Source: Acidimicrobiia bacterium (lineage in GTDB: Bacteria; Actinomycetota; Acidimicrobiia; Spongiisociales; DATADW01). From it: 54,727 nt of DNA. Below the pieces are notes generated by a model. The model saw nothing but the letters and a program-made list of their open reading frames with translations, was not told where the DNA came from and did no database searches. Numbering within the stretch: the first letter of the stretch is position 1; each line of letters opens with the position of its first letter. The stretch spans positions 1 through 54,727 of the forward strand of contig DATADW010000382.1 of the NCBI GenBank assembly GCA_036258335.1. Reading direction: 5' to 3'. Position numbers and translations under genes: made by a program. This document shows positions 1 to 54,727 of this stretch, one piece after another.

Positions 1-161
1 GTCGCCGACGCCACGGTCGCCGCAAGGGTCCACGGCCAGCTTCCCTCGCGGAACCTGTCCAGTGTCTGCCCCAGCTCTCCGAGTTGGGGAAGAAGCAGAT
101 GGACCGCCACCGCGAGACCCGCCAGCCAGGCCAGCACCCAGAGAGCGGTGCGGGGCTTCAT
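1..161 (-). CDS. Partial CDS (N-terminus only): membrane protein with a UPF0104/flippase-like N-terminal pattern
   Basis: Reverse strand from ATG at 161 reads MKPRTALWVLAWLAGLAVAVHLLLPQLGELGQTLDRFREGSWPWTLAATV and runs off the window. The frame is also open upstream of 161, so the start is uncertain. Confidence 0.35.
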   Translation of the reverse strand, partial: MKPRTALWVLAWLAGLAVAVHLLLPQLGELGQTLDRFREGSWPWTLAATVASA

Positions 162-218
162 CAGGTACCGGTCATCCCAGGCGGTCAGCCCGCGTCTGCC
201 GGTATCGGGCGAGCGCGA

Positions 219-248
219 GAGGAGGCCCCCTTGTCGGGGGGCCTCCTC
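219..248 (-). terminator. GC-rich hairpin about 20 nt downstream of the coxM-like stop
   Basis: GAGGAGGCCCCC / loop TTGTCG / GGGGGCCTCCTC gives a 12-bp perfect stem. No U-tract follows on the minus strand, so it is not a textbook intrinsic terminator. Confidence 0.4.
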
Positions 249-267
249 CCTCGTGGCGGCGGTTGCC

Positions 268-1128
268 TCAGCTCGCCGCCGCCAGCGCCTGACTCAGCGC
301 CCTGCGGGCGAAGACCTTGGCGAGGTGGGTCTTGTACTCCACCGAACCGTACAGGTCCTCGAGCACCGTCACCCCCTCGGCGGCACGGTCTGCCGCGGCT
401 GCGATGGCGTCATCCGTGGCATCCGCTCCCTGGATGGCCTCGATCACGCCATGGGCCAGCATCGGCTTGGTGCCGACACCGGTCAGTGCCACCGAGGCAT
501 CGGCGATCCTCCCGTTCTCCCGTCGCACCCAGGCGGAGGCACCCGCCACGGCGTAGTCGGAGTGACCACCCCGCCGTCCCAGCTTGTCGTAGGCGGAGCC
601 ACCACCCCGCTTGGGCAGCTTGATCTCCACCAGGATCTCGTCGGGCTCCAGCGCTGAGGTCATCACGTCAACCACGAAGTCGCCGGCGGCAATCTCGCGA
701 GAGCCGCCCGACGATTTCACCACCATCGTGGCGCCGAGCGCGATCACCGCAGCCGGCTGGTCGGCGGCAACATCGGCGTGTGCCATCGAGCCGCACAATG
801 TCCCCCGGTTGCGCACCTGGACGTCCCCTGTCCACGACGCCGCCTGCGCCAGCGCCGTGGCGTGCTGCTGGATCAGCTCGCTCGACGCCACCTGGTTGTG
901 ACGGACCAGCGCCCCGATCGAGATGTGATCGCCCTTGTCCTCGATCTGGTCGAGTCCCGGGATCCGCCCGATGTCGACCACCAACTCGGGAGAGAGCAGA
1001 CGCAGCTTCATCAGGGGAAGCAGCGACATCCCGCCGGCCAGGACCTTCGCCCCTTCGTTGTCGGCGAGGACGGTGAGCGCCTCGTCGATGGTCGCCGGAG
1101 CGACATACTCGAAGCTCCTCGGATACAT
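268..1128 (-). CDS. coxM: Molybdo-hydroxylase FAD-binding medium subunit (CoxM/XdhB-like)
   Basis: 286-aa ORF with the PCMH-type FAD-binding pattern (AGGMSLLPLMKLRL, RNRGTLCGS). Its start overlaps the large-subunit stop by 1 nt (TGATG). Confidence 0.85.
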   Translation of the reverse strand: MYPRSFEYVAPATIDEALTVLADNEGAKVLAGGMSLLPLMKLRLLSPELVVDIGRIPGLDQIEDKGDHISIGALVRHNQVASSELIQQHATALAQAASWTGDVQVRNRGTLCGSMAHADVAADQPAAVIALGATMVVKSSGGSREIAAGDFVVDVMTSALEPDEILVEIKLPKRGGGSAYDKLGRRGGHSDYAVAGASAWVRRENGRIADASVALTGVGTKPMLAHGVIEAIQGADATDDAIAAAADRAAEGVTVLEDLYGSVEYKTHLAKVFARRALSQALAAAS

Positions 1129-3482
1129 CAGCCCTCACCTCCCTGACCCACATCTTGTATCGCCTGCCACACCCGCTTTGGTCGAAGCGGCATGTCGATG
1201 GTCTCCACGCCCAGCGGGCGGAGGGCGTCGAGCACCGCGGCCACGATGGTCTGTGCCGAGCCGATGGTCCCCGCCTCGCCGATGCCCTTCACCCCAAGCG
1301 GGTTGGCATCGGTCGGGGTCACCGTCATGTCCATCTCGAACGACGGCATGTCCGCCGCCGTCGGGATCGGGTAGTCGGCCAGCGATGAGGTGAGCAGACT
1401 CCCCTGCTCGTCGTACACCGCCTCCTCGAACATGGCCTGTCCGATCCCCTGGGCAATCCCGCCTTGGACCTGGCCGGCGACGATCATCGGGTTGATCACC
1501 GTCCCACAGTCGTCCACCGCCAGGTACCGCAGCAGCTCGACGTCGCCCGTCTCCGGATCCACCTCTACTACCGCCATGTGAGCCCCGTACGGCCACGTGG
1601 CGTTGGTGGGATCGAAGAAGGCGACATCCTCCAGACCGGCCTCCAACCCCTCGGGGAGCTGGTACTGCTGATAGGCGGTGGCGACCAGGTTGTCCCAGTC
1701 GACGGACTGCTCGGGAGACCCGGCCACGAAGGCCTTGCCGTCTTCGAACCGGATGTCCTCGGCAGCGGCCTCGAGCATGTGGGCAGCGATCCGGGCGGCC
1801 TTCTCCTGTACCCGCCCGGCGGCACGAGCCACTGCCGGCCCGCCGACGGCGGCAGATCGGCTCCCGAACGTGCCGATCCCCATGGGCGAGTCGTGCGTGT
1901 CTCCGTGGCGCACCTTCACCCGGTCGAACGGAACACCAAGCGTGTCACTGGCGATCTGAGCCCATGTCGTCTCGTGGCCCTGCCCGGTGGGTCCGGTGCC
2001 GGTGACCACGGTGACGCTGCCGTCAGGGTTGGCCCGCACCGTCGCCGACTCGTTGAAGGCGGAGGGGAGCCCGTACCCGGCCCATGAGAACCCACCCTCG
2101 AACATGGCCGAAGGAGCGAGCCCGCAGTTCTCCACGTAGGTGGTGAGCCCTATGCCGAGATACCGCCCCTTCTCTCTGGCCTCGGTCTGCTCGGCGCGAA
2201 GTCCTTGGACGTCGGCCATCTCCAGCAGCCGATCGAGCGTGGCGGCGTACTGACCCGAGTCCATCACCATCCCCACCTTGGTGGTGAAAGGGAAGTCCTC
2301 GGGCTTCACGTAGTTGCGACGTCGCAGTTCGGCCGGATCCATGTCGAGATCGGCGGCCAAGGCGTCGACCGACCGCTCGAGGTAGTAGGCCGCCTCGGGT
2401 CGTCCGGCACCGCGGTACGCATCCGTCGGCGGGGTGTTGGTGTAGACGCAGTCGATCTTGAAATGAACGTTGGGTATGTCGTACTGACCGGGTGCCGTGA
2501 ACTGCCCCAGTACCGGGATGGCGATGGTGAAGTTCTGCGAGTACGCCCCCATATCGGCCAACCCGGCCAGCTCATAGGCGACGATGTCTCCTTCTCGCGT
2601 CGCCGCGATCTTGGCCGTCGCCACCCAGCCTCTCCCCTGGATGGTGGAGACTGCCGCTTCCCGCCTCGTTTCGGTCCAGCGGACCGGGCTTCCCAGCATC
2701 TTGCTGGCGAAGGTGCAGAGTATCTCGTCGGGATAGACGTTGAGCTTGCACCCGAACCCACCACCGACCTCGGGTGCGATGACCCTGACGTCGTTGGCGT
2801 CGAGACCGAACGTGGTGGCGATGGCCCCGGCCAGAGCATGTGGGATCTGGGTGGTTGACCACAGGTTCACCGTGCCGTAGCCGGGGTTCCATTCAGCCAG
2901 CACCGCCCTGGGCTCGATTGGGACCGGGATGAGGCGCTGGTTGACCATCTTGCGCTCCACCACCACCACGTCGTCCCGGCCAAAGGCCTCGGCGCAGCCG
3001 TCGCTGTCCCCCGCCTCCCACGTGTGGATGACGTTGGAGGCGTCGTGAACGGTGATCCGATCGGTGGCGGCGTCTTCGAGGTCAACGGCAGCGTCCATGG
3101 GGTCGTAATCGACCTCCACCGCGTCGGCGGCATCGCGGGCCAGGTACTTGTCGTCGCCCACCACCATGGCAACTGCCTCGCCGACGTGGCGGATCTGGCC
3201 GTCTGCCAGGAGAGGCTTCAGAGTCCCTACTGGAACCTGTGCCAGCAGGCTGCCCAGGTGACGGACATCCTCGATCGTGTAGACGGCGTGCACCCCGGGC
3301 ATTTCGAGGGCTGCCGACGTGTCGATCGAGTTGACGCCGGCCCGGGCATAAGGGCTACGCACGAAGATAGCGGACAACTCCCCAGGGAGCCGGACGTCTT
3401 CGACATAGCGGCCGGTCCCTGCGATCAGCGCCGGATCTTCCTTGCGCTTGATCGCCTTGCCGAACAGCCGTGTAGTGGTCAT
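1128..3482 (-). CDS. coxL: Molybdopterin-binding large subunit, form-II CoxL-like (aerobic CO dehydrogenase/xanthine dehydrogenase family)
   Basis: ORF trimmed to ATG 3482 ([20 protein letters not shown]), with an ATGA overlap on the small-subunit stop. The active-site loop reads AYRGAGR, not the AYxCSFR of form-I CO dehydrogenases. Confidence 0.85.
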
Positions 3483-3982
3483 GCCGGCACCTCCTCCCAT
3501 TCGGCGGGTGCCGGGGTGTCGCCGCGCATCTTGGCGGCGGCGTACTCGATGGCGCGCACGATGTTGTGGTAGCCGGTGCACCGGCAGAGGTTCCCGTCGA
3601 TCCCATGGCGGATCTCGTCTTCGGATGGGTCAGGGTTATCGGCGAGCAAGCCGACTGCCGACATGATCATCCCTGGGGTGCAGAAGCCGCACTGCAGACC
3701 GTGGCGCTCCCAGAACCCCTCCTGGACGGGGTGGAGCTGGCCGTCGTCGGCAAGCCCTTCGATGGTGGTTATCTCGGCACCTTCAGCCTGCACCGCCAGC
3801 ATGGTGCAGGACTTGATGGTCGTCCCGTCCACAAGGACCGTGCACGCCCCGCAGTACGAGGTCTCACACCCGACGTGGGTGCCGGTCAGGTGCAGGTTCT
3901 CCCTGATGAGGTGTACGAGGAGCGTTCTCGGCTCGACTTCCACGCTCACGGGTCGCCCGTTGACGGTGAGGCCTACCTGCAT
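3479..3982 (-). CDS. coxS: [2Fe-2S] small subunit (CoxS-like)
   Basis: Two cluster motifs, [11 protein letters not shown]...C and CGFCTPG...CRCTGY. ATG 3982 is preceded by GGGAGGAGGAG. The TTG at 3997 in the ORF track is probably an artefactual extension. Confidence 0.9.
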
Positions 3983-4104
3983 AGCTCCTCCTCCCAACCC
4001 CCTTGCGAAACGGCCTCCGACGTTGCAGTCGGCCCGCCAGCCGAACTTATCAGAGCCGGAGCGGCGATGTCGGCCGTGGGGCCCTTTGCGGCAAAGTGGT
4101 GACG

Positions 4105-5544
4105 ATGGGCGCTCGCACCTACGGTGATCGCGGATCCATGCCGTATCGCCTATTCGCCCTGGTGGCCGCGGTGGTGGCAGTCGTCACCTCTATCGCCTCG
4201 CCCGCCCGCGCCGACCGCATCATGGACGAGCACTTCGAGGAGTATCCCTGGTCGGCCGATGCCGACAACGCCCCGTGGTCGGATGTGCGCTCCGCCGACC
4301 TCGCCAACAGCAGTCTCGGGCCAGGTTTCCTCGAGTCCGGGTTGTCGGTGACGATCCCGGCCGGTGAGCAGCGCGGTGTCGGTCCCTTCTACGGGTTCAA
4401 GGGCGAGGGGCCCCTCGAGGCCTGGTTCCGCTATTACGTCTGGCTCGAGCGATGGCGCCCCACCTACTCGGGAAAGCTCCCGGGCCTCTCCGGCGTGTAC
4501 GGCTCGTCGGCTAAGGGGTGCATTCCTCCTGAGCAGGGAAATCCTGGGTGGTCGGCCCGGCTCTATTGGCTGCCGCCCGGGGTCGACGGGGTGGGTGTCG
4601 GTGAGACGGCGATCGGATCGTACGTGTACCACCTCGACCAGCCGACCGAGTGCGGAAATGCCCTCGCCTGGAATCCCGGCGAGCTGGAGCGACAGCGATG
4701 GCATTGCATCCAGGGCCACGTGCGGATGAACACCCTTGGCCAGTCCAACGGCGTCCTCGAGGGGTGGATCGACGGGGTCAAGGCGTTTCGGCGCGCCGAC
4801 CTCAGATTCCGCCTCGAAGGGCAGAAGTCCGTTCGGATCAAGCAGTTCTGGCTCGACGTGTTCTTCGGCGGACCATCGGCCACCCCGAACAAGCTGGTGC
4901 TCAGGCTCGACGAGATCGCCGTCTCCAAGGACGGGAGGCCCGGTTGCATCGATCCATTCACCGATGACAACACCTCGACTCACGAGGGCGACCTCACCGA
5001 GCTCCACGCCCGAGGTTTCATCGAGGGGTGCAGCCGCCGTCTTGCCTGTCCCGACGACAACCTCACCAGGGCGGAGATGGCGGTGCTCTTGGTTCGTGTG
5101 CTCTCGCTACCCAAGACCGACACCAACCACTTCCGCGACGACAACGATCACTGGGCGGAGCCGTACATAGACCGGCTGGCCGCCAGCGGGATCACCATGG
5201 GGTGCGACCGACGTCTCTTCTGTCCCGAGGACCCGGTGACCCGTGCCGAGCTCGCCACCTTCCTCGACCGCGCCTACGACCCACCGGGGACGAGCCAGGA
5301 CTTCTTCGGCGACGACGACGATCACTGGGCGCGCAACGGCATCAACCGGCTCGCCGCCGCCGGCGTGATCAACGGGTGCACCGCCACGGCGTTCTGTCCG
5401 GAGGCGACGATCACCCGCGGGCAGACGGCAGCGCTGCTCGCCAGGGCGGTCCGCTGGGCGGAGGGCCTGACCGACGATGTCGTGGTGTCGACGACGCTCA
5501 GCGAGTCGGAGCGTGATGCCCTCACCGCCGGGGACCACGACTAG
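4105..5544 (+). CDS. Secreted protein with an N-terminal polysaccharide-lyase-like (concanavalin-type) domain and three C-terminal SLH-like repeats
   Basis: Signal peptide [25 protein letters not shown]|DR (alternative start ATG 4138). Lyase-like pattern GKLPGLSG...GWSARLYW...[10 protein letters not shown]...FWLDVFFGG. Three repeats match F.DD..HWA..I..L...GI..GC....FCP....TRAE.A..L.RA (nt 4957-5451). Confidence 0.7.
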
Positions 5545-6005
5545 CTCGAGCGGGTGAGCGCCATGGCGAGCGAGGCCTGCAGGTAGCCGAGATAGTCCAG
5601 AGTCGCCATCTCGGCACCACCATCACGCCGCGCCCGGTCGTAGTCGCTCTCCTCTTTGATCCCCAACCGCACGGCGAGTACGAGCCGAGCTTCTCCCAGG
5701 ACGCGCAACCAGGACTCGGCCTCGCCCTCTGAGAGCACCGCGCCCCGCTCGGCGCCACCGAGGGTCTCCTCGAAACGAGTCCGGTCATCCGCCCTGTCGC
5801 TGGTGAGCTCGCTCCCCATCAACCGCCAGAACTCTTCGTCGTCCCCGGGTGAACCCGGGTAGACCGGGAGCCGGCCCCGAGGCTCGGTAGGTGAAGGCGA
5901 CTCGGCAACCAAGAGCGGTACCAACTGGCCGAGCACCGCCACCTCGTTGATGTCGAGCTTCACCTTGATCCGGCCCTTGCGGTCCAGGGCAAACGGCTCC
6001 CTCAC
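5541..6005 (-). CDS. DUF2017-like protein (the usual actinobacterial partner of ClpS)
   Basis: 154-aa ORF with a GTG start in a GTGA overlap with the clpS stop. Acidic, with a conserved [16 protein letters not shown] segment. The family call comes from context and memory. Confidence 0.6.
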
Positions 6006-6304
6006 GTCTTCTCCAGAGTGGCCCAGAGCCCGTAATGGTGCAGGCGGTAGCAGTCGACCTCCGACTTCTCCCTCGGGCCGGAGGCGACTACAGCCCGCCC
6101 TTCGTGGTGGACGGCGAGCATCAAGCGCGTGGCCTCCTCAGGCGAGTGTCCGAAGAGCTTCCTGAACACGTAGACGACGTACTCCATGAGGTTGACCGGG
6201 TCGTTCCACACCACCACATTCCACGGCGAGTCCCCGGCGACCACGTCGTCCACATCGGGGCGGTCGGTGCGAACCGGCAGCGCCGAGGTGAGTTCACCAA
6301 CCAT
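6002..6304 (-). CDS. clpS: ATP-dependent Clp protease adaptor ClpS
   Basis: Core [50 protein letters not shown] trimmed to the internal ATG (MVGELTS...). The longer upstream extension overlaps the HTH gene. Confidence 0.85.
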
Positions 6305-6503
6305 CGCTGTGCGCCAGCCGACGCCGGTTGAGCCAGTCCTCCAGGTCCTGGCGCGCCACCCGCCATTCCCTCCCCACCTTGACACCGGGAAGGTCACCCG
6401 ATCGCAGACGAGCGGTGACCACGAATGGAGACACCTCGAGATATGCGCACACATCAGCCACCGAGAGCCAGTCCTTGGGGATCGTCACCCGGATCGGGTC
6501 CAC
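6294..6503 (-). CDS. Excisionase-family (HTH_17/MerR-like) DNA-binding protein
   Basis: 69 aa. [47 protein letters not shown] fits the winged-HTH excisionase-family pattern. Confidence 0.7.
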
Positions 6504-6631
6504 GCCGTTCAGGCTAGTGGTCGTCGACCCCGCGGAGAGAAGCCGGTGCGCGAAACCTCTCTGTTCCTCTGCTGGTCACGTGGCGTATGTTTGCGATATC
6601 TTGCGCTCTATAGGATGACTCAGTTTTTCAG

Positions 6632-6946
6632 ATGGTGTTGAGCCCCGATGACCCACTCCGCCACCCGGATCTCATCGAGATGGCGCGTCGGCTGCGATCG
6701 CAACTCGAGTCGGTGCTCGACGCCGAGCGAGCCGCGGCACACGCCATCGCCCGGCGGAGCGAGACCATGCGCGACCGGCTGATCATGGCGGAGGACAACG
6801 GGGACCGCGTCGTCATCACCTGCTGCGACGGGGGACGGCGGGTGGGCCGTCTTGGCGGAGTGGGGCTCGATCTCGTCGTCGTCCTGGGGCCTGACAGGGA
6901 GCAGGTCGTGGCACTCCGTCATATCGTGACCCTGGAGACGGTGTGA
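6632..6946 (+). CDS. Hypothetical 104-aa protein coupled to the downstream Ssd-like gene
   Basis: ATG start with high GC3 and a 4-nt overlap (GTGA) with the next CDS. Helical N-terminal half, then a beta-rich C-terminal half (RVVITCCDGGRRVGRLGGVGLDLVVVL). No family recognised. Confidence 0.5.
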   Translation: MVLSPDDPLRHPDLIEMARRLRSQLESVLDAERAAAHAIARRSETMRDRLIMAEDNGDRVVITCCDGGRRVGRLGGVGLDLVVVLGPDREQVVALRHIVTLETV

Positions 6947-8004
6947 TGACCAGTCGCCCCATGGTGGCCACCGTCCTGTCGGCACGCCCGTGGGAGGCGC
7001 GGTTGGTGGCGATGGCGCGCGCCGCCGGGAGCATCAGGGTGGTCGGGCGCCTCTACCAGCCCGAGGACTTGGACCGCCTCCGCCAGGTCGACGTGCTCGT
7101 GGTCGGGGCAGAGACCAGCTGGGCGACACCGGCAAGGGTGCGCTCATGGCGGAACCGGGGGATTGCCGTCCTCGGTGTGGTTCCGGAAGGAGACATGCCC
7201 GCCGCTGCCCGTTTCACCGCATCGGGGGCGATGGTCACACTGGAGCAAGCGCCACTCCAGTCGCTCCTGGCAGCGATTCGCATCGCGGCCAGCCGTCGCG
7301 ACCTTGTATCGGGCGGCCAGGGACGGTTGGCGGTCGTGGTGGGGACGAGGGGTGCCCCCGGGGTTACCGAGGTGTCGTTGGCGCTCGCCACTGGCATCTC
7401 CGACAGCCTGCGGACGCTCCTCGTCGACCTCGACCTGGGCGCTCCCAGCCTCGGCCTCAGGCTCGGGCTCCCGCCCCGGAGCGGGTTGGCGGAGGTGAGC
7501 GAGCGGCTGCGGTGCGATGCCGGCTCGCTCCAGCAGGCAGCCCATCGGGTGGGCGCACTCAGCGTCGTCCCCGGCGAGGGACCACCCAGCACACCCACCG
7601 ACATCTACGACCTTGTGGTGGCGTCCCGGTCGGGTTTCGAGATGGTCGTCGCCGATCGTGGTCCGGTAGCGGGTGACGACCCGGTCCTCGTCGCCGCCGA
7701 CTCGGCAGTGCTGGTGTGCCGCGCCTCGCCCAACGGCTTGATGAGGACGGCACGTCTTGTCGACGCATGGAGCGGTCCGATTCCCTGGCTCGTGCTCAAC
7801 CGGGTGGACGACCGAGAAGCGGCGACGAACGCTGCTCGCCGTTTTGTCGGGCTGGAGCCGGCGGTGGTGCTCGATGCGGATCCAACGGTGGGTTTCCCCG
7901 GTGTGGGGCCGTCGAGTTGGATGGTCGAGGCGCTACGACCACTCCACGCCGCGCTCACCGAGCCCGGTGGTGGACGCTGCCCGGTAGGAGCCGAGATGGC
8001 GTAG
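6943..8004 (+). CDS. Ssd/CpaE-like (MinD/ParA superfamily) protein with a receiver-like N-domain and a degenerate Walker A
   Basis: The P-loop region reads VVVGTRGAPGVTEVSLALA, with the GK[ST] lysine replaced. This resembles actinobacterial septum-site-determining / 'helicase-secretion neighbourhood CpaE-like' proteins. The 3' end overlaps convergent pheA by 72 nt. Confidence 0.6.
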   Translation: MMTSRPMVATVLSARPWEARLVAMARAAGSIRVVGRLYQPEDLDRLRQVDVLVVGAETSWATPARVRSWRNRGIAVLGVVPEGDMPAAARFTASGAMVTLEQAPLQSLLAAIRIAASRRDLVSGGQGRLAVVVGTRGAPGVTEVSLALATGISDSLRTLLVDLDLGAPSLGLRLGLPPRSGLAEVSERLRCDAGSLQQAAHRVGALSVVPGEGPPSTPTDIYDLVVASRSGFEMVVADRGPVAGDDPVLVAADSAVLVCRASPNGLMRTARLVDAWSGPIPWLVLNRVDDREAATNAARRFVGLEPAVVLDADPTVGFPGVGPSSWMVEALRPLHAALTEPGGGRCPVGAEMA

Positions 8005-8790
8005 CTCGACCAGAGTCGCCGGCATCGGCTCGAAGATGGCTGCGTAACCGTCCGGACCGGGGGCGTGCATGAGGTCAACGAAGAAGCGGTGGCGCCATGC
8101 CTCTTCACTGGGGCGGGATTCGATCCGGGTCAGGTTGGCGCCGCGCAGCCCCAGCTCAGTGAGCGCCAAAGCCAGCGCCCCCGGCTGATGGAGGGTTATG
8201 AAGCTGATCGTCGTCTTGTCGGCGTCGGGCGCCACCGGCTCAGGTCCAGGGGCCAACACGGCAAACCGGGTGGTGTTGTGCCATCGGTCCATGACCTCGG
8301 TGGCGAGTACCTCGAGCCCAAACCGCTCGGCGGCCATCTCCGGTGCCAGTGCCGCTTCGTGAGGATCGCCCTGCTCGGCCACCTCGCGGACTGCACCGGC
8401 GGTGTCCGACGAGGTGACTGCCTTCCACCCCCGCTCGGCTATCACCAGTTCCGCCTGCCCCAACGCCTCGGGATGGGACCGCACCCGCGTCACCGCGTCG
8501 AGCGACGACCCCGGCACCCCGAGCAGGGCGTGACGGACCTCGAGCATGTGCTCGGCGACGATCGACGCCGAGGACCGGAGCAACCGATCGAGCACAGGGA
8601 GCACGCTCCCCGTTGTCGAGTTCTCGATGGGGAGAACCAATCGGTCGACGTCGCCTCGCTCGAGTGAGGCAAAGGCATCCGAGAACGAGGCCAAACCGGT
8701 CCGGGGACACCCGGGGAACAACTCGCCCACCGCCTGGTGGCTGTAGGAGAGCTCCTCGCCCTGGTAACCGACACGGAGGGTCCGATCCAT
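7933..8790 (-). CDS. pheA: Prephenate dehydratase
   Basis: 285 aa. N-terminal VGYQGEELSYSHQA, a TRF motif (NTTRFAVL) and an ACT domain with the ESRPS motif. Confidence 0.9.
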   Translation of the reverse strand: MDRTLRVGYQGEELSYSHQAVGELFPGCPRTGLASFSDAFASLERGDVDRLVLPIENSTTGSVLPVLDRLLRSSASIVAEHMLEVRHALLGVPGSSLDAVTRVRSHPEALGQAELVIAERGWKAVTSSDTAGAVREVAEQGDPHEAALAPEMAAERFGLEVLATEVMDRWHNTTRFAVLAPGPEPVAPDADKTTISFITLHQPGALALALTELGLRGANLTRIESRPSEEAWRHRFFVDLMHAPGPDGYAAIFEPMPATLVELRHLGSYRAASTTGLGERGVEWS

Positions 8791-8872
8791 CCCCGGTGGA
8801 CACTAGGGCGCTGGTGGTACGGCAAATGCCCTATGGCTAGCCACCCAGTGGTACCTCTACCCTGCCCCGCCC

Positions 8873-10330
8873 ATGCCAGCCCTTCCCGACCGGCCACCAG
8901 AGTGGGTGGCTGACGCCGTCTTCTATCAGATCTTCCCCGACCGATTCGCCCGTTCTGGCCGGGTAGCCCAACCCGGCAACCTCGAGCCCTGGGAATCCCC
9001 GCCGACACACCACGGATACAAGGGAGGCGACCTGATCGGGATCGCCGAGAGGCTCGACTGGATCGAGGATCTTGGCGCCAACGCCATCTACCTCAATCCC
9101 ATCTTCCGATCCGGCTCCAACCACAGGTACCACACCCACGACTACTTCGTTGTCGATCCGCTGCTCGGGGGCGACGAGGGATTCGACCGCCTCATGGAAT
9201 CGTGCCGGTCGCGGGGGATCCGGGTGGTGCTCGACGGCGTCCTCAATCACGCCTCGCGCGGTTTCTTCCCATTTCACGACATCATGGAGAACGGCGCCCG
9301 ATCGCCTTGGATCGAGTGGTTCCACGTCAACGGTTTCCCGATGAGGGCGTATGAGGAGGATCGGCCGCCCAACTACGCGGCGTGGTGGGGGCTCCACGCC
9401 CTTCCCAAGTTCAACACTGAGAACCCCCAGGTGGTCGAGTACCTCTACTCAGTCGGCGAGCACTGGGCGAGGCGGGGCATCGATGGATGGAGACTCGACG
9501 TGCCCACCGAGATCTCCACACCGGGTTTCTGGGAGGGTTTTCGGCAAAGGGTGCGGGCGGTGAACCCCGATCTCTACATCGTCGGTGAGATCTGGGAGCA
9601 CGCCACCGATTGGATCGCTCGGGGTGACCGGTTCGACGCCACCATGAACTACCTGTTTGGTGGTTGGACCCTCGCCTTCACCATCGGCGGAGAGATCGAC
9701 TCCGAGCTCGCTCGCGGGCTCCACTACCCCATCACCCCGCCGCTCGATGCCGCGACCTACGGCGCCGCCGTCGAACGTCTACTCGACATCTACCCCGACC
9801 ACGCAAACCGAGCCAACCTCAACCTGCTCGGCTCGCACGACACGCCTCGGGTGCTCAGCCTGGCCCGGGGCGACGTCACCGCAGTGGTGCTGGCGATGGT
9901 CTTGCTGCTCACCTTCCCCGGGGCCCCCTGTATCTACTACGGCGACGAGATCGGCCTGGAGGGGGGCCAGGAGCCGGAGTCGCGGGCCGCCTTCCCTTGG
10001 AATGATCCCGGCGACTGGAGTACGGGAATCCTCTCGTCAGTGCGCTCCCTGGTGGCGCTGCGCCACGCCCACCCCGCGCTCCGCCATGGCACCTACCTAC
10101 GGCTGCCTACCGGATCCGGTGCCGGGCTTCACTGGTTTCTCCTCGACCATCCCGAGGAGCGGGTGGTGGTGGCCGTCAACGCGGGGCGGGACGCGGCATC
10201 GGTGGCCACTCAATCCATCGGCGACCGATTCGAGACGCTGTGGGGATTTGGCGGCATCGCCACCGACGGCGGGACCACTCGAGCCGCTCTCGGGCCGCGC
10301 TCGGCCGCGGTTTGGCTGGCCGAGCGCTGA
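8873..10330 (+). CDS. GH13 alpha-amylase-family glycoside hydrolase (neopullulanase/cyclomaltodextrinase-like catalytic core)
   Basis: All GH13 conserved regions are present: VLDGVLNHAS, GIDGWRLDVPTEI, IVGEIWE, LLGSHDTPR. It begins DAVFYQIFPDRFA. Confidence 0.85.
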   Translation: MPALPDRPPEWVADAVFYQIFPDRFARSGRVAQPGNLEPWESPPTHHGYKGGDLIGIAERLDWIEDLGANAIYLNPIFRSGSNHRYHTHDYFVVDPLLGGDEGFDRLMESCRSRGIRVVLDGVLNHASRGFFPFHDIMENGARSPWIEWFHVNGFPMRAYEEDRPPNYAAWWGLHALPKFNTENPQVVEYLYSVGEHWARRGIDGWRLDVPTEISTPGFWEGFRQRVRAVNPDLYIVGEIWEHATDWIARGDRFDATMNYLFGGWTLAFTIGGEIDSELARGLHYPITPPLDAATYGAAVERLLDIYPDHANRANLNLLGSHDTPRVLSLARGDVTAVVLAMVLLLTFPGAPCIYYGDEIGLEGGQEPESRAAFPWNDPGDWSTGILSSVRSLVALRHAHPALRHGTYLRLPTGSGAGLHWFLLDHPEERVVVAVNAGRDAASVATQSIGDRFETLWGFGGIATDGGTTRAALGPRSAAVWLAER

Positions 10331-10333
10331 CTG

Positions 10334-12529
10334 TCAGTCGACGGGTTCGGGGAGGGCGGCACTATCGAGGGCGGTGGCGAGGATCATGGCGATGTCCTGG
10401 ACACGGACATCATCTCCTCGCCCGATCTCCTTGACCCCGTCGTCGATCATCACGAGGCAGTACGGACAGGCGACGGCAACCGTAGAGGCGCCGGTGGCGA
10501 CGGCCTCCTCCGCACGCTCCACGTTGACCTTCTTCCCGGTGTGCTCCTCCATCCAGAATCGGGCGCCACCCGCCCCACAGCACATGGCGCGGTTGCCGCT
10601 GCGCGGCATCTCGATCAGGCTTCCGGCTGCACCGGATGCGGCAACCTCACGGGGCGGCAGGTACACGTCGTTGTGCCTCCCCAGATAACACGGGTCGTGG
10701 TAGGTGATCGCCCCATCACCGCCATCGGGCACCGGGACCAGACCGCGCCGCATGAGCTCGGCCAGTAGCTGGCTGTGGTGAATCACCTCGTATGTGCCGC
10801 CGAGTTGGGGGTACTCGTTGGCCAGCGTGTTGAAGCAATGCGGACACTGGGTCACCACGGTCCGCACCCCGAACTCGTCGAGGGTGGCGATGTTCTGCAG
10901 GGCGAGCTGCTGGAACACGTATTCGTTTCCGGACCGACGGGCGGGGTCACCGGTGCACAGCTCGCGTGGGCCGAGGATGGCGAAGTCGAGCCCGGCGTGG
11001 TGCATGAGCCGGGCCATCGACAACGTCACCGCCCGGTTGCGATCGTCAAAGGAGCCGGCGCACCCCACCCAGTAGAGGTAGTCGGCCGACTCAACACCGT
11101 CGCGACCGAGGACCGGTACCTCGAAGTCGAGTGACGCCGTCCAATCTGCCCTGGTCTGCTGACTCATGGCCCATGGGTTCGACTGGTTCTCCATGGCCAA
11201 ATACGCCTTGCCCAACTCGGGTGGGAAGTCGGACATCATGAGCGAGAGATGGCGTCGCATGTCGAGGATCTTGTCGAGGATCTCGATGTTCACCGGGCAG
11301 ATCTCGTCGCATGCCTTGCAGCTGGTGCAAGACCACACCTCTTCGGGCTGGATCCGCTCAAAGACGCTCGCCGAGCTGACCGTTATCCCATTTACGGTCT
11401 CCACCGGCGGCGACACTGCTGGATCACCGGTGAGGGCGGCGACCTCGCCGAGCTTGATGACGATCTCGCGGGGGTCGAGCGGCTTCCCGGTGAGCTGAGC
11501 TGGGCACACGGACGTGCAGCGACCGCAGATGGTGCAGGCATCGGTGTCGAGCAGCTGCTTCCAGGTGAACTCGGTGATCTGGGCGGCGCCCACGGACTCG
11601 ATGTCGTCGGTCTCCATCAGGTTGGGGACCGGCCGCATTGCCCCCTTGGGGCGCTGGTGTGGGGAGAGGACCATGTTCGCCGGTGAGGTGAACATGTGCC
11701 GCAGCTTCGTGGTGGGGAGAATCACCAGGAAGCCGCCGAAGGCGACGACATGTGCCACCCAGAACGTGCGGTGGAGAGCAACGGCCGCCGTCTCGGGGAC
11801 GAGGAAACTCAGCGGATAACCGACGAATGACCAAACCTCGAAGGCAGGCCTCCCGTCAACGACGATGCGAGCCGCCTCGGTGGCCAGCCCGCTGAGGCCG
11901 ATGACCGCCAGGATCGCCAGGATCCATCCGTCCTCGGGCTTGGTCTTGGAGCGGATCCGCCATGGGCGCTGCCCATAACGGCGGAGCGCTCCGAGGGCCA
12001 GCCCTCCCAGGAACACGAGCGACGCCAGGTCGAGGATCGCCGAGTAACCCTGGTACACCCTCCCCTCGAGGAACTTGAACTGGTCGGGGAGGATGTGGTC
12101 GATCTCCAGAGTCACCGTACCCAGGAAGAGGACGACGAAGCCCCAGTAGATCATGGAGTGCATCAACCCGGCGGCGGGGTCGCGCATCAGGGTCCGCATC
12201 GACAAACCGCGCAGGAGCTGGCGAAGCCGCTCCTTCCAGAGACCGAGACGCCGGTCGGGCCCGCCCCGTCCCCAGTTGCGCGCTCTCAGAGCGAACAGAT
12301 ACGCCGCGATGAACACCGCTGCACTAACCGCCACATAGAAGAGGACTACGACTGCCCCCGGGATGTTGCCGAAGACCTCGCGCCCGACCTCAGGACGTCT
12401 GTCGTCGAAGAGCTCTCCCAGCCACCAGAGCGCCAGCGTGCCACCTGCCAGCACAAATGCCAGACCGAGAAGGAACCCGGCGGCGGTGAATCTCCGCTTG
12501 CGCTCCTCGGTCGCCGCCGGCTCTGTCAT
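10334..12529 (-). CDS. Membrane-anchored (Fe-S)-binding oxidoreductase, HdrD/GlpC-like with CCG domains
   Basis: N-terminal multi-TM region, two 4Fe-4S motifs (CTICGRCTSVCPA, CTSCKACDEICPV) and CCG-type motifs (CPHCFNTL, YHDPCYLGRH). Start trimmed to ATG 12529, because the ORF-track extension lies inside a repeat element. Confidence 0.8.
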   Translation of the reverse strand: MTEPAATEERKRRFTAAGFLLGLAFVLAGGTLALWWLGELFDDRRPEVGREVFGNIPGAVVVLFYVAVSAAVFIAAYLFALRARNWGRGGPDRRLGLWKERLRQLLRGLSMRTLMRDPAAGLMHSMIYWGFVVLFLGTVTLEIDHILPDQFKFLEGRVYQGYSAILDLASLVFLGGLALGALRRYGQRPWRIRSKTKPEDGWILAILAVIGLSGLATEAARIVVDGRPAFEVWSFVGYPLSFLVPETAAVALHRTFWVAHVVAFGGFLVILPTTKLRHMFTSPANMVLSPHQRPKGAMRPVPNLMETDDIESVGAAQITEFTWKQLLDTDACTICGRCTSVCPAQLTGKPLDPREIVIKLGEVAALTGDPAVSPPVETVNGITVSSASVFERIQPEEVWSCTSCKACDEICPVNIEILDKILDMRRHLSLMMSDFPPELGKAYLAMENQSNPWAMSQQTRADWTASLDFEVPVLGRDGVESADYLYWVGCAGSFDDRNRAVTLSMARLMHHAGLDFAILGPRELCTGDPARRSGNEYVFQQLALQNIATLDEFGVRTVVTQCPHCFNTLANEYPQLGGTYEVIHHSQLLAELMRRGLVPVPDGGDGAITYHDPCYLGRHNDVYLPPREVAASGAAGSLIEMPRSGNRAMCCGAGGARFWMEEHTGKKVNVERAEEAVATGASTVAVACPYCLVMIDDGVKEIGRGDDVRVQDIAMILATALDSAALPEPVD

Positions 12530-12540
12530 GCGCCGCCGAG

Positions 12541-12736
12541 AATAGGTGGTCAGTGGTAAGCGGTAGGTGGTGGGGGTCCTCGCCTCCCCGGTGAGGGGGA
12601 GGCGCCAGCGGAGCGAGCGGAGAGGGTGATTCGCGCCGTTGGGAGTCCGCCAGCTCCCCACCCACTGCTCCGCAGCGGCGCCCTTCCCCCCTGCGGGGGG
12701 ACGGATTCGGATTGGCTGCCGTCTTCCGTCTTCAGC
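12541..12736. repeat. Intergenic mosaic repeat, copy E1
   Basis: Contains hairpin CGCCTCCCC-GGTGA-GGGGAGGCG (12581-12604), core CGCGCCGTTGGGAGTCCGCCA (12632-12652), hairpin CCACTGCTCCGCAGCGG, hairpin CCCCCCTGCGGGGGG and terminal GCCGTCTTCCGTCTTC. Long matches to 49065-49185 (reverse complement) and 45290-45575. Confidence 0.8.
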
Positions 12737-13519
12737 CTAGGTCTCGGATTGCTCTCCGTCGCCGGTGGCAGGCATTGCCTCGACCGGGGTTGCTTCGGGG
12801 ACCTCGGTTTCGAGACCAAGCTCCCGCCGCAGCTCTTCCAGCTTGGCGTCGGCGCCCGCCACCGAGATCGCCTCGCGCAGCTCGGCTTCGGCACCTGCGG
12901 GTGTCGCCTCCCTCAGCTCGGTGCGCGCCTTGGCTGAGGCGAGCCGCTGGTTGATCTTGTCCTCGACCTTTTCCAGCGAGGGCGCCTCGGACTCCATGTT
13001 GGCCGAGATCGACTCGACCGCCGAGTTGACCGCTTCCTGCATGCGCGCTTGTTGCAGCGAGCCGAGGAGCTGCATCCGCCTAGCGGCGAGTTCTTGGAGT
13101 CGCATGGCGTTCTGCTGGACGGCGCCCTTGGCGGCGTCGGCCTGACCCACCGCCATCTCGTACTGGTCCTTGAGCGATTCGAGGTTGTTCTCTGCAGCCT
13201 GCAGCTTGAGCGCCAGGCTCTGCGCCGCCTGGTTCCACTTGCTCTCCGCCGCGGTGTCGCCGGCCGTCTTGGCCGAATCCCCCCTGAGCAATGCCTGCTT
13301 CGCCATCTCGCGCGTCTCGCCGACTGAGTCGGCCGACTGCTCGAGCTTCTGCTCGAGTTGGGTTCGGTGGGCGATCACCTTGGCCGCCTGGTTCCGAAGC
13401 TCCTGGTCGCGCTTGCGAGCCTCGGTGATGGCCACCTCGATCTCGACCTCGGGGTCCATGGCCCGCTCGGCCGTGCCGCGAAACCACTGCTTGATGTAAC
13501 TCCAGATGCGCCTGAACAT
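12737..13519 (-). CDS. pspA: PspA/IM30-family membrane-stress protein
   Basis: 260 aa. N-terminus MFRRIWSYIKQWFRGTAERAMDPEVEIEVAITEARKRDQEL followed by long coiled-coil. AGGAGG lies 9 nt upstream of the ATG. Confidence 0.85.
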   Translation of the reverse strand: MFRRIWSYIKQWFRGTAERAMDPEVEIEVAITEARKRDQELRNQAAKVIAHRTQLEQKLEQSADSVGETREMAKQALLRGDSAKTAGDTAAESKWNQAAQSLALKLQAAENNLESLKDQYEMAVGQADAAKGAVQQNAMRLQELAARRMQLLGSLQQARMQEAVNSAVESISANMESEAPSLEKVEDKINQRLASAKARTELREATPAGAEAELREAISVAGADAKLEELRRELGLETEVPEATPVEAMPATGDGEQSET

Positions 13520-13579
13520 CGTTGCCCCGCCTCCTGACTGTTAGAAGCCGATCCTAAACCCGCTTAGTCGCTTGGTCTC

Positions 13580-13601
13580 CAGCCAGGGCGCCACCTGGCT
13601 G
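13580..13601 (-). terminator. Hairpin immediately downstream of the bcp stop
   Basis: CAGCCAG-GGCGCCAC-CTGGCTG forms a 7-bp stem. There is no U-tract. Confidence 0.25.
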
Positions 13602-13611
13602 AGCTTGCCCC

Positions 13612-14076
13612 TCAGCCGTTGAGCAGCTCTGAGGTGACCTTGGCGACGTGTCCCTTGGCCCTGACGTTGCGCCATGCCCGGACGATCTTCCCCCCATCCC
13701 CCACGAGGAACGTGGAGCGGATGAGGCCATCGAACTTCTTCCCATACAGGTTCTTTGTCCCCCAAGCGCCGAACGCCTCGGCTACCGCATGGTCCTCGTC
13801 GGACAGGAGCTGGAAGGGAAGCCCCTCCTTCGCTCTGAACTTGGCGTTGCGGTCCGGACGATCCGGGCTGATCCCCACCACTTGATACCCGGCCTCCTGC
13901 ATCGTCTCGTAGCTGTCCCTGAAGTCGCACGCCTCGGCGGTGCACCCCGGGGTCATGGCCGCCGGGTAGAAGAAGATGACCGTGGGCGTGCTGTAGAGCT
14001 CCGCAGACGACACCTCAGCACCGGTCTCGTCAACGAGTGTGAACGTAGGGGCGCGGTCGCCGACCTCGGTTGTCAT
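13612..14076 (-). CDS. bcp: Thiol peroxidase Bcp (peroxiredoxin Q)
   Basis: 154 aa. Motif FFYPAAMTPGCTAEACDF contains the peroxidatic and resolving Cys. Confidence 0.9.
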   Translation of the reverse strand: MTTEVGDRAPTFTLVDETGAEVSSAELYSTPTVIFFYPAAMTPGCTAEACDFRDSYETMQEAGYQVVGISPDRPDRNAKFRAKEGLPFQLLSDEDHAVAEAFGAWGTKNLYGKKFDGLIRSTFLVGDGGKIVRAWRNVRAKGHVAKVTSELLNG

Positions 14077-14185
14077 GTGTTCTCCATACGGGTGAGGTTA
14101 TTGGCTTCTCGCCCGGTGCGAGGCTCCCGCCGGTTGATCCGTCCGTGCCCGCTGCAAGATGGCATCGCCGATCCGCTGAGTCGGT

Positions 14186-15100
14186 TCAGCCGCCGAACAG
14201 GGCCCGCAGGAAGAACGACACGTTGGCCGGACGCTCCGCCAGTCTCCTGGTGAGGTAGGGGTACCACTGCGAGCCGTAGGGGACATACACGCGGAGTCTC
14301 TGGGCCGCCTCCACCAGCCTCCGCTGCAGCGGCTGCCTGACCCCGTACAGCATCTGGAACTCGAAGGGGTTGGCTCTGCCCTGGGCGAGGATCAAAGCGA
14401 TCTCGACGAGACGCTCGTCGTGGGTGGCTATTGCGGGCATACAGCTCTCCTCCGCCATCAGACGAGACATGAGGAGGGCGAAGTTGCCGTCGACAGCTTC
14501 CTTGCTCTGCATGGCGACTTCGGGTGGCTCGGCGTATGCCCCTTTGCACAGCCGGATGTGACCACCGAGAGGTGCCACCGCCGCCAAGTCGGCGGCGGTG
14601 CGATGCAGGCAGGACTGGATGGCTAGCCCCAGGTTCCCGGCCTCCTGCTGGGCCTCGGCGTAGAGACGGACCGTGGCCTCGGTCCAACGGCTGTCTTCCA
14701 TGTCCACGGACACCGTCATCCCGGCATCGCCCGCCGCCGCGGCCAGCTCCTTGAGCTGCTTGCTCGCCAGGTCATCGTCAACGCCCATGCCGAGCTGGGT
14801 GAGCTTCACCGAGATGTTGCCGTCGATCCCTTGCTGGGCGATTTGCTCGATGCAGTCGAGGTAGACCCGTTGGGCGCCGCGGCAGGCGGCGGGATCACCC
14901 ACTTCCTCGCCGAGGTGATCGAGCGACGCCCGAATACCCTGCTCGTTGAGCTCGCGGGCGGCCGCCAGCCCCTCGGCCAGCGACTCCCCGGCGACAAATC
15001 GATGCGCAAGCGACAGACCGGCTGAAGTGCGGGTGAAGGCGGCACGCACCGGCGGGAACCGGGTCGCCGCCAGCACCGCCCCGGTAAACGCGCCCGGCAT
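14186..15100 (-). CDS. Monofunctional proline dehydrogenase
   Basis: 304 aa. SLDHLGEEV, ISVKLTQLG, VDMEDSRW, IRLCKGAY, FEFQMLYGVR and the C-terminal YVPYGSQWYPYLTRRLAERPANVSFFLR. Confidence 0.85.
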   Translation of the reverse strand: MPGAFTGAVLAATRFPPVRAAFTRTSAGLSLAHRFVAGESLAEGLAAARELNEQGIRASLDHLGEEVGDPAACRGAQRVYLDCIEQIAQQGIDGNISVKLTQLGMGVDDDLASKQLKELAAAAGDAGMTVSVDMEDSRWTEATVRLYAEAQQEAGNLGLAIQSCLHRTAADLAAVAPLGGHIRLCKGAYAEPPEVAMQSKEAVDGNFALLMSRLMAEESCMPAIATHDERLVEIALILAQGRANPFEFQMLYGVRQPLQRRLVEAAQRLRVYVPYGSQWYPYLTRRLAERPANVSFFLRALFGG

Positions 15101-15102
15101 GC

Positions 15103-15927
15103 TCAGTCGTCGCTTTCCGCCGCCGAACCGAGCTGGCGGGCGCGCTCGGCGGCGGCCCGGACCGCGTCCTCGACGATCGCCCGGAAGCCTCGCTCCTCCA
15201 ACACATGGACGGCGGCGGCGGTGGTCCCCCCAGGCGATGTGACCTGGGAACGCAGCTCGAAGGGGCCCAAATCGGTCTCGACCAGCAGGGCACCGGCGCC
15301 CTTGATGGTCTGGTTGACCAGGCGTTCGGCGAGATCGCGGGGCAATCCCTCGCGGACCGCCGCTTCGGTCAGCGCCTCGGCGAGAAGGAATGCATATGCC
15401 GGCCCTGTCCCGGAGACCGCGGTAACCGCATCCAACAGCGCCTCATCCATCACGGTCACCTCGCCAGCAGCCCGTAGCACCGAGGCGGCGAGGTCGACCG
15501 CGTTCTGGTCGGCATGGCTACCGGGGGAGATCCCGGTGATCCCCTCCCCCACGAGAGCCGGGGTGTTGGGCATTGCCCGCACCACTCCGACCCGGCCAAT
15601 TGCCTCCTCGAGAAGCTTGGTGCGAACCCCGGCGGCAAGCGTCAGCACGACCTGATGTTCGGTGACAGCACCAGCGATCTGGCCGAGCAGCACCGGGACG
15701 TCGATCGGCTTCACCGAGACAACCACCAGATCCGCGCCTTCGAGCGCCTTGGCCGGATCGAGGAGACATCTCACCCCGACCCTCTCCTCGACATCGGCGG
15801 CCCTCTCCGGGCGGCGCGCCGCAAGCGTGATCTCATCAGCCTGCCAACCGGCGCGGAGCAGCCCGAGGGCCAGCGCCTGACCCATGGCGCCAGCGCCGAG
15901 GATGGCGACGGTTGGTCGCTCGCTCAT
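15103..15927 (-). CDS. proC: Pyrroline-5-carboxylate reductase
   Basis: Trimmed to ATG 15927 (MSERPTVAILGAGAMGQALALGL), a Rossmann GxGxxG. C-terminal VTSPGGTTAAAVHVLE motif. ATGA overlap with the udk stop. Confidence 0.85.
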   Translation of the reverse strand: MSERPTVAILGAGAMGQALALGLLRAGWQADEITLAARRPERAADVEERVGVRCLLDPAKALEGADLVVVSVKPIDVPVLLGQIAGAVTEHQVVLTLAAGVRTKLLEEAIGRVGVVRAMPNTPALVGEGITGISPGSHADQNAVDLAASVLRAAGEVTVMDEALLDAVTAVSGTGPAYAFLLAEALTEAAVREGLPRDLAERLVNQTIKGAGALLVETDLGPFELRSQVTSPGGTTAAAVHVLEERGFRAIVEDAVRAAAERARQLGSAAESDD

Positions 15928-16625
15928 GGCGTTGAGACAGTAGACAATGGCGATTGGCGGAGGTGGTCCCGCAGCATTCCTCCCACGGTGCGCACTGCGC
16001 TCGGCTTGAAGCCCTCGGGGATGATGATGTCGGCGTACCGCTTCGAGGGTTCGACGAACTGGAGGTGCATAGGCCGGACCGTCGCCTCGTACTGATCGAT
16101 CACCGATGCAAAGGTGCGCCCCCGGTCGCGGGTGTCGCGCCGCAGGCGGCGCAGCAATCGAAGGTCTGCGTCGGCATCGACGTAGATCTTCAGATCGCAC
16201 CGCCGGCGCAACTCGGGCTCGGCCAGGATCATCAGACCCTCGATCAAGATCACAGCGCGGGGGTCGACCACCGCGGTCTCGTCCATCCGCAGGTGGGCGG
16301 CGAAGTCGTAGCGGGGCTTGAGCACACGCCTCCCGGCGAGCAGGTCCTCCAGGTGTTCGAGCATCAGGTCGGTCTCGAAGGAATCGGGGTGGTCGTAGTT
16401 GATGGCAGCCCGATCCTCGAAGGGGAGATCGGGACGGTGGTGGTAGTAGCCGTCGTGCTCGAGGACGGCGACCGCATCGCTGCCCACTTGCGACACCAAC
16501 TCCTGAGCGATGAGCGACTTCCCCGATGCCGAACCCCCGGCGATGCCCACCACGAGTGGCTTGCCAAGCGGCCAGGAAGCGACCAGATCGGCTGTGATCG
16601 GGGGGCGATGGCTGAGGCCGGACAC
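15924..16625 (-). CDS. udk: Uridine kinase
   Basis: P-loop GIAGGSASGKS, NYDHPDSFE, and DADADLRLLRRLRRDTRDRGR...VRPMHLQFVEPSKRYADIIIPEG. Confidence 0.9.
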   Translation of the reverse strand: MSGLSHRPPITADLVASWPLGKPLVVGIAGGSASGKSLIAQELVSQVGSDAVAVLEHDGYYHHRPDLPFEDRAAINYDHPDSFETDLMLEHLEDLLAGRRVLKPRYDFAAHLRMDETAVVDPRAVILIEGLMILAEPELRRRCDLKIYVDADADLRLLRRLRRDTRDRGRTFASVIDQYEATVRPMHLQFVEPSKRYADIIIPEGFKPSAVRTVGGMLRDHLRQSPLSTVSTP

Positions 16626-16645
16626 GGTATGGGATCAGAGCGGTC

Positions 16646-17203
16646 TCATCGACCGCTCTTCATCTCGCGCTTGCGCGCCCTGAGGTCGGCCACGTCTTCC
16701 CATCTGGCCACGTCGGCGATCGATGGCCAGTCAGCGGCCACTTGCTCCCAGCCGGGCGGGCCAAGACCAAGGCGCTTGCCCACGATGCCGACGAAGATGC
16801 GCGCCTTCTGCACACCAAATCCGGGGAGCTCACGCAGCCTCTTGAGGAGTTCGTCCCCACTCTCGGCGGTTTGCCAGAGCAGCTCTGCCATCCCCCGATA
16901 CTTCTCGAGCAGCATGCCGCAGAGCTCCTGGGTCCGCTTCGCCATCGAACCGGGGTAGCGGTGGATTGCCGGGGGCCCGCGGAAGATCGCTGCCAGGTGG
17001 TCGGGGTCAGTCTCGGCGATCACCGTGCAATCGAGCTGTTTCCCGAGCCTCTCTTGGAGCAGATAGGGACCGTAGAAAGCCCGCTCCATGGGGAACTGCT
17101 GGTCGAGCAGCATCCCAATGAGGAGCGCCAGCCCGCTCTCGGCGAGAAACCGGTCGGCGTCGGCGTTTCCGGTCCATGGCAGCGATTCGGGATGTGCGCC
17201 CAT
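16646..17203 (-). CDS. HhH-GPD-type base-excision DNA repair protein
   Basis: 185 aa. LIGMLLDQQFPMERAF...LRELPGFGVQKARIFVGIVGKRLG carries the helix-hairpin-helix GFG motif. Confidence 0.65.
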   Translation of the reverse strand: MGAHPESLPWTGNADADRFLAESGLALLIGMLLDQQFPMERAFYGPYLLQERLGKQLDCTVIAETDPDHLAAIFRGPPAIHRYPGSMAKRTQELCGMLLEKYRGMAELLWQTAESGDELLKRLRELPGFGVQKARIFVGIVGKRLGLGPPGWEQVAADWPSIADVARWEDVADLRARKREMKSGR

Positions 17204-17213
17204 CGCCCCGAAC

Positions 17214-18803
17214 CTAGCCGCCTGCGGCGGTCCGCTTCATGCCGGAGACGGCGGCCCGGATAATCATGTCGGCCGCCTTTTCCGCCAGCATCACGGTCGG
17301 TGCGTTGGTGTGCCCCCGGTTGATCACTGGGATGACCGAGGCGTCCACCACCCGAAGCCCCCCGATGCCACGAACCCGCAGCTCGGGATCGACCACAGCC
17401 TCGTCATCGGTGCCCATCCTGCAGGTGCCCACCGGGTGGTAGAGCGTCTCCACCTCTCGACGCACGAACTCGGCGATGGCGTCGTGGTCCTCGGCTTCGC
17501 CGGGCGCAGGCTCGATCGGTTCGCCGCGGTAGGCGGCGAGTGCCGGCTGCTCGGCGATCCGGCGAGCCAGACCGACCCCGTGCACCATCACCTCGAGGTC
17601 TGCGGGATCAACGAAGTAGTTGGGGTCAATGAGCGGTGGGCCGAGCGGGTCGGCCGAGGCCAGGCGGATCGAGCCCCGGCTGCGGGGCTGGAGGCAAATA
17701 GGGGCGACGGTGAACCCGTGCCCAGGGGGGCCGGCCAGTCCGTGATCGATGAACGGAACCGGTCCGAACAGCAGCTCCAGATCGGGTCCGGCGAGATCAG
17801 GGCGGGTCTCCACCATGGCGAAGGCCTCGGCCAGGTTCGACGTGAGCATGCCGCGCCTTGCCACCAAGTAACGGGCAAGCTGGCCTGGGGTCTCGGCGGC
17901 GGCGAGGCTCACTGGCCGCGGTGTCGACCACGCCACTGCGACCGCCGGGTGGTCGTGGAGGTTGCGACCCACGCCGGGGAGGTCAACAACCGGGCGAACC
18001 CCCACCTCCTCGAGCTCGGAAGCCGGACCGATGCCGGACACAAGCAGCAGTTGTGGCGATCCGATGGCTCCCCCGGCGACGATGACCTCGCGCCCGGCCA
18101 CCGCCTCGTCTTCGGTGTCCCCGCGGCGGTAGGCCACGCCCCGAGCGCGGCCCTCGCCTATAAGCACCCCTAGGGCATGGACACTGGTCATGACATCCAG
18201 GTTGTGGCGGCGTCGGGCCGGCTTCAGGTAGGCATCTGCGCTGCTGTGCCGCTGGCCTTTTCGCTGGGTTACCTGGGTGAAGTCGACCCCCTCGCAACCG
18301 TCCCGGTCCACATTCGGATTTCTCTGGTGGCCAGCCTGCTCGGCCGCGGCGACGAAGGCACGGGTGAGCGGGTTCGGATCCCGCAACTCGGACACCCAGA
18401 GTGGTCCCACCGAGCCGTCACGTTCCCGGCCCTCCGCCCGGTCGAAGTACCTGCTGACACCGCTCCACCCCCAGCCCGGATTGCCCGCCGCCTCCCAGGC
18501 GTCATAGTCGGCAGGACCGCCTCGGACCCACATCTGGGCGTTGAGCGAAGAGCTACCACCAAGGGTCTTGCCCCTCGGCCAGAAGAGCTGCCGCCCGCCA
18601 AGCATGCGCTGCGGGACGGTGTGGAAGGCCCAGTCGCGCTCACCATTGAACAGCTTGGTGAAGGCGGCCGGGATATGTATTTCCTTACTGTTGTCGGGTG
18701 GCCCGGCCTCGAGCAACAGAACGCTCACCGCTGGATCTTCGCTGAGGCGGGCGGCGAGCACGCACCCCGCCGAGCCTGCTCCGACGATCACATAGTCGTG
18801 CAT
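17214..18803 (-). CDS. GMC-family FAD oxidoreductase (choline-dehydrogenase-like)
   Basis: Trimmed to ATG 18803 (MHDYVIVGAGSAGCVLAARLSEDP), with GAAGGAG upstream. The C-terminal HPVGTCRMG motif is present. Confidence 0.85.
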   Translation of the reverse strand: MHDYVIVGAGSAGCVLAARLSEDPAVSVLLLEAGPPDNSKEIHIPAAFTKLFNGERDWAFHTVPQRMLGGRQLFWPRGKTLGGSSSLNAQMWVRGGPADYDAWEAAGNPGWGWSGVSRYFDRAEGRERDGSVGPLWVSELRDPNPLTRAFVAAAEQAGHQRNPNVDRDGCEGVDFTQVTQRKGQRHSSADAYLKPARRRHNLDVMTSVHALGVLIGEGRARGVAYRRGDTEDEAVAGREVIVAGGAIGSPQLLLVSGIGPASELEEVGVRPVVDLPGVGRNLHDHPAVAVAWSTPRPVSLAAAETPGQLARYLVARRGMLTSNLAEAFAMVETRPDLAGPDLELLFGPVPFIDHGLAGPPGHGFTVAPICLQPRSRGSIRLASADPLGPPLIDPNYFVDPADLEVMVHGVGLARRIAEQPALAAYRGEPIEPAPGEAEDHDAIAEFVRREVETLYHPVGTCRMGTDDEAVVDPELRVRGIGGLRVVDASVIPVINRGHTNAPTVMLAEKAADMIIRAAVSGMKRTAAGG

Positions 18804-18865
18804 CTCCAGCTCTCCTTCGCTGGTCTTACTCCATTCTGGAGCAATAGCGATGAGCCAGGTCGAGC

Positions 18866-19021
18866 TCAGATGGTGCGTAACCAGGCGAAGAGCACCCATA
18901 CTACGAGCAGCAACGCCGGGGCAAGTCCCAAGAGAATCAGTCCTCGCCTCGTGCGCTCGGGTGGGATGTTTCGTGCTTCGGTTCCTGTGGTTCGCAGACG
19001 GTGAATCTCCGGCTTGGTCAT
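18866..19021 (-). CDS. Possible 51-aa single-TM small protein upstream of the GMC oxidoreductase
   Basis: MTKPEIHRLRTTGTEARNIPPERTRRGLILLGLAPALLLVVWVLFAWLRTI has a basic head and one TM segment. GC3 is visibly lower than in neighbouring genes, so coding status is doubtful. Confidence 0.25.
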   Translation of the reverse strand: MTKPEIHRLRTTGTEARNIPPERTRRGLILLGLAPALLLVVWVLFAWLRTI

Positions 19022-19098
19022 TCCCTGACGAGCCAGCCGGGAGGTCGCTGATACCACCGATCTCCGCCGAGACGACAGCCCCGGGATAACCTCGCGAA

Positions 19099-20697
19099 AT
19101 GCGCCCGCTCCCCACCCGGGTCGACCAAGCCGACCACGAGTTCGTCGCCAACCGGAGCTGGATGTTGGAGCGTCTCGACGAGTTCGAGGCGTTGCTGGCG
19201 CAGGCTCGCGCCGGCGGGGGCGAGAAGTACGTGGCTCGTCACCGCTCGCGGGGGAAGCTACTGGCGCGAGAGCGGATCGAGATGCTGCTCGATCGGGATT
19301 CACCCTTCCTGGAGCTGTCCACCCTGGCGGCGTGGGGTTCGGACAAGCCCCTCGGCGCCAATGTGGTCACCGGGATCGGGGTGATCTCCGGTGCGGAATG
19401 CGTCATCTCGGCCCACGATCCGACCAGCCAGGCAGGGTCGTCCAACCGCTACTCGCTGGCCAAGTCGCTGCGAGCGCAGGACATCGCGATGGAGAACCGG
19501 CTCCCTCTGGTCAACCTGGTCGAGTCCGGAGGCGCCGACTTGCCCGACCAAGCCGAGGTGTTCATCACGGGCGGCAAATGGTTCCGCAACCTCACCCAGC
19601 TGTCAAAGAAGGGCATCCCAACGATCGCCATCGTCTTCGGAAGCTCTACTGCGGGTGGGGCGTACGTCCCAGCCATGTGCGACTACTCGGTGATGGTCAA
19701 GGAGCGGGCCAAGGTATTCCTGGGCGGGCCACCGCTCGTCAGGATGGCCACCGGTGAGGAATCAACAGACGAGGAGCTGGGCGGGGCCGAAATGCACTCC
19801 CGGACTTCTGGGCTGTCGGACTACTTCGCCCTCGACGAGCTCGACGCCATCCGCATCGGCCGCGAGATCGTGGTTCATCTCAACTGGCGGAAGATGGGTC
19901 CGGGCCCGAGCATGCCGGCCGAGGAGCCCATACACGACCCGGAGGACCTCCTCGGGATCATCCCACGAGACCCGCGCGTCCCGTTCGACATGCGCGAAGT
20001 GCTGGCCAGGGTCCTCGACGGCTCACTCTTTGACGAGTACAAGCCGCTCTACGGGACGTCGATGGTCACCGGTTGGGGGTCGATCCACGGCTTCCCGGTG
20101 GGGGTCGTAGCCAACCAGCAGGGTGTCATCTTCTCCGAGGAAGCTCACAAGGCCACCGAGTTCATCCAGCTGTGCAACCGCTACGACACCCCGATCGTCT
20201 TCGTCCACAACACCACCGGGTACATGGTGGGGAGGGACTACGAGCAGAGGGGGATCATCAAGGACGGGGCCAAGATGATCAATGCTGTGGCCAACTCCAC
20301 GGTTCCCCATCTCGCGCTCATGGCCGGCGTCTCTTATGGGGCGGGCAACTACGGGATGAGCGGCAAGTCGTACAACCCCCGGTTCGTCTTTGGCTGGCCC
20401 ACCCACAAGGTGGCGGTCATGGGCCCCAGGCAACTCGCCGGGGTGATGTCGATCATCGGAAGGCAGGCGGCCGAGGCGCAGGGACGACCCTTCGACGAGG
20501 ACGCCGACGCCGCCATGCGGGCCTCCATCGAGCAACAGATCGAGCACGAGGAACTGGCCTATTTCTCCACCTCCCGCGTCCGCGACGACGGGCTGTTCGA
20601 CCCGCGCGACACCAGGACCGTGCTCGGGATCGGTCTCTCCGCCGCCCACTCCGGCGAGGTGCGTGGCACCGCCGAGTTCGGCGTCTTCCGGATGTAA
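19099..20697 (+). CDS. Acyl-CoA carboxylase carboxyltransferase (beta) subunit, methylcrotonyl-CoA-carboxylase-like
   Basis: 532 aa. GKLLARERIEMLLDRDSPFLELSTLAAWG plus both carboxyltransferase halves. Confidence 0.85.
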   Translation: MRPLPTRVDQADHEFVANRSWMLERLDEFEALLAQARAGGGEKYVARHRSRGKLLARERIEMLLDRDSPFLELSTLAAWGSDKPLGANVVTGIGVISGAECVISAHDPTSQAGSSNRYSLAKSLRAQDIAMENRLPLVNLVESGGADLPDQAEVFITGGKWFRNLTQLSKKGIPTIAIVFGSSTAGGAYVPAMCDYSVMVKERAKVFLGGPPLVRMATGEESTDEELGGAEMHSRTSGLSDYFALDELDAIRIGREIVVHLNWRKMGPGPSMPAEEPIHDPEDLLGIIPRDPRVPFDMREVLARVLDGSLFDEYKPLYGTSMVTGWGSIHGFPVGVVANQQGVIFSEEAHKATEFIQLCNRYDTPIVFVHNTTGYMVGRDYEQRGIIKDGAKMINAVANSTVPHLALMAGVSYGAGNYGMSGKSYNPRFVFGWPTHKVAVMGPRQLAGVMSIIGRQAAEAQGRPFDEDADAAMRASIEQQIEHEELAYFSTSRVRDDGLFDPRDTRTVLGIGLSAAHSGEVRGTAEFGVFRM

Positions 20698-20740
20698 TGC
20701 GCCAGCCGTCCATCTCGGCACCACAACTACCCTCAGCCAT

Positions 20741-22708
20741 GTGACCCGCATCACCAAGCTGGTCGTGGCCAACCGGGGCGAAATCGCCCGACGGGTTGCC
20801 CGCACCGCCAAGGCGATGGGGATGGCCACCGTCGCTGTCTTCTCCGAACCGGACTCCGATGCGCCGTTCGTCGCCGAAGCCGACGAGTCGGTGCCGCTCG
20901 GTGGGACCACCCCTGCCGACTCCTATCTCCGAGGCGACCGCATCATCGCCGCCGCCAAGCTGACCGGTGCCGATGCAGTTCATCCGGGGTACGGGTTTCT
21001 CGCCGAGAGCGCCTCCTTTGCCCAGGCCGTCATCGACGCCGGACTGGTGTGGGTGGGACCCCCGCCGTCTGCGATCGCGGCGATGGGCTCGAAGCTCGAG
21101 GCGAAACGGATCATGGAGGAGGCCGGGGTTCCCGCCCTCCCCTCGATCGACTTGACCGGCCTTGACGAAGATGGAATGGCGAACGCTGCCGAACAGATCG
21201 GGTGGCCGGTCCTGGTAAAGGCGTCGGCCGGTGGCGGCGGCAAGGGAATGCGGGTGGTGCATGGCCGTGGCGACCTTGGCGAGGCGGTGGAAGGGGCCGC
21301 CAGGGAAGCCGGGTCGGCCTTTGGTGATGCCACCGTCTTCTTGGAGCACTATCTGGAGAGGGCGCGCCACGTCGAGATCCAGGTGGTCGCCGACGGCTTG
21401 GGGGCGGTCGCTCATCTCTTTGAGCGGGACTGCTCGATCCAGCGCCGTCACCAGAAGATCATCGAGGAGTCCCCGTCGCCTGCCGTCGGGTCAGAGCTGC
21501 GAAGTCGTATGGGTGAGGCGGCCACCGCCGCCGCCCGTGCGGTCGGATACGTCTCGGCAGGGACCGTCGAATTCCTCCTGCACGAAGGGCAGTTCTGGTT
21601 CCTCGAGATGAACACCCGGCTCCAAGTGGAGCACCCGGTGACGGAGGCGGTCACCGGACTCGATCTGGTGCGGCTCCAGCTGCGCATCGCCCAAGGCGAG
21701 CCGCTCCCTCCCGAGGTGGCCGCCGCCGAGATGCTTGGCCACGCCGTCGAAGCCCGGCTCTACGCCGAGGATCCCGCCACCTACTTCCTGCCAGCGACTG
21801 GCACGCTGCACCGTTTCCGTATCACCCACCCAGGCGTCCGGGTCGATAGCGGTGTCGAGGATGGCTCGGCGGTAACCGTCTACTACGACCCGATGCTGGC
21901 CAAGGTGATCGCCCGCGCCCCGAACCGCACCGAGGCAGTGGCGGTGCTGACCGCTGCCCTCGCCGGCGCCGAGATCCACGGGGTCACCACCAACCGCGAT
22001 CTGCTGGTGCGGGTGCTCCGGCATCCCGATTTCACCGCCGGGCAGGCCGATACCGGTTTCCTCGAGCGACACGATCCGGCCGAGTTGGGCGGACCACTCC
22101 CCACCGCCTCCGAGACGTCGCTCCACGCCGTCGCCGCGGCGCTGGCCGTCCAGGCGGAGCGACGGGTGGAGCCGCCGGTGCTTGCGGGCGTGCCCTCAGG
22201 GTGGCGCAACAACCCATCGCAGCCGCAACGGGTCGATTTCGACGGGCCGCACGGAACGGTGGCGGTCGGCTATCGGTTCGCCCGAGCGGGACTCGAGGTC
22301 GAGGTCGACGGCGTCTCGGTGCCAGGTCTGGCGGTGCACCAGGTGACGGCCACATGGGTGGACATCGAGTCCGATGGGGTTCGCCGCAGGTACCGGGTTC
22401 ATCGCCGCGGAAGGGACACCTGGGTGGACGGTCCCGAGGGCTGCTCGCACCTGGTGGAGCATCTTCGTTTCCCCGATGCGGTCGCCGAGGAGATCCCAGG
22501 CTCGCTCCATGCCCCGATGCCGGGGCGGGTGGTCAAGGTGCTGGTCGCCGAGAACGACCCGGTCGTGGCGGGGCAGGCGTTGTTGGTGCTCGAGGCCATG
22601 AAGATGGAGCACACGCTTCGTGCCCCTCATACCGGAAAAGTGATCTCGGTGAAGGCGCAGCCGGAAGACCAAGTGGAAGCCGCACAGACCCTAATTGTCG
22701 TGGAGTGA
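20741..22708 (+). CDS. Acyl-CoA carboxylase alpha subunit (biotin carboxylase plus BCCP domain)
   Basis: A GTG 20741 start gives VTRITKLVVANRGEIARRV. ATP-grasp core present. C-terminal biotinylation motif LVLEAMKMEH. Confidence 0.85.
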   Translation: MTRITKLVVANRGEIARRVARTAKAMGMATVAVFSEPDSDAPFVAEADESVPLGGTTPADSYLRGDRIIAAAKLTGADAVHPGYGFLAESASFAQAVIDAGLVWVGPPPSAIAAMGSKLEAKRIMEEAGVPALPSIDLTGLDEDGMANAAEQIGWPVLVKASAGGGGKGMRVVHGRGDLGEAVEGAAREAGSAFGDATVFLEHYLERARHVEIQVVADGLGAVAHLFERDCSIQRRHQKIIEESPSPAVGSELRSRMGEAATAAARAVGYVSAGTVEFLLHEGQFWFLEMNTRLQVEHPVTEAVTGLDLVRLQLRIAQGEPLPPEVAAAEMLGHAVEARLYAEDPATYFLPATGTLHRFRITHPGVRVDSGVEDGSAVTVYYDPMLAKVIARAPNRTEAVAVLTAALAGAEIHGVTTNRDLLVRVLRHPDFTAGQADTGFLERHDPAELGGPLPTASETSLHAVAAALAVQAERRVEPPVLAGVPSGWRNNPSQPQRVDFDGPHGTVAVGYRFARAGLEVEVDGVSVPGLAVHQVTATWVDIESDGVRRRYRVHRRGRDTWVDGPEGCSHLVEHLRFPDAVAEEIPGSLHAPMPGRVVKVLVAENDPVVAGQALLVLEAMKMEHTLRAPHTGKVISVKAQPEDQVEAAQTLIVVE

Positions 22709-22750
22709 GCAACCCGACAAGGCCCGGACTCCCCGAGTAGCGTCGGCCTG

Positions 22751-23530
22751 GTGGACGATGTCCTCGCCGACCTGGACCAGATAGAGCGCAAGCTCGACGC
22801 CATCCTCGAGCCGCTCGACGACGAGGCGTGGCAACGGCCCACACCCGCCGAGGGCTGGAGCATCGGGGACACGGTGAGCCACCTCGCCTGGTTTGAGGAA
22901 CAGGCCGAGCTTGCGGCCCGGGACCCGGACAAATTCGCCTCATCGGTCAACGAATTGCTCGGCGGTGGGGTCGACGGGTACATGGCCGTCGCCATCGACC
23001 TGGGGAAGGGCAAACCAGGGTCAGAGCTCCTCGATTGGTGGCGCCGGGCGCGGGGCGCCGCTCAGGATGCGTTCCGCCAGCTCGACCCGGCGGCGCGGGT
23101 CGTCTGGTTCGGCCCGTCGATGGCGAGCCGCACCTTCGTCGGTGCGCGGGTGATGGAGACCTTCGCCCATGGCACCGACATCGCCGATGCCCTCGAGGTC
23201 CAATTCCTGGCAGGCGGCGCGCTGCGCCACGTGGCTGCGCTCGGTGTCAAGACCTTCGGTTGGAGCTTCCAAAACCGCGAGCTAGCAGTCCCCGACCACA
23301 GGGTGAGGGTCGAGTTGACCGACAGCGACGGCGAGGTGCACCGCTGGAACGAGAACGAAACTCAGTCCGTGGTGGGCACGCTCGAGGACTTCTCGCTGGT
23401 GGTGACGCAGCGGCGTCACGTCGACGACACCGGGCTCACCGTCGATGGCCCCACCGCCCGACAGTGGATGGAGATCGCCCAGTGCTTCGCCGGCCCGCCC
23501 GGGCCGGGACGCCAGCCGGCAAAAGGGTGA
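22751..23530 (+). CDS. DinB-like/mycothiol-dependent maleylpyruvate-isomerase-family metal-binding protein
   Basis: 259 aa, GTG start. WSIGDTVSHLAWFEEQA shows the DinB-type His. The family assignment is from memory (TIGR03084-like). Confidence 0.55.
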   Translation: MDDVLADLDQIERKLDAILEPLDDEAWQRPTPAEGWSIGDTVSHLAWFEEQAELAARDPDKFASSVNELLGGGVDGYMAVAIDLGKGKPGSELLDWWRRARGAAQDAFRQLDPAARVVWFGPSMASRTFVGARVMETFAHGTDIADALEVQFLAGGALRHVAALGVKTFGWSFQNRELAVPDHRVRVELTDSDGEVHRWNENETQSVVGTLEDFSLVVTQRRHVDDTGLTVDGPTARQWMEIAQCFAGPPGPGRQPAKG

Positions 23531-23546
23531 CTCCCGGCCGATAGAG

Positions 23547-24539
23547 CTAAAGCTGGAGGTCGGCGGTCTCCAGCTCGTCGAGAAGCGGCGAATCGGCGAC
23601 CTCGGCTGGGGTCGGCTTGCCCGCTCTGACGAAGGCTGCCCCGCCGGCGAGCAACCCGGCTGCAGCCGGGATCCAATACGACACCAGCCGGTAGACGAGC
23701 ACCGCGGGAAGACTGGTTTGGGGATCGACTCCGAACGCCGCCAGAGCCCCGATCAGGCCGGCTTCGACCAGCCCTATCCCTCCCGGCGGTCCGGGCAGGC
23801 CGCCGACCAGCTGCGAGAACCCGTATGCGGCGAGCAGGGCGGGCACGGGTAGGTCGATCCCGACCGACCGGAGCACCAACCCGAGCGCCAGCACCTCGAA
23901 ACCGGTACGGGCGAGGACGGTCATGACCTCGACCGGTGTCACCGGACGGTCGATGAGCGTCGCCGAGACCCGCTTGCGCACTCCCTCGGGGAGGAGGCCG
24001 ACCAACGACGCCAACCGGCCGGACCCGGCCCAGAACACGCCGCCGAGCACGGTGAGGGCGGTCCCCAACATCACCATCGACACGCTGAGAGTCGTCTCCT
24101 GGCCGATGGATGCGGCCCAGAGGGCACCGACGCCGGTGACCACCAGCAACGAGCCGTAGGCGAGCACGGTCGCCCTCGCCGCCGGGCCACCCGTCCTGGG
24201 TGCCTCCCGTCGAACCGTCCAAGCCATGGCGGCCGGGGTGAAGACGCCGCCTGCGGGGATGAGGCGGGCAACCCCGGTGGCCACCAGGGCAGCCTTGAAG
24301 CCGCCCCACCGGCTCACTGATATGCCCGAAAGCGAGGCCGCTTCGATGAAGTTGAGCCCGAAGGCTGCGATGGCAGCGGTGTGGGCCAGCAAAGCCGCCA
24401 CCAGCGACAGCCATTCCGTCAGGTCGAACGCCGGGAGCCGGGTCCGCTCGCCGAGGAAGCCCACCGCCACCAGGTAGGCGCCCACCCCGAGCGCCACCCA
24501 TGCCGGCCATTGCAGCCAGCGCGACTTCGGAAGCCGCAC
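23547..24539 (-). CDS. Flippase-like/lysyl-phosphatidylglycerol-synthase TM-region family (UPF0104) membrane protein
   Basis: Multi-TM protein. Start moved to GTG 24539, 2 nt after the plsY stop, because the ORF-track start would overlap plsY by 256 nt. Confidence 0.6.
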   Translation of the reverse strand: MRLPKSRWLQWPAWVALGVGAYLVAVGFLGERTRLPAFDLTEWLSLVAALLAHTAAIAAFGLNFIEAASLSGISVSRWGGFKAALVATGVARLIPAGGVFTPAAMAWTVRREAPRTGGPAARATVLAYGSLLVVTGVGALWAASIGQETTLSVSMVMLGTALTVLGGVFWAGSGRLASLVGLLPEGVRKRVSATLIDRPVTPVEVMTVLARTGFEVLALGLVLRSVGIDLPVPALLAAYGFSQLVGGLPGPPGGIGLVEAGLIGALAAFGVDPQTSLPAVLVYRLVSYWIPAAAGLLAGGAAFVRAGKPTPAEVADSPLLDELETADLQL

Positions 24540-24541
24540 CC

Positions 24542-25174
24542 TCAGCGGTCCAGCTTGCTCACGGCGCGGTCGGTGTCGAAGAGAATCCGGCGGGCGGCGG
24601 CATGCCAACCGGGGACCGCATCGCTGTTGCCCTGAATCCGACGGATGAGGATGAGCACGGCGAGGCCGGCGGTCACCGGGACCGCCACCTGCGGCACGTC
24701 GACCAAGGCGGCGACGAAGGGGAGAGCGGTCCAGCCGATGAACCCGGCCACGCCTCCCCCGATCCACCATCCGGCGATAGCCCATCCGGTCGGCCAAAGG
24801 AGCAGCAGGGGCGATATGGCGAGGACGACACCCGCCGCGGTGGCCAGCCCACGCCCCGACCGGAACCCGAGGAAGATCGACCAGTTGTGACCAACCACGG
24901 TGGCGAGGGCGGTGACGACGAGGACGGCGTCTGGGACCTTCCCCAGGAGAGCCAGCACGACGAAGAGGCCCTTGAACCCATCGAGCAGCCCGGCGGTCAA
25001 AGCAGCGGGGAAGCCGACCACCCGCCGCAGATTTCCCGCCCCCGGGTTACCGGTGCCCACGGTGCGAAGGTCTACGCCGGAAGCCTTCCCGGCGAGGAAG
25101 CAAAAAGGGATCGAGCCGATCAGGTATGCCCCCACGGGCAAGACCAGCAGCAGCCACCATTCGTTCATCGTCAC
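24542..25174 (-). CDS. plsY: Glycerol-3-phosphate acyltransferase PlsY
   Basis: YLIGSIPF, GTGNPGAGN and VVGHNWSIFLGFRSGRG motifs. Confidence 0.9.
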   Translation of the reverse strand: MTMNEWWLLLVLPVGAYLIGSIPFCFLAGKASGVDLRTVGTGNPGAGNLRRVVGFPAALTAGLLDGFKGLFVVLALLGKVPDAVLVVTALATVVGHNWSIFLGFRSGRGLATAAGVVLAISPLLLLWPTGWAIAGWWIGGGVAGFIGWTALPFVAALVDVPQVAVPVTAGLAVLILIRRIQGNSDAVPGWHAAARRILFDTDRAVSKLDR

Positions 25175-25230
25175 CGTGCACCCATCCCGGCGGCGACGTT
25201 ACCAGCAGGTCCCCAAGGGGCCCTATGACC

Positions 25231-26400
25231 TCAGTCCACCTTCCATTCCCTCTCCAGCGTGTCGGCGAGGTGTGGTGCGAACAACTCGGGCTCGAGAAGG
25301 AAGGAGTCGTGGCCCTTGTCGGAGTGGACGGTGATCCTCCTCACAGGGACCCCGGCGGCTTTGAGCGCGCCGACCAGCGCCTCTTGCTCCTCGGGGTAAT
25401 AACAGACGTCCGAATCGATGCTGAACACCATGTAGCGCTGGTGGCGGCAACGGGCGAAGGCGGGCACGGCCGAGCCGCCGTGCTCGGCGACCAGGTCGTA
25501 GCGCTGCCATGCCTCCATGAGCAGTAGGTAGGTGTTGGCGTCGAAGCGGCGGACGAACTTGCTCCCTTGGTGCCACATGTACGACTCGAGCGGGTGGCGG
25601 ATCCGGCCGCCCAGCGCCTCACCCGGCGACGTCACCTCCCCCCTGGCGCGCTCCTCGATGGCGGAGAGCGAAACGAATGTCTTGTGCCCGATCATCCGTG
25701 CCAGAGCCAGACCCCGATCGGGCGACGGCCCTTGGTAGAAGTCACCACCGGCGAAATCCGGGTCGTGGAGGATGGCCACCTTCTGCTCGAAGTTGTGGAG
25801 GCGCTGCAGCGCCGTGGTCTGCAGCCCGGCGGCTATCGGGATGACGATCGAGACCCGCTGGGGGTACCGGGTGGCCAGGCTGAGACACATCTGCCCACCG
25901 ACCGACCCCCCCACCACAGCGTGGAGACGGTCGATCCCGAGGTGGTCGAGCAACCGAACCTGGCTGTCGACTATGTCGTCGAAGGTCACCGCCGGAAAGC
26001 TCGACCCGTAGTGGCGGCCGGTCATCGGGTCGAGGCTGGCCGGGCCCGTGGACCCATAGCAGCCACCCAGGTAGTTGACGCAGATCACCGCGAAACGATC
26101 GGTGTCGATGGCGCGGCCCGGCCCGATGAAGGCGTCCCACCATCCCAGGCAGCACTCCTCGGTCCACCGGTCGCCTATCCCGGCCACCATCTCGTTCCAC
26201 CCTGCGGCGTGCTGGCTCCCGGTGAGAGCATGGATGACCAGGACCACGTTGTCTCTCTCCGGGGAGACCTCGCCATACAACTCGTAGGCCAGGGTCACCT
26301 GGGCGAGCGATGCGCCGCTCTGGAGGCGCACCGGATCGTCCGGTCCTCCGTAGGTGAAGAACCGAGTGGTGGCGGAACCGATCGACCCACCCAGATCCAT
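25231..26400 (-). CDS. metX: Homoserine O-acetyltransferase
   Basis: 389 aa. HALTGSQHAAGW, GWWDAFIGPGRAIDTDRF, VVGGSVGGQM (nucleophile elbow). No Shine-Dalgarno sequence; the leader is the pyrimidine face of a heptamer array. Confidence 0.85.
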   Translation of the reverse strand: MDLGGSIGSATTRFFTYGGPDDPVRLQSGASLAQVTLAYELYGEVSPERDNVVLVIHALTGSQHAAGWNEMVAGIGDRWTEECCLGWWDAFIGPGRAIDTDRFAVICVNYLGGCYGSTGPASLDPMTGRHYGSSFPAVTFDDIVDSQVRLLDHLGIDRLHAVVGGSVGGQMCLSLATRYPQRVSIVIPIAAGLQTTALQRLHNFEQKVAILHDPDFAGGDFYQGPSPDRGLALARMIGHKTFVSLSAIEERARGEVTSPGEALGGRIRHPLESYMWHQGSKFVRRFDANTYLLLMEAWQRYDLVAEHGGSAVPAFARCRHQRYMVFSIDSDVCYYPEEQEALVGALKAAGVPVRRITVHSDKGHDSFLLEPELFAPHLADTLEREWKVD

Positions 26401-26403
26401 GTG

Positions 26404-26450
26404 GGCGGAACCGTAGACGGAAGGCGGAAGACGGAAGACGGAAGGCGGAA
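26404..26450 (+). repeat. Tandem heptamer array (GRCGGAA)n between the vapC stop and the metX start
   Basis: GGCGGAA-ccgta-GACGGAA-GGCGGAA-GACGGAA-GACGGAA-GGCGGAA, continuing with 7-nt phasing into GCAGTCC-CGAGTCC (to 26464). Confidence 0.85.
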
Positions 26451-26466
26451 GCAGTCCCGAGTCCCA

Positions 26467-26877
26467 TCACTCGGAGAGTGAATCCGGGTCGAGGTCGATT
26501 TCGACTACGGCGGCGATGCGATTGAGGTCGGCGTCGTGGACCAGCAGAGATGCTCTGGTCCGCCAGGCAACCGCGGCGATCATGCAGTCGACCATCCCCC
26601 TCGGAGTGATCCCTGAGCGTCGGCACCGCCGGTAGATGGTGGCAGCGCCTTCGAAGTCGACCACCGAATCGAACCGGAGGAGATGGAATCTCAGCAGCAG
26701 GCGCCGGAGGTCGGCAGCGCTCGCTTCGTCGCGAGCTCCGGCGAGCACTTCCATCGCAACGGGCTCGGTGACGGCGAGTTCGTCGCCGGCCGCGATCAGC
26801 TCTGTGAGACGCCGATCTACCGGGCTGCCCGTTCCCCGGTCGTACTCGACCCAGGCCGAGGTGTCGGCAAGTATCAC
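26467..26877 (-). CDS. vapC: PIN-domain toxin VapC
   Basis: 136 aa. MILADTSAWVEY (first acidic residue), EVLAG, MVDCMIAAVA, LVHDADL. 4-nt overlap with vapB. Confidence 0.85.
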   Translation of the reverse strand: MILADTSAWVEYDRGTGSPVDRRLTELIAAGDELAVTEPVAMEVLAGARDEASAADLRRLLLRFHLLRFDSVVDFEGAATIYRRCRRSGITPRGMVDCMIAAVAWRTRASLLVHDADLNRIAAVVEIDLDPDSLSE

Positions 26878-27086
26878 GACCCGCCAGTGGGGCCAGCATC
26901 CTCGGGCGGAGTTTCCATGGCGTGGGCGCCACGCATCTTCAGGGCCTCCTCACGGGTCATCGGCAACCCGGCGAGCTGTCTGAGGGCAAGGTCGACAGCC
27001 TCGGTCTTGGTCCTGACCCCGTAGCGGTCCATGATTGCCTCGACATAGCGGCTGTCGATTTCGATGTTGGTGCGAACCCGGGTCAT
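26874..27086 (-). CDS. vapB: VapB-family antitoxin (DUF2191/Arc-like)
   Basis: A 70-aa reading from ATG 27086: MTRVRTNIEIDSRYVEAIMDRYGVRTKTEAVDLALRQL. The longer ORF-track extension runs into repeat sequence. Confidence 0.8.
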   Translation of the reverse strand: MTRVRTNIEIDSRYVEAIMDRYGVRTKTEAVDLALRQLAGLPMTREEALKMRGAHAMETPPEDAGPTGGS

Positions 27087-27127
27087 ACACCAAATATACA
27101 CGCTAGGTGTAGAAATGGTGTACCACT
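27087..27127 (-). promoter_or_regulatory. Candidate vapBC promoter/operator
   Basis: Locally AT-richer. On the minus strand, GGTACACC-ATTTC-TACACC-TAGC-GTGTA-TATTT-GGTGTA precedes the ATG. It includes the inverted repeat TACAC(N5)GTGTA (27097-27111) and a TATATT -10-like hexamer. Confidence 0.4.
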
Positions 27128-27189
27128 TGGATGGCAAATAGGTCGCGCCATCACCCTCCCCAACCACCCCTTCCCCCACCGAGATGGGA

Positions 27190-27224
27190 AACGGAAGGTG
27201 GAAGACGGAAGTCGGGAGTCGGGA
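27190..27224 (+). repeat. Tandem heptamer array upstream of vapB
   Basis: AACGGAA-GGTGGAA-GACGGAA-GTCGGGA-GTCGGGA, in the same orientation as the 26404-26450 array. It lies inside a segment bounded by the inverted repeat GGTGTACCACT (27117-27127) / AGTGGTACAC (27230-27239). Confidence 0.8.
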
Positions 27225-27336
27225 CGGGGAGTGGTACACGGCACGAGTGTTTACCATCGGGAAGAGGCCCGACACCAAGTGTCCGTCCCATGCTGTCCCG
27301 CTCTGTCGTCCTAGCCGGGGAGCGGACGGGACCAAC

Positions 27337-29648
<2,312 letters not shown>

Positions 29649-29652
<4 letters not shown>

Positions 29653-30317
29653 CGATTGCTCTCCTTCTTCGGTCGGACATAGATCTCGCGGGCCAACCGG
29701 TTCCCCAAAGTGCGCTCGCTGCCGGCGACACTCAGGGTGAGCGGCCCCTCGAACCTCTGCTTTTCCTTCAGTTGGACCTCGACACCGGGGCGAATCCCCA
29801 ACTCGTTGAGAAAGCTCACCACGTCGGGGTTGGTTGTGCCCGGTATCGCCACCTCGGCGACGTCTCCCGGCTCCAACGTGTCGAGCGTCGGTAGGACCGG
29901 AAGGCTATCGGCATCTCCGGTGGGGATGGAGAACCCGTGGGGACAGGTGGTAGGTCGGCCCAGCGCCACGAAGAGACGCTCCTCGACCTCCTGTGGCAGA
30001 TGGTGCTCGAAGGTCACCGATAGGGCATCAGCCTCATCCCATCGGTACCCGAGCGTGTCCGCCAGGAACCGCTCCACTATCCGATGGCGGCGGATTGCAG
30101 CCACCGCCAGTCGGCTTCCTTTCGGGGTGAGTGTCACCCCTTGATACGGGGCATGGTCAACCAGGCCATCGGCGGTGAGTCTCTTCACCCGGCTTGTTGC
30201 GGTTGCCGGGCTGCACCCCAAGGCAACCGCGAGATCGCCGGTCCGCGCATCTGCGCCATTCTGGGCAAGCCGCCAGATCGCTTTGAGCGCCTCGCGCTCC
30301 TGTTGGTTGATCAACAC
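29649..30317 (-). CDS. DtxR/IdeR/MntR-family metal-dependent transcriptional regulator with a FeoA/SH3-like C-domain
   Basis: HTH TGDLAVALGCSPATATSRVKRLTADGLV and dimerisation helix RRHRIVERFLADTLG. The stop overlaps the hppA start (ATGA). The start is uncertain (GTG 30317, TTG 30314 or further upstream). Confidence 0.75.
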
Positions 30318-30399
30318 GGGGCGAGACCGTAGAGGGCGGGGTTTCAGCTTGTCAAAACCCAAAGTTACGAGTGGTGCAAGGTGAAGTTGCACGTCTCAA

Positions 30400-30612
30400 G
30401 TCGGAAGACGAAGGACAGAAGACGGAAGAACGACGGTACCGACTGGCAAGGGAAACACTGTCGGAGTGAGGTCACCCAATCAAGGAAAGAGAGCCATGAT
30501 TCTCGCGGAATTCCCCGCTTCGGCTTGCGTCCCCCCGTTGGCCCGCACCGGAGGAGGCAGATTCTCGCCCTAGGCGAGCGGATTGACTTCCGACTTCCGA
30601 CTTCCGTCTTGT
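30400..30612. repeat. Intergenic element E4 bounded by inverted heptamer arrays
   Basis: The left array is GTCGGAA-GACGAAG-GACAGAA-GACGGAA-GAACGAC (30400-30434). The right array is GACTTCC x3 then GTCTTGT (30585-30612), the reverse complement of GGAAGTC. The interior holds CGTCCCCCC and the CTCGCC-CTA-GGCGAG hairpin. Confidence 0.75.
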
Positions 30613-32430
30613 TTAGAGCACCGGCGCCAGTTCTGCGGGCTCTCTGCTCGCTTCGTCGGCCGACCAGATGGCGCGCATCACATCGTTTGTTGCCAGCAGC
30701 CGATCGAGTGGTCCCACAGCTACGACTGCGCCGCTTTCGAGCACCACGATCTGATCGGCTCGGCGCAGAGCCGCCCTCCGGTGCGAGACCACCAGGCAAG
30801 TGACATCGCTCTGGTCGGCGAAGAGCCGAGCCCACAGAACCCTCTCCGTCTCCACGTCAAGCGCCGACGAGAGGTCGTCGAAGACCAGCAGGTCGGCGCG
30901 ACGGAGCAGCGCCCGAGCCGTAGCGGCGCGCTGCACCTGGCCCCCGGAGAGACGCACTCCTAGCGGACCCACCTTGGTCTCGAGCCTGTCGGGCATCTCG
31001 ACAACGTCCTCGTCGAGGACCGCGGTAAGGAGGGCCGCAGCGATCTCGGTGTCGTCATGGTCGAGCCCCAGATCGAGGTTGTCGCGCAGCGTCATCGAGA
31101 AGAGGCGCGGCACCTGTGGGGTGTAGGCAGCCCTTGGCGGGACCATGAACTCGCCCGGGTCGGTGACCCTCTCCCCGTTCCACCGGAGCTCACCGGCATC
31201 GGGGACGACCAGACCCAGCATCGCTCGGAGGAGAGTCGTCTTACCTGAGCCGATCCTCCCTGCGATCACGGTGAACGACCCGGCCGGGATGGTCAGGTCG
31301 ACGCCGCTGATGCCGCGACCGGTGTCGGGGTGCCGATAGCTGAGCCCTCTGGTCTCGAGCGCGGTGAGCCGCTGACGCCCGTCGGCGGGCGGGGAGGTGA
31401 CGGCCGGTGGTGCGTTCTTCAGGTGGAGGTCGACCGGCTCTGCCAGACGCTGTGGCGGTGCTTCGCCGAGCAGCCCAGTCATGAGGTCGATTGCCACTCG
31501 GGCTTGCCGAAATCGGGCAATAAAGAGACCCAGTACGTGGACGTTCTCGGTGATGAACCCCATGAAGTAGACGAAAAGCGCGAAATCGCCCACGGTCAGC
31601 CCTCCGGGCTGCCCGATTCGGTCGGCGGCCAAAAGCAGCACCAGCCCGGTCCCCAGGTTGACCGTGTTCCAGAAGAGGGCATCCAAACCCTCCTCGAGGA
31701 CTCGGTCGCGCACCATCACCTTCTGGCGGGCCTGGTTGAGACGGCGCAGATGACCGACCACCCGGTCCTCGGCACCCGCCAGCTTCACCGCCTGCACCCC
31801 GCCGAATATCTCGCCTATGGCACCGGTCACCTCTCCCGTCGCCTCCCGCGCCTGCCGTCGAGCCCGCTCCACCATCGAGCCGGCCCGCTCCGCCAAGACG
31901 ACCACCACGACGAGGGGTGCGAACACGACAAGCGTGAGCTGGGCGTCGATCGAGGCGAGCACCCACAGCGACACCGTGGAGAACAAGATCGAGCCGATGA
32001 CGTCCACCGTCCAGCTCACGGTCTCCTCGATCTGCTCCACGTCCTCCCTGAAGCGGGTGATGGCATCGCCGGTCGACCCGGGGACGGCGGTAGCACCGGG
32101 CAACTCGAGGATTCGGCTCATCAGGTTGATTCGAAGCCGCGAAGCCATCCGGAATCGAAAGTGCACGTCGTTCCAGATGGCAACGTAGATGTTGGCGACC
32201 CGGAACACGGCGTAACCGATCAGCAGCGCGATCAGGGTGGTCACGTCCAGGCCGGCGGGGGCATCCCCGGTGAGTTCGTCGAAGAACCACTTGGTGAGCA
32301 GACCGGGAACAATCGGGGCCAGGTAGATGATCACCCACAAGGTGACATTGGCCAGATAGCGCCACGGCTCGGTCCGCATCAAACGGGCCATGATCCTCGC
32401 CGCCGGGATGGTGCGCTCAGGCGAGGTCAC
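30613..32430 (-). CDS. ABC exporter half-transporter (TMD-NBD), subunit with a non-canonical Walker B
   Basis: 605 aa. Walker A GRIGSGKT, signature LSGGQ, Walker B LLVFDD followed by L (no catalytic Glu). GTGA overlap with the upstream partner. Confidence 0.85.
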   Translation of the reverse strand: MTSPERTIPAARIMARLMRTEPWRYLANVTLWVIIYLAPIVPGLLTKWFFDELTGDAPAGLDVTTLIALLIGYAVFRVANIYVAIWNDVHFRFRMASRLRINLMSRILELPGATAVPGSTGDAITRFREDVEQIEETVSWTVDVIGSILFSTVSLWVLASIDAQLTLVVFAPLVVVVVLAERAGSMVERARRQAREATGEVTGAIGEIFGGVQAVKLAGAEDRVVGHLRRLNQARQKVMVRDRVLEEGLDALFWNTVNLGTGLVLLLAADRIGQPGGLTVGDFALFVYFMGFITENVHVLGLFIARFRQARVAIDLMTGLLGEAPPQRLAEPVDLHLKNAPPAVTSPPADGRQRLTALETRGLSYRHPDTGRGISGVDLTIPAGSFTVIAGRIGSGKTTLLRAMLGLVVPDAGELRWNGERVTDPGEFMVPPRAAYTPQVPRLFSMTLRDNLDLGLDHDDTEIAAALLTAVLDEDVVEMPDRLETKVGPLGVRLSGGQVQRAATARALLRRADLLVFDDLSSALDVETERVLWARLFADQSDVTCLVVSHRRAALRRADQIVVLESGAVVAVGPLDRLLATNDVMRAIWSADEASREPAELAPVL

Positions 32431-34181
32431 ACCAGCACCTCCTCCATCCCAACACGCAGGTAGTGGGCGAACCGGCTAGAGGAATCGGCGGCCAGGACGC
32501 CGCGGGGGCCGTGCTCCACAACGCGGCCCTTATCGACGATGAGTATCTCGTCCGCCCTCTCCAACGTGGCGAGGCGATGAGCGATGAGGATCCCGGTCCG
32601 GCCGGCAAGCAGGTGATCCACGGCGCGTTCGATCAGCCGTTCGGTTGCCGGATCGAGCCGCGACGACGCCTCGTCGAGCACAACCAACCCGGGATCGGCC
32701 AGGAAGGCACGGGCGAAGGCGAGTAGCTGCCCCTCCCCCGCCGACAGGCCTCCCCCACCCGGCGGGAGGACGGAATCGAGACCCGACGGCAACGACAACG
32801 CCAAATCGCCCAGCCCAAGCCGGAACAGCACGTCGAGCAGATGGTGGTCGTCAACCGACTCGGAGAACAGAGTGAGGTTGTCACGCAGCGTTGCATGGAA
32901 GAGCTGCACGTCCTGGCTGACCATCCACACCCTCCGCCTTAGGTCGGCCGGGTTGACATCGCGCAACGACACCCCGCCGACGGCCACAGAGCCCTCATCC
33001 GGGTCGTACAACCGGGTGAGCAGGCGCGCAACGGTGGTCTTTCCACTGCCGGTTCGGCCCAAGATCCCGAGGACGACCTGCTGGCTGACATCGAAGGAGA
33101 CCCCGTCAAGCGCCGGCCCGCCCCCGGCGTCCTCGTCGTCATAGCCGAAGGTGACCCGATCGAAGGAGACAGAGAGAGGGCCGGGGGGCAGATGATCGGC
33201 CCCGAGGTCGGCGATCTTGGTGGTGACGGCGAACAGGTCCTCCACCCTCGTGATCCCGGCGCCAGCCTTCTGCAAATCCTCCATTTGGTCGCGGATCCTG
33301 TCCATGGGCACACGGAGCAGCTCGACGTACGTGAAGACGAGGTAGACCGACCCGATGGTGAGGTCGCCAGCGCCGAACAAGCGCTCTCCCAACCAGTAGA
33401 CCAGCGCCGTGCTGAACGCGAAGACGAAGACGTTGGTGGACCACAGCGCCGACCATCCGGCCCCGGCCCGGACCTGATCGGGCAGCCAGCTGCGGAGAAT
33501 GCCGGTGAGTCGCCCCATGAAAAAGGGTGCGGCGCCATTGGCCCGCACTTCCTCGGTGCCGCCCAGGATCTCCCCGACGAATCCGAAGAACTCAGCACTG
33601 CGCGTCCGCATCCCGGTCCACCAAGGAACCGCCAGATGATGGACGCGGAGCATCGCCGCCATCGAGATGGCTGCAAACACGATCATCACCAAGCCGATCC
33701 AGAGGCTCTCGATGGTGAGAAGCACCAAGATCCCAATCAGAAGCACCAGGTTGCCAACGACGTGCACCACGAATTGAGAGAAGAAGTTGGACAGGGCAGT
33801 CACGTCCCCGTCGATCCTCTCGATGAGCTCCCCTGGGGTCCGCTGTTTGTGGAACCCGAGGTCGAGCCTGATGGTGTGATCCGCAAGGTCGGCCCGCAGT
33901 TCGTTCGTCGCCGCCCAGCCGATCCGCTGCCCGATCCATGTCGCGGCGAGAGCCAGTCCCTGCTGAGCAACCGCCACCACCATGAAGAGCACGGCAAGCC
34001 CGGTGAGCGTCGAGGCTTCGGCGCCGGCCATGGCACCATCGATGATCCGCGCCATCAGCTGCGGGTTGACCAATTGGAAGGCGATCCCGCCGCCCACCAG
34101 CAAGCCGAGAACGGCGACGCCCGCCCAGTGGGGGCGGAGGTAGTCGCGTAACAACTTCCAGTAGCGGCGTACCGGGATCAC
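32427..34181 (-). CDS. ABC exporter half-transporter (TMD-NBD), subunit with a degenerate signature motif
   Basis: 584 aa. Walker A GRTGSGKT, signature LSAGEGQ (degenerate), Walker B LVVLDEAS (canonical D-E). Confidence 0.85.
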   Translation of the reverse strand: MIPVRRYWKLLRDYLRPHWAGVAVLGLLVGGGIAFQLVNPQLMARIIDGAMAGAEASTLTGLAVLFMVVAVAQQGLALAATWIGQRIGWAATNELRADLADHTIRLDLGFHKQRTPGELIERIDGDVTALSNFFSQFVVHVVGNLVLLIGILVLLTIESLWIGLVMIVFAAISMAAMLRVHHLAVPWWTGMRTRSAEFFGFVGEILGGTEEVRANGAAPFFMGRLTGILRSWLPDQVRAGAGWSALWSTNVFVFAFSTALVYWLGERLFGAGDLTIGSVYLVFTYVELLRVPMDRIRDQMEDLQKAGAGITRVEDLFAVTTKIADLGADHLPPGPLSVSFDRVTFGYDDEDAGGGPALDGVSFDVSQQVVLGILGRTGSGKTTVARLLTRLYDPDEGSVAVGGVSLRDVNPADLRRRVWMVSQDVQLFHATLRDNLTLFSESVDDHHLLDVLFRLGLGDLALSLPSGLDSVLPPGGGGLSAGEGQLLAFARAFLADPGLVVLDEASSRLDPATERLIERAVDHLLAGRTGILIAHRLATLERADEILIVDKGRVVEHGPRGVLAADSSSRFAHYLRVGMEEVLV

Positions 34182-34321
34182 GGGAAATCCTCGTGGGGAG
34201 CCCGAGGACGGTAACCCCAGTCGACCCTCGGAGCGGTGTGATTGTTGACTCCGTTGACCGCTCGTTGATGAGTTATTGATCCGTCCTCCCCGACCATTGC
34301 CGCCTGTCGACGAGGGGAATC

Positions 34322-34861
34322 ATGGAAGCCAATCCGCGACGCGCCCTGACCCGTTCGCTCCTGATCGGGGCCATCACAGTCCCCGCCATCGCCCTGGTGG
34401 CGGTGGCGCTCTCGGCTCCCCCGGAGGAGCAGCCAACCACGACGGACCAAGCGCCGGTAGCGGTCGCCGCCCCGGCAGGAGTGAGGACGGCGGCAACGCC
34501 CCCGTCGGTCGCCAGCAATGCGACCGGGCGTGACTACCGCCTCGCATGCGGCCGTGACGGCCGGGCATTGATCAAGCGCCAGCAAGCAGGGAGTGCCAGC
34601 CAGGTCGAGGAGGCGGCGCTGGCTGCTCTCCGCCCGATCTGCGAGGCACAAGGGAAGCCGCTCCCTGCGGAACCCGCTCCCGAGGTCATCATCGAGACCA
34701 TCGCAACGCCGCCCGCGGCCGCCGTCCCGGCCGCACCCGCGGGCGGCGCTGCCGAAGAAGATTCGGATGGCGACCGGGATGACGATTGGGACGAAGACTC
34801 GGACGACGACTCGCACGACGACCGGGACGACGACCACCTGGACGAAGACGATGACGACTGA
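34322..34861 (+). CDS. Membrane-anchored hypothetical protein with a poly-acidic C-terminal tail
   Basis: GAGGGG SD-like sequence 5 nt upstream. N-terminal TM segment LLIGAITVPAIALVAVAL, two Cys in the ectodomain, and the tail EEDSDGDRDDDWDEDSDDDSHDDRDDDHLDEDDDD. High GC3. Confidence 0.6.
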   Translation: MEANPRRALTRSLLIGAITVPAIALVAVALSAPPEEQPTTTDQAPVAVAAPAGVRTAATPPSVASNATGRDYRLACGRDGRALIKRQQAGSASQVEEAALAALRPICEAQGKPLPAEPAPEVIIETIATPPAAAVPAAPAGGAAEEDSDGDRDDDWDEDSDDDSHDDRDDDHLDEDDDD

Positions 34862-35207
34862 TCGGGGCGGTTCGGCCGGAGGTCTGTCGCGACGACTGGT
34901 CGTCCCCTTCATGGTGACGGCGGCATCCGTCGCGTTGTTGCTGGTCACCGTGGGCGGTGCGGAAGAGCCCGCGGAGTCCACCCCTCCATCGACGGCGGGC
35001 TCCGCACCTCCACCATCGACCGATACCCAGCAGGCCATACCCGCCCAGCCTCTGGTCTCCGAGCTGGACTCCGCGGTACAACGCGTTCTGGCTGAGACCG
35101 GTGCCAGCCGTCTGGTGCCCGCCGCCCAGCTGCGCCGCCTTCCCGGCTCGGTGGTGGCTGTGCTGCGTGCCGAGCAGACGGCTCTCACCGTGGGATCGAC
35201 TCCATGA
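34851..35207 (+). CDS. Membrane-anchored hypothetical protein (118 aa)
   Basis: ATG 34851 overlaps the previous stop by 11 nt. TM segment VVPFMVTAASVALLLVTV, a Pro/Ser/Thr linker, then a short folded-looking C-terminal region containing ETGAS. Confidence 0.5.
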   Translation: MTTDRGGSAGGLSRRLVVPFMVTAASVALLLVTVGGAEEPAESTPPSTAGSAPPPSTDTQQAIPAQPLVSELDSAVQRVLAETGASRLVPAAQLRRLPGSVVAVLRAEQTALTVGSTP

Positions 35208-35578
35208 CCGGCGTACAGAAGCCCAAATCCGTTGCCGCAACGCGGCTCAAGCCGGCACGGGTGGCCCAGATCATCGCCTGGACCGCCGCCGTAACCGCGG
35301 CCACGGCAGCCGGGATGGCACGCCTCGCCTCCGCCGACGAGGCCCCTTCCTCGCCCGAGCCGGCCGTCCCCACGGTGACGACTTCCCTCGTACAGGCAGC
35401 GCCCCTTCCCAAGCCACCGATTGCCGGGCTGGTCATCATCCGTCACGACTCGCCGACACCGGTCGCTGACCGACCTGCGATCGCTACCTCGCCGTCGCCG
35501 GCCCCTGCCCCCGCCCCGGCGCCGGTCCCTGCGCCCGCACCCCCCCCTGCTCCCAGCACGCAGAGCTCCGGCTCATGA
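35204..35578 (+). CDS. Membrane-anchored Pro/Ala-rich hypothetical protein (124 aa)
   Basis: ATGA overlaps at both ends. TM segment VAQIIAWTAAVTAATAAGMA. C-terminal SPSPAPAPAPAPVPAPAPPPAP low-complexity region. Confidence 0.5.
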   Translation: MTGVQKPKSVAATRLKPARVAQIIAWTAAVTAATAAGMARLASADEAPSSPEPAVPTVTTSLVQAAPLPKPPIAGLVIIRHDSPTPVADRPAIATSPSPAPAPAPAPVPAPAPPPAPSTQSSGS

Positions 35579-36405
35579 CGACGTTCGAAGCAATGGGCAC
35601 CAGCGTCTGGGTCCACGGCGGTGGCGCCGATCGGGTCGCCGCATGGTTTGAGCAGGTCGAGGACGTGTGCAGCCGGTTCCGCCCTGACAGCGAGTTGTCC
35701 CATCTCAACGCCCGCAGCCCGGGTTGGTCGTCCATATCACCGCTACTCCATACCGTTCTGGCCGCGGCCGAACAGGCGCGGATGATGACGCGTGGGCTGG
35801 TCGATCCGGCAATCGGGGCTGCTGTCGAGGCGTGGGGCTACGACCGCAGCTTCGAGTTGGTCACCGATACCGAGGTCGCCCCGGGCCCCGTGCCCTCGGG
35901 ATCGTGGACCTTGGGTGACGGCTCGGTCTGGACAGGTGCAGGAACCCGGCTCGACCTCGGAGGGGTGGCCAAAGGATGGGCCTGCGATCGGGCGGTGGAC
36001 TCTGGGTTGGCCACCGTGGTCAATGCCGGCGGTGATCTGCGCTCGGATCATCCAGACCTGCGGGTCGAGGTGCTCCACCCCGACGGGACGATCGTCGCCA
36101 CTGTGCAGGTGGGTCAGGGTGCCCTCGCCACGAGTTCCACGACGCGGCGCCGCTGGCAAGCCGGGAACCGGACGGCGAGTCACCTGATCGATCCGAGGAC
36201 CGGGGAGCCAGTCGAGTCCCCGGTGCAATCCGCCACTGCGCTGACCGCCACCGCGGTCGAGGCCGAAGCAGCGGCCAAGGCGATGCTGCTCTCCGGTGTC
36301 GACTCGCTGGCGTGGGCGGAAGGACAGAGCTGGGTACGCGCCGGTCTGGTGGTCTGGTGGGACGGGACGGTCTTTGCCACCCCCGGTCTGGAGCTGGCGG
36401 CATGA
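35575..36405 (+). CDS. apbE: FAD:protein FMN transferase (ApbE family), no signal peptide visible
   Basis: 276 aa. FEAMGTSVWV, FRPDSELSHLN, DPAIGAAVEAWGYD, LDLGGVAKGWA, VNAGGDL, SHLIDPRTGEP. Confidence 0.85.
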   Translation: MTTFEAMGTSVWVHGGGADRVAAWFEQVEDVCSRFRPDSELSHLNARSPGWSSISPLLHTVLAAAEQARMMTRGLVDPAIGAAVEAWGYDRSFELVTDTEVAPGPVPSGSWTLGDGSVWTGAGTRLDLGGVAKGWACDRAVDSGLATVVNAGGDLRSDHPDLRVEVLHPDGTIVATVQVGQGALATSSTTRRRWQAGNRTASHLIDPRTGEPVESPVQSATALTATAVEAEAAAKAMLLSGVDSLAWAEGQSWVRAGLVVWWDGTVFATPGLELAA

Positions 36406-37148
36406 ACCCGATCTGGATGCTGGCCAGGGGCTCGGGGATCGCCGCCTACCTGTTGCTTGCTGGGGCCACTATCTGGGGGCTGCTGCTCGCCAGCAAAGTG
36501 CTCGACCGCTCGGCATCGGCTCGCGACCTCACATGGGTCCACGAGTCGCTGTCTCTGGCCGCGGTGGCCGCCACGGTCGTCCACATGGTGAGCCTGTGGC
36601 TCGAGGAGTTCATCGACTTCGACCTGCGCCACCTGTTGATCCCAGGTGCTTCGTCGTTCCGCCCGGTCCCTGTTGCTCTGGGAGTCGTCGCCTTCTGGGC
36701 GCTGGCGGTGATAACACCCTCGTTCTACCTGCGTAACCGGATCGGGCAACGAGCCTGGCGCACCCTCCACTTCGCCACCTTCGGCTGCTTCCTCGCCGCT
36801 GCGATCCACGGCATCACCGCCGGGACCGACACCGGCCGACCCGTCATGGTGGTCCTCTACGCCACCACCCTGACCGCGGTGCTCGGCCTCATCGTCCTCC
36901 GGCTGATCAGGGCCGGGCCGTCATCCCTCCGAAATGCCGCGGCGAAAAACCCAGCGCCGTCCCCTTCCAAACCGCGCATCCCGCCGGAGCTCCTCGAACA
37001 GCCCCAGGCCGGCGCCATCCCCAATGAGACAGAATCGGTCGTCAACAGGCCGGACGTCGACGGGCCGGTGGAGAAAGCCAAGCCCAAACCGCGCATCCCG
37101 CCCGAGCTCCTCGAAAGGTCCCCCGCCCGGCCCGGTGCCAACCGGTGA
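36402..37148 (+). CDS. Ferric-reductase-like/MsrQ-like transmembrane b-heme protein with a low-complexity C-terminal extension
   Basis: ATGA overlap with apbE. Multi-TM with conserved His pairs (WVHES / VVHMV and LHFAT / AIHGI). The tail contains a duplicated KPRIPPELLE. Confidence 0.7.
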   Translation: MNPIWMLARGSGIAAYLLLAGATIWGLLLASKVLDRSASARDLTWVHESLSLAAVAATVVHMVSLWLEEFIDFDLRHLLIPGASSFRPVPVALGVVAFWALAVITPSFYLRNRIGQRAWRTLHFATFGCFLAAAIHGITAGTDTGRPVMVVLYATTLTAVLGLIVLRLIRAGPSSLRNAAAKNPAPSPSKPRIPPELLEQPQAGAIPNETESVVNRPDVDGPVEKAKPKPRIPPELLERSPARPGANR

Positions 37149-37176
37149 GGAAACACCAGGTGCTTGACTCGCCGCA

Positions 37177-38148
37177 GTGGAGAGTCGCCCCCTCGCAACC
37201 ACCGGGCTCACCGTCACCCCGATCGGGATCGGGTTGGCCGCGCTGGGCAGACCGGCCTACATAACCCCCCACCGCGGCGGCGACCTGGGTGCTGACCGCA
37301 CCGAGGCTGCGATGAGAGACCGCACCCACCAGATGCTCGACCTCGCCACCGACCTCGGAGTGCGTTACATCGACGTCGCCCGCTCATACGGTCTGGCCGA
37401 GTTGTTCCTCGCCGGTTGGCTTGAGAGACACCCATCGAGCGAGATGACGATCGGGTCGAAGTGGGGTTACCGCTATGTGGGTGGGTGGCAAATGGATGCA
37501 CCGGTCCACGAGGTGAAGGATCATTCGCTGTCTGCGTTGCAGACTCAGTGGGCGGAGAGCCGACGGTTGCTCGGGGGGCGGCTCCGCCTCTACCAGATCC
37601 ACTCGGCCACACCTGACACCGGGGTGCTCGACGACGGCGAGGTCCTGGCAGAGCTCATCCGGATCGGCGCAGAGGAGGGGGTGGTGATGGGTCTAACCAC
37701 CAGCGGCTCCCGCCAGGCGGAGACGGTGGAGCGCGCCCTGGCGGCCGAGGTGGATGGGGTGAACCCCTTCCGGCAGGTGCAAGCGACGTGGAACGTCCTC
37801 GAGCCGTCTGCCGGTGGCGCCCTGCAAGCGGCGCACCAGGCAGGGTGGGGGATAATGGTCAAGGAGTCACTCGCCAACGGCCGACTGGCCGGCGCTGCGG
37901 CGCCGCCCGAGCTCGCCGCGTTGGCAGGCGACCACGGCGTGGGGACCGACGCCGTAGCCATCGCCGCCGCTCTCGCTCAGCCGTGGGTGGACACGGTGCT
38001 GTCCGGTGCGGTGACCCCGAACCAGTTCCGCTCCAACCTGGACGCAGCCGGTCTCCTTCTCTCGCAGGCCGAGGTGGAATCGCTGCAACCTCTGGCAACC
38101 AGCCCGGATGTCTACTGGACGGCGCGTTCCGCACTCGACTGGAGCTGA
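37177..38148 (+). CDS. Aldo/keto reductase
   Basis: 323 aa, GTG start. LTVTPIGIGLAALG, YIDVARSYG, LYQIHS. Confidence 0.8.
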   Translation: MESRPLATTGLTVTPIGIGLAALGRPAYITPHRGGDLGADRTEAAMRDRTHQMLDLATDLGVRYIDVARSYGLAELFLAGWLERHPSSEMTIGSKWGYRYVGGWQMDAPVHEVKDHSLSALQTQWAESRRLLGGRLRLYQIHSATPDTGVLDDGEVLAELIRIGAEEGVVMGLTTSGSRQAETVERALAAEVDGVNPFRQVQATWNVLEPSAGGALQAAHQAGWGIMVKESLANGRLAGAAAPPELAALAGDHGVGTDAVAIAAALAQPWVDTVLSGAVTPNQFRSNLDAAGLLLSQAEVESLQPLATSPDVYWTARSALDWS

Positions 38149-38150
38149 CG

Positions 38151-39332
38151 ATGCTCATGAGGAGCGATCTCCCCCGCACCGCCGATATGGTCATCGTCGG
38201 TGGCGGCATCGCCGGGGCGTCCACCGCGTTCCACGCTGCCAGGGCCGGAATCCGTCCACTGATCTTGGAGCGCCGTCCGGCCCCGGTCACCCACACCACG
38301 GCGGCGAGCACCGGGGCCTTCCGTCTCCAGTTCGACAACGAAGAGGAGATGCACCTGGTCCGGGAGACGGTCGAGCTACTCGACCAGTTCGCAGAGATCA
38401 CCGGCCAGCGTCGTCACGACCCTCAGGTACGCCGCCAGGGCTACCTATGGGCAACGACCTCACCCAAGCGGATCGAGCCGCAGCGCCTGTTGGTCGAGCA
38501 ACAGCATCGATGGGGGCAGAGCGACATCGAGTTGCTCAGCGGGGATGAGGTTCGGTCCCGCTTCCCGTACGTCGGCCCCGATGTGCTCCAGGCGCGGTTC
38601 CGCGCCGGTGACGGCTTCCTCGACCCGAGGCAGCTGGCGCTGGGCCTTATCGAGGGGTCCGGCGCCGACGTCGTGGTGTCGTGCGACGTGACCGGGATCG
38701 GGGTGACCGACGACCGGGTCACCGCGGTTGGTACATCGCTCGGCTCGGTCGCCGCTACGACGGTGGTGGTGGCGGCCGGTCCCTTCTCCGGGGTGGTGGC
38801 GAGCATGGCCGGAGTTGAGCTACCGCTCGAGACGGTGGTCAGGCACAAGGTGGTCGTCCCCGACCTGCCGGCGGTGCCACCTACTGCGCCGATGACGATC
38901 GACGATGACACCGGCGCCCATTGGCGCCCCGCATTGGCCGGGGCCTACCTGCTCCACACCGACCCATCAACCCCACCAGGACCGCCCCTCGAGGACGTAC
39001 CGCCCGACGCGGCTTTCGCCTTCCGGCTGCTCGACCCGTCGAGCCCGGTGGCGCTGGCCAAGGTTGCGCCTTTCTGGGCCGACGCCTGGCGCGACGGGTC
39101 GGTGTCGTGGATGGTCCAGTCCGGGCAGTACGACATGACACCCGATCATCGACCTTTGCTGGGCGAGACCTCGGTGGCCGGGCTGTGGACGAATTGCGGA
39201 TACAGCGGCCACGGGATCATGGCCGGTCCTGCCGGGAGCCGCCACTTGATCGATCTCGTCACCGGCCGAACCGATGACAACCCCTTCCGCCTCGATCGGG
39301 TCTTCGCCCCCCGCCCCACGGACGTGCTCTAG
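38151..39332 (+). CDS. FAD-dependent oxidoreductase (DAO/sarcosine-oxidase-beta-like)
   Basis: Trimmed to ATG 38151, 2 nt after the AKR stop. ADMVIVGGGIAGASTAFHAARAG dinucleotide fold. C-terminal GYSGHGIMAGP. Confidence 0.8.
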   Translation: MLMRSDLPRTADMVIVGGGIAGASTAFHAARAGIRPLILERRPAPVTHTTAASTGAFRLQFDNEEEMHLVRETVELLDQFAEITGQRRHDPQVRRQGYLWATTSPKRIEPQRLLVEQQHRWGQSDIELLSGDEVRSRFPYVGPDVLQARFRAGDGFLDPRQLALGLIEGSGADVVVSCDVTGIGVTDDRVTAVGTSLGSVAATTVVVAAGPFSGVVASMAGVELPLETVVRHKVVVPDLPAVPPTAPMTIDDDTGAHWRPALAGAYLLHTDPSTPPGPPLEDVPPDAAFAFRLLDPSSPVALAKVAPFWADAWRDGSVSWMVQSGQYDMTPDHRPLLGETSVAGLWTNCGYSGHGIMAGPAGSRHLIDLVTGRTDDNPFRLDRVFAPRPTDVL

Positions 39333-39365
39333 CCAAATCAGCTCGGTGCGAGTCGAGGAGGACCA

Positions 39366-39941
39366 ATGAGCGAATTCGGGACCATTGTCGAGAGAGATCT
39401 CCAGCACGCAACCATCAGGTTCGAGCGAAGCCTCGAGGCCGACATCGCCAAGACGTGGCGATGGCTCACCGAGCCCGACCGACTCGAGCGGTGGATGGCA
39501 CCGACGCAGATCGACGTCCGGGTGGGAGGCACAGTGGAGCACCGCTTCGATGAGACCGACGATGGGCTTGCCCGCGGTCGGATCCTGCGGGTCGACGTTC
39601 CTCACCTGCTCGAGTACGAGTGGCGCTTCCCCGGCGAGCCCGACAGCGCGGTGTGCTTCGAGCTGCGGGCGGAGGGCGATCGCACCGTGATCACCCTGAC
39701 CCACCGCATGCTCGGGGTCGGCCATGCCGCCGGGTATGGCGCCGGTTGGCACGCTCACCTCGATGTGCTCGAGGCAGCCATGGTGGGCGGTGCATTGAGC
39801 TGGGACGAGTGTTTCGGCGAGATCATCGGCGACTACCAGACCAGGTTCACTCCTCCATCACCGGCCACCACCTCAACGGGGACGCCCGATGCCGACGGCA
39901 CGTCCTCCGCGGCGACCACGACCGGGCAGACCGAGCCGTAG
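39366..39941 (+). CDS. SRPBCC/AHSA1-domain protein
   Basis: GAGGAGGA SD-like sequence upstream. WRWLTEPDRLERWMAP...LEYEWRF pattern. The last ~35 aa are low-complexity and overlap the convergent aconitase X gene. Confidence 0.7.
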   Translation: MSEFGTIVERDLQHATIRFERSLEADIAKTWRWLTEPDRLERWMAPTQIDVRVGGTVEHRFDETDDGLARGRILRVDVPHLLEYEWRFPGEPDSAVCFELRAEGDRTVITLTHRMLGVGHAAGYGAGWHAHLDVLEAAMVGGALSWDECFGEIIGDYQTRFTPPSPATTSTGTPDADGTSSAATTTGQTEP

Positions 39942-41548
39942 AGAGCCGAGGCGACCATCGCCCCGACCGCGATGATGACGTCGGGCTCGGAGAGAACGAT
40001 CGCAGCCGGGCCGGTTCCCAGTCGGAGCGACTCGGCGAGGACGCTCGACGACGAGCTCGATCCGCGCCCTGAGGGCATGATGACCACCCGCCCCGCCACG
40101 GACTCCCCGTAGTTGGGGTGATGAGGGTCGATGATCCGGCCGTCGGCGGGGTCAACGCCACCCCAGAACGAGAGCGGCTGACCGAGCGGAAGCGTCGAGC
40201 CGGTGGCTCTGCCCGCAAACAGGACGACACTGGTTGTCGTGTCGGCCGGGGGTTCTGGTGGGGCAGTCTCCTCCCATCGGACCTGGTCTCCGCTACCCCA
40301 CAACGCGGAACGGCGACGCACCTCGCCCGACAGCGCTGAGGCGACACAGTCGCCGCGAGATCCGAAAACCACGTCCACCCCCAGGTTGGCCGGGGCGTAC
40401 CAGGCCCATTTGGCCGAGTCGGTCATCACCACCCTCGCCGCGGGGTCGAGGATCGGGGTGATGTAGGTGCAGGTGTCGGTGACCATCCGCACCCCGGCAG
40501 CCTCGAGGGCTTCGACATCCGAGCTGGCTGCCGCGAGATCACCGCGGCCAGTGTGCACATACGTATCGACCCGCACCCTGTGGCCATCGAGGAGACGAGC
40601 CAACTCGGCGAGCTCAGCCAGTGAGGCGTGCGGGGTTCCCATGCAGACGGCGTCGAGACTCCCGTCGCCCGCGGTGGTCAGTTCGTTGGCAGCGGCGGCG
40701 AGCAACTCGGGACCCACGACCACCTCGTATTCGGGCTCGCACCCACCGAGAGCGTCGCCGAGCGTCGCCGCCTCGGGGGTCACCCCCACGGCATGGAACA
40801 TCGCCACTGAGCCAACCGAGGCAGCAGCGGCGCCGAGCGCTTTGAGCCGATCCTCGCTCGTTTCTGGAGGCAGACCTACCACCGCCGGTACCCTCGCCCC
40901 CGCCAACCGGCCAAGGGCGTGCCCCAACACCGGGTAGAGGGCATCGTCATCGAGCCACTCGACCGGGACGCCAGTGAGACGAACGACGAGGCGGGCGCGC
41001 CGACCAGAGTCGAGATGGAGCCCTGCCGCCGGTGCCCGGCCTGCGACCGCGGCGCAGATGTCGATGAAGTCGCCGTAGCGGCTGGTGCGCGCCCCGAGGA
41101 CGCTGTTAGCGAACACGATGGCGTTGGACTCGGCCCAGGCCACCTGCTCACCGAGCGATGGACGCTCCATAAGCTGGTAGGGGGCGCAAGTCCAGGTGGG
41201 GCGGCACCCCAACTCGAGGTAGGCATCCATGAGCCGACGAGCTTGGGCAGCCGACTCCGGATCTCCTCGAAAGCGCTCCGGGTGGAGGAGGTCGAGAGAG
41301 GAGACGTTGAGGGTGGTCGGCACCGCGACCCTCGCATTTGCTTCCACCAGCCGTGTAGCGAAGTCGAGACCGGCCTGACCGTGATAGAGGCATCCGTCGA
41401 TGTGGGCCCCGGTGATGTCGAGCAATCGCTCGGCGCCCATGGCCTTCGCCGCCCCGACCACCAATTCCATCGCAATCCGGGGACCGTCGCCGCGGGCGCC
41501 ATCCAACATGTCGAGATCGCCGTCATCGAGATGGAGGTTCTGTTGCAC
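39833..41548 (-). CDS. Aconitase X, fused DUF521 catalytic and DUF126 swivel domains (type-I AcnX, cis-3-hydroxy-L-proline dehydratase-like)
   Basis: 571 aa. ITGAHIDGCLYHGQAGLDF, TWTCAPYQ, WAESNAIVFANSVLGARTSRYG. C-terminal swivel with PLSFWGGVDP...GRVVIMPSGRGSSSSS. Confidence 0.75.
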   Translation of the reverse strand: MQQNLHLDDGDLDMLDGARGDGPRIAMELVVGAAKAMGAERLLDITGAHIDGCLYHGQAGLDFATRLVEANARVAVPTTLNVSSLDLLHPERFRGDPESAAQARRLMDAYLELGCRPTWTCAPYQLMERPSLGEQVAWAESNAIVFANSVLGARTSRYGDFIDICAAVAGRAPAAGLHLDSGRRARLVVRLTGVPVEWLDDDALYPVLGHALGRLAGARVPAVVGLPPETSEDRLKALGAAAASVGSVAMFHAVGVTPEAATLGDALGGCEPEYEVVVGPELLAAAANELTTAGDGSLDAVCMGTPHASLAELAELARLLDGHRVRVDTYVHTGRGDLAAASSDVEALEAAGVRMVTDTCTYITPILDPAARVVMTDSAKWAWYAPANLGVDVVFGSRGDCVASALSGEVRRRSALWGSGDQVRWEETAPPEPPADTTTSVVLFAGRATGSTLPLGQPLSFWGGVDPADGRIIDPHHPNYGESVAGRVVIMPSGRGSSSSSSVLAESLRLGTGPAAIVLSEPDVIIAVGAMVASALYGSVCPVVVAAEDVPSASGVPVEVVAGDGGVNLVW

Positions 41549-41800
41549 GGCGAGATTCTGGTCGGTGGGGCCTCACGCTTCCGCGGGCCGGTGAGACGAT
41601 TTCCAGGCTCTCGGGTTCGCAAGCGCCAGATTTTCGGTATTCTTCCCACAACGCCGAGCCCGGTCGGAGAGACCGGGGCGGGGGACCCAAATCAATGGGG
41701 CGAATCCCGGTACGCCGGGTAGGGCGCCTTCCGGCCCGAGCCCGTCAGCTAACCCCGTAGGCAGCAGGAAGGAGGCCAGCTCGCTGGCTCTCCGCGGAAC

Positions 41801-41817
41801 GCCGGTCCGGGACCGGC
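41801..41817. promoter_or_regulatory. 17-bp perfect palindrome 22 nt upstream of the 2-phosphoglycerate-kinase start
   Basis: GCCGGTCC-G-GGACCGGC. Confidence 0.3.
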
Positions 41818-41838
41818 CGACATGAGGGGGCGGAGGAC

Positions 41839-42777
41839 ATGCCGCACCGGAGAGCCGATACCAACGTGCGACGGCGGGTATGGGTCGCCGATCGCGAGGG
41901 TGCCAACCTGCCCTACTCGAAGGGGCTCATGGCGGCTTCGATAATGGCCACCGGTATCCCACCGGGCCGCGCCTATGACTTGGCCGAGCTCATCGAGCAC
42001 GATCTGGTCTCGCTGGGACGAGATGGCGTTGATGCCGACACGCTCTCCGGTATCGCGGCCGACGTCCTGCAACGCCATGTCGGGGATCACATAGCGCGTC
42101 GCTACCTCGCCTGGCGGGCGGCGAAGCGCTCGCCGCGCCCCATCGTCGTCCTCATCGGAGGCGCCACCGGGGTGGGCAAGTCGACCGTGGCCACCAAGCT
42201 CGCCGCCCGCCTCGGAATCACCAGGGTCATCCCCACCGACACGGTACGCGAGGTGATGCGCACCTTCATGCCTGCCCTCCAGGCACCCGAACTGCATAGC
42301 TCGTCGTTCGAAGTGGGAGGACAGGATGAGAACCTGATCGACGGTTTCCTCCGCCAGAGCAGATCGGTGGCCACCGGGATCGACGGCGTGGTGGGGAGGA
42401 TGATCGCCGAGCACAAGGACGCAATCGTCGAGGGGATCCACCTGGTACCCGGGATGCTCGACGAGGAGATCCTCCACCGGTTCCGACTCGAGGCAGCGGT
42501 GGTCAAGGTACTGCTCACCCTTCCGGATGCCTTGGTGCATCGGGCGCACTTCATCGGACGCCTGGAGAGCGAGCATGGCCGGCGCCCTGAGCGCTATCTG
42601 CGTAACCTCGGTGACATCCGCCGAATCCAGACCCACCTCGAGGCATTGGCCGGGGCGCACGGGTTCTCGCTGGTCGACGCCTCCGACCTCGACGAGGCGA
42701 TCCAGCAGGTGCTCGACGTGGTCGTCGCCGAGGTCACCAGCATCACGGGGGAGAGCCAGGTGTTCGCTGCCGGGTGA
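41839..42777 (+). CDS. 2-phosphoglycerate kinase-like protein (ATP-cone plus P-loop kinase)
   Basis: 312 aa. ATP-cone-like N-terminus (VWVADREGANLPYSKGLMAASI...ARRYLAWR), P-loop VLIGGATGVGKST and ITRVIPTD. The start could instead be GTG 41866. Confidence 0.75.
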   Translation: MPHRRADTNVRRRVWVADREGANLPYSKGLMAASIMATGIPPGRAYDLAELIEHDLVSLGRDGVDADTLSGIAADVLQRHVGDHIARRYLAWRAAKRSPRPIVVLIGGATGVGKSTVATKLAARLGITRVIPTDTVREVMRTFMPALQAPELHSSSFEVGGQDENLIDGFLRQSRSVATGIDGVVGRMIAEHKDAIVEGIHLVPGMLDEEILHRFRLEAAVVKVLLTLPDALVHRAHFIGRLESEHGRRPERYLRNLGDIRRIQTHLEALAGAHGFSLVDASDLDEAIQQVLDVVVAEVTSITGESQVFAAG

Positions 42778-44081
42778 CCTCCACCCGGGCCTTGGTCCTC
42801 ATCGACGGCGAACACCACCCATCTGTTGTGCGAGATGGGCTGGTCGAGCTCGAGCGGCGCGGCATGCCTGCGGTGGCGGCGCTGTTCCTCGGCGGCTCCG
42901 AGAAGACGGCGGGTCCCCCCGATCTGTCCGTCCCGGTCCACTCGGGCGACCCGGCCTCAACTCTCGGCGATCTGATCGCCCGCTACCGCCCCGACGTGGT
43001 CTTCGACATGAGTGATGAGCCGATACTCGATCACCGTGCCCGTTTCGTCCTGGTGGGTGTGGCCCTCGCCGCCGGCGTCGCCTATGCCGGCGGAGGGTTC
43101 CGGTTCGACCCCCCGCCCACCCCCCGGCTGACGGACACTGCCTCGGTCGCCGTGACGGGCACCGGGAAGCGGACGGGGAAGACCGCAGTGTCGATCGCCT
43201 TGGCGCGCCACTGGGCGGCTGCCGGGAGGAGACCGGTTGTGGTCACGATGGGCCGCGGGGGGCCGCCCGAGCCCGTGGTTCTCGACCCCGGGAACCTCGC
43301 CGACCCCGTGGATGCGCTCCGCTCGCTGGCCAGCCGCGGACTCCACGCCGCCTCGGATTACGTCGAAGACGCCATCTTCGCCGGAGTCCCCACCGTCGGG
43401 ACGAGGCGGATCGGCGCCGGTCCCGCCGGGGTGACCGTGGACGACACTTTCGCCGCCGGGGTCGCCGCCGCTACCGACCTCGACCCGGGGCTTCTCATCT
43501 TCGAGGGAAGCGGGACCGCTCTCCCCCCGGCGCGTGCTGACACCGGTGTGTTGGTTATGCGGTCCCAACTCGATGGGGAGTACATCGGCGGGTACCTGGG
43601 CCCGTTTCGCCTGGCGATGGCGGATGCGGTGGTCGTGGTTGAAGACGGTGGATCGGCGGCGGCGGTCGTGCGCCGGGTGTCGCCGGGCACGGTTGTCTTC
43701 GAGGGTCGCTATGTCGTCGAGCCGACGGTGTCCGTGGAGGGAAGACGGGTCACAGTTGCGACCACCGCCCCGGTGACCGCCGGGGACGAGCTGGCCGCCC
43801 AACTGCGCAGTCTCGGCGCCGCGGCTGCGACGGTGATCCATACCCTCTCAAAACGCAACCGGCTCATCGCCGACCTGGAGGCCGCCCCACGGTGCGACCT
43901 GGTTCTCACCGAGGTCAAGGCCGCTGCGGCCGATGTGGTCCTCCCGTGGGCGGATAGGAGCCAGATCGATGTCGGTCTACTACACAACGTGGTGCAGGTC
44001 GAAGGGGGGATCGGGTCTCTGGCCGGTGCCCTGGAGCAGCGGTTACCTTCACCCCAAGCGCCTCAGCCGAGCACCCGGTAG
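42774..44081 (+). CDS. Cyclic 2,3-diphosphoglycerate synthetase-like protein
   Basis: 435 aa, GTG start in a GTGA overlap with the kinase. Motifs LIDGEHHP, GGSEK, DMSDEPILDHRARF, GTGKRTGKTAVS, MGRGGPPEP, HAASDYVED, FEGSGTALPP, GPFRLAMAD, TTAP, LTEVKAAAADV. Confidence 0.75.
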   Translation: MTSTRALVLIDGEHHPSVVRDGLVELERRGMPAVAALFLGGSEKTAGPPDLSVPVHSGDPASTLGDLIARYRPDVVFDMSDEPILDHRARFVLVGVALAAGVAYAGGGFRFDPPPTPRLTDTASVAVTGTGKRTGKTAVSIALARHWAAAGRRPVVVTMGRGGPPEPVVLDPGNLADPVDALRSLASRGLHAASDYVEDAIFAGVPTVGTRRIGAGPAGVTVDDTFAAGVAAATDLDPGLLIFEGSGTALPPARADTGVLVMRSQLDGEYIGGYLGPFRLAMADAVVVVEDGGSAAAVVRRVSPGTVVFEGRYVVEPTVSVEGRRVTVATTAPVTAGDELAAQLRSLGAAAATVIHTLSKRNRLIADLEAAPRCDLVLTEVKAAAADVVLPWADRSQIDVGLLHNVVQVEGGIGSLAGALEQRLPSPQAPQPSTR

Positions 44082-44377
44082 ATCTTCCGAATCGGCTCGC
44101 GCCGGAGTAAGCCCCTCACCCGTTCCTGACTGGCGACCAGCTCAGGGGAGTCGAGGGCCGCCTCCATCGCCTCCACCGATGTCCAGCGGGTGATCACTCC
44201 ACCCTCGACGAGCCCGCTCACCCCCGCTTCCTCTGCGATTACCAGGTCGATTCCCAGGCAATCGGGGTGGTCGCGGAAGGCAGGGACGACATCGGTCTCG
44301 AACAGGCGGATGACCTCCTCGACATCGTCGGGGGAGACCGCCGAGAGGAAGAAGCGGATGTAGCTCACCAGCCCCAC
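44063..44377 (-). CDS. ABM/Dabb-fold (antibiotic-biosynthesis-monooxygenase-like) small protein
   Basis: About 101-104 aa. An alternative GTG 44368 start gives a GTGA overlap with the upstream metallophosphoesterase stop. The 3' end overlaps the convergent cDPGS-like stop by 19 nt. Confidence 0.5.
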   Translation of the reverse strand: MGLVSYIRFFLSAVSPDDVEEVIRLFETDVVPAFRDHPDCLGIDLVIAEEAGVSGLVEGGVITRWTSVEAMEAALDSPELVASQERVRGLLRREPIRKIYRVLG

Positions 44378-45264
44378 GTGGATTTTGAGAACATGCCGGC
44401 CAGCTCGGGGTTGCGGTCGAGCACGCGGGTGGTTCGGTCGTACCTGGCGGCCAGCTTCTCGCCGCTACCCGGATACATCAGGGTTACCGAGATGGCCTCG
44501 GGGTCAATGGTGACCACGTTGTACGACGGCCTGGCGTAGCCCCGAAGCCGGAAGGACGAGACGGTCCCGCTGTTGACCACCATGATCCCGTCGACCACCC
44601 AGATATGGGGCACGTGCTTGTGACCACAGAGAACCAGATCCACACCGCTCTCTTCGAGCACCGCCAGCACGTCGCCGGCATCCCACACGGTGTTGCGCTC
44701 CCGCCCCGTTCCCGGGACCGGTACCAGATGGTGATGGAGTGCGAATATTCGGAAGTCCGATGGGGTGGCGAACTGCTCGCGGATCCACGGGTAGCGGAAC
44801 CTTCCCACCTCTCCCTCGGCGAGGTCGGGCTTGGAGCTATCCACCGCTACCAACGTGACCCGCTCCGGTGTGACACCCCTGGCTAGGTCGACGACCACGT
44901 CGTTTCCGGCGTCCCCCTTGCCGAAGTGGTCCTCGAAATGGACGTAACCGACGTTCTTGGCGTCGTGGTTCCCCGGGACGACCACGGTGAGCAGCTCGTC
45001 GAGCAGGGGGCGCAGCGCGTCGCGCGCCATCTGGAACTCGTTGGCGTAGCCCTCCTGGGTGAGATCGCCGGCGACCACCACCATGTCGGGTTGGAGGGCG
45101 AGCACCTCTTCGACGGCGTGATTGAGCAGGCCGGGGTCGAAGTACAGAGAGCCGCAGTGGATGTCCGACAGCTGGGCGATGGTGAGCACGACTGTGCCCG
45201 ATGCTAACCACGGCCGCTCGTCGGGATGTGGCTCCCTCCGGGCCACCGCGGTGACGGTGCTCAC
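44365..45264 (-). CDS. Calcineurin-like metallophosphoesterase
   Basis: 299 aa, GTG start. Motifs SDIHCG, VVAGDLTQEG, VPGNHD, ALHHH, LCGHKH. Confidence 0.8.
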   Translation of the reverse strand: MSTVTAVARREPHPDERPWLASGTVVLTIAQLSDIHCGSLYFDPGLLNHAVEEVLALQPDMVVVAGDLTQEGYANEFQMARDALRPLLDELLTVVVPGNHDAKNVGYVHFEDHFGKGDAGNDVVVDLARGVTPERVTLVAVDSSKPDLAEGEVGRFRYPWIREQFATPSDFRIFALHHHLVPVPGTGRERNTVWDAGDVLAVLEESGVDLVLCGHKHVPHIWVVDGIMVVNSGTVSSFRLRGYARPSYNVVTIDPEAISVTLMYPGSGEKLAARYDRTTRVLDRNPELAGMFSKSTWGW

Positions 45265-45289
45265 CTACTCCCGAAGCACTACCGCGGTG

Positions 45290-45575
45290 ACCGGGGGTAG
45301 ACCCACTTTCCTCAGTGGGAGTCGACTCCCCCTCCCGGTGAGGGAGGGGAAACCTTTGGCATGGCCTTGCGGCGCATTGCTTCCGTCCCCCGAAGGGGGG
45401 AAGGGACCCGCTGCGGAGCAGCGGGCAGGAGGGAGCACCGAGCCTCCCAGAGGTGAGCCTGGCGCGGCTTTCGCACCGTTGGGAGTTCGCCATGCCCCCC
45501 TCCCCCTCGGGGAGAGGGAATCGTTTCCTTCGGGGGGACGGAATCGAACGAGCCGTCTTCCATCATCCCTCTTGC
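45290..45575. repeat. Intergenic mosaic repeat E5, a head-to-head double copy
   Basis: The left half matches the reverse complement of E1: CCGTCCCCCGAAGGGGGGAAGGGACCCGCTGCGGAGCAGCGGG. The right half matches E1 directly, with core CGCACCGTTGGGAGTTCGCCA (45472-45492) and ...GGGGGGACGGAATCGAACGAGCCGTCTTCC. It also holds the palindrome GGGAGTCGACTCCC and hairpin CTCCCGGTGAGGGAG. Confidence 0.8.
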
Positions 45576-47135
45576 TCACTCCACACTGACTACGACCGAG
45601 TGGTAGCCGGTCGCTCCGTCGGGGGCCGGTGGTGCAACCTCATCGGTTTGGGCGTCACCGTTGCCGTCGGTGGCACGCACCATGATCGAGTGAGCTCCTG
45701 GGGTCGCCTCCCACGGCATCCGCCATTGGCGCCATGTTGTATCGGCCAGTTCGGCGGCGAGCTCGGCGGGCTGCCATTGCCCGCCATCCACCCTCACCTC
45801 GACACCGCTGATCCCGCGTGTCGGCGCCCAGGCGACACCGGCGATGGTCCGCTGGCCGGGACGGATCGTGGCGCCATCCACCGGGACATCGATCCGCGAC
45901 TGGGTCTTTATCGGCGCCTCCTTGGACCAACCACGCGGCACCCAGTAGGCATCGAAGGCGTCCCAGGAGGTGAGCTCGACCTCGGTGAGCCACTTGGTAG
46001 CCGACACGTACCCATACAGCCCGGCGACAATCAGCCGGGCGGGGAATCCGTGCTCGAAGGGAAGCGGCTCACCGTTCATCCCTACTGCCACTAAGGCATC
46101 GCGCCCGTCGAGAGCCGCCTCGGTGGGAAAGCCAACGGTGAAGCCGTCGACCGACCGTCCCACGATTTGGGTCGCCCCCGGTTGCATACCCGCTCGCTCC
46201 AACAGCGCCGGGAGAGGGACGCCCATCCACTTGGCGGTGCCGATCAGATTGCCACCCACCTCGTTGCTGACGCAGGCGATGGTGACGTGACGCTCCGCCA
46301 AGGGCATCTCGATCAGATCTGTGAACTCGATCTCGAAGGGCCGGTCCACCATCCCAGTGAATCCGAGCCGCCAGGTGCTCAGGTCCACCCTCGGCACGGT
46401 TAGTGCGGTATCGATGCGGTAAAAGTCGGCGTTCGGTGTGACCAGGGGTGAGAGCCCCTCGACCTGGAACGATGCTCGGGCCGGTGGCGCGGCCACGGTC
46501 TCGGTCGCCGCCGGCAGCACCACATCGTCGCGGCCCGCCAGCATGCGCCTCGCCCGATCGGCGATGAGGCGCCCCCCGGCGAATGCCAGCGCGGCCAGCG
46601 CAACCACCGACCCGGCAGCAAGGATGAATGCTCGCCTCCCCTTGTCGGTGCCCGCGTCAACGGCCGAAATGCCCAGCCGAAGCAGACCTATCAGCACCAC
46701 GATTCCCACGAGTGCAGCGATCGACGCCGCCACCCAGACACCCCATGGCGAGGCATCGGGGATCCGCAAGGCCGACAGTGCCCCGGCCAACCCGAACGCA
46801 GCGAAAGCGATGACCGCCCACCCCATCCACCGGGCAGTCAGCAGTCCGACAACCGCACCGATGCCGGCAATGACCAATACCGACCCCACCAAAAGGGCGG
46901 TCTTGTCGTTGGTGCCGAAAATCCCAATGGCAGCGTCCTTCACGCCAGGCGGCACCGTGTCGATGACGAACGTCCCCACCGATTCGAGCAGCGAGGGGAC
47001 ATCGGTCAGCAACCCGGCGACCAACTCTGATGCGCCCAGAGCCGCCAAGGCGGCCACCACCCCGGAGACAGCTTGTCGCCCTCGGTGTGACCCCATGGTC
47101 GGAGTCGGGGCAATCGGGGCTTCGGTGGTGGCCAT
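45576..47135 (-). CDS. Sulfite-oxidase-family molybdopterin oxidoreductase with an N-terminal multi-TM domain
   Basis: 519 aa. FYRIDTA, ACVSNEVGG (Mo-ligand Cys region), GFPARLIVAGLYGYVSATKWL. Confidence 0.8.
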   Translation of the reverse strand: MATTEAPIAPTPTMGSHRGRQAVSGVVAALAALGASELVAGLLTDVPSLLESVGTFVIDTVPPGVKDAAIGIFGTNDKTALLVGSVLVIAGIGAVVGLLTARWMGWAVIAFAAFGLAGALSALRIPDASPWGVWVAASIAALVGIVVLIGLLRLGISAVDAGTDKGRRAFILAAGSVVALAALAFAGGRLIADRARRMLAGRDDVVLPAATETVAAPPARASFQVEGLSPLVTPNADFYRIDTALTVPRVDLSTWRLGFTGMVDRPFEIEFTDLIEMPLAERHVTIACVSNEVGGNLIGTAKWMGVPLPALLERAGMQPGATQIVGRSVDGFTVGFPTEAALDGRDALVAVGMNGEPLPFEHGFPARLIVAGLYGYVSATKWLTEVELTSWDAFDAYWVPRGWSKEAPIKTQSRIDVPVDGATIRPGQRTIAGVAWAPTRGISGVEVRVDGGQWQPAELAAELADTTWRQWRMPWEATPGAHSIMVRATDGNGDAQTDEVAPPAPDGATGYHSVVVSVE

Positions 47136-47208
47136 CGGGTTACAAATCTACGGCTGGGTACCGCCTACCGGGAGCGGCACAGCCCGAGTTTCGCCACGGT
47201 TCACACCG

Positions 47209-47982
47209 TCAGCACCGGCCGAGGAACACCTCGGCGCCCTCAGGCCATTCGCCCGAGTCGGGCACATCCACAGCCGTCGCCTTGAAGCCAACATCTTCGA
47301 GCAAGCGGAGCCAGGTGGCACGGGGAAAAACCCCGAGAAAGTGGCGGTCCTGCTCGATCCGGACGCTGCCGTCTCCCGCTCGCAGCAAGATGGCGAAATC
47401 CACCACGTACTGCTGGTCGCGCGGGTCGGGGTCCCAGGTCCATTCCAGGTATCGCAGCGCCTTCCCCTCCCCGTCCCGGCCACCATGGTCTGTTGACGGT
47501 CGAAGGCTCTCTCTGGTCCAGTCGGGCACGAACAAGGCGACCCCACCGGAGGCACAGTGCCGATGGGCGGTCTCCATGGCGCCTCGTAGGTCCTCTTCGG
47601 TAGTGAGGTACATGACCGCGTCATGGACGAAGACGGCGTCAAACCGGCGGCCCAGACGGACGGTTCTCATGTCGCCGACAGCGTGTTCGCACTCGGGATT
47701 GAGCACCCGGCTCACCTCGATCATCGCCGGCGACAGATCGACCAGGGTCATGTCGAAATGCCGGCGCAGGTGAAAGGCGTTGTTTCCCCCTCCGCTGCCC
47801 AACTCGAGGACGGTCCGCCTGGTGCGCGACCCGTCTGCAAGCAACGCGGCGTAGAAGGTCGCCTCCTCGACATAGTCGTCGGGGTGGCTGAACAGAGGCC
47901 ACCATTCGGCAAGCCGCTCATATAGGGCGGGAAGGTGCTGGACCGGTCCGTTCGCCATCCCGGCATCGTACGGCTGGGTCAT
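47209..47982 (-). CDS. Class I SAM-dependent methyltransferase
   Basis: Trimmed to ATG 47982 (MTQPYDAG...). Motif I VLELGSGGGN, then FDAVFVHDAVMYL. Confidence 0.75.
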   Translation of the reverse strand: MTQPYDAGMANGPVQHLPALYERLAEWWPLFSHPDDYVEEATFYAALLADGSRTRRTVLELGSGGGNNAFHLRRHFDMTLVDLSPAMIEVSRVLNPECEHAVGDMRTVRLGRRFDAVFVHDAVMYLTTEEDLRGAMETAHRHCASGGVALFVPDWTRESLRPSTDHGGRDGEGKALRYLEWTWDPDPRDQQYVVDFAILLRAGDGSVRIEQDRHFLGVFPRATWLRLLEDVGFKATAVDVPDSGEWPEGAEVFLGRC

Positions 47983-47993
47983 AGGATTCCGCC

Positions 47994-48635
47994 ATGGCCG
48001 ATGTGGGCGCACTCGAGGTCGGCGCCGATGGCAGGGCGCGCTGCTGGTGGGGAGCAAGCCCGCCCGAGTACGCCATCTACCACGACGAGGAGTGGGGTCG
48101 GCCCGTGGGCGACGACCGCCTGCTGTTTGAGAAGCTGTGCCTGGAGGGATTCCAGGCGGGTTTGTCCTGGCTCACCATCCTGCGCAAGAGGCCCGCCTTC
48201 CGAGCTGCCTTCGCCGGGTTCGATATCGCGGCGGTTGCCGGGTTCGGGGAAGCGGACGTGTCCCGCCTCCTCAATGATCCGGGGATTGTCCGTCACCGCG
48301 GCAAGATCGCCGCAGCAATAGGCAATGCCGGCTTGGCTCTGCGGCTGATCGAGGAGCAGGGCTCGCTAGCCGCATATGTTTGGAGCTACGTCCCCGAAGT
48401 GCCCGAGGTGGCACCGAGCCTGCGTTCAATTTCGCCCGAATCGAGCGCGATGAGCCGAGATCTGAAACGACGAGGCTGGTCGTTTGTCGGGCCCACGAGC
48501 GTGTATGCCTTCATGCAGGCGATGGGGCTGGTCAACGACCACCTGGTCGGCTGCTGGGCACGCGACGAGGTCGGGGCCGCACGGACCAGATTCCTGTCAT
48601 CCTTTCCGGAACCGACCGACCAACTTCTGTGTTGA
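47994..48635 (+). CDS. tag: DNA-3-methyladenine glycosylase I
   Basis: RCWWG...YHDEEWGRP...[23 protein letters not shown]...[21 protein letters not shown]. Confidence 0.9.
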
Positions 48636-48657
48636 CCAAGCTATCGAAAGGAGCACC

Positions 48658-49065
48658 ATGACAGACACCGAGCGGACCGAACTCCCAACCACCGAGGAGG
48701 GATGGCGGAGCAGGCTCACGCCAGAACAGTACGAAGTACTCCGGCGAGAGGGGACCGAGCGGGCATTCACCGGCGTCTACTGGAACGAGAAGGAGCCCGG
48801 GCTCTACCGCTGCGCCGGGTGCGGTACGCCCTTGTTCTCGTCGGACACCAAGTACGACTCGGGAACCGGGTGGCCCAGCTTCTGGGAGCCGGTATCTCCC
48901 ACCGCCATCGAGAGCCGCGACGACTTCAGCACGGGGATGGCGCGCACCGAGGTGCGTTGTGCCACCTGCCATGGCCACCTCGGGCACGTCTTCCCCGACG
49001 GGCCACAACCGACCGGTCTGCGCTACTGCATGAACTCCGCCGCGCTGGACCTAGAGCGGAGCTAG
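48658..49065 (+). CDS. msrB: Peptide-methionine (R)-S-oxide reductase
   Basis: ATG 48658 preceded by [17 protein letters not shown]...GWPSF...[12 protein letters not shown]...RYCMNS. Confidence 0.9.
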
Positions 49066-49185
49066 ACGGAAGACGGCAGACTCCCTATCCGTCCCCCCGG
49101 AGGGGGGAAGGTGATACCCGCCGCCGCCATGAGAGCCACCCCCTCCGCTCGCTCGGCTCGCGCCTCCCCTCACCGGGGGAGGCAC
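49065..49185. repeat. Intergenic mosaic repeat, copy E6 (reverse orientation relative to E1)
   Basis: It starts on the last base of the msrB stop: GACGGAA-GACGGCA, CCGTCCCCCCGGAGGGGGGAAGG, then CCACCCCCTCCGCTCGCTCGGCTCGCGCCTCCCCTCACCGGGGGAGGC. Long matches to the reverse complement of 12581-12628 and 12681-12732. Confidence 0.8.
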
Positions 49186-49241
49186 AGCCTGAACCGCGTC
49201 ATCGAAGGCGTAGCCGCGGGTTTCGTAGATAGCCTCCGGCG

Positions 49242-50018
49242 ATGGGCCGGGTTATCGCGGTCGCCAACCAGAAGGGCGGGGTGGCCAAGACCACAACGGT
49301 TCACTCTTTGGGGGCTGCGCTCGCCGAGCGGGGGCGCCGGGTCTTGTTGGTGGACCTCGACCCCCAGGCGGGGCTCACCTACTCCGCCGGGATCGACGCC
49401 GACCAGCTACAGCAGTCGCTCTTCGACGTACTCATGGGTCAGGTCGACGCCGGGGCAGTTCTATGGGAGGCATCCGGCTGCGACATCCTCCCCGCCGCCA
49501 TAGACCTCGCCGGCGCGGAGGTGCATCTGGTGGCCCGCACCGGTCGAGAGCACGCGCTGGCGCGATCGTTGGCGCCGGTGCTCGACCGCTACGACTTTGT
49601 GATTCTCGACTGCCCGCCATCGCTCGGGATCCTCACGATCAACGGGCTGACGGTGGCGACCGAGGTCCTCATTCCCCTGCAGCCGGAAACCCTGAGCCAC
49701 CGGGCGGTGGGGCAGTTGCTCGAAACGGTCGAGGAGGTGCGCACCTTCACCAACCCCGGTCTGACCGTGCTTGGCGTGGTGGCGACCATGTACGACGGCC
49801 GTACCAGATTGGCCCGCCGGATCCTCGAGCAGGTGGGAGACATCTATCGGGTAAGCCTGCTCGAGCCTCCCATCCCCCGCTCAATCCGGGTGGCGGAGTC
49901 CCCGGGGAGGGGATTGTCGGTCTTGGAGCACGCCCCCCGATCAACGGCCGCACAGGCCTACCGGGAGCTCGCCGCGGTCCTCGACGGTGAGGCAGCGGCA
50001 CCGGAGCCCGCCTTCTGA
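49242..50018 (+). CDS. ParA/Soj-family ATPase with no adjacent ParB
   Basis: 258 aa. Deviant Walker A NQKGGVAKTTT, then LLVDLDPQ and ILDCPPSLG. Confidence 0.85.
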   Translation: MGRVIAVANQKGGVAKTTTVHSLGAALAERGRRVLLVDLDPQAGLTYSAGIDADQLQQSLFDVLMGQVDAGAVLWEASGCDILPAAIDLAGAEVHLVARTGREHALARSLAPVLDRYDFVILDCPPSLGILTINGLTVATEVLIPLQPETLSHRAVGQLLETVEEVRTFTNPGLTVLGVVATMYDGRTRLARRILEQVGDIYRVSLLEPPIPRSIRVAESPGRGLSVLEHAPRSTAAQAYRELAAVLDGEAAAPEPAF

Positions 50019-50019
50019 C

Positions 50020-50601
50020 TCAGGCGGCGAGCGGGGCCGCCTCGATCATCCGTGTCAGCGGATGGCGCTCCTCAGCGCTGATCAACTCGGCGGCAGGGCC
50101 GGTTGCCAGATCGACCACCACGGTCGCACCTTCAACCTCCGTCACGGTGCCGCCGAGTCGCTCAAGTAAGGCGAGCATCCGATGGTTGTCGGCGAGCAGA
50201 TGGGCTTTGAGCAGGGCAATGCCGTTGTGCTCCGCAGCCAACGCGGTCGCCGAGACCAGGAGGCTCCCAACACCGCGCCCCTGGAACTCGTCGACCACTG
50301 TGACCGCAAGCTCGGCGATTTCTGGCGACTGGTTCAACCGGACGTAACGGGCGGTAGCCACTGGCCGCTCCTCGGGGAGCGGGCCGAGGACCCCCCAGGC
50401 GAAGTGATCGATCTGGTCCACCTGGGTGAAGTAGTCGAGTTGGCGCGGGGTGAGCCGTGAGGTCGGGGCCATGAATCGCCGGTAGCGGGACTCATCGGAC
50501 AACGAATCGAATCCGGCCGCGATCAGGTCTCTATCGGAGCGCTTCAGTGGGCGGACCGATATCGCGGTGCCGTCGCGCAGGGTGTGAATGTGGGTCTGCA
50601 T
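50020..50601 (-). CDS. GNAT-family N-acetyltransferase, Pat/AcuA-like stand-alone domain
   Basis: Trimmed to ATG 50601. LSDESRYRRFMAP and the acetyl-CoA motif EFQGRGVGSLL. Confidence 0.7.
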   Translation of the reverse strand: MQTHIHTLRDGTAISVRPLKRSDRDLIAAGFDSLSDESRYRRFMAPTSRLTPRQLDYFTQVDQIDHFAWGVLGPLPEERPVATARYVRLNQSPEIAELAVTVVDEFQGRGVGSLLVSATALAAEHNGIALLKAHLLADNHRMLALLERLGGTVTEVEGATVVVDLATGPAAELISAEERHPLTRMIEAAPLAA

Positions 50602-50616
50602 GTCGATGATGTGGAG

Positions 50617-50634
50617 TGCTTGCAATTGCAAGCA
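50617..50634. promoter_or_regulatory. 18-bp perfect palindrome in the divergent GNAT / glycoside-hydrolase-like spacer
   Basis: TGCTTGCAA-TTGCAAGCA, which is AT-rich relative to its surroundings. It lies 16 nt upstream of the GNAT ATG and 54 nt upstream of the opposite ATG. Confidence 0.4.
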
Positions 50635-50687
50635 TAACGCTCGCTGCATGTTATCGGCAGTTCCGTAGCTAGCCTTTCGCGACCTCA

Positions 50688-52253
50688 ATGCGACCGCTAC
50701 GGCACCAACAACTGGTGCTGGTCAGCGGGACGGCTGTCCTGTCGCTCGTCCTGACGGGTTGCCTCCCCGACGCCATCACCCCGCTTCCAGGTGACCGCCT
50801 GGACGATGGCGGCGGCGCGGTCGCGATCGCAACCACGGTCCCAGACACCCCCCTCCTCCAGGTCAAGGTGATCGACGACCGGGGAGACCCCGTGTCCAAG
50901 GCAAAGGTGCGGTTCGACGGGTCCACCCCCATGATCACCGCCGACGACGGTCTGGCCTCGGTCCCCTGGCAGGGCGCACCTGTCGAGGTGGTGGCAGCGG
51001 CGCGCGGCTTCACCCCGGCGACCCTGGTCGTGGAGAAGAGGCGCCAAGAGCCGCTCGAGCTGACCATGGATCCCGTCGTGCTCGAAGGACGGGTCACCAA
51101 CGACGAGGGCGCCGGGATCGGTGGAGTCACGGTGAGCCTGGGTGGCACACATGCGGTCACGACACCGAAAGGCCGGTTCTCCTTGCGTCGGGTCGTGCCC
51201 GGTGAGGTTGTCGTCTCCAAGCCCGGTTGGGAGAAGAAGTCCATCGAATGGGTGGGAAGGCGCAACCAACTCGAATTGAGCCTGGAGCCCTTTATGGCCC
51301 GCGGTCTCCACATCGGCGGTTGGGTGGTGGCGCAGGACCGCTGGGAGTCGCTGCTCGATCTGGCCGACCGGACCGAGATCAACACCATGGTGGTGGACGT
51401 CAAGGACGAGTCGGGGATGGTCTTCCACATGAGCGACGTTCCGGTGGCAAGGCGCATCGGCGCCCGCCGCACCGACTACGACGCCGTCGAGCTCGCCACG
51501 ACCATGGACGATCGCGACATCTACCTGGTCGGCCGGGTCGTGGCATTCCAGGATCCTGTGGCCGCCCAAGCCATCCCCAAGATGGCTGTGATGGACCGCG
51601 CCACAGGCGAGCCATTCACCAAGAACGGCCAGTGGTTCCTCGACCCCACCGATCACGCCGCACAGAAATACGCCATCGACATCGGGGTCGAAGCCTGCCG
51701 GGCCGGGTTCGACGAGATCCAGTTCGACTATGTCAGATACCCGGATGGGTATCCCGACTCGGCCCGTTTCGACGGGCCGACCAGCGAGGAAGGACGCGTG
51801 AAGACCATCACTCGGTTCCTCGAAACGGCACGCGACCGGCTCCATGCGGAGGGATGCGCGGTGGGCGCCGACATCTTCGGCTTCATCGTGTCGATACCCG
51901 ACGACGGCGGCATCGGACAGCGCCTCGAGGAGTTGACCAATGCGGTCGACGTCGTCTCACCCATGGTCTATCCGAGCCACTACGGGACCGGATGGTTCGG
52001 CCACGACTGCCCCAATAACCACCCCGGCTCGGTGATGTCGGGCGCACTGGACGACGCATTGGACCGCCCTCTCGGGACGGCACAGATCCGTCCCTGGATC
52101 CAGGATTTCGATTGGACGCCCTGTGGCACCACCGAATACAGGGTCGCCGAGCTACGAGACCAAATTGATGCGGCCACCGCCAGGGACATGGGATACATGG
52201 TGTGGAACGCAGCCTCCCTCTTCACCGAGGGCGCCTTCCGGCCCGAGGGCTAG
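50688..52253 (+). CDS. Lipoprotein with carboxypeptidase-regulatory-like N-domains and a DUF4015-type putative glycoside-hydrolase TIM barrel
   Basis: Lipobox VLSLVLTGC. MVVDVKDESG...YLVGRVVAFQDP...WFLDPT...GFDEIQFDYVRYP...SPMVYPSHY. Confidence 0.65.
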   Translation: MRPLRHQQLVLVSGTAVLSLVLTGCLPDAITPLPGDRLDDGGGAVAIATTVPDTPLLQVKVIDDRGDPVSKAKVRFDGSTPMITADDGLASVPWQGAPVEVVAAARGFTPATLVVEKRRQEPLELTMDPVVLEGRVTNDEGAGIGGVTVSLGGTHAVTTPKGRFSLRRVVPGEVVVSKPGWEKKSIEWVGRRNQLELSLEPFMARGLHIGGWVVAQDRWESLLDLADRTEINTMVVDVKDESGMVFHMSDVPVARRIGARRTDYDAVELATTMDDRDIYLVGRVVAFQDPVAAQAIPKMAVMDRATGEPFTKNGQWFLDPTDHAAQKYAIDIGVEACRAGFDEIQFDYVRYPDGYPDSARFDGPTSEEGRVKTITRFLETARDRLHAEGCAVGADIFGFIVSIPDDGGIGQRLEELTNAVDVVSPMVYPSHYGTGWFGHDCPNNHPGSVMSGALDDALDRPLGTAQIRPWIQDFDWTPCGTTEYRVAELRDQIDAATARDMGYMVWNAASLFTEGAFRPEG

Positions 52254-52302
52254 TCGCAGAGTCGCCCAAAGCTGTGCCCCGTGCCGTCTAGCGTCAGTCC
52301 CG

Positions 52303-53940
52303 ATGCCGCCGACTCATCAGGTCCTGAACCAGCCACCCCCCCTGGTCGGCTACGACCTGTTCACCACCGATCCGCTCCTCGGTGAGGCGGTCGATGCGTG
52401 CGGCGCAGGCTCGTCCAACTCCGATCTGCCCGGCTTCGGGAGGCTGGTGGGGTCGCCTGAGGTCTTCCAATGGGGATTCGACGCCAATCGATTCCCTCCC
52501 CGCCTACGGACCCACGACGCATACGGGCACCGGGTAGACGAGGTGGAGTATCACCCCTCGTGGCACAACCTGCTCGACCTGGCGGTGACCCATGGGCTGC
52601 ACTCTCTTCCCTGGGAGGACCGACAGGCCGCCCAGGTGACCCGGGCCGCTCTCACCTACATGAGCTCCCAGGTCGAGGCGGGTCACTGGTGCCCGATCTC
52701 GATGACGGCATCGGCGGTTCCGGCGTTGCGGGTCCAGCCAGAGGTCGCCGCCGAGTGGGAGCCATTGCTGATGAGCCGTTCCTACGACAGCTCCAGCCAG
52801 CCCGCTTCGAAGAAGGCCGGTGTGCTGATGGGGATGGCGATGACCGAGAAACAGGGCGGCTCCGACGTGCGGGCCAACCTGACCGGTGCGGTCCCGATCG
52901 ACGGCGGTGGCCCGGGGGCCGAGTACCTCCTCACCGGGCACAAATGGTTCTGCTCGGCCCCGATGAGCGACGCATTCCTCGTGCTGGCCCAGGCTCAGGA
53001 TGGGCTGTCCTGTTTCCTCGTCCCGCGCTGGACCCCGGATGGTGAGCGGAACACCGTCTACCTCCAGCGGCTCAAGGACAAGCTGGGGAACCGTTCGAAC
53101 GCCTCGGCCGAGATCGAGTTGGACGCTGCCTGGGGCAGGCTGCTCGGTGAGGAGGGTCGGGGCGTTCCCACCATCATCGAGATGGTGGCCGGCACCAGAC
53201 TCGACTGTGTGATCGGCTCGGCGGCGCTGATGAGACAGGCTATGTCCCAGGCGGCGCACCACGCCGCCCATCGGACCGCATTCGGCCGCAAGCTGTTCGA
53301 CCAACCCCTCATGCTGGCCGTGCTCGCCGATCTCGAGATCGAGACCCAGGCTGCGGTGGCGCTGATGGTCAGGGTGGCGGCGAGTTTCGATGCAGCACCG
53401 ACCGACCCCAAGGAGGCCGTGCTGCGCCGCATCATCACCCCCGTCGCCAAGTACTGGGTCACGAAGCGGGCGCCGCAGGTGGTCGCTGAGGCGGTCGAGT
53501 GTCTTGGCGGCAACGGTTACGTCGAGGAGTCGATCATGCCGCGCCTCTACCGCGAGGCTCCACTCAACTCGATCTGGGAGGGCTCGGGCAACGTCATCTG
53601 CCTAGATGTGCTGCGCGCCGTATCGCGTGACCCGGGGACGGTTGACGCTCTACTCGACGAGGTTTCAGAGGGAGCTGGTGCCGACCGCCGTCTCGCCGCC
53701 GCCCATCAGCGTCTCAAGGGGGCCGTGGCGAGCCCAACCAACGAGCGGGGCGCCCGACGCCTGGTCGAGCAGATGGCCCTGGCCATCCAGGGCTCCCTGT
53801 TGGTCAGGTGGGGGCGTCATGAGGTGGCTGATGCCTTCTGCGCCTCGAGGCTAGATCCCGACCACGGGCTGGCACTTGGCACACTGCCGCCCGACCTGGA
53901 CCATCGGGCGATCGCCGCCGCCGCGGTGCCGAGACCATGA
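52303..53940 (+). CDS. aidB: AidB-like acyl-CoA dehydrogenase-family protein
   Basis: Trimmed to ATG 52303. YHPSWH, MTEKQGGSDV, GHKWFCSAP, LSCFLVPRW, LKDKLGNRSNASAEIE. Confidence 0.85.
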   Translation: MPPTHQVLNQPPPLVGYDLFTTDPLLGEAVDACGAGSSNSDLPGFGRLVGSPEVFQWGFDANRFPPRLRTHDAYGHRVDEVEYHPSWHNLLDLAVTHGLHSLPWEDRQAAQVTRAALTYMSSQVEAGHWCPISMTASAVPALRVQPEVAAEWEPLLMSRSYDSSSQPASKKAGVLMGMAMTEKQGGSDVRANLTGAVPIDGGGPGAEYLLTGHKWFCSAPMSDAFLVLAQAQDGLSCFLVPRWTPDGERNTVYLQRLKDKLGNRSNASAEIELDAAWGRLLGEEGRGVPTIIEMVAGTRLDCVIGSAALMRQAMSQAAHHAAHRTAFGRKLFDQPLMLAVLADLEIETQAAVALMVRVAASFDAAPTDPKEAVLRRIITPVAKYWVTKRAPQVVAEAVECLGGNGYVEESIMPRLYREAPLNSIWEGSGNVICLDVLRAVSRDPGTVDALLDEVSEGAGADRRLAAAHQRLKGAVASPTNERGARRLVEQMALAIQGSLLVRWGRHEVADAFCASRLDPDHGLALGTLPPDLDHRAIAAAAVPRP

Positions 53941-54581
53941 CCGACCCACCGGTCCCCGCCGTCATCGTTGAACACCGGCTCCCACCTTCCATGTTGCGCC
54001 TCGTCGCCGGTGTCGTCGCCCTCGGCCTCGAGCGGCTCACCGATTACGCAGCGGCATTGGAGGCACGCCTCGCCATGGTCCCTGGAGACCCGGCGAGCGA
54101 GGAGACGCGGCGTGCCACAGCCCTGGCCGTAGGCGCAATCCTCTCGCTGCCCGACTATGCCAGGGCGGCGCTGGCCACCACCGGCCGGGCGAGACGATCG
54201 GTTGGGCGGTTCACCGGCCCGGTGACCTCGTTGTTCTCCGCGGTGTGGCCGGGATCTGTGGTGGCTGACCGCGTCGACAATATCCGGCTCATGGTCCAAG
54301 AGGAGATCGAGCGGGTTGTCACTCTGGGACGGCTCGAGGCTCCCCGCGCCGAGGAGATGGCGATCCGGGCCATCGAAGAGGGTGTTTCCGGTTTCATGGG
54401 ACGACTCGCCAAGAGCGATGCGCTGCGCGATCTGGTCACCGACGCCAGCGCCGGACTGACCCAGACTGCGGTGGCGGAGGTGAGGGATGCCGCCGCCGAC
54501 GTCGACGACCACGCCGAGGCGTTCGTCCGGCGGCTGCTGGGACGGCCCAAGCGCGCACCACAAACTTCTCGATCGCAGTGA
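53937..54581 (+). CDS. Hypothetical protein (214 aa), coupled to aidB by an ATGA overlap
   Basis: High GC3, Ala/Arg-rich and helical. No family recognised. Confidence 0.45.
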   Translation: MTDPPVPAVIVEHRLPPSMLRLVAGVVALGLERLTDYAAALEARLAMVPGDPASEETRRATALAVGAILSLPDYARAALATTGRARRSVGRFTGPVTSLFSAVWPGSVVADRVDNIRLMVQEEIERVVTLGRLEAPRAEEMAIRAIEEGVSGFMGRLAKSDALRDLVTDASAGLTQTAVAEVRDAAADVDDHAEAFVRRLLGRPKRAPQTSRSQ

Positions 54582-54727
54582 ACGACCCGATCGAGGATCG
54601 GGTGGGGACGACCGCCGGGTTCATCAGCCGTGCCCTCGCCATCGCCACGGACACGGTGCTGCTCACCGTGATCATCGCCGGCGGTGGGTGGGTCGTCCGG
54701 AGCTTCATCGATCTGATCCTGGGATCG
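54578..54727 (+). CDS. Partial CDS (N-terminus), possibly an RDD-family membrane protein
   Basis: GTG 54578 in a GTGA overlap with the previous stop. VNDPIEDRVGTTAGFISRALAIATDTVLLTVIIAGGGWVV runs off the window. Confidence 0.35.
   Translation, partial: MNDPIEDRVGTTAGFISRALAIATDTVLLTVIIAGGGWVVRSFIDLILGS

Follow-up and report, generated by a model that had tools for sequence, protein, structure and literature searches.

Cyclic 2,3-diphosphoglycerate (cDPG) is a trianion, which is balanced by K+ in methanogens. A cDPG hydrolase activity has been described in methanogens, and we know of no gene assigned to it. The compound is pursued as a commercial extremolyte; to our knowledge, no good host for its production is available. 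It is classed as an anionic osmolyte, and a role in carbon, phosphate and energy storage has been proposed for it (PMC1224877). The occurrence of cDPG is given as 'exclusively' hyperthermophilic methanogens (PMC10690619). A preliminary description of the locus treated here had held that cDPG is undemonstrated in bacteria, which is consistent with this literature. Synthetase homologues are present in Thermococcales and in thermophilic ammonia oxidisers; the papers report genes, not cDPG itself. Ligand residues of the Methanothermus fervidus synthetase are E45, K46, K145, R146, K149, T150, D208, T353, E404 and K406 (PMC10690619). Two of them, E45 and K46, reach the site of 2,3-diphosphoglycerate (2,3-DPG) and Mg2+ from the partner subunit (PMC10690619). 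Kinases resembling the 2-phosphoglycerate kinase (2PGK) are tied to other processes elsewhere, e.g. plant LPA1.

Riboswitches for c-di-AMP terminate the expression of kimA, ktrAB and kdpFABC, and in osmotic and K+ homeostasis they are taken to be off-switches (PMC10636490, PMC9960051, PMC7266159). In Actinobacteria, reports place the class almost exclusively ahead of cell-wall genes, and translation is the target of one member (PMC9960051). No link of a c-di-AMP riboswitch to 2PGK or cDPG was found in the literature searched; the supplementary gene lists of Nelson 2013 and Block 2010 may already include a COG2074 gene.

The window, a stretch of 54,727 nucleotides from an Acidimicrobiia bacterium (contig DATADW010000382.1), carries a 2PGK-family gene (ORF A) and a gene for a cDPG synthetase homologue (ORF B) behind a c-di-AMP riboswitch aptamer (Table 1). 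The locus is probably a c-di-AMP-repressed operon for the formation of cDPG as a K+-balancing anionic solute, a reading in which we infer the activities of both enzymes, the direction of the switch (off) and the role in physiology.

Table 1. Features of the cDPG locus, with positions in the window.
Feature	Position	Strand	Remarks
c-di-AMP riboswitch aptamer (ydaO/yuaA class, RF00379)	41642..41778	+	5' leader of operon; Rfam
Leader, likely expression platform	41779..41838	+	two hairpins, then purine-rich Shine-Dalgarno region just before ATG
ORF A, 2-phosphoglycerate-kinase-family protein	41839..42777	+	ATG start, 312 aa; N-terminal ATP-cone-like domain, then P-loop kinase
ORF B, cDPG synthetase homologue	42774..44081	+	GTG start, 435 aa
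Small ABM/Dabb-fold protein	44063..44377	-	104 aa; Pfam ABM E=6e-6; possible accessory gene
Calcineurin-like metallophosphoesterase	44365..45264	-	299 aa; Pfam Metallophos E=1e-18

The observed part of this reading is a two-gene operon with its family membership, fold, conserved ligand residues and conserved gene pairing, together with the riboswitch, its position and its conservation. The GTGA overlap described earlier is present (G42774-T-G-A42777), and the GTG start of ORF B overlaps the TGA stop of ORF A. A 4-nt stop/start overlap of kinase and synthetase is also called in seven related loci (L001, L165-L169 and L171). All motifs quoted in the preliminary description were recovered from the translations. 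ORF A contains VLIGGATGVGKST and VIPTD, and ORF B contains LIDGEHHP, GGSEK, DMSDEPILDHRARF, GTGKRTGKTAVS and MGRGGPPEP, followed by HAASDYVED, EGSGTALPP, GPFRLAMAD, TTAP and LTEVKAAAADV. The composition is of the coding type, with a GC3 of 0.83 in ORF A and 0.82 in ORF B, similar to the neighbour genes. A compositional sign of recent transfer was looked for in both ORFs and not found. In comparison to the nearest MAGs, both ORFs are under purifying selection (dN/dS 0.075-0.16; ORF A alone 0.075-0.10). A scan of positions 41400-45700 for sigma-70 promoters and intrinsic terminators yielded nothing beyond the shuffled expectation.

Over its full length, ORF B is homologous to the crystallised cDPG synthetase from M. 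fervidus, and sequence, fold and gene context agree with its earlier assignment to this family. A phmmer search against the PDB matched the M. fervidus entry 8ork with E=1.7e-64 (query residues 5-417 to chain residues 6-442), 8oru with E=2e-64 and 9sxb with E=3.6e-58. Beyond these three entries, all named cDPG synthetase, the PDB held no match at E<=1. Identity to the M. fervidus enzyme is 34%. The AlphaFold2 model (pLDDT 92.2) was aligned by Foldseek over 448 columns, with a TM of 0.90 to the ligand-bound structure 8oru and of 0.82 to 8ork; the second-ranking fold is LpxK (TM 0.42). The fold comprises a family-specific N-terminal domain, CpgS_N, and a P-loop kinase-like C-terminal domain. PF27272 (CpgS_N) is recorded for P0001, a protein 95% identical to ORF B.

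As judged from alignments, the ORF B residues for the 2,3-DPG, Mg2+ and ATP-phosphate contacts are conserved. The counterparts of the ten M. fervidus residues named above are E43, K44, K132, R133, K136, T137, D195, T331, E380 and K382, respectively. All are invariant in an alignment of 22 sequences spanning bacterial synthetases and four methanogen enzymes, and K132, R133, K136 and T137 belong to the Walker A motif GTGKRTGKT (residues 129-137). Eleven of the 12 published ligand residues align as conserved in ORF B, the adenosine contact E305 being uncertain. HMMER pairs it with an ORF B glutamate, MAFFT shifts it by two residues, and the position varies in the window's clade. For the published adenosine contact 'P335', residue 335 of 8ork is F in the alignment and stands opposite Y in ORF B.

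By profile comparison, ORF A is a 2PGK-family protein. Its earlier designation as a COG2074 2PGK stands with regard to family membership, as both NCBIfam models match near full length; the scores stay under the equivalog cut-offs from which NCBI passes on the name. NF008994 was matched with E=3.8e-77 and 260 bits (curated cut-off 603). NF003259 was matched with E=3.4e-71 and 240 bits (cut-off 343), aligning residues 19-304 to profile positions 10-297 of 306. A mevalonate-3-phosphate 5-kinase model from the same superfamily scored far lower (83 bits). The ATP-cone-like N-terminus, also proposed before, narrowly missed the Pfam threshold (PF03477, residues 19-95, 25.7 bits, cut-off 25.8) and is backed by three other results. 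PF03477 is recorded for close homologues of ORF A. In the AlphaFold model (pLDDT 86.8), the N-terminal domain stands apart from an NMP-kinase-like core, and a ribonucleotide-reductase entry is among the fold matches. Matches to Pfam P-loop families begin at residue 96. Searched against PDB sequences, ORF A gave no match, and the fold search pointed to generic NMP, shikimate and gluconate kinases only; the substrate is therefore not indicated by the fold. We know of no solved 2PGK structure for mapping substrate residues. Relatives of ORF A are named 'hypothetical' or 'zeta toxin family' by NCBI and 2-phosphoglycerate kinase by JGI.

The pair is not rare, with a relative present in at least 578 GTDB species genomes. 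The best 80 of these consist of bacterial MAGs throughout, most of them from Actinomycetota or Acidimicrobiia. Synteny was confirmed: a kinase homologue adjoins the synthetase on the same strand in 79 of the best 80 species genomes. Many bacterial entries are already named '2,3-diphosphoglycerate synthetase' or '2-phosphoglycerate kinase' by NCBI and JGI. Because of these labels and the wide spread in actinobacterial MAGs, the gene-level observation is not new to databases; a discussion of the bacterial pair was not found in the literature searched. Soil, groundwater and sand filters are the origin of most carrier MAGs, which makes a purely thermoprotective role unlikely. A simple transfer from archaea to bacteria, as considered in the preliminary description, received no support from a rough NJ tree. 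With a midpoint root, the methanogen synthetases fall inside the bacterial diversity, and the window's clade forms the longest and most divergent bacterial branch. The tree was built by a distance method, without outgroup and with few archaeal lineages, and for these reasons no conclusion is drawn on the direction of transfer.

One or both proteins might use other substrates, and the product would then not be cDPG. Such a repurposing is quite unlikely, as the 2,3-DPG and Mg2+ contact residues are invariant from the methanogens to ORF B and the ORF B model matches a ligand-bound structure closely. A precedent exists in the distant paralogue ArcE, which became an arginine synthetase within a superfamily that has diverged in function and is widespread in bacteria (PMC11032458). 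By description, ArcE has only low similarity to cDPG synthetases (PMC11032458), and the PDB matches of ORF B are all cDPG synthetases. No domain of OTC (arcB) or carbamate kinase (arcC) was found in the flanking genes up to about 5 kb away, or in the remaining window ORFs scanned. Points in favour of repurposing are the sub-threshold scores of ORF A, the link of 2PGK-like kinases to other pathways (mevalonate-3-phosphate 5-kinase, plant LPA1), and the long branch of the window's synthetase clade with its 34% identity to the M. fervidus enzyme. Homologues are also carried by Thermococcales and thermophilic ammonia oxidisers, where genes but not cDPG are reported. The near-universal pairing with a 2PGK-family kinase (79 of 80) argues for cDPG synthesis, since a two-step pathway predicts such pairing.

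The strongest clue to the function of the operon is the riboswitch. The aptamer scored 85.1 bits against a gathering threshold of 38 (E=1.9e-18 for the whole window), covers model positions 1-134 of 134 and is the sole gathering-level Rfam match in the window. The distance from its end to the ATG of ORF A is 61 nt. The element lies outside the span 41839-44081 of the preliminary description and was overlooked there. In 12 of 12 loci, an RF00379 element (77-91 bits) is located directly upstream of the orthologous kinase, and the kinases preceded by it reach down to about 51% protein identity. The aptamer stems are kept, with compensatory changes in eight predicted pairs. All riboswitch-linked kinases belong to one clade. 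A purpose-built model did not find the riboswitch in any other locus searched, and the Rfam model detected none in 11 representative synthetase-first loci. About 77 of the 80 species genomes with the synthetase have no riboswitch. As most bacterial carriers are without it, c-di-AMP control was added in a particular lineage and does not characterise the pathway in general. In the riboswitch-less carriers, the module is found among housekeeping genes (thr operon, fsa/tal, rho).

Two hairpins were identified in the leader. Hairpin 1 (41771-41793, GGAGGCCAGC..GCUGGCUCUCC) overlaps the purine-rich 3' tail of the aptamer, and hairpin 2 spans 41801-41817. The inverted repeat and the ATG are aligned and conserved in nine loci. 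The MFE fold energy of the leader is no better than that of shuffled sequence (z=0.5), and a specific switching mechanism is therefore not claimed. A U-tract terminator was not found after the aptamer. For the leader RNA, a putative c-di-AMP-binding off-switch, we infer the direction of control from known class members.

In each of the related MAGs L003 and L165, the synthetase gene is broken into two ORFs, which could be the result of decay or of long-read indel error. Decay would fit a non-functional relic or an annotation artefact, with remnants of a transferred archaeal cluster and a fortuitous riboswitch match. For the window's pair this is very improbable: both ORFs are intact, with native codon usage and strong purifying selection, the pair is conserved over 79 of the best 80 species genomes, and the riboswitch recurs with 77-91 bits in 12 independent loci.

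In the proposed pathway, assigned from homology, the kinase would convert 2-phosphoglycerate and ATP into 2,3-DPG. The synthetase would transfer the gamma-phosphate of ATP onto the 2-phosphate of 2,3-DPG. An attack of the 3-phosphate would then release Pi and close the cyclic pyrophosphate, yielding cDPG. At high c-di-AMP, corresponding to a K+-replete state or high turgor, the leader RNA would bind c-di-AMP and the operon would be off. A fall in c-di-AMP would turn it on, the same condition that switches on bacterial K+ and osmoprotectant uptake. The most economical role of cDPG would be that of an organic counter-anion and compatible solute, made alongside K+ accumulation. It may additionally store phosphate and energy, and the neighbouring metallophosphoesterase may recycle it. 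Neither a K+ transporter nor a diadenylate cyclase was found among the remaining window genes scanned.

The same chemistry could serve another purpose, with 2,3-DPG and cDPG as a reserve of phosphate, energy or carbon or as a low-level metabolic effector, e.g. 2,3-DPG priming a cofactor-dependent phosphoglycerate mutase, rather than as a K+ counter-ion or an osmolyte in bulk. In M. thermautotrophicus, the way in which cDPG breakdown is regulated agrees with a store of carbon and phosphate, and the reaction of the M. fervidus synthetase is reversible and can regenerate ATP (PMC1224877). One MAG has a lone riboswitch-controlled kinase (L170) and the synthetase-kinase pair elsewhere (L005), which suggests the supply of 2,3-DPG as the regulated step. 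A reserve or effector would also agree with the riboswitch-free state of most carriers and the housekeeping surroundings of the module, and the phosphoesterase as a frequent neighbour would suit turnover. Such a purpose is nevertheless somewhat unlikely, because the known c-di-AMP riboswitch regulons are centred on K+/osmolyte transport and cell-wall remodelling, not on phosphate or energy reserves, and no Pho-type or phosphate-transport gene adjoins the pair in the window.

The K+-balancing solute remains the preferred reading, and a gene for its turnover may be located next to the pair. The ABM gene is convergent with the synthetase, with a 19-nt overlap of the 3' ends, and is coupled to the phosphoesterase gene. 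The couple is kept in the cDPG-pair loci L165, L167, L168 and L171 and also in loci without the pair. All metal-binding motifs of the metallophosphoesterase are invariant in the alignment. A metallophosphoesterase adjoins the pair in 33 of the best 80 genomes, in three different arrangements. In the reverse test on metagenomes, another phosphoesterase subtype has the synthetase directly downstream in 46 of 49 informative loci, and the window's own subtype has the pair nearby in only 3 of 24 loci. The usual context of the latter is an acyltransferase-like gene on one side, and the ABM partner with two further conserved genes on the other. An obligate partnership was rejected on the forward count and on the reverse count for the window's own subtype. 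As the reverse test splits by subtype, the phosphoesterase is kept as a candidate partner only, which may act as a hydrolase for cDPG or 2,3-DPG.

Among Actinomycetota, the genes of the cDPG pathway are common, with vertical maintenance in many, mostly mesophilic members, and in bacteria they are organized as a compact operon. In one clade, the operon is tied to c-di-AMP, a signal for K+ and osmolyte balance. It is tentatively proposed that in this uncultured, Acidimicrobiia-like clade c-di-AMP directly governs the de novo synthesis of cDPG via the riboswitch. If this proves true, bacteria would use cDPG, a polyanionic cyclic pyrophosphate, as a K+ counter-ion and osmolyte, and the c-di-AMP regulon for osmotic homeostasis would gain cDPG as a new output. 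Together with the small ABM protein, the metallophosphoesterase would then be a candidate gene for the cDPG hydrolase. An annotation curiosity is turned into a concrete, testable function hypothesis, in which cDPG is an anionic solute for K+ balance and not a thermoprotectant. The outputs of c-di-AMP riboswitches, known for transport and cell-wall genes, would come to include the biosynthesis of a solute. In addition, mesophile-derived enzymes are offered for cDPG production, and a candidate gene for cDPG breakdown is nominated.

Among the known systems, ArcE (TK2200) from Thermococcus kodakarensis is distantly related to the synthetase within the same P-loop superfamily and occurs widely among bacteria (PMC11032458). 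Its substrates are arginine and citrulline, its gene is clustered with arcB and arcC, and its authors describe only low similarity to cDPG synthetases (PMC11032458). An identity of ORF B as ArcE was rejected on the E-value to cDPG synthetase (1.7e-64), on the conserved 2,3-DPG residues, on the kinase as partner gene and on the lack of arcB and arcC among the window genes scanned. Pyrococcus yayanosii harbors an adjacent cDPG gene pair (PYCH_14390-400) as found here, the expression of which responds to physical stress (pressure). The host is an archaeal hyperthermophile, a riboswitch is not reported, and the reports cover genes and expression, not cDPG.

Both enzyme families are common to the window pair and the 2PGK/cDPG synthetase pathway of M. 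fervidus, other Methanobacteriales and Methanopyrus. The synthetases share the two-domain fold, the Walker A motif GTGKRxGKT and the contacts to 2,3-DPG, Mg2+ and ATP, the kinases the architecture of ATP-cone and P-loop domains. Unlike the methanogen system, the window pair resides in a bacterium of mostly mesophilic habitats. It is organized in one operon with a 4-nt overlap, whereas in Methanothermobacter and M. fervidus cpgS is located apart from the kinase gene, with a RimB-like gene after it. Compared with the methanogen pathway, the c-di-AMP riboswitch and the frequent metallophosphoesterase neighbour are additions. The riboswitch regulons of Bacillus (kimA, ktrAB, kdpFABC) and Actinobacteria (rpfA, nlpC) have the same aptamer class, full-length and in the 5' leader. 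The window aptamer is without a canonical terminator after it, unlike the terminating kimA-type riboswitches. The known targets are transporters and cell-wall hydrolases, whereas those in the window are predicted to be cytoplasmic enzymes for the de novo synthesis of an anionic solute.

The operon consists of two genes, ORF A for a kinase of the 2-phosphoglycerate kinase (2PGK) family and ORF B for a homologue of the cyclic 2,3-diphosphoglycerate (cDPG) synthetase. At 42774-42777 the sequence reads GTGA, and the TGA stop codon of ORF A shares bases with the GTG start codon of ORF B. This translational overlap had been reported in the preliminary description of a methanogen-type cDPG gene pair and is seen in the sequence; all protein motifs quoted there were found in the two translations. 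Third-position GC contents of 0.83 and 0.82 in ORF A and ORF B, respectively, are the same as in the neighbouring genes. Both ORFs are under purifying selection (dN/dS 0.075-0.16 versus the nearest relatives).

Features of the window around the cDPG gene pair and at other sites
Feature	Coordinates	Strand	Details
Polysaccharide lyase 14 domain protein	4003-5544	+	513 aa; S-layer-homology (SLH) repeats
VapBC-type toxin-antitoxin pair and pyrophosphatase gene	26467-29652	-	PIN domain and VapB; pair abuts a membrane H+-translocating pyrophosphatase gene
Aconitase X	39833-41548	-	571 aa; catalytic and swivel domains fused
c-di-AMP riboswitch aptamer (RF00379, ydaO/yuaA class)	41642-41778	+	Rfam 85.1 bits, threshold 38
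ORF A, kinase gene	41839-42777	+	312 aa
ORF B, synthetase gene	42774-44081	+	435 aa
ABM/Dabb-fold protein (ABM)	44063-44377	-	104 aa
Calcineurin-like metallophosphoesterase	44365-45264	-	all metal-binding motifs kept

ORF B had no match in local copies of Pfam and NCBIfam. A full-length match was obtained in the PDB to the cDPG synthetase of Methanothermus fervidus (8ork, E = 1.7e-64; also the ligand-bound 8oru), besides entry 9sxb (E = 3.6e-58); no other PDB sequence matched at E ≤ 1. The AlphaFold2 model (pLDDT 92.2) superimposed on 8oru with a TM score of 0.90, while the next-best fold in the search, LpxK, reached 0.42, a result paralleled by the crystallographers' report on the archaeal enzyme (PMC10690619). 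In M. fervidus, 2,3-diphosphoglycerate (2,3-DPG), Mg2+ and ATP are held by K145, R146, K149, T150, D208, E305, T353, E404 and K406, together with E45 and K46 from the partner subunit (PMC10690619). Alignments of the window protein with 17 bacterial and four methanogen sequences revealed the invariant equivalents E43, K44, K132, R133, K136, T137, D195, T331, E380 and K382. The sole uncertain ligand position is the equivalent of E305, which depends on the alignment and varies within the window's clade. The full-length match, the fold and the ten invariant ligand residues uphold the proposed membership in the cDPG synthetase family. The identity to the M. fervidus enzyme is 34%; other Actinomycetota sequences have 46-50%.

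ORF A aligned nearly end-to-end with both NCBIfam 2-phosphoglycerate kinase models, at E = 3.8e-77 and 3.4e-71 and with scores below the curated cut-offs. The related mevalonate-3-phosphate 5-kinase model scored much lower. Both the assignment to the 2PGK family and the suggested ATP-cone-like N-terminus ahead of a P-loop kinase core agree with these searches: Pfam placed an ATP-cone at residues 19-95, marginally below threshold, followed by the P-loop kinase. No solved 2PGK structure was found in the PDB, and the predicted model of ORF A matched generic NMP-kinase-like folds only.

Homologues are numerous. Among the candidates scored, 2,248 database clusters were homologous to ORF B and 4,410 to ORF A (E ≤ 1e-5). 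The top-scoring ones come from metagenome-assembled genomes (MAGs) of Acidimicrobiia and Actinomycetota, and many have already been labelled '2,3-diphosphoglycerate synthetase' or '2-phosphoglycerate kinase' by NCBI or JGI. A scan with one genome per GTDB species detected relatives in at least 578 genomes. The best 80 of these are without exception bacterial MAGs; they were sampled in soil, deserts, groundwater and sand filters and, in a few cases, in hot springs. In 79 of the 80, a kinase homologue lies beside the synthetase on the same strand.

Related loci present the module in three arrangements. In the majority, the synthetase precedes the kinase and the module lies in the hom-thrC-thrB ... 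rho block that is conserved in actinobacteria; a metallophosphoesterase is often found ahead of the synthetase and an fsa/tal gene behind the module. In the synthetase-first loci L012-L081, the order (phosphoesterase)-synthetase-kinase-(fsa/tal) is located between thrB and rho; the position within an otherwise conserved block argues for a long vertical inheritance in these lineages. The second arrangement comprises synthetase, opposite-strand phosphoesterase and kinase. In the third, that of the window's clade, the kinase comes first and overlaps the synthetase by 4 nt, and an ABM-phosphoesterase couple is oriented convergently to the pair. In a rough NJ tree, the window's clade forms the longest branch and the methanogen sequences fall within the bacterial diversity. 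A simple transfer from archaea to bacteria is therefore not supported.

The window is one entire contig (54,727 bp) from an NCBI MAG. The nearest relative, among the matches listed from one genome per GTDB species, is the Danish MAG 'uncultured Actinomycetes bacterium MFD00962.bin.2.16', whose synthetase is 94% identical. Compared with the nearest MAG locus, L002, synonymous divergence across 41839-45264 is a mosaic: the kinase gene has a dS of 0.81, against 0.18 in the synthetase gene, 0.08 in ABM and 0.06 in the phosphoesterase gene. A kinase from another MAG (P0121) is 98% identical to ORF A. Together, the mosaic and this kinase suggest that the 5' end of the operon has undergone recombination or allele replacement. 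In the related MAG loci L003 (5119-6310) and L165 (4472-5760), the synthetase gene is broken into two ORFs, which could be pseudogenisation or assembly indel errors. The aconitase X gene, divergent from the operon, has a counterpart in L001 and a truncated one in L165. It is missing from L166-L168 and hence probably stands outside the cDPG module. Elsewhere in the window, the lyase domain protein may be an SLH-anchored cell-surface enzyme. A 94-nt tRNA-Ala(GGC) called by ARAGORN at 35042-35135 (-) had no Rfam tRNA match at gathering score or E ≤ 1 and is probably a false positive.

The aptamer upstream of ORF A is complete and represents the single gathering-level Rfam match in the window; its 3' end lies 61 nt from the start codon. 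It also directly precedes the orthologous kinase in L002, L003, L165-L168, L087, L088 and L169-L171. All 12 loci with this kinase subfamily carry the aptamer, even at protein identities as low as about 51% and with varied outer gene contexts. With a custom covariance model trained on these aptamers, no comparable element was found in 77 synthetase-first genomes, in metagenomic loci chosen by their phosphoesterase or in methanogen loci, and the Rfam RF00379 model had no match in 11 representative synthetase-first loci. The riboswitch-linked kinases constitute a single clade, which makes a single acquisition of the riboswitch the simplest history. One MAG encodes a second, isolated kinase copy behind the riboswitch (L170, JBOGFC010000081.1), with the synthetase-kinase pair at another locus (L005, JBOGFC010000163.1), suggesting the kinase step as the point of control. 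The L005 paralogue follows the synthetase and lacks a riboswitch. At L170, a PF01663 type-I phosphodiesterase is encoded two genes downstream of the kinase; this family includes AtaC, the c-di-AMP phosphodiesterase of Streptomyces. In an alignment of nine loci, the region 3' of the aptamer contains two hairpins, the first of which is conserved (GGAGGCCAGC..GCUGGCUCUCC), and a ribosome-binding region rich in purines. No U-tract terminator was found after the aptamer, and the predicted leader fold was not exceptional. Control may act on transcription or translation; action on translation has been reported for an actinobacterial member of this class (PMC9960051). In Actinobacteria, the class is said to precede cell-wall genes almost exclusively (PMC9960051).

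The metallophosphoesterase has its closest solved relatives in Rv0805 and GpdQ-type phosphodiesterases. It adjoins the pair in 33 of the 80 best-matching genomes, in three arrangements. Among 49 informative metagenomic loci of another subtype, 46 have the synthetase directly downstream. The window's subtype (56-68% identical) has the pair nearby in just three of 24 metagenomic loci and otherwise occurs in an unrelated gene context together with the small ABM partner. The phosphoesterase and ABM genes overlap by 13 nt and are a conserved couple; many related metagenomic contigs (L089-L108) carry the couple without any cDPG genes, flanked at one end by an acyltransferase-like gene and, downstream, by two conserved genes (CofC-like and LmbE-like by eye) and a HU-like gene. 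To our knowledge, no gene has been assigned to the cDPG hydrolase activity. As this activity is known in M. thermautotrophicus (PMC1224877), the phosphoesterase is a reasonable candidate, with an only moderate link.

Modelled on the archaeal enzyme chemistry, ORF A would make 2,3-DPG from 2-phosphoglycerate and ATP, and ORF B would spend a second ATP on closing the intramolecular pyrophosphate to cDPG (PMC10690619, PMC12136491, PMC1224877). By analogy with well-established c-di-AMP riboswitches, the operon is expected to be silent at high c-di-AMP and turned on when c-di-AMP drops. Potassium is the counter-ion of cDPG in methanogens. The compound has been described there as an anionic osmolyte (PMC1224877). 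The c-di-AMP messenger system is devoted to K+ and osmolyte homeostasis: its riboswitches are off-switches for kimA, ktrAB and kdpFABC at sufficient K+, and low c-di-AMP marks the state of K+ and osmoprotectant import (PMC10636490, PMC9960051, PMC7266159). Given the anionic osmolyte, its counter-ion and the off-switch logic, the most coherent role of cDPG would be that of an organic counter-anion and compatible solute, produced in step with K+ uptake. The main alternative is a store of phosphate, carbon or energy. A purely thermoprotective role is disfavoured by the habitats of the carriers, mostly groundwater, soil and sand filters. Overall, a cDPG operon under c-di-AMP control is considered moderately probable.

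The observation in the preliminary description is thus confirmed, and its interpretation is supported and extended. The absence of a demonstration of cDPG in bacteria agrees with the literature, in which the pathway is called exclusive to hyperthermophilic methanogens (PMC10690619). No paper on bacterial cDPG genes or their link to a c-di-AMP riboswitch was found in the literature searched, which did not include the two primary riboswitch surveys; for this reason, and with the protein names already in databases, the finding is not regarded as categorically new. A RimB-like PF05618 gene, a conserved archaeal neighbour, directly follows the synthetase in Methanothermobacter (L082/L083, 7405-7935) and M. 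fervidus (L084, 5914-6492). Unlike in the window's operon, the synthetase and kinase genes are not adjacent in these methanogens; adjacency is reported for Pyrococcus yayanosii. The enzymes come from known families and the riboswitch from a known class. The distinguishing element is their combination in a bacterial, mostly mesophilic, operon-fused pathway, with c-di-AMP control in one clade.

Follow-up and report, generated by a model that had tools for sequence, protein, structure and literature searches.

Structure of the spacer

The window, that is the whole stretch of 54,727 nt analysed here, contains between a metallophosphoesterase gene on the left (44365-45264) and an Oxidored_molyb (sulfite-oxidase-family) gene on the right (45576-47135), both on the minus strand, a spacer of 311 nt (45265-45575), the length also given by the first-pass annotation. 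The spacer had been described there as almost entirely repeat, which is true for 45326-45575 but not for 45265-45300. These last ~36 nt of an M28-like peptidase gene, on the plus strand and with the stop codon TAG at 45298-45300, are a relic outside the repeat: in the window CTACTCCCGAAGCACTACCGCGGTGACCGGGGGTAG aligns to GCCCGGAGCACCACCCCAGTGAACGGGGGGTAG of the related genome G004, which has an intact peptidase gene between the same two neighbour genes, and the genome G001 carries the same relic. A small hairpin (CCCACT, loop TTCCTC, AGTGGG; 45302-45319, no strand) was read from the sequence as a local feature; no recurrence of it was seen, and it has no partner among the intergenic regions.

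The repeat unit comprises about 160 nt and is built from three GC-rich palindromes (hairpins v, iii and ii) and conserved non-palindromic linkers (a GAGCGAGCGG tract, a core and CCCCCCTA/TAGGGGGG). The order is hairpin v, GAGCGAGCGG tract, 21-nt core, CCCCCCTA, hairpin iii, hairpin ii and an inverted (TKCCGTC)n array. Hairpin v has the consensus CCTCCCCC-GGTGA-GGGGGAGG, hairpin iii is 19 nt long, and hairpin ii (22-23 nt) has a stem of one T-A and six C-G pairs with a loop of 3 nt and is headed by CCGTC. The heptamer TKCCGTC of the array is the inverse of the GACGGAA flanking hairpin ii, and in most units an array is present on one side only. Monomers as well as head-to-head dimers, in which two inverted units are joined core-to-core, are found in the genome, the latter often. 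There is no protein frame in the units, whose indels are not in multiples of three.

At the locus under study, 45352-45596 matches the dimer model with E = 6.5e-44. A variant of the hairpin v consensus (CCCCTCCC, loop GGTGA, GGGAGGGG) lies at 45329-45349 (no strand). The left, inverted unit (minus strand) contains hairpin ii (CCGTCCCCC, loop GAA, GGGGGGAAGG; 45383-45404) with the tag TTCCGTC at its head, hairpin iii (CCCGCTGC, loop GGA, GCAGCGGG; 45407-45425) and a diverged core (ACCGAGCCTCCCAGAGGTGAGC; 45437-45458), the latter identified by an alignment of 10 dimers and a minus-strand nhmmer match (45521-45375). This core is inverted with respect to that of the right unit (CGCACCGTTGGGAGTTCGCCA; 45472-45492, plus strand), and both are partially complementary. 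The right unit continues with a hairpin (CCCTCCCCC, loop TC, GGGGAGAGGG; 45498-45518, no strand) in place of hairpin iii', followed by the right arm and tag of hairpin ii (GGGGGGACGGAA; 45532-45543, plus strand), the left arm of which has been lost here and the full form of which is retained in G001 and G004. A degenerate heptamer remnant (45552-45575, minus strand) adjoins the stop codon at 45576-45578; on the sense strand of the gene it reads TGA GCAAGAGGGATGATGGAAGACGGC, and G001 and G004 have CCGTCTGCCGTCT at this place.

The sequence matches on which the repeat was originally proposed could be reproduced. In the left half, a stretch of 39 nt (45387-45425) matches the reverse complement of 12661-12699 at 90%, and the core at 45472-45492 agrees with 12632-12652 at 19 of 21 positions, so that the window has two core matches with none expected by chance (100 shuffles). 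The C6-N3-G6 hairpin, for which 0.07 occurrences are expected, is present at 12682-12704, 45383-45405 and 49089-49111. The proposed head-to-head double copy is indeed a dimer but not a one-off, since the dimer form recurs in the genome, with 14 copies covering more than 60% of the dimer model.

Other copies in the window

Modules of 45326-45575 recur in the window at 12582-12736 and 49064-49183. The former is a full monomer on the plus strand, which gave the best nhmmer match (E = 2e-37), adjoins the stop codon of a pspA-family gene (12737-12739) and has orthologous copies in G001, G003 and G004. Its modules are hairpin v (12582-12603), the GAGCGAGCGG tract (12604-12631), the core (12632-12652), hairpin iii (12661-12678), hairpin ii (12682-12704) and the array (12716-12736). 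The copy at 49064-49183 (minus strand), found by inverted matches and nhmmer, has lost hairpin iii and the core by deletion and consists of an array overlapping a TAG stop codon (49064-49080), hairpin ii (49089-49111), the GAGCGAGCGG tract (49137-49162) and hairpin v (49163-49183); G003 retains a complete unit at this site.

The remaining sites are heptamer arrays. Seven units of GRCGGAA (26404-26452, plus strand) lie by the 5' end of a hydrolase gene (25231-26400) and read away from it, and degenerate arrays were found on the plus strand at 27189-27225 and, at the 5' end of a DtxR-family repressor gene, at 30392-30430. On the minus strand an array (30583-30612) starts 4 nt past the stop codon of an ABC transporter gene (TAA ACAAGACGGAAGTCGGAAGTCGG). 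All six spacers named in the first-pass annotation contain heptamer arrays or composite units and are flanked by co-directional genes. Its observation of sense heptamers just after stop codons also holds, as these start 0-8 nt past the genes ending at 12737, 30613 and 49065, with a degenerate copy at 45576. At the gathering threshold, the sole Rfam match in the window is a c-di-AMP riboswitch at 41642-41778.

Copy number and placement in the genome

In the genome to which the window belongs (G000; 3.2 Mb in a bin of 441 contigs), the modules recur more than 100 times, at least 90% of these recurrences being located between genes, a percentage which is approximate because genes were called by a crude codon-usage caller. 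This caller extended some ORFs into repeats (for example 10334-12661), and the boundaries that entered the analysis were corrected manually. A profile search located 102 composite copies that do not overlap, and 92 of these are intergenic. Altogether 423 of the 1762 intergenic regions resemble another intergenic region, and the 204 repeat blocks account for about 4% of the intergenic DNA. Composite copies lie less than 300 nt from a contig end more often than expected (21% versus 8%), the pattern left by repeats that break short-read assemblies.

A genome-wide search had been named as the test that could reduce the repeat to a local duplication; with these further copies it is not merely that. 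Likewise, no catalogued family was matched in Rfam at gathering and permissive thresholds, in keeping with the statement that the sequence was not recognised; for 45200-45650 the best match at the permissive threshold has E = 0.48, far below the threshold score. The exact 27-mer CCCCCCTACCCGCTGCTCCGCAGCGGG had no matches in viral contigs and none in JGI metagenome contigs.

The statement that the repeat occurs only between genes is borne out, copies being tolerated only outside genes (by the approximate gene calls, 92 of 102 composite copies and 139 of 157 arrays are intergenic). The repeat had also been placed between co-directional genes throughout, which is valid for the window; in the genome as a whole, units are commonest where genes converge (6.0% of convergent, 3.1% of divergent and 2.1% of tandem regions are occupied; p = 1.5e-4). 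Furthermore, the sense orientation after stop codons is a property of the heptamer arrays but not of the hairpin unit, the heptamer side of which points to 5' ends of genes in 33 and to 3' ends in 31 cases.

Distribution and turnover among relatives

Every one of the six species in the genus has the unit, and segments of the spacer have at least 40-65 matches in each of the genomes G001-G005. Outside the genus, the hairpin pair was found in only three of 114 other genera sampled in the class (G011, G207 and G176), all from the same order. At the site under study (45265-45575), G001 and G004 carry the repeat, and the site is empty in G003 and G006. At locus C199, G000 has a unit and G001 and G003 have only an array; where an orthologous site has gained a hairpin unit, this unit is fused to the array already there.

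Rearrangement of the copies outpaces the divergence of the flanking genes. At orthologous sites the flanks are 93/87/83% identical to G001/G004/G003, and the spacers 71/68/60% when only aligned columns are counted, and gap columns are roughly as numerous as aligned ones. At locus C166 the spacer is rearranged even though the flanks are 99% identical to G001. The reshuffling, by slippage of heptamers, deletions between hairpins and replacement of modules, is quick. Some orthologous copies are conserved, for example locus C145, which is 90-91% identical across species with flanks of 81-87% identity; this could reflect a local function or gene conversion.

We consider the spacer to be probably a copy of a dispersed non-coding family of REP/BIME type, a DNA-level repeat which belongs to one uncultured genus of soil Acidimicrobiia, with a patchy occurrence of the hairpin pair in three other genera of the same order.

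Heptamer arrays at gene boundaries

Genome-wide we found 157 arrays of at least three heptamers, 139 of them intergenic, and no match to a reversed control pattern. The commonest size is four units (68 of 157). Of the 106 arrays close to a gene, 83 point away from that gene and 23 do not. At 3' ends, sense arrays outnumber antisense ones by 52 to 16, and at 5' ends antisense arrays prevail by 31 to 7. The distance from the stop codon to the start of the array is 0-8 nt in about 40 of 59 cases. In unrelated phyla, exact (GACGGAA)3 arrays lie just past the ends of long ORFs in the same manner (42 sense versus 4 antisense), among others in Bacteroidales, Gemmatimonadota and Deltaproteobacteria, and the arrays occur there without the hairpin unit. 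One lone array has kept its position and its four units between two species, with flanks 83-91% identical to G000 at this place. A purely selfish model leaves the precise position of the heptamers unexplained.

A search of the literature for the heptamer yielded incidental matches only. The closest description concerns GGGNATC, a G-rich heptamer repeat known from Xanthomonas and Nostoc (Rehm et al. 2015, PMC4692102). Comparing the arrays alone, both are 7-nt tandem repeats that are enriched in the non-coding DNA separating aligned ORFs and scarce where ORFs diverge, and both have four units as the commonest size. They also share the rule, stated in the same paper, that the G-rich strand is sense when it lies up to 50 bp past a stop codon, or antisense when it lies up to 50 bp ahead of an ORF. 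In contrast to GGGNATC, the heptamer GACGGMA has only GG tracts and no GGG for a three-tetrad G-quadruplex, so that at most a two-tetrad quadruplex is possible. The arrays described here also differ in being physically coupled to a hairpin family, their unit being the inverse of the tag that flanks the hairpin.

These data would fit a reading, which we regard as unlikely, in which the arrays, more than products of slippage, are an orientation-coded gene-boundary signal shared across phyla and the GC-hairpin units are parasites that land on them. The purine-rich RNA might then form very stable RNA:DNA hybrids or two-tetrad quadruplexes and halt polymerases leaving a gene, or the complementary C-rich, G-poor transcript might load Rho on polymerases entering it. 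The arrays themselves might be iterated copies of a CGTC-type tag, made by some tag-specific nickase.

DNA repeat or structured RNA

REPs stabilise upstream mRNA, and the units could be thought of as cis-acting structured RNAs, either terminators without a U tract or 3'-end stabilisers, that are selected gene-end signals and not selfish DNA. The predicted RNA fold of the spacer is stable (-165.9 kcal/mol, z = -4.5 versus shuffles), units are enriched between convergent genes, many copies start directly past stop codons and the copy at locus C145 is kept at 90% across species. Nevertheless we judge this explanation quite unlikely. The orientation of the units is random with respect to transcription (33 versus 31), and most orthologous copies are rearranged even where the flanks are 93-99% identical. 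The check for covariation, suggested in the first-pass annotation, was negative: stems are paired no more than independent columns predict, and hairpin ii, although 88.5% paired, has only 3 compensatory cells. On the mRNA strand G-U and A-C mismatches are equally frequent (29:29). No terminator-like site was found in 45000-45800 and no canonical promoter in the spacer, and the consensus unit has no T run after any module, so the U tract of an intrinsic terminator is absent.

The repeat is therefore regarded as a DNA-level element and not as a structured RNA, because it occurs in either orientation, lacks covariation and a G-U bias, and rearranges faster than its flanks. A role of the units as a by-product may exist in both directions, since a palindrome works in both orientations: by analogy to REPs, the stacked hairpins might form incidental bidirectional barriers at the 3' ends of mRNAs.

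Mobility of the units

RAYTs are Y1 (IS200-type) tyrosine transposases whose genes are flanked by the repeats; searching for their profile (PF01797) gave no match in nine genomes, among them the six from the genus. The zinc-ribbon domain of TnpB (PF07282) is absent from every genome searched, again including all six. The control searches were positive, for PF01797 in E. coli, Deinococcus and others and for PF07282 in its control genomes. As the bins are 72-94% complete, the absence of PF01797 is weak for any single genome but strong for all six. An origin from REP/RAYT or IS200/IS605 elements was rejected on these grounds.

The unit is an insertion target (landing pad) of IS110-family insertion sequences: three independent insertions have occurred at the same site within the unit, CAGCCCCCC^CTACCCGCTGC, and the target sequence in the repeat is CAGCCCCCC-CT-ACCCGCTGC. 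Other IS110-family (bridge-RNA) elements, such as ISPpu10 of Pseudomonas putida and IS621 of E. coli, likewise target repeats of REP type, and here too the insertions share a single position within an intergenic repeat of many copies; the target sequence is a different one. Concerning a bridge-RNA guide, k-mers common to IS and target are not significant, being no longer than in shuffled sequences.

Because neither a mobilising enzyme nor a target-site duplication nor an autonomous relative was found, the mode of spread has to be inferred; new copies would arise beside heptamer arrays already in place, through recombination guided by the array or through some enzyme other than RAYT/TnpB.

The units might also be MITEs, with the heptamer arrays as terminal inverted repeats and a transposase acting in trans that recognises GACGGAA iterons. 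Such elements would be consistent with the inward inverted orientation of all arrays less than 300 nt apart (12:0), with the outward reading of 83 of the 106 arrays near genes, with the presence/absence polymorphism of the units and with a small four-helix-bundle gene bracketed by inverted arrays (C120:14246-14768). Yet we hold this to be very unlikely, as only ordinary genes and no transposase gene lie between inverted arrays, target-site duplications are not evident at the junctions, most units have an array on one side only, lone arrays are kept at orthologous sites without any element, the same site has different heptamers in different species, and the same arrays exist in unrelated phyla without the hairpin unit.

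Finally, it is extremely improbable that the mosaic at 45290-45575 is an artefact of the short-read metagenome bin, with reads of several repeat copies collapsed or chimerically joined: G000 is a 441-contig bin with repeats over-represented at contig ends and its interior arrangement differs from that of the closest relative G001, but 14 loci of G000 show these modules in an identical dimer order, modules and dimers are also present in long-contig assemblies of five other species, and both flanks of the spacer are syntenic with relatives.

Comparison with known repeat families

The repeat is a new family, real and abundant, of the known REP/BIME kind of extragenic palindromes and not a new system. 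We know of no such repeat families described for the actinobacterial class of the host. The likeness to BIME/REP elements suggested by the first-pass annotation is supported by the more than 100 dispersed intergenic copies, the modular mosaic of palindromes and linkers, the inverted dimers, the occurrence in every species of the genus and the lack of an Rfam match. As in REPs, whose palindromes measure 20-40 nt, a short imperfect palindrome occurs in high extragenic copy number (102 copies, 92 intergenic), and the inverted dimers of REPs and REPINs have their counterpart in 14 copies; the tetranucleotide GTAG, conserved at one end of the REP palindrome, is not found beside any hairpin of the consensus unit.

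The BIMEs of E. coli and Salmonella share with our family the mosaic of short GC-rich imperfect palindromes and conserved linker motifs, the alternating orientation, hundreds of extragenic copies, the scarcity in promoter-bearing (divergent) spacers and the use as IS landing sites (in part after PMC2817692). BIMEs also bind IHF, DNA gyrase or Pol I. In the family described here, palindromes in alternating orientation are joined by a small set of conserved linkers as well. It differs from BIMEs in having no sequence similarity, no GTAG tag and no RAYT in the genomes searched, and in possessing three different hairpins and a non-palindromic 21-nt core per unit together with terminal heptamer arrays. 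As in the REPINs mobilised by RAYTs in Pseudomonas fluorescens (PMC3116915, PMC3337134), singletons resemble decayed dimers; here, however, the RAYT partner is absent and the units are longer and contain several hairpins.

More similar in their tag are the CGTC-tagged REPs (Di Nocera, De Gregorio and Rocco 2013, PMC3733652), which according to the text of that paper have 8-9-bp stems beginning with two A-T pairs, 4-5-nt loops and a CCA tail, with CCTC listed as a tag variant. Five phyla are listed for CGTC repeats, and its text never mentions Actinobacteria. In our family, the tag is present as TTCCGTCCCCCC in hairpin ii and as TTCCCTCCCCCC in hairpin ii'. Both families have a tag-headed palindrome (TTC-CGTC-CCCCC in ours, the partner hairpin carrying CCTC), are mostly inverted dimers, lie between unidirectional or convergent ORFs and lack a dedicated transposase (PMC3733652). 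By comparison with the text of that paper, the hairpin described here has a stem of T-A and six C-G pairs, a 3-nt loop and no CCA tail, and its tag is also amplified as tandem arrays.

A resemblance to MIRUs had been considered too and is not upheld, as there are no tandem direct repeats of 40-100 bp and the units occur in either orientation. MIRUs of Mycobacterium tuberculosis are direct tandem repeats of 40-100 bp with short ORFs coupled to the flanking genes by overlap with their stop and start codons. What is shared are intergenic repeats inside operons of an actinobacterium, whereas the units described here are palindromic, dispersed as singletons or inverted dimers and without a frame, only their 7-nt module being tandem. 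Coupled small ORFs in the manner of MIRUs were rejected, because the units are present in both orientations and their indels are not multiples of three.

Implications

This is the first extragenic palindrome family described for the Acidimicrobiia, a widespread and almost uncultured class of soil and water. The family accounts for many 'structured' spacers that might pass for riboswitches, small RNAs or regulatory sites if it were overlooked, and the location of its copies at contig ends helps to explain the fragmentation of short-read bins of the genus. Arrays and mosaics, which differ between genomes with 93-99% identical flanking genes, are potential markers for strain typing. In addition, the units are a natural, multi-copy and precisely defined target of an IS110-family recombinase in a high-GC host. 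As a family with a CGTC-like tag and without RAYT it bears on the question of how REP-type repeats spread, and the physical link of heptamer simple-sequence repeats to a palindromic family may help to explain the heptamers close to stop codons in several phyla.

The spacer and the repeat unit

The genome that contains the window (G000) is a fragmented metagenome bin of 3.23 Mb in 441 contigs with 66.7% GC, in which the window is a complete contig (C382, 54.7 kb). Genes were called with our own codon-usage caller, and all intergenic counts rest on these calls. The relatives used for comparison are bins which are 72-85% complete; those of the other five species of the genus (G001-G005) consist of long contigs.

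The spacer at 45265-45575 separates a metallophosphoesterase gene (44365-45264, minus strand) from a molybdopterin-oxidoreductase gene with an Ig domain at its C-terminus (45576-47135, minus strand). The first-pass annotation took this spacer to be nearly all repeat, which does not hold for 45265-45300. Comparison with G004 identifies these ~36 nt, TAG stop included, as the leftover of the final codons of an M28-like peptidase gene, which in G004 is present between the metallophosphoesterase and oxidoreductase genes (L135/L130, G004:C18:273087-274807). The gene is gone in G000 and G001, both of which retain its last ~36 nt, and in G002 the spacer at the matching position is ~1.6 kb long, similar in length to that of G004.

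The other matches described in the annotation were recovered. Positions 45387-45425 are the reverse complement of 12661-12699 (90% over 39 nt), the 21-nt core at 45472-45492 shares 19 of its 21 positions with 12632-12652 (no chance match expected), and three of the listed sites have the C6-N3-G6 hairpin, against an expectation of 0.07. All six spacers listed contain heptamer arrays or composite units.

The consensus unit consists of hairpin v (CCTCCCCC-GGTGA-GGGGGAGG), a linker tract (CGCGAGCGGAGCGAGCGGAGGGGGTGA), the core (CGCACCGTTGGGAGTTCGGCAG), a second linker (CCCCCCTA), hairpin iii (CCCGCTGC-TCC-GCAGCGGG) and hairpin ii (TCCCTTCCCCCC-TCC-GGGGGGACGGAA), followed after about 10 nt by a (CTKCCGT)n array, whose heptamer is the inverse of the GACGGAA flanking hairpin ii. 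Most frequently the unit extends from the core through the array, about 110 nt. The family also recurs as a head-to-head dimer: its left part comprises hairpin ii, hairpin iii, TAGGGGGG and the inverted core, then CCGCGGC, and its right part core', CCCCCCTCCCC, CGACGCC-TCC-GGCGTCG and CTCCCCCC-GCC-GGGGGGAG. The double copy read at 45290-45575 is therefore correct, yet this arrangement is standard in the family, since the dimer model is covered to more than 60% at 14 loci, window 45352-45596 among them (E = 6.5e-44). In this spacer the left core has diverged, another C/G hairpin stands in place of hairpin iii', and hairpin ii' has no left arm.

Elsewhere in the window a c-di-AMP riboswitch was found at 41642-41778 (Rfam RF00379, 85 bits), upstream of the genes at 41866-44081. 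A PIN-domain (VapC-like) gene (26467-26877) lies directly downstream of the heptamer array at 26404-26452; the ORF upstream of this gene (26874-27100 region) may be its antitoxin.

Copy number and placement

In G000, 423 of the 1762 intergenic regions are similar to some other intergenic region. That the family has further copies throughout the genome was confirmed with an iterated nhmmer profile, which gave 112 hits representing 102 non-overlapping composite copies (92 intergenic). Arrays of three or more GACGGAA-like units number 157, 139 of them intergenic, in a genome of which only about 12% is non-coding. The repeat makes up at least about 0.5% of the genome and at least about 4% of its intergenic DNA; both figures are lower bounds, given a 2.5-fold excess of copies at contig ends. 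Convergent spacers are occupied by units three times more often than tandem spacers.

Heptamer arrays

Of 106 gene-proximal arrays, 83 have GACGGAA pointing away from the gene beside them. About 40 of the 59 sense arrays begin 0-8 nt past the stop codon, several even overlapping it (TAG-ACGG, TGA-GACGG). Neighbouring arrays are without exception inverted inward (12:0), and four units is the commonest size. This geometry is the one published for the GGGNATC repeats of Xanthomonas and Nostoc (PMC4692102).

As a side test we used 119 public loci (L009-L127) with exact (GACGGAA)3, which span many unrelated phyla, including Bacteroidales, Deltaproteobacteria, Planctomycetota and a Gemmatimonadaceae bin (at least 7 loci). 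Outside Acidimicrobiia the motif lies 0-30 nt past the end of a long ORF on the sense strand in 42 cases versus 4 on the antisense strand. This result was unexpected, and a selfish-repeat reading does not explain the after-ORF sense-strand rule.

In a (GACGGAA)n array every unit junction includes the Type IIS restriction site GAAGAC. Other 7-nt-periodic arrays also occupy gene boundaries in genomes bearing the repeat: AGGTGGT-type units at window 12544-12575, preceding the start of the gene at 10334-12529, and GGGTTCT and GGGTAGT arrays at C159:15889-16123 (another G000 contig) and in G011, a genus of another family (L161, G011:C115). On G000 contig C120 (14246-14768) inverted (GACGGAA)4 and (CTTCCGT)4 arrays exactly enclose a small gene. 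Judged by eye, its product looks like a four-helix bundle of the '23S rRNA intervening sequence' type.

DNA repeat or RNA element

The annotation also considered a structured RNA. The predicted fold of the spacer RNA is indeed strong (z = -4.5), because the spacer is built of palindromes. Four independent tests, namely orientation, stem pairing, mismatch symmetry and spacer rearrangement, speak for a DNA-level repeat. Relative to neighbouring genes the array side points 33 times toward the 5' end and 31 times toward the 3' end. Hairpins v and ii pair as predicted from independent columns with nearly no compensatory changes, and the few 'compensatory' cells of hairpin iii stem from alternative hairpin modules aligned in shared columns. 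In copies with known transcription direction, G-U and A-C mismatches on the mRNA strand are equally frequent (29 vs 29). Orthologous spacers are rearranged at a pace well above that of divergence in the flanking genes: flank identity to G001, G004 and G003 is 93, 87 and 83%, spacer identity in aligned columns 71, 68 and 60%, and gap columns are about as numerous as aligned ones. On contig C166 flank identity to G001 reaches 99%, but the array has 8 versus 1 units and different dimer parts are deleted. A search for U-tract terminators in the spacer found none, and, in line with the annotation, which did not recognise the sequence, no Rfam family matches it.

Spread among relatives and site dynamics

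The (GACGGAA)3 pattern was found in each of the six genomes that represent the genus (38-151 matches per genome); 35 genomes belonging to other genera within the family and order lack it, and a reversed heptamer control gave no matches in the same survey. DNA searches with a spacer segment, which score no more than 40 candidates in a genome, found at least 40-65 matches for every one of G001-G005. Among 114 other genera sampled, the module of hairpins iii and ii with CCCCCCTA occurs only in G011, G207 and G176, one from each of three further families in the order. In these genera the module is joined to different linkers or different heptamers (GGTTCTG in G011), or is arranged in tandem clusters (G207). 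In G207 (L158, G207:C2:350900-351600) three unit versions of ~125 nt, each TAGGGGGG…CCCCCCTA, hairpin iii and a hairpin ii variant, stand in direct tandem; no such cluster was observed in the genus of the window.

Single sites differ between species. In G001 and G004 the site at 45265-45575 is occupied by a canonical monomer adjoining the stop codon of the oxidoreductase gene, along with further hairpins; the site stands empty in both G003 and the sister genus (G006). At the C199 site only G000 has a unit, its array end joined to the resident array, and G001 and G003 have a bare four-unit array 4 nt past the stop codon. At one C159 site the arrays are GGGTTCT, GGGTAGT or GACGGCA, depending on the species.

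One unit is unusually conserved (C145:1335-1472, orthologues L149-L151), being 90-91% identical in G001 and G004. Its pyrimidine array runs straight into the downstream ATG (…CCGTCTTCCGTCTTGC ATG) without a Shine-Dalgarno-like sequence in three of four species; in G003 another tail precedes the ATG.

Mobilising enzymes and IS110 insertions

Neither a Y1 transposase of the REP-associated type (RAYT) nor TnpB was detectable in any genome searched, with control genomes positive, and no transposase genes were found between inverted arrays. IS110-family transposases are present in several repeat-bearing genomes. Three IS110 copies, a 1295-nt IS twice in G002 (L170, G002:C9:317600-321700; L171, G002:C15:3000-7400) and a different 1467-nt IS in G001 (L164, G001:C12:254625-258095), occupy one identical position, CAGCCCCCC^CTACCCGCTGC, each in a different unit; both junctions show CT(A). 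The repeat is therefore naturally targeted by these IS, in the way that other IS110 members target REP-type sequences. G207 also carries a 70%-identical IS. The choice of target is probably specified by a bridge RNA; the guide-target complementarity that we sought was not demonstrable. No signs were found that these IS mobilise the repeat.

Classification and possible spread

The likeness to REP/BIME, the extragenic palindromic repeats, proposed in the annotation proved apt. The repeat is a dispersed mosaic palindromic family confined to intergenic DNA and independent of transcription direction. It undergoes rapid slippage, deletion and module replacement, and is polymorphic in presence and absence. 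Its phylogenetic distribution is patchy, RAYT and TnpB are absent from the genomes searched, and IS110 insertion into it is site-specific. Distribution and dynamics follow the pattern described for REP/BIME and related families (PMC2817692, PMC3733652). The nearest in logic are the RAYT-less CGTC-tagged REPs, but the repeat does not match the definition of stem, loop and tail given in the text of PMC3733652.

The repeat is thus a new family of the REP/BIME kind. We infer that it would spread by array-guided recombination, or by some enzyme acting on a CGTC-like tag, and that its hairpins may incidentally affect mRNA 3' ends.
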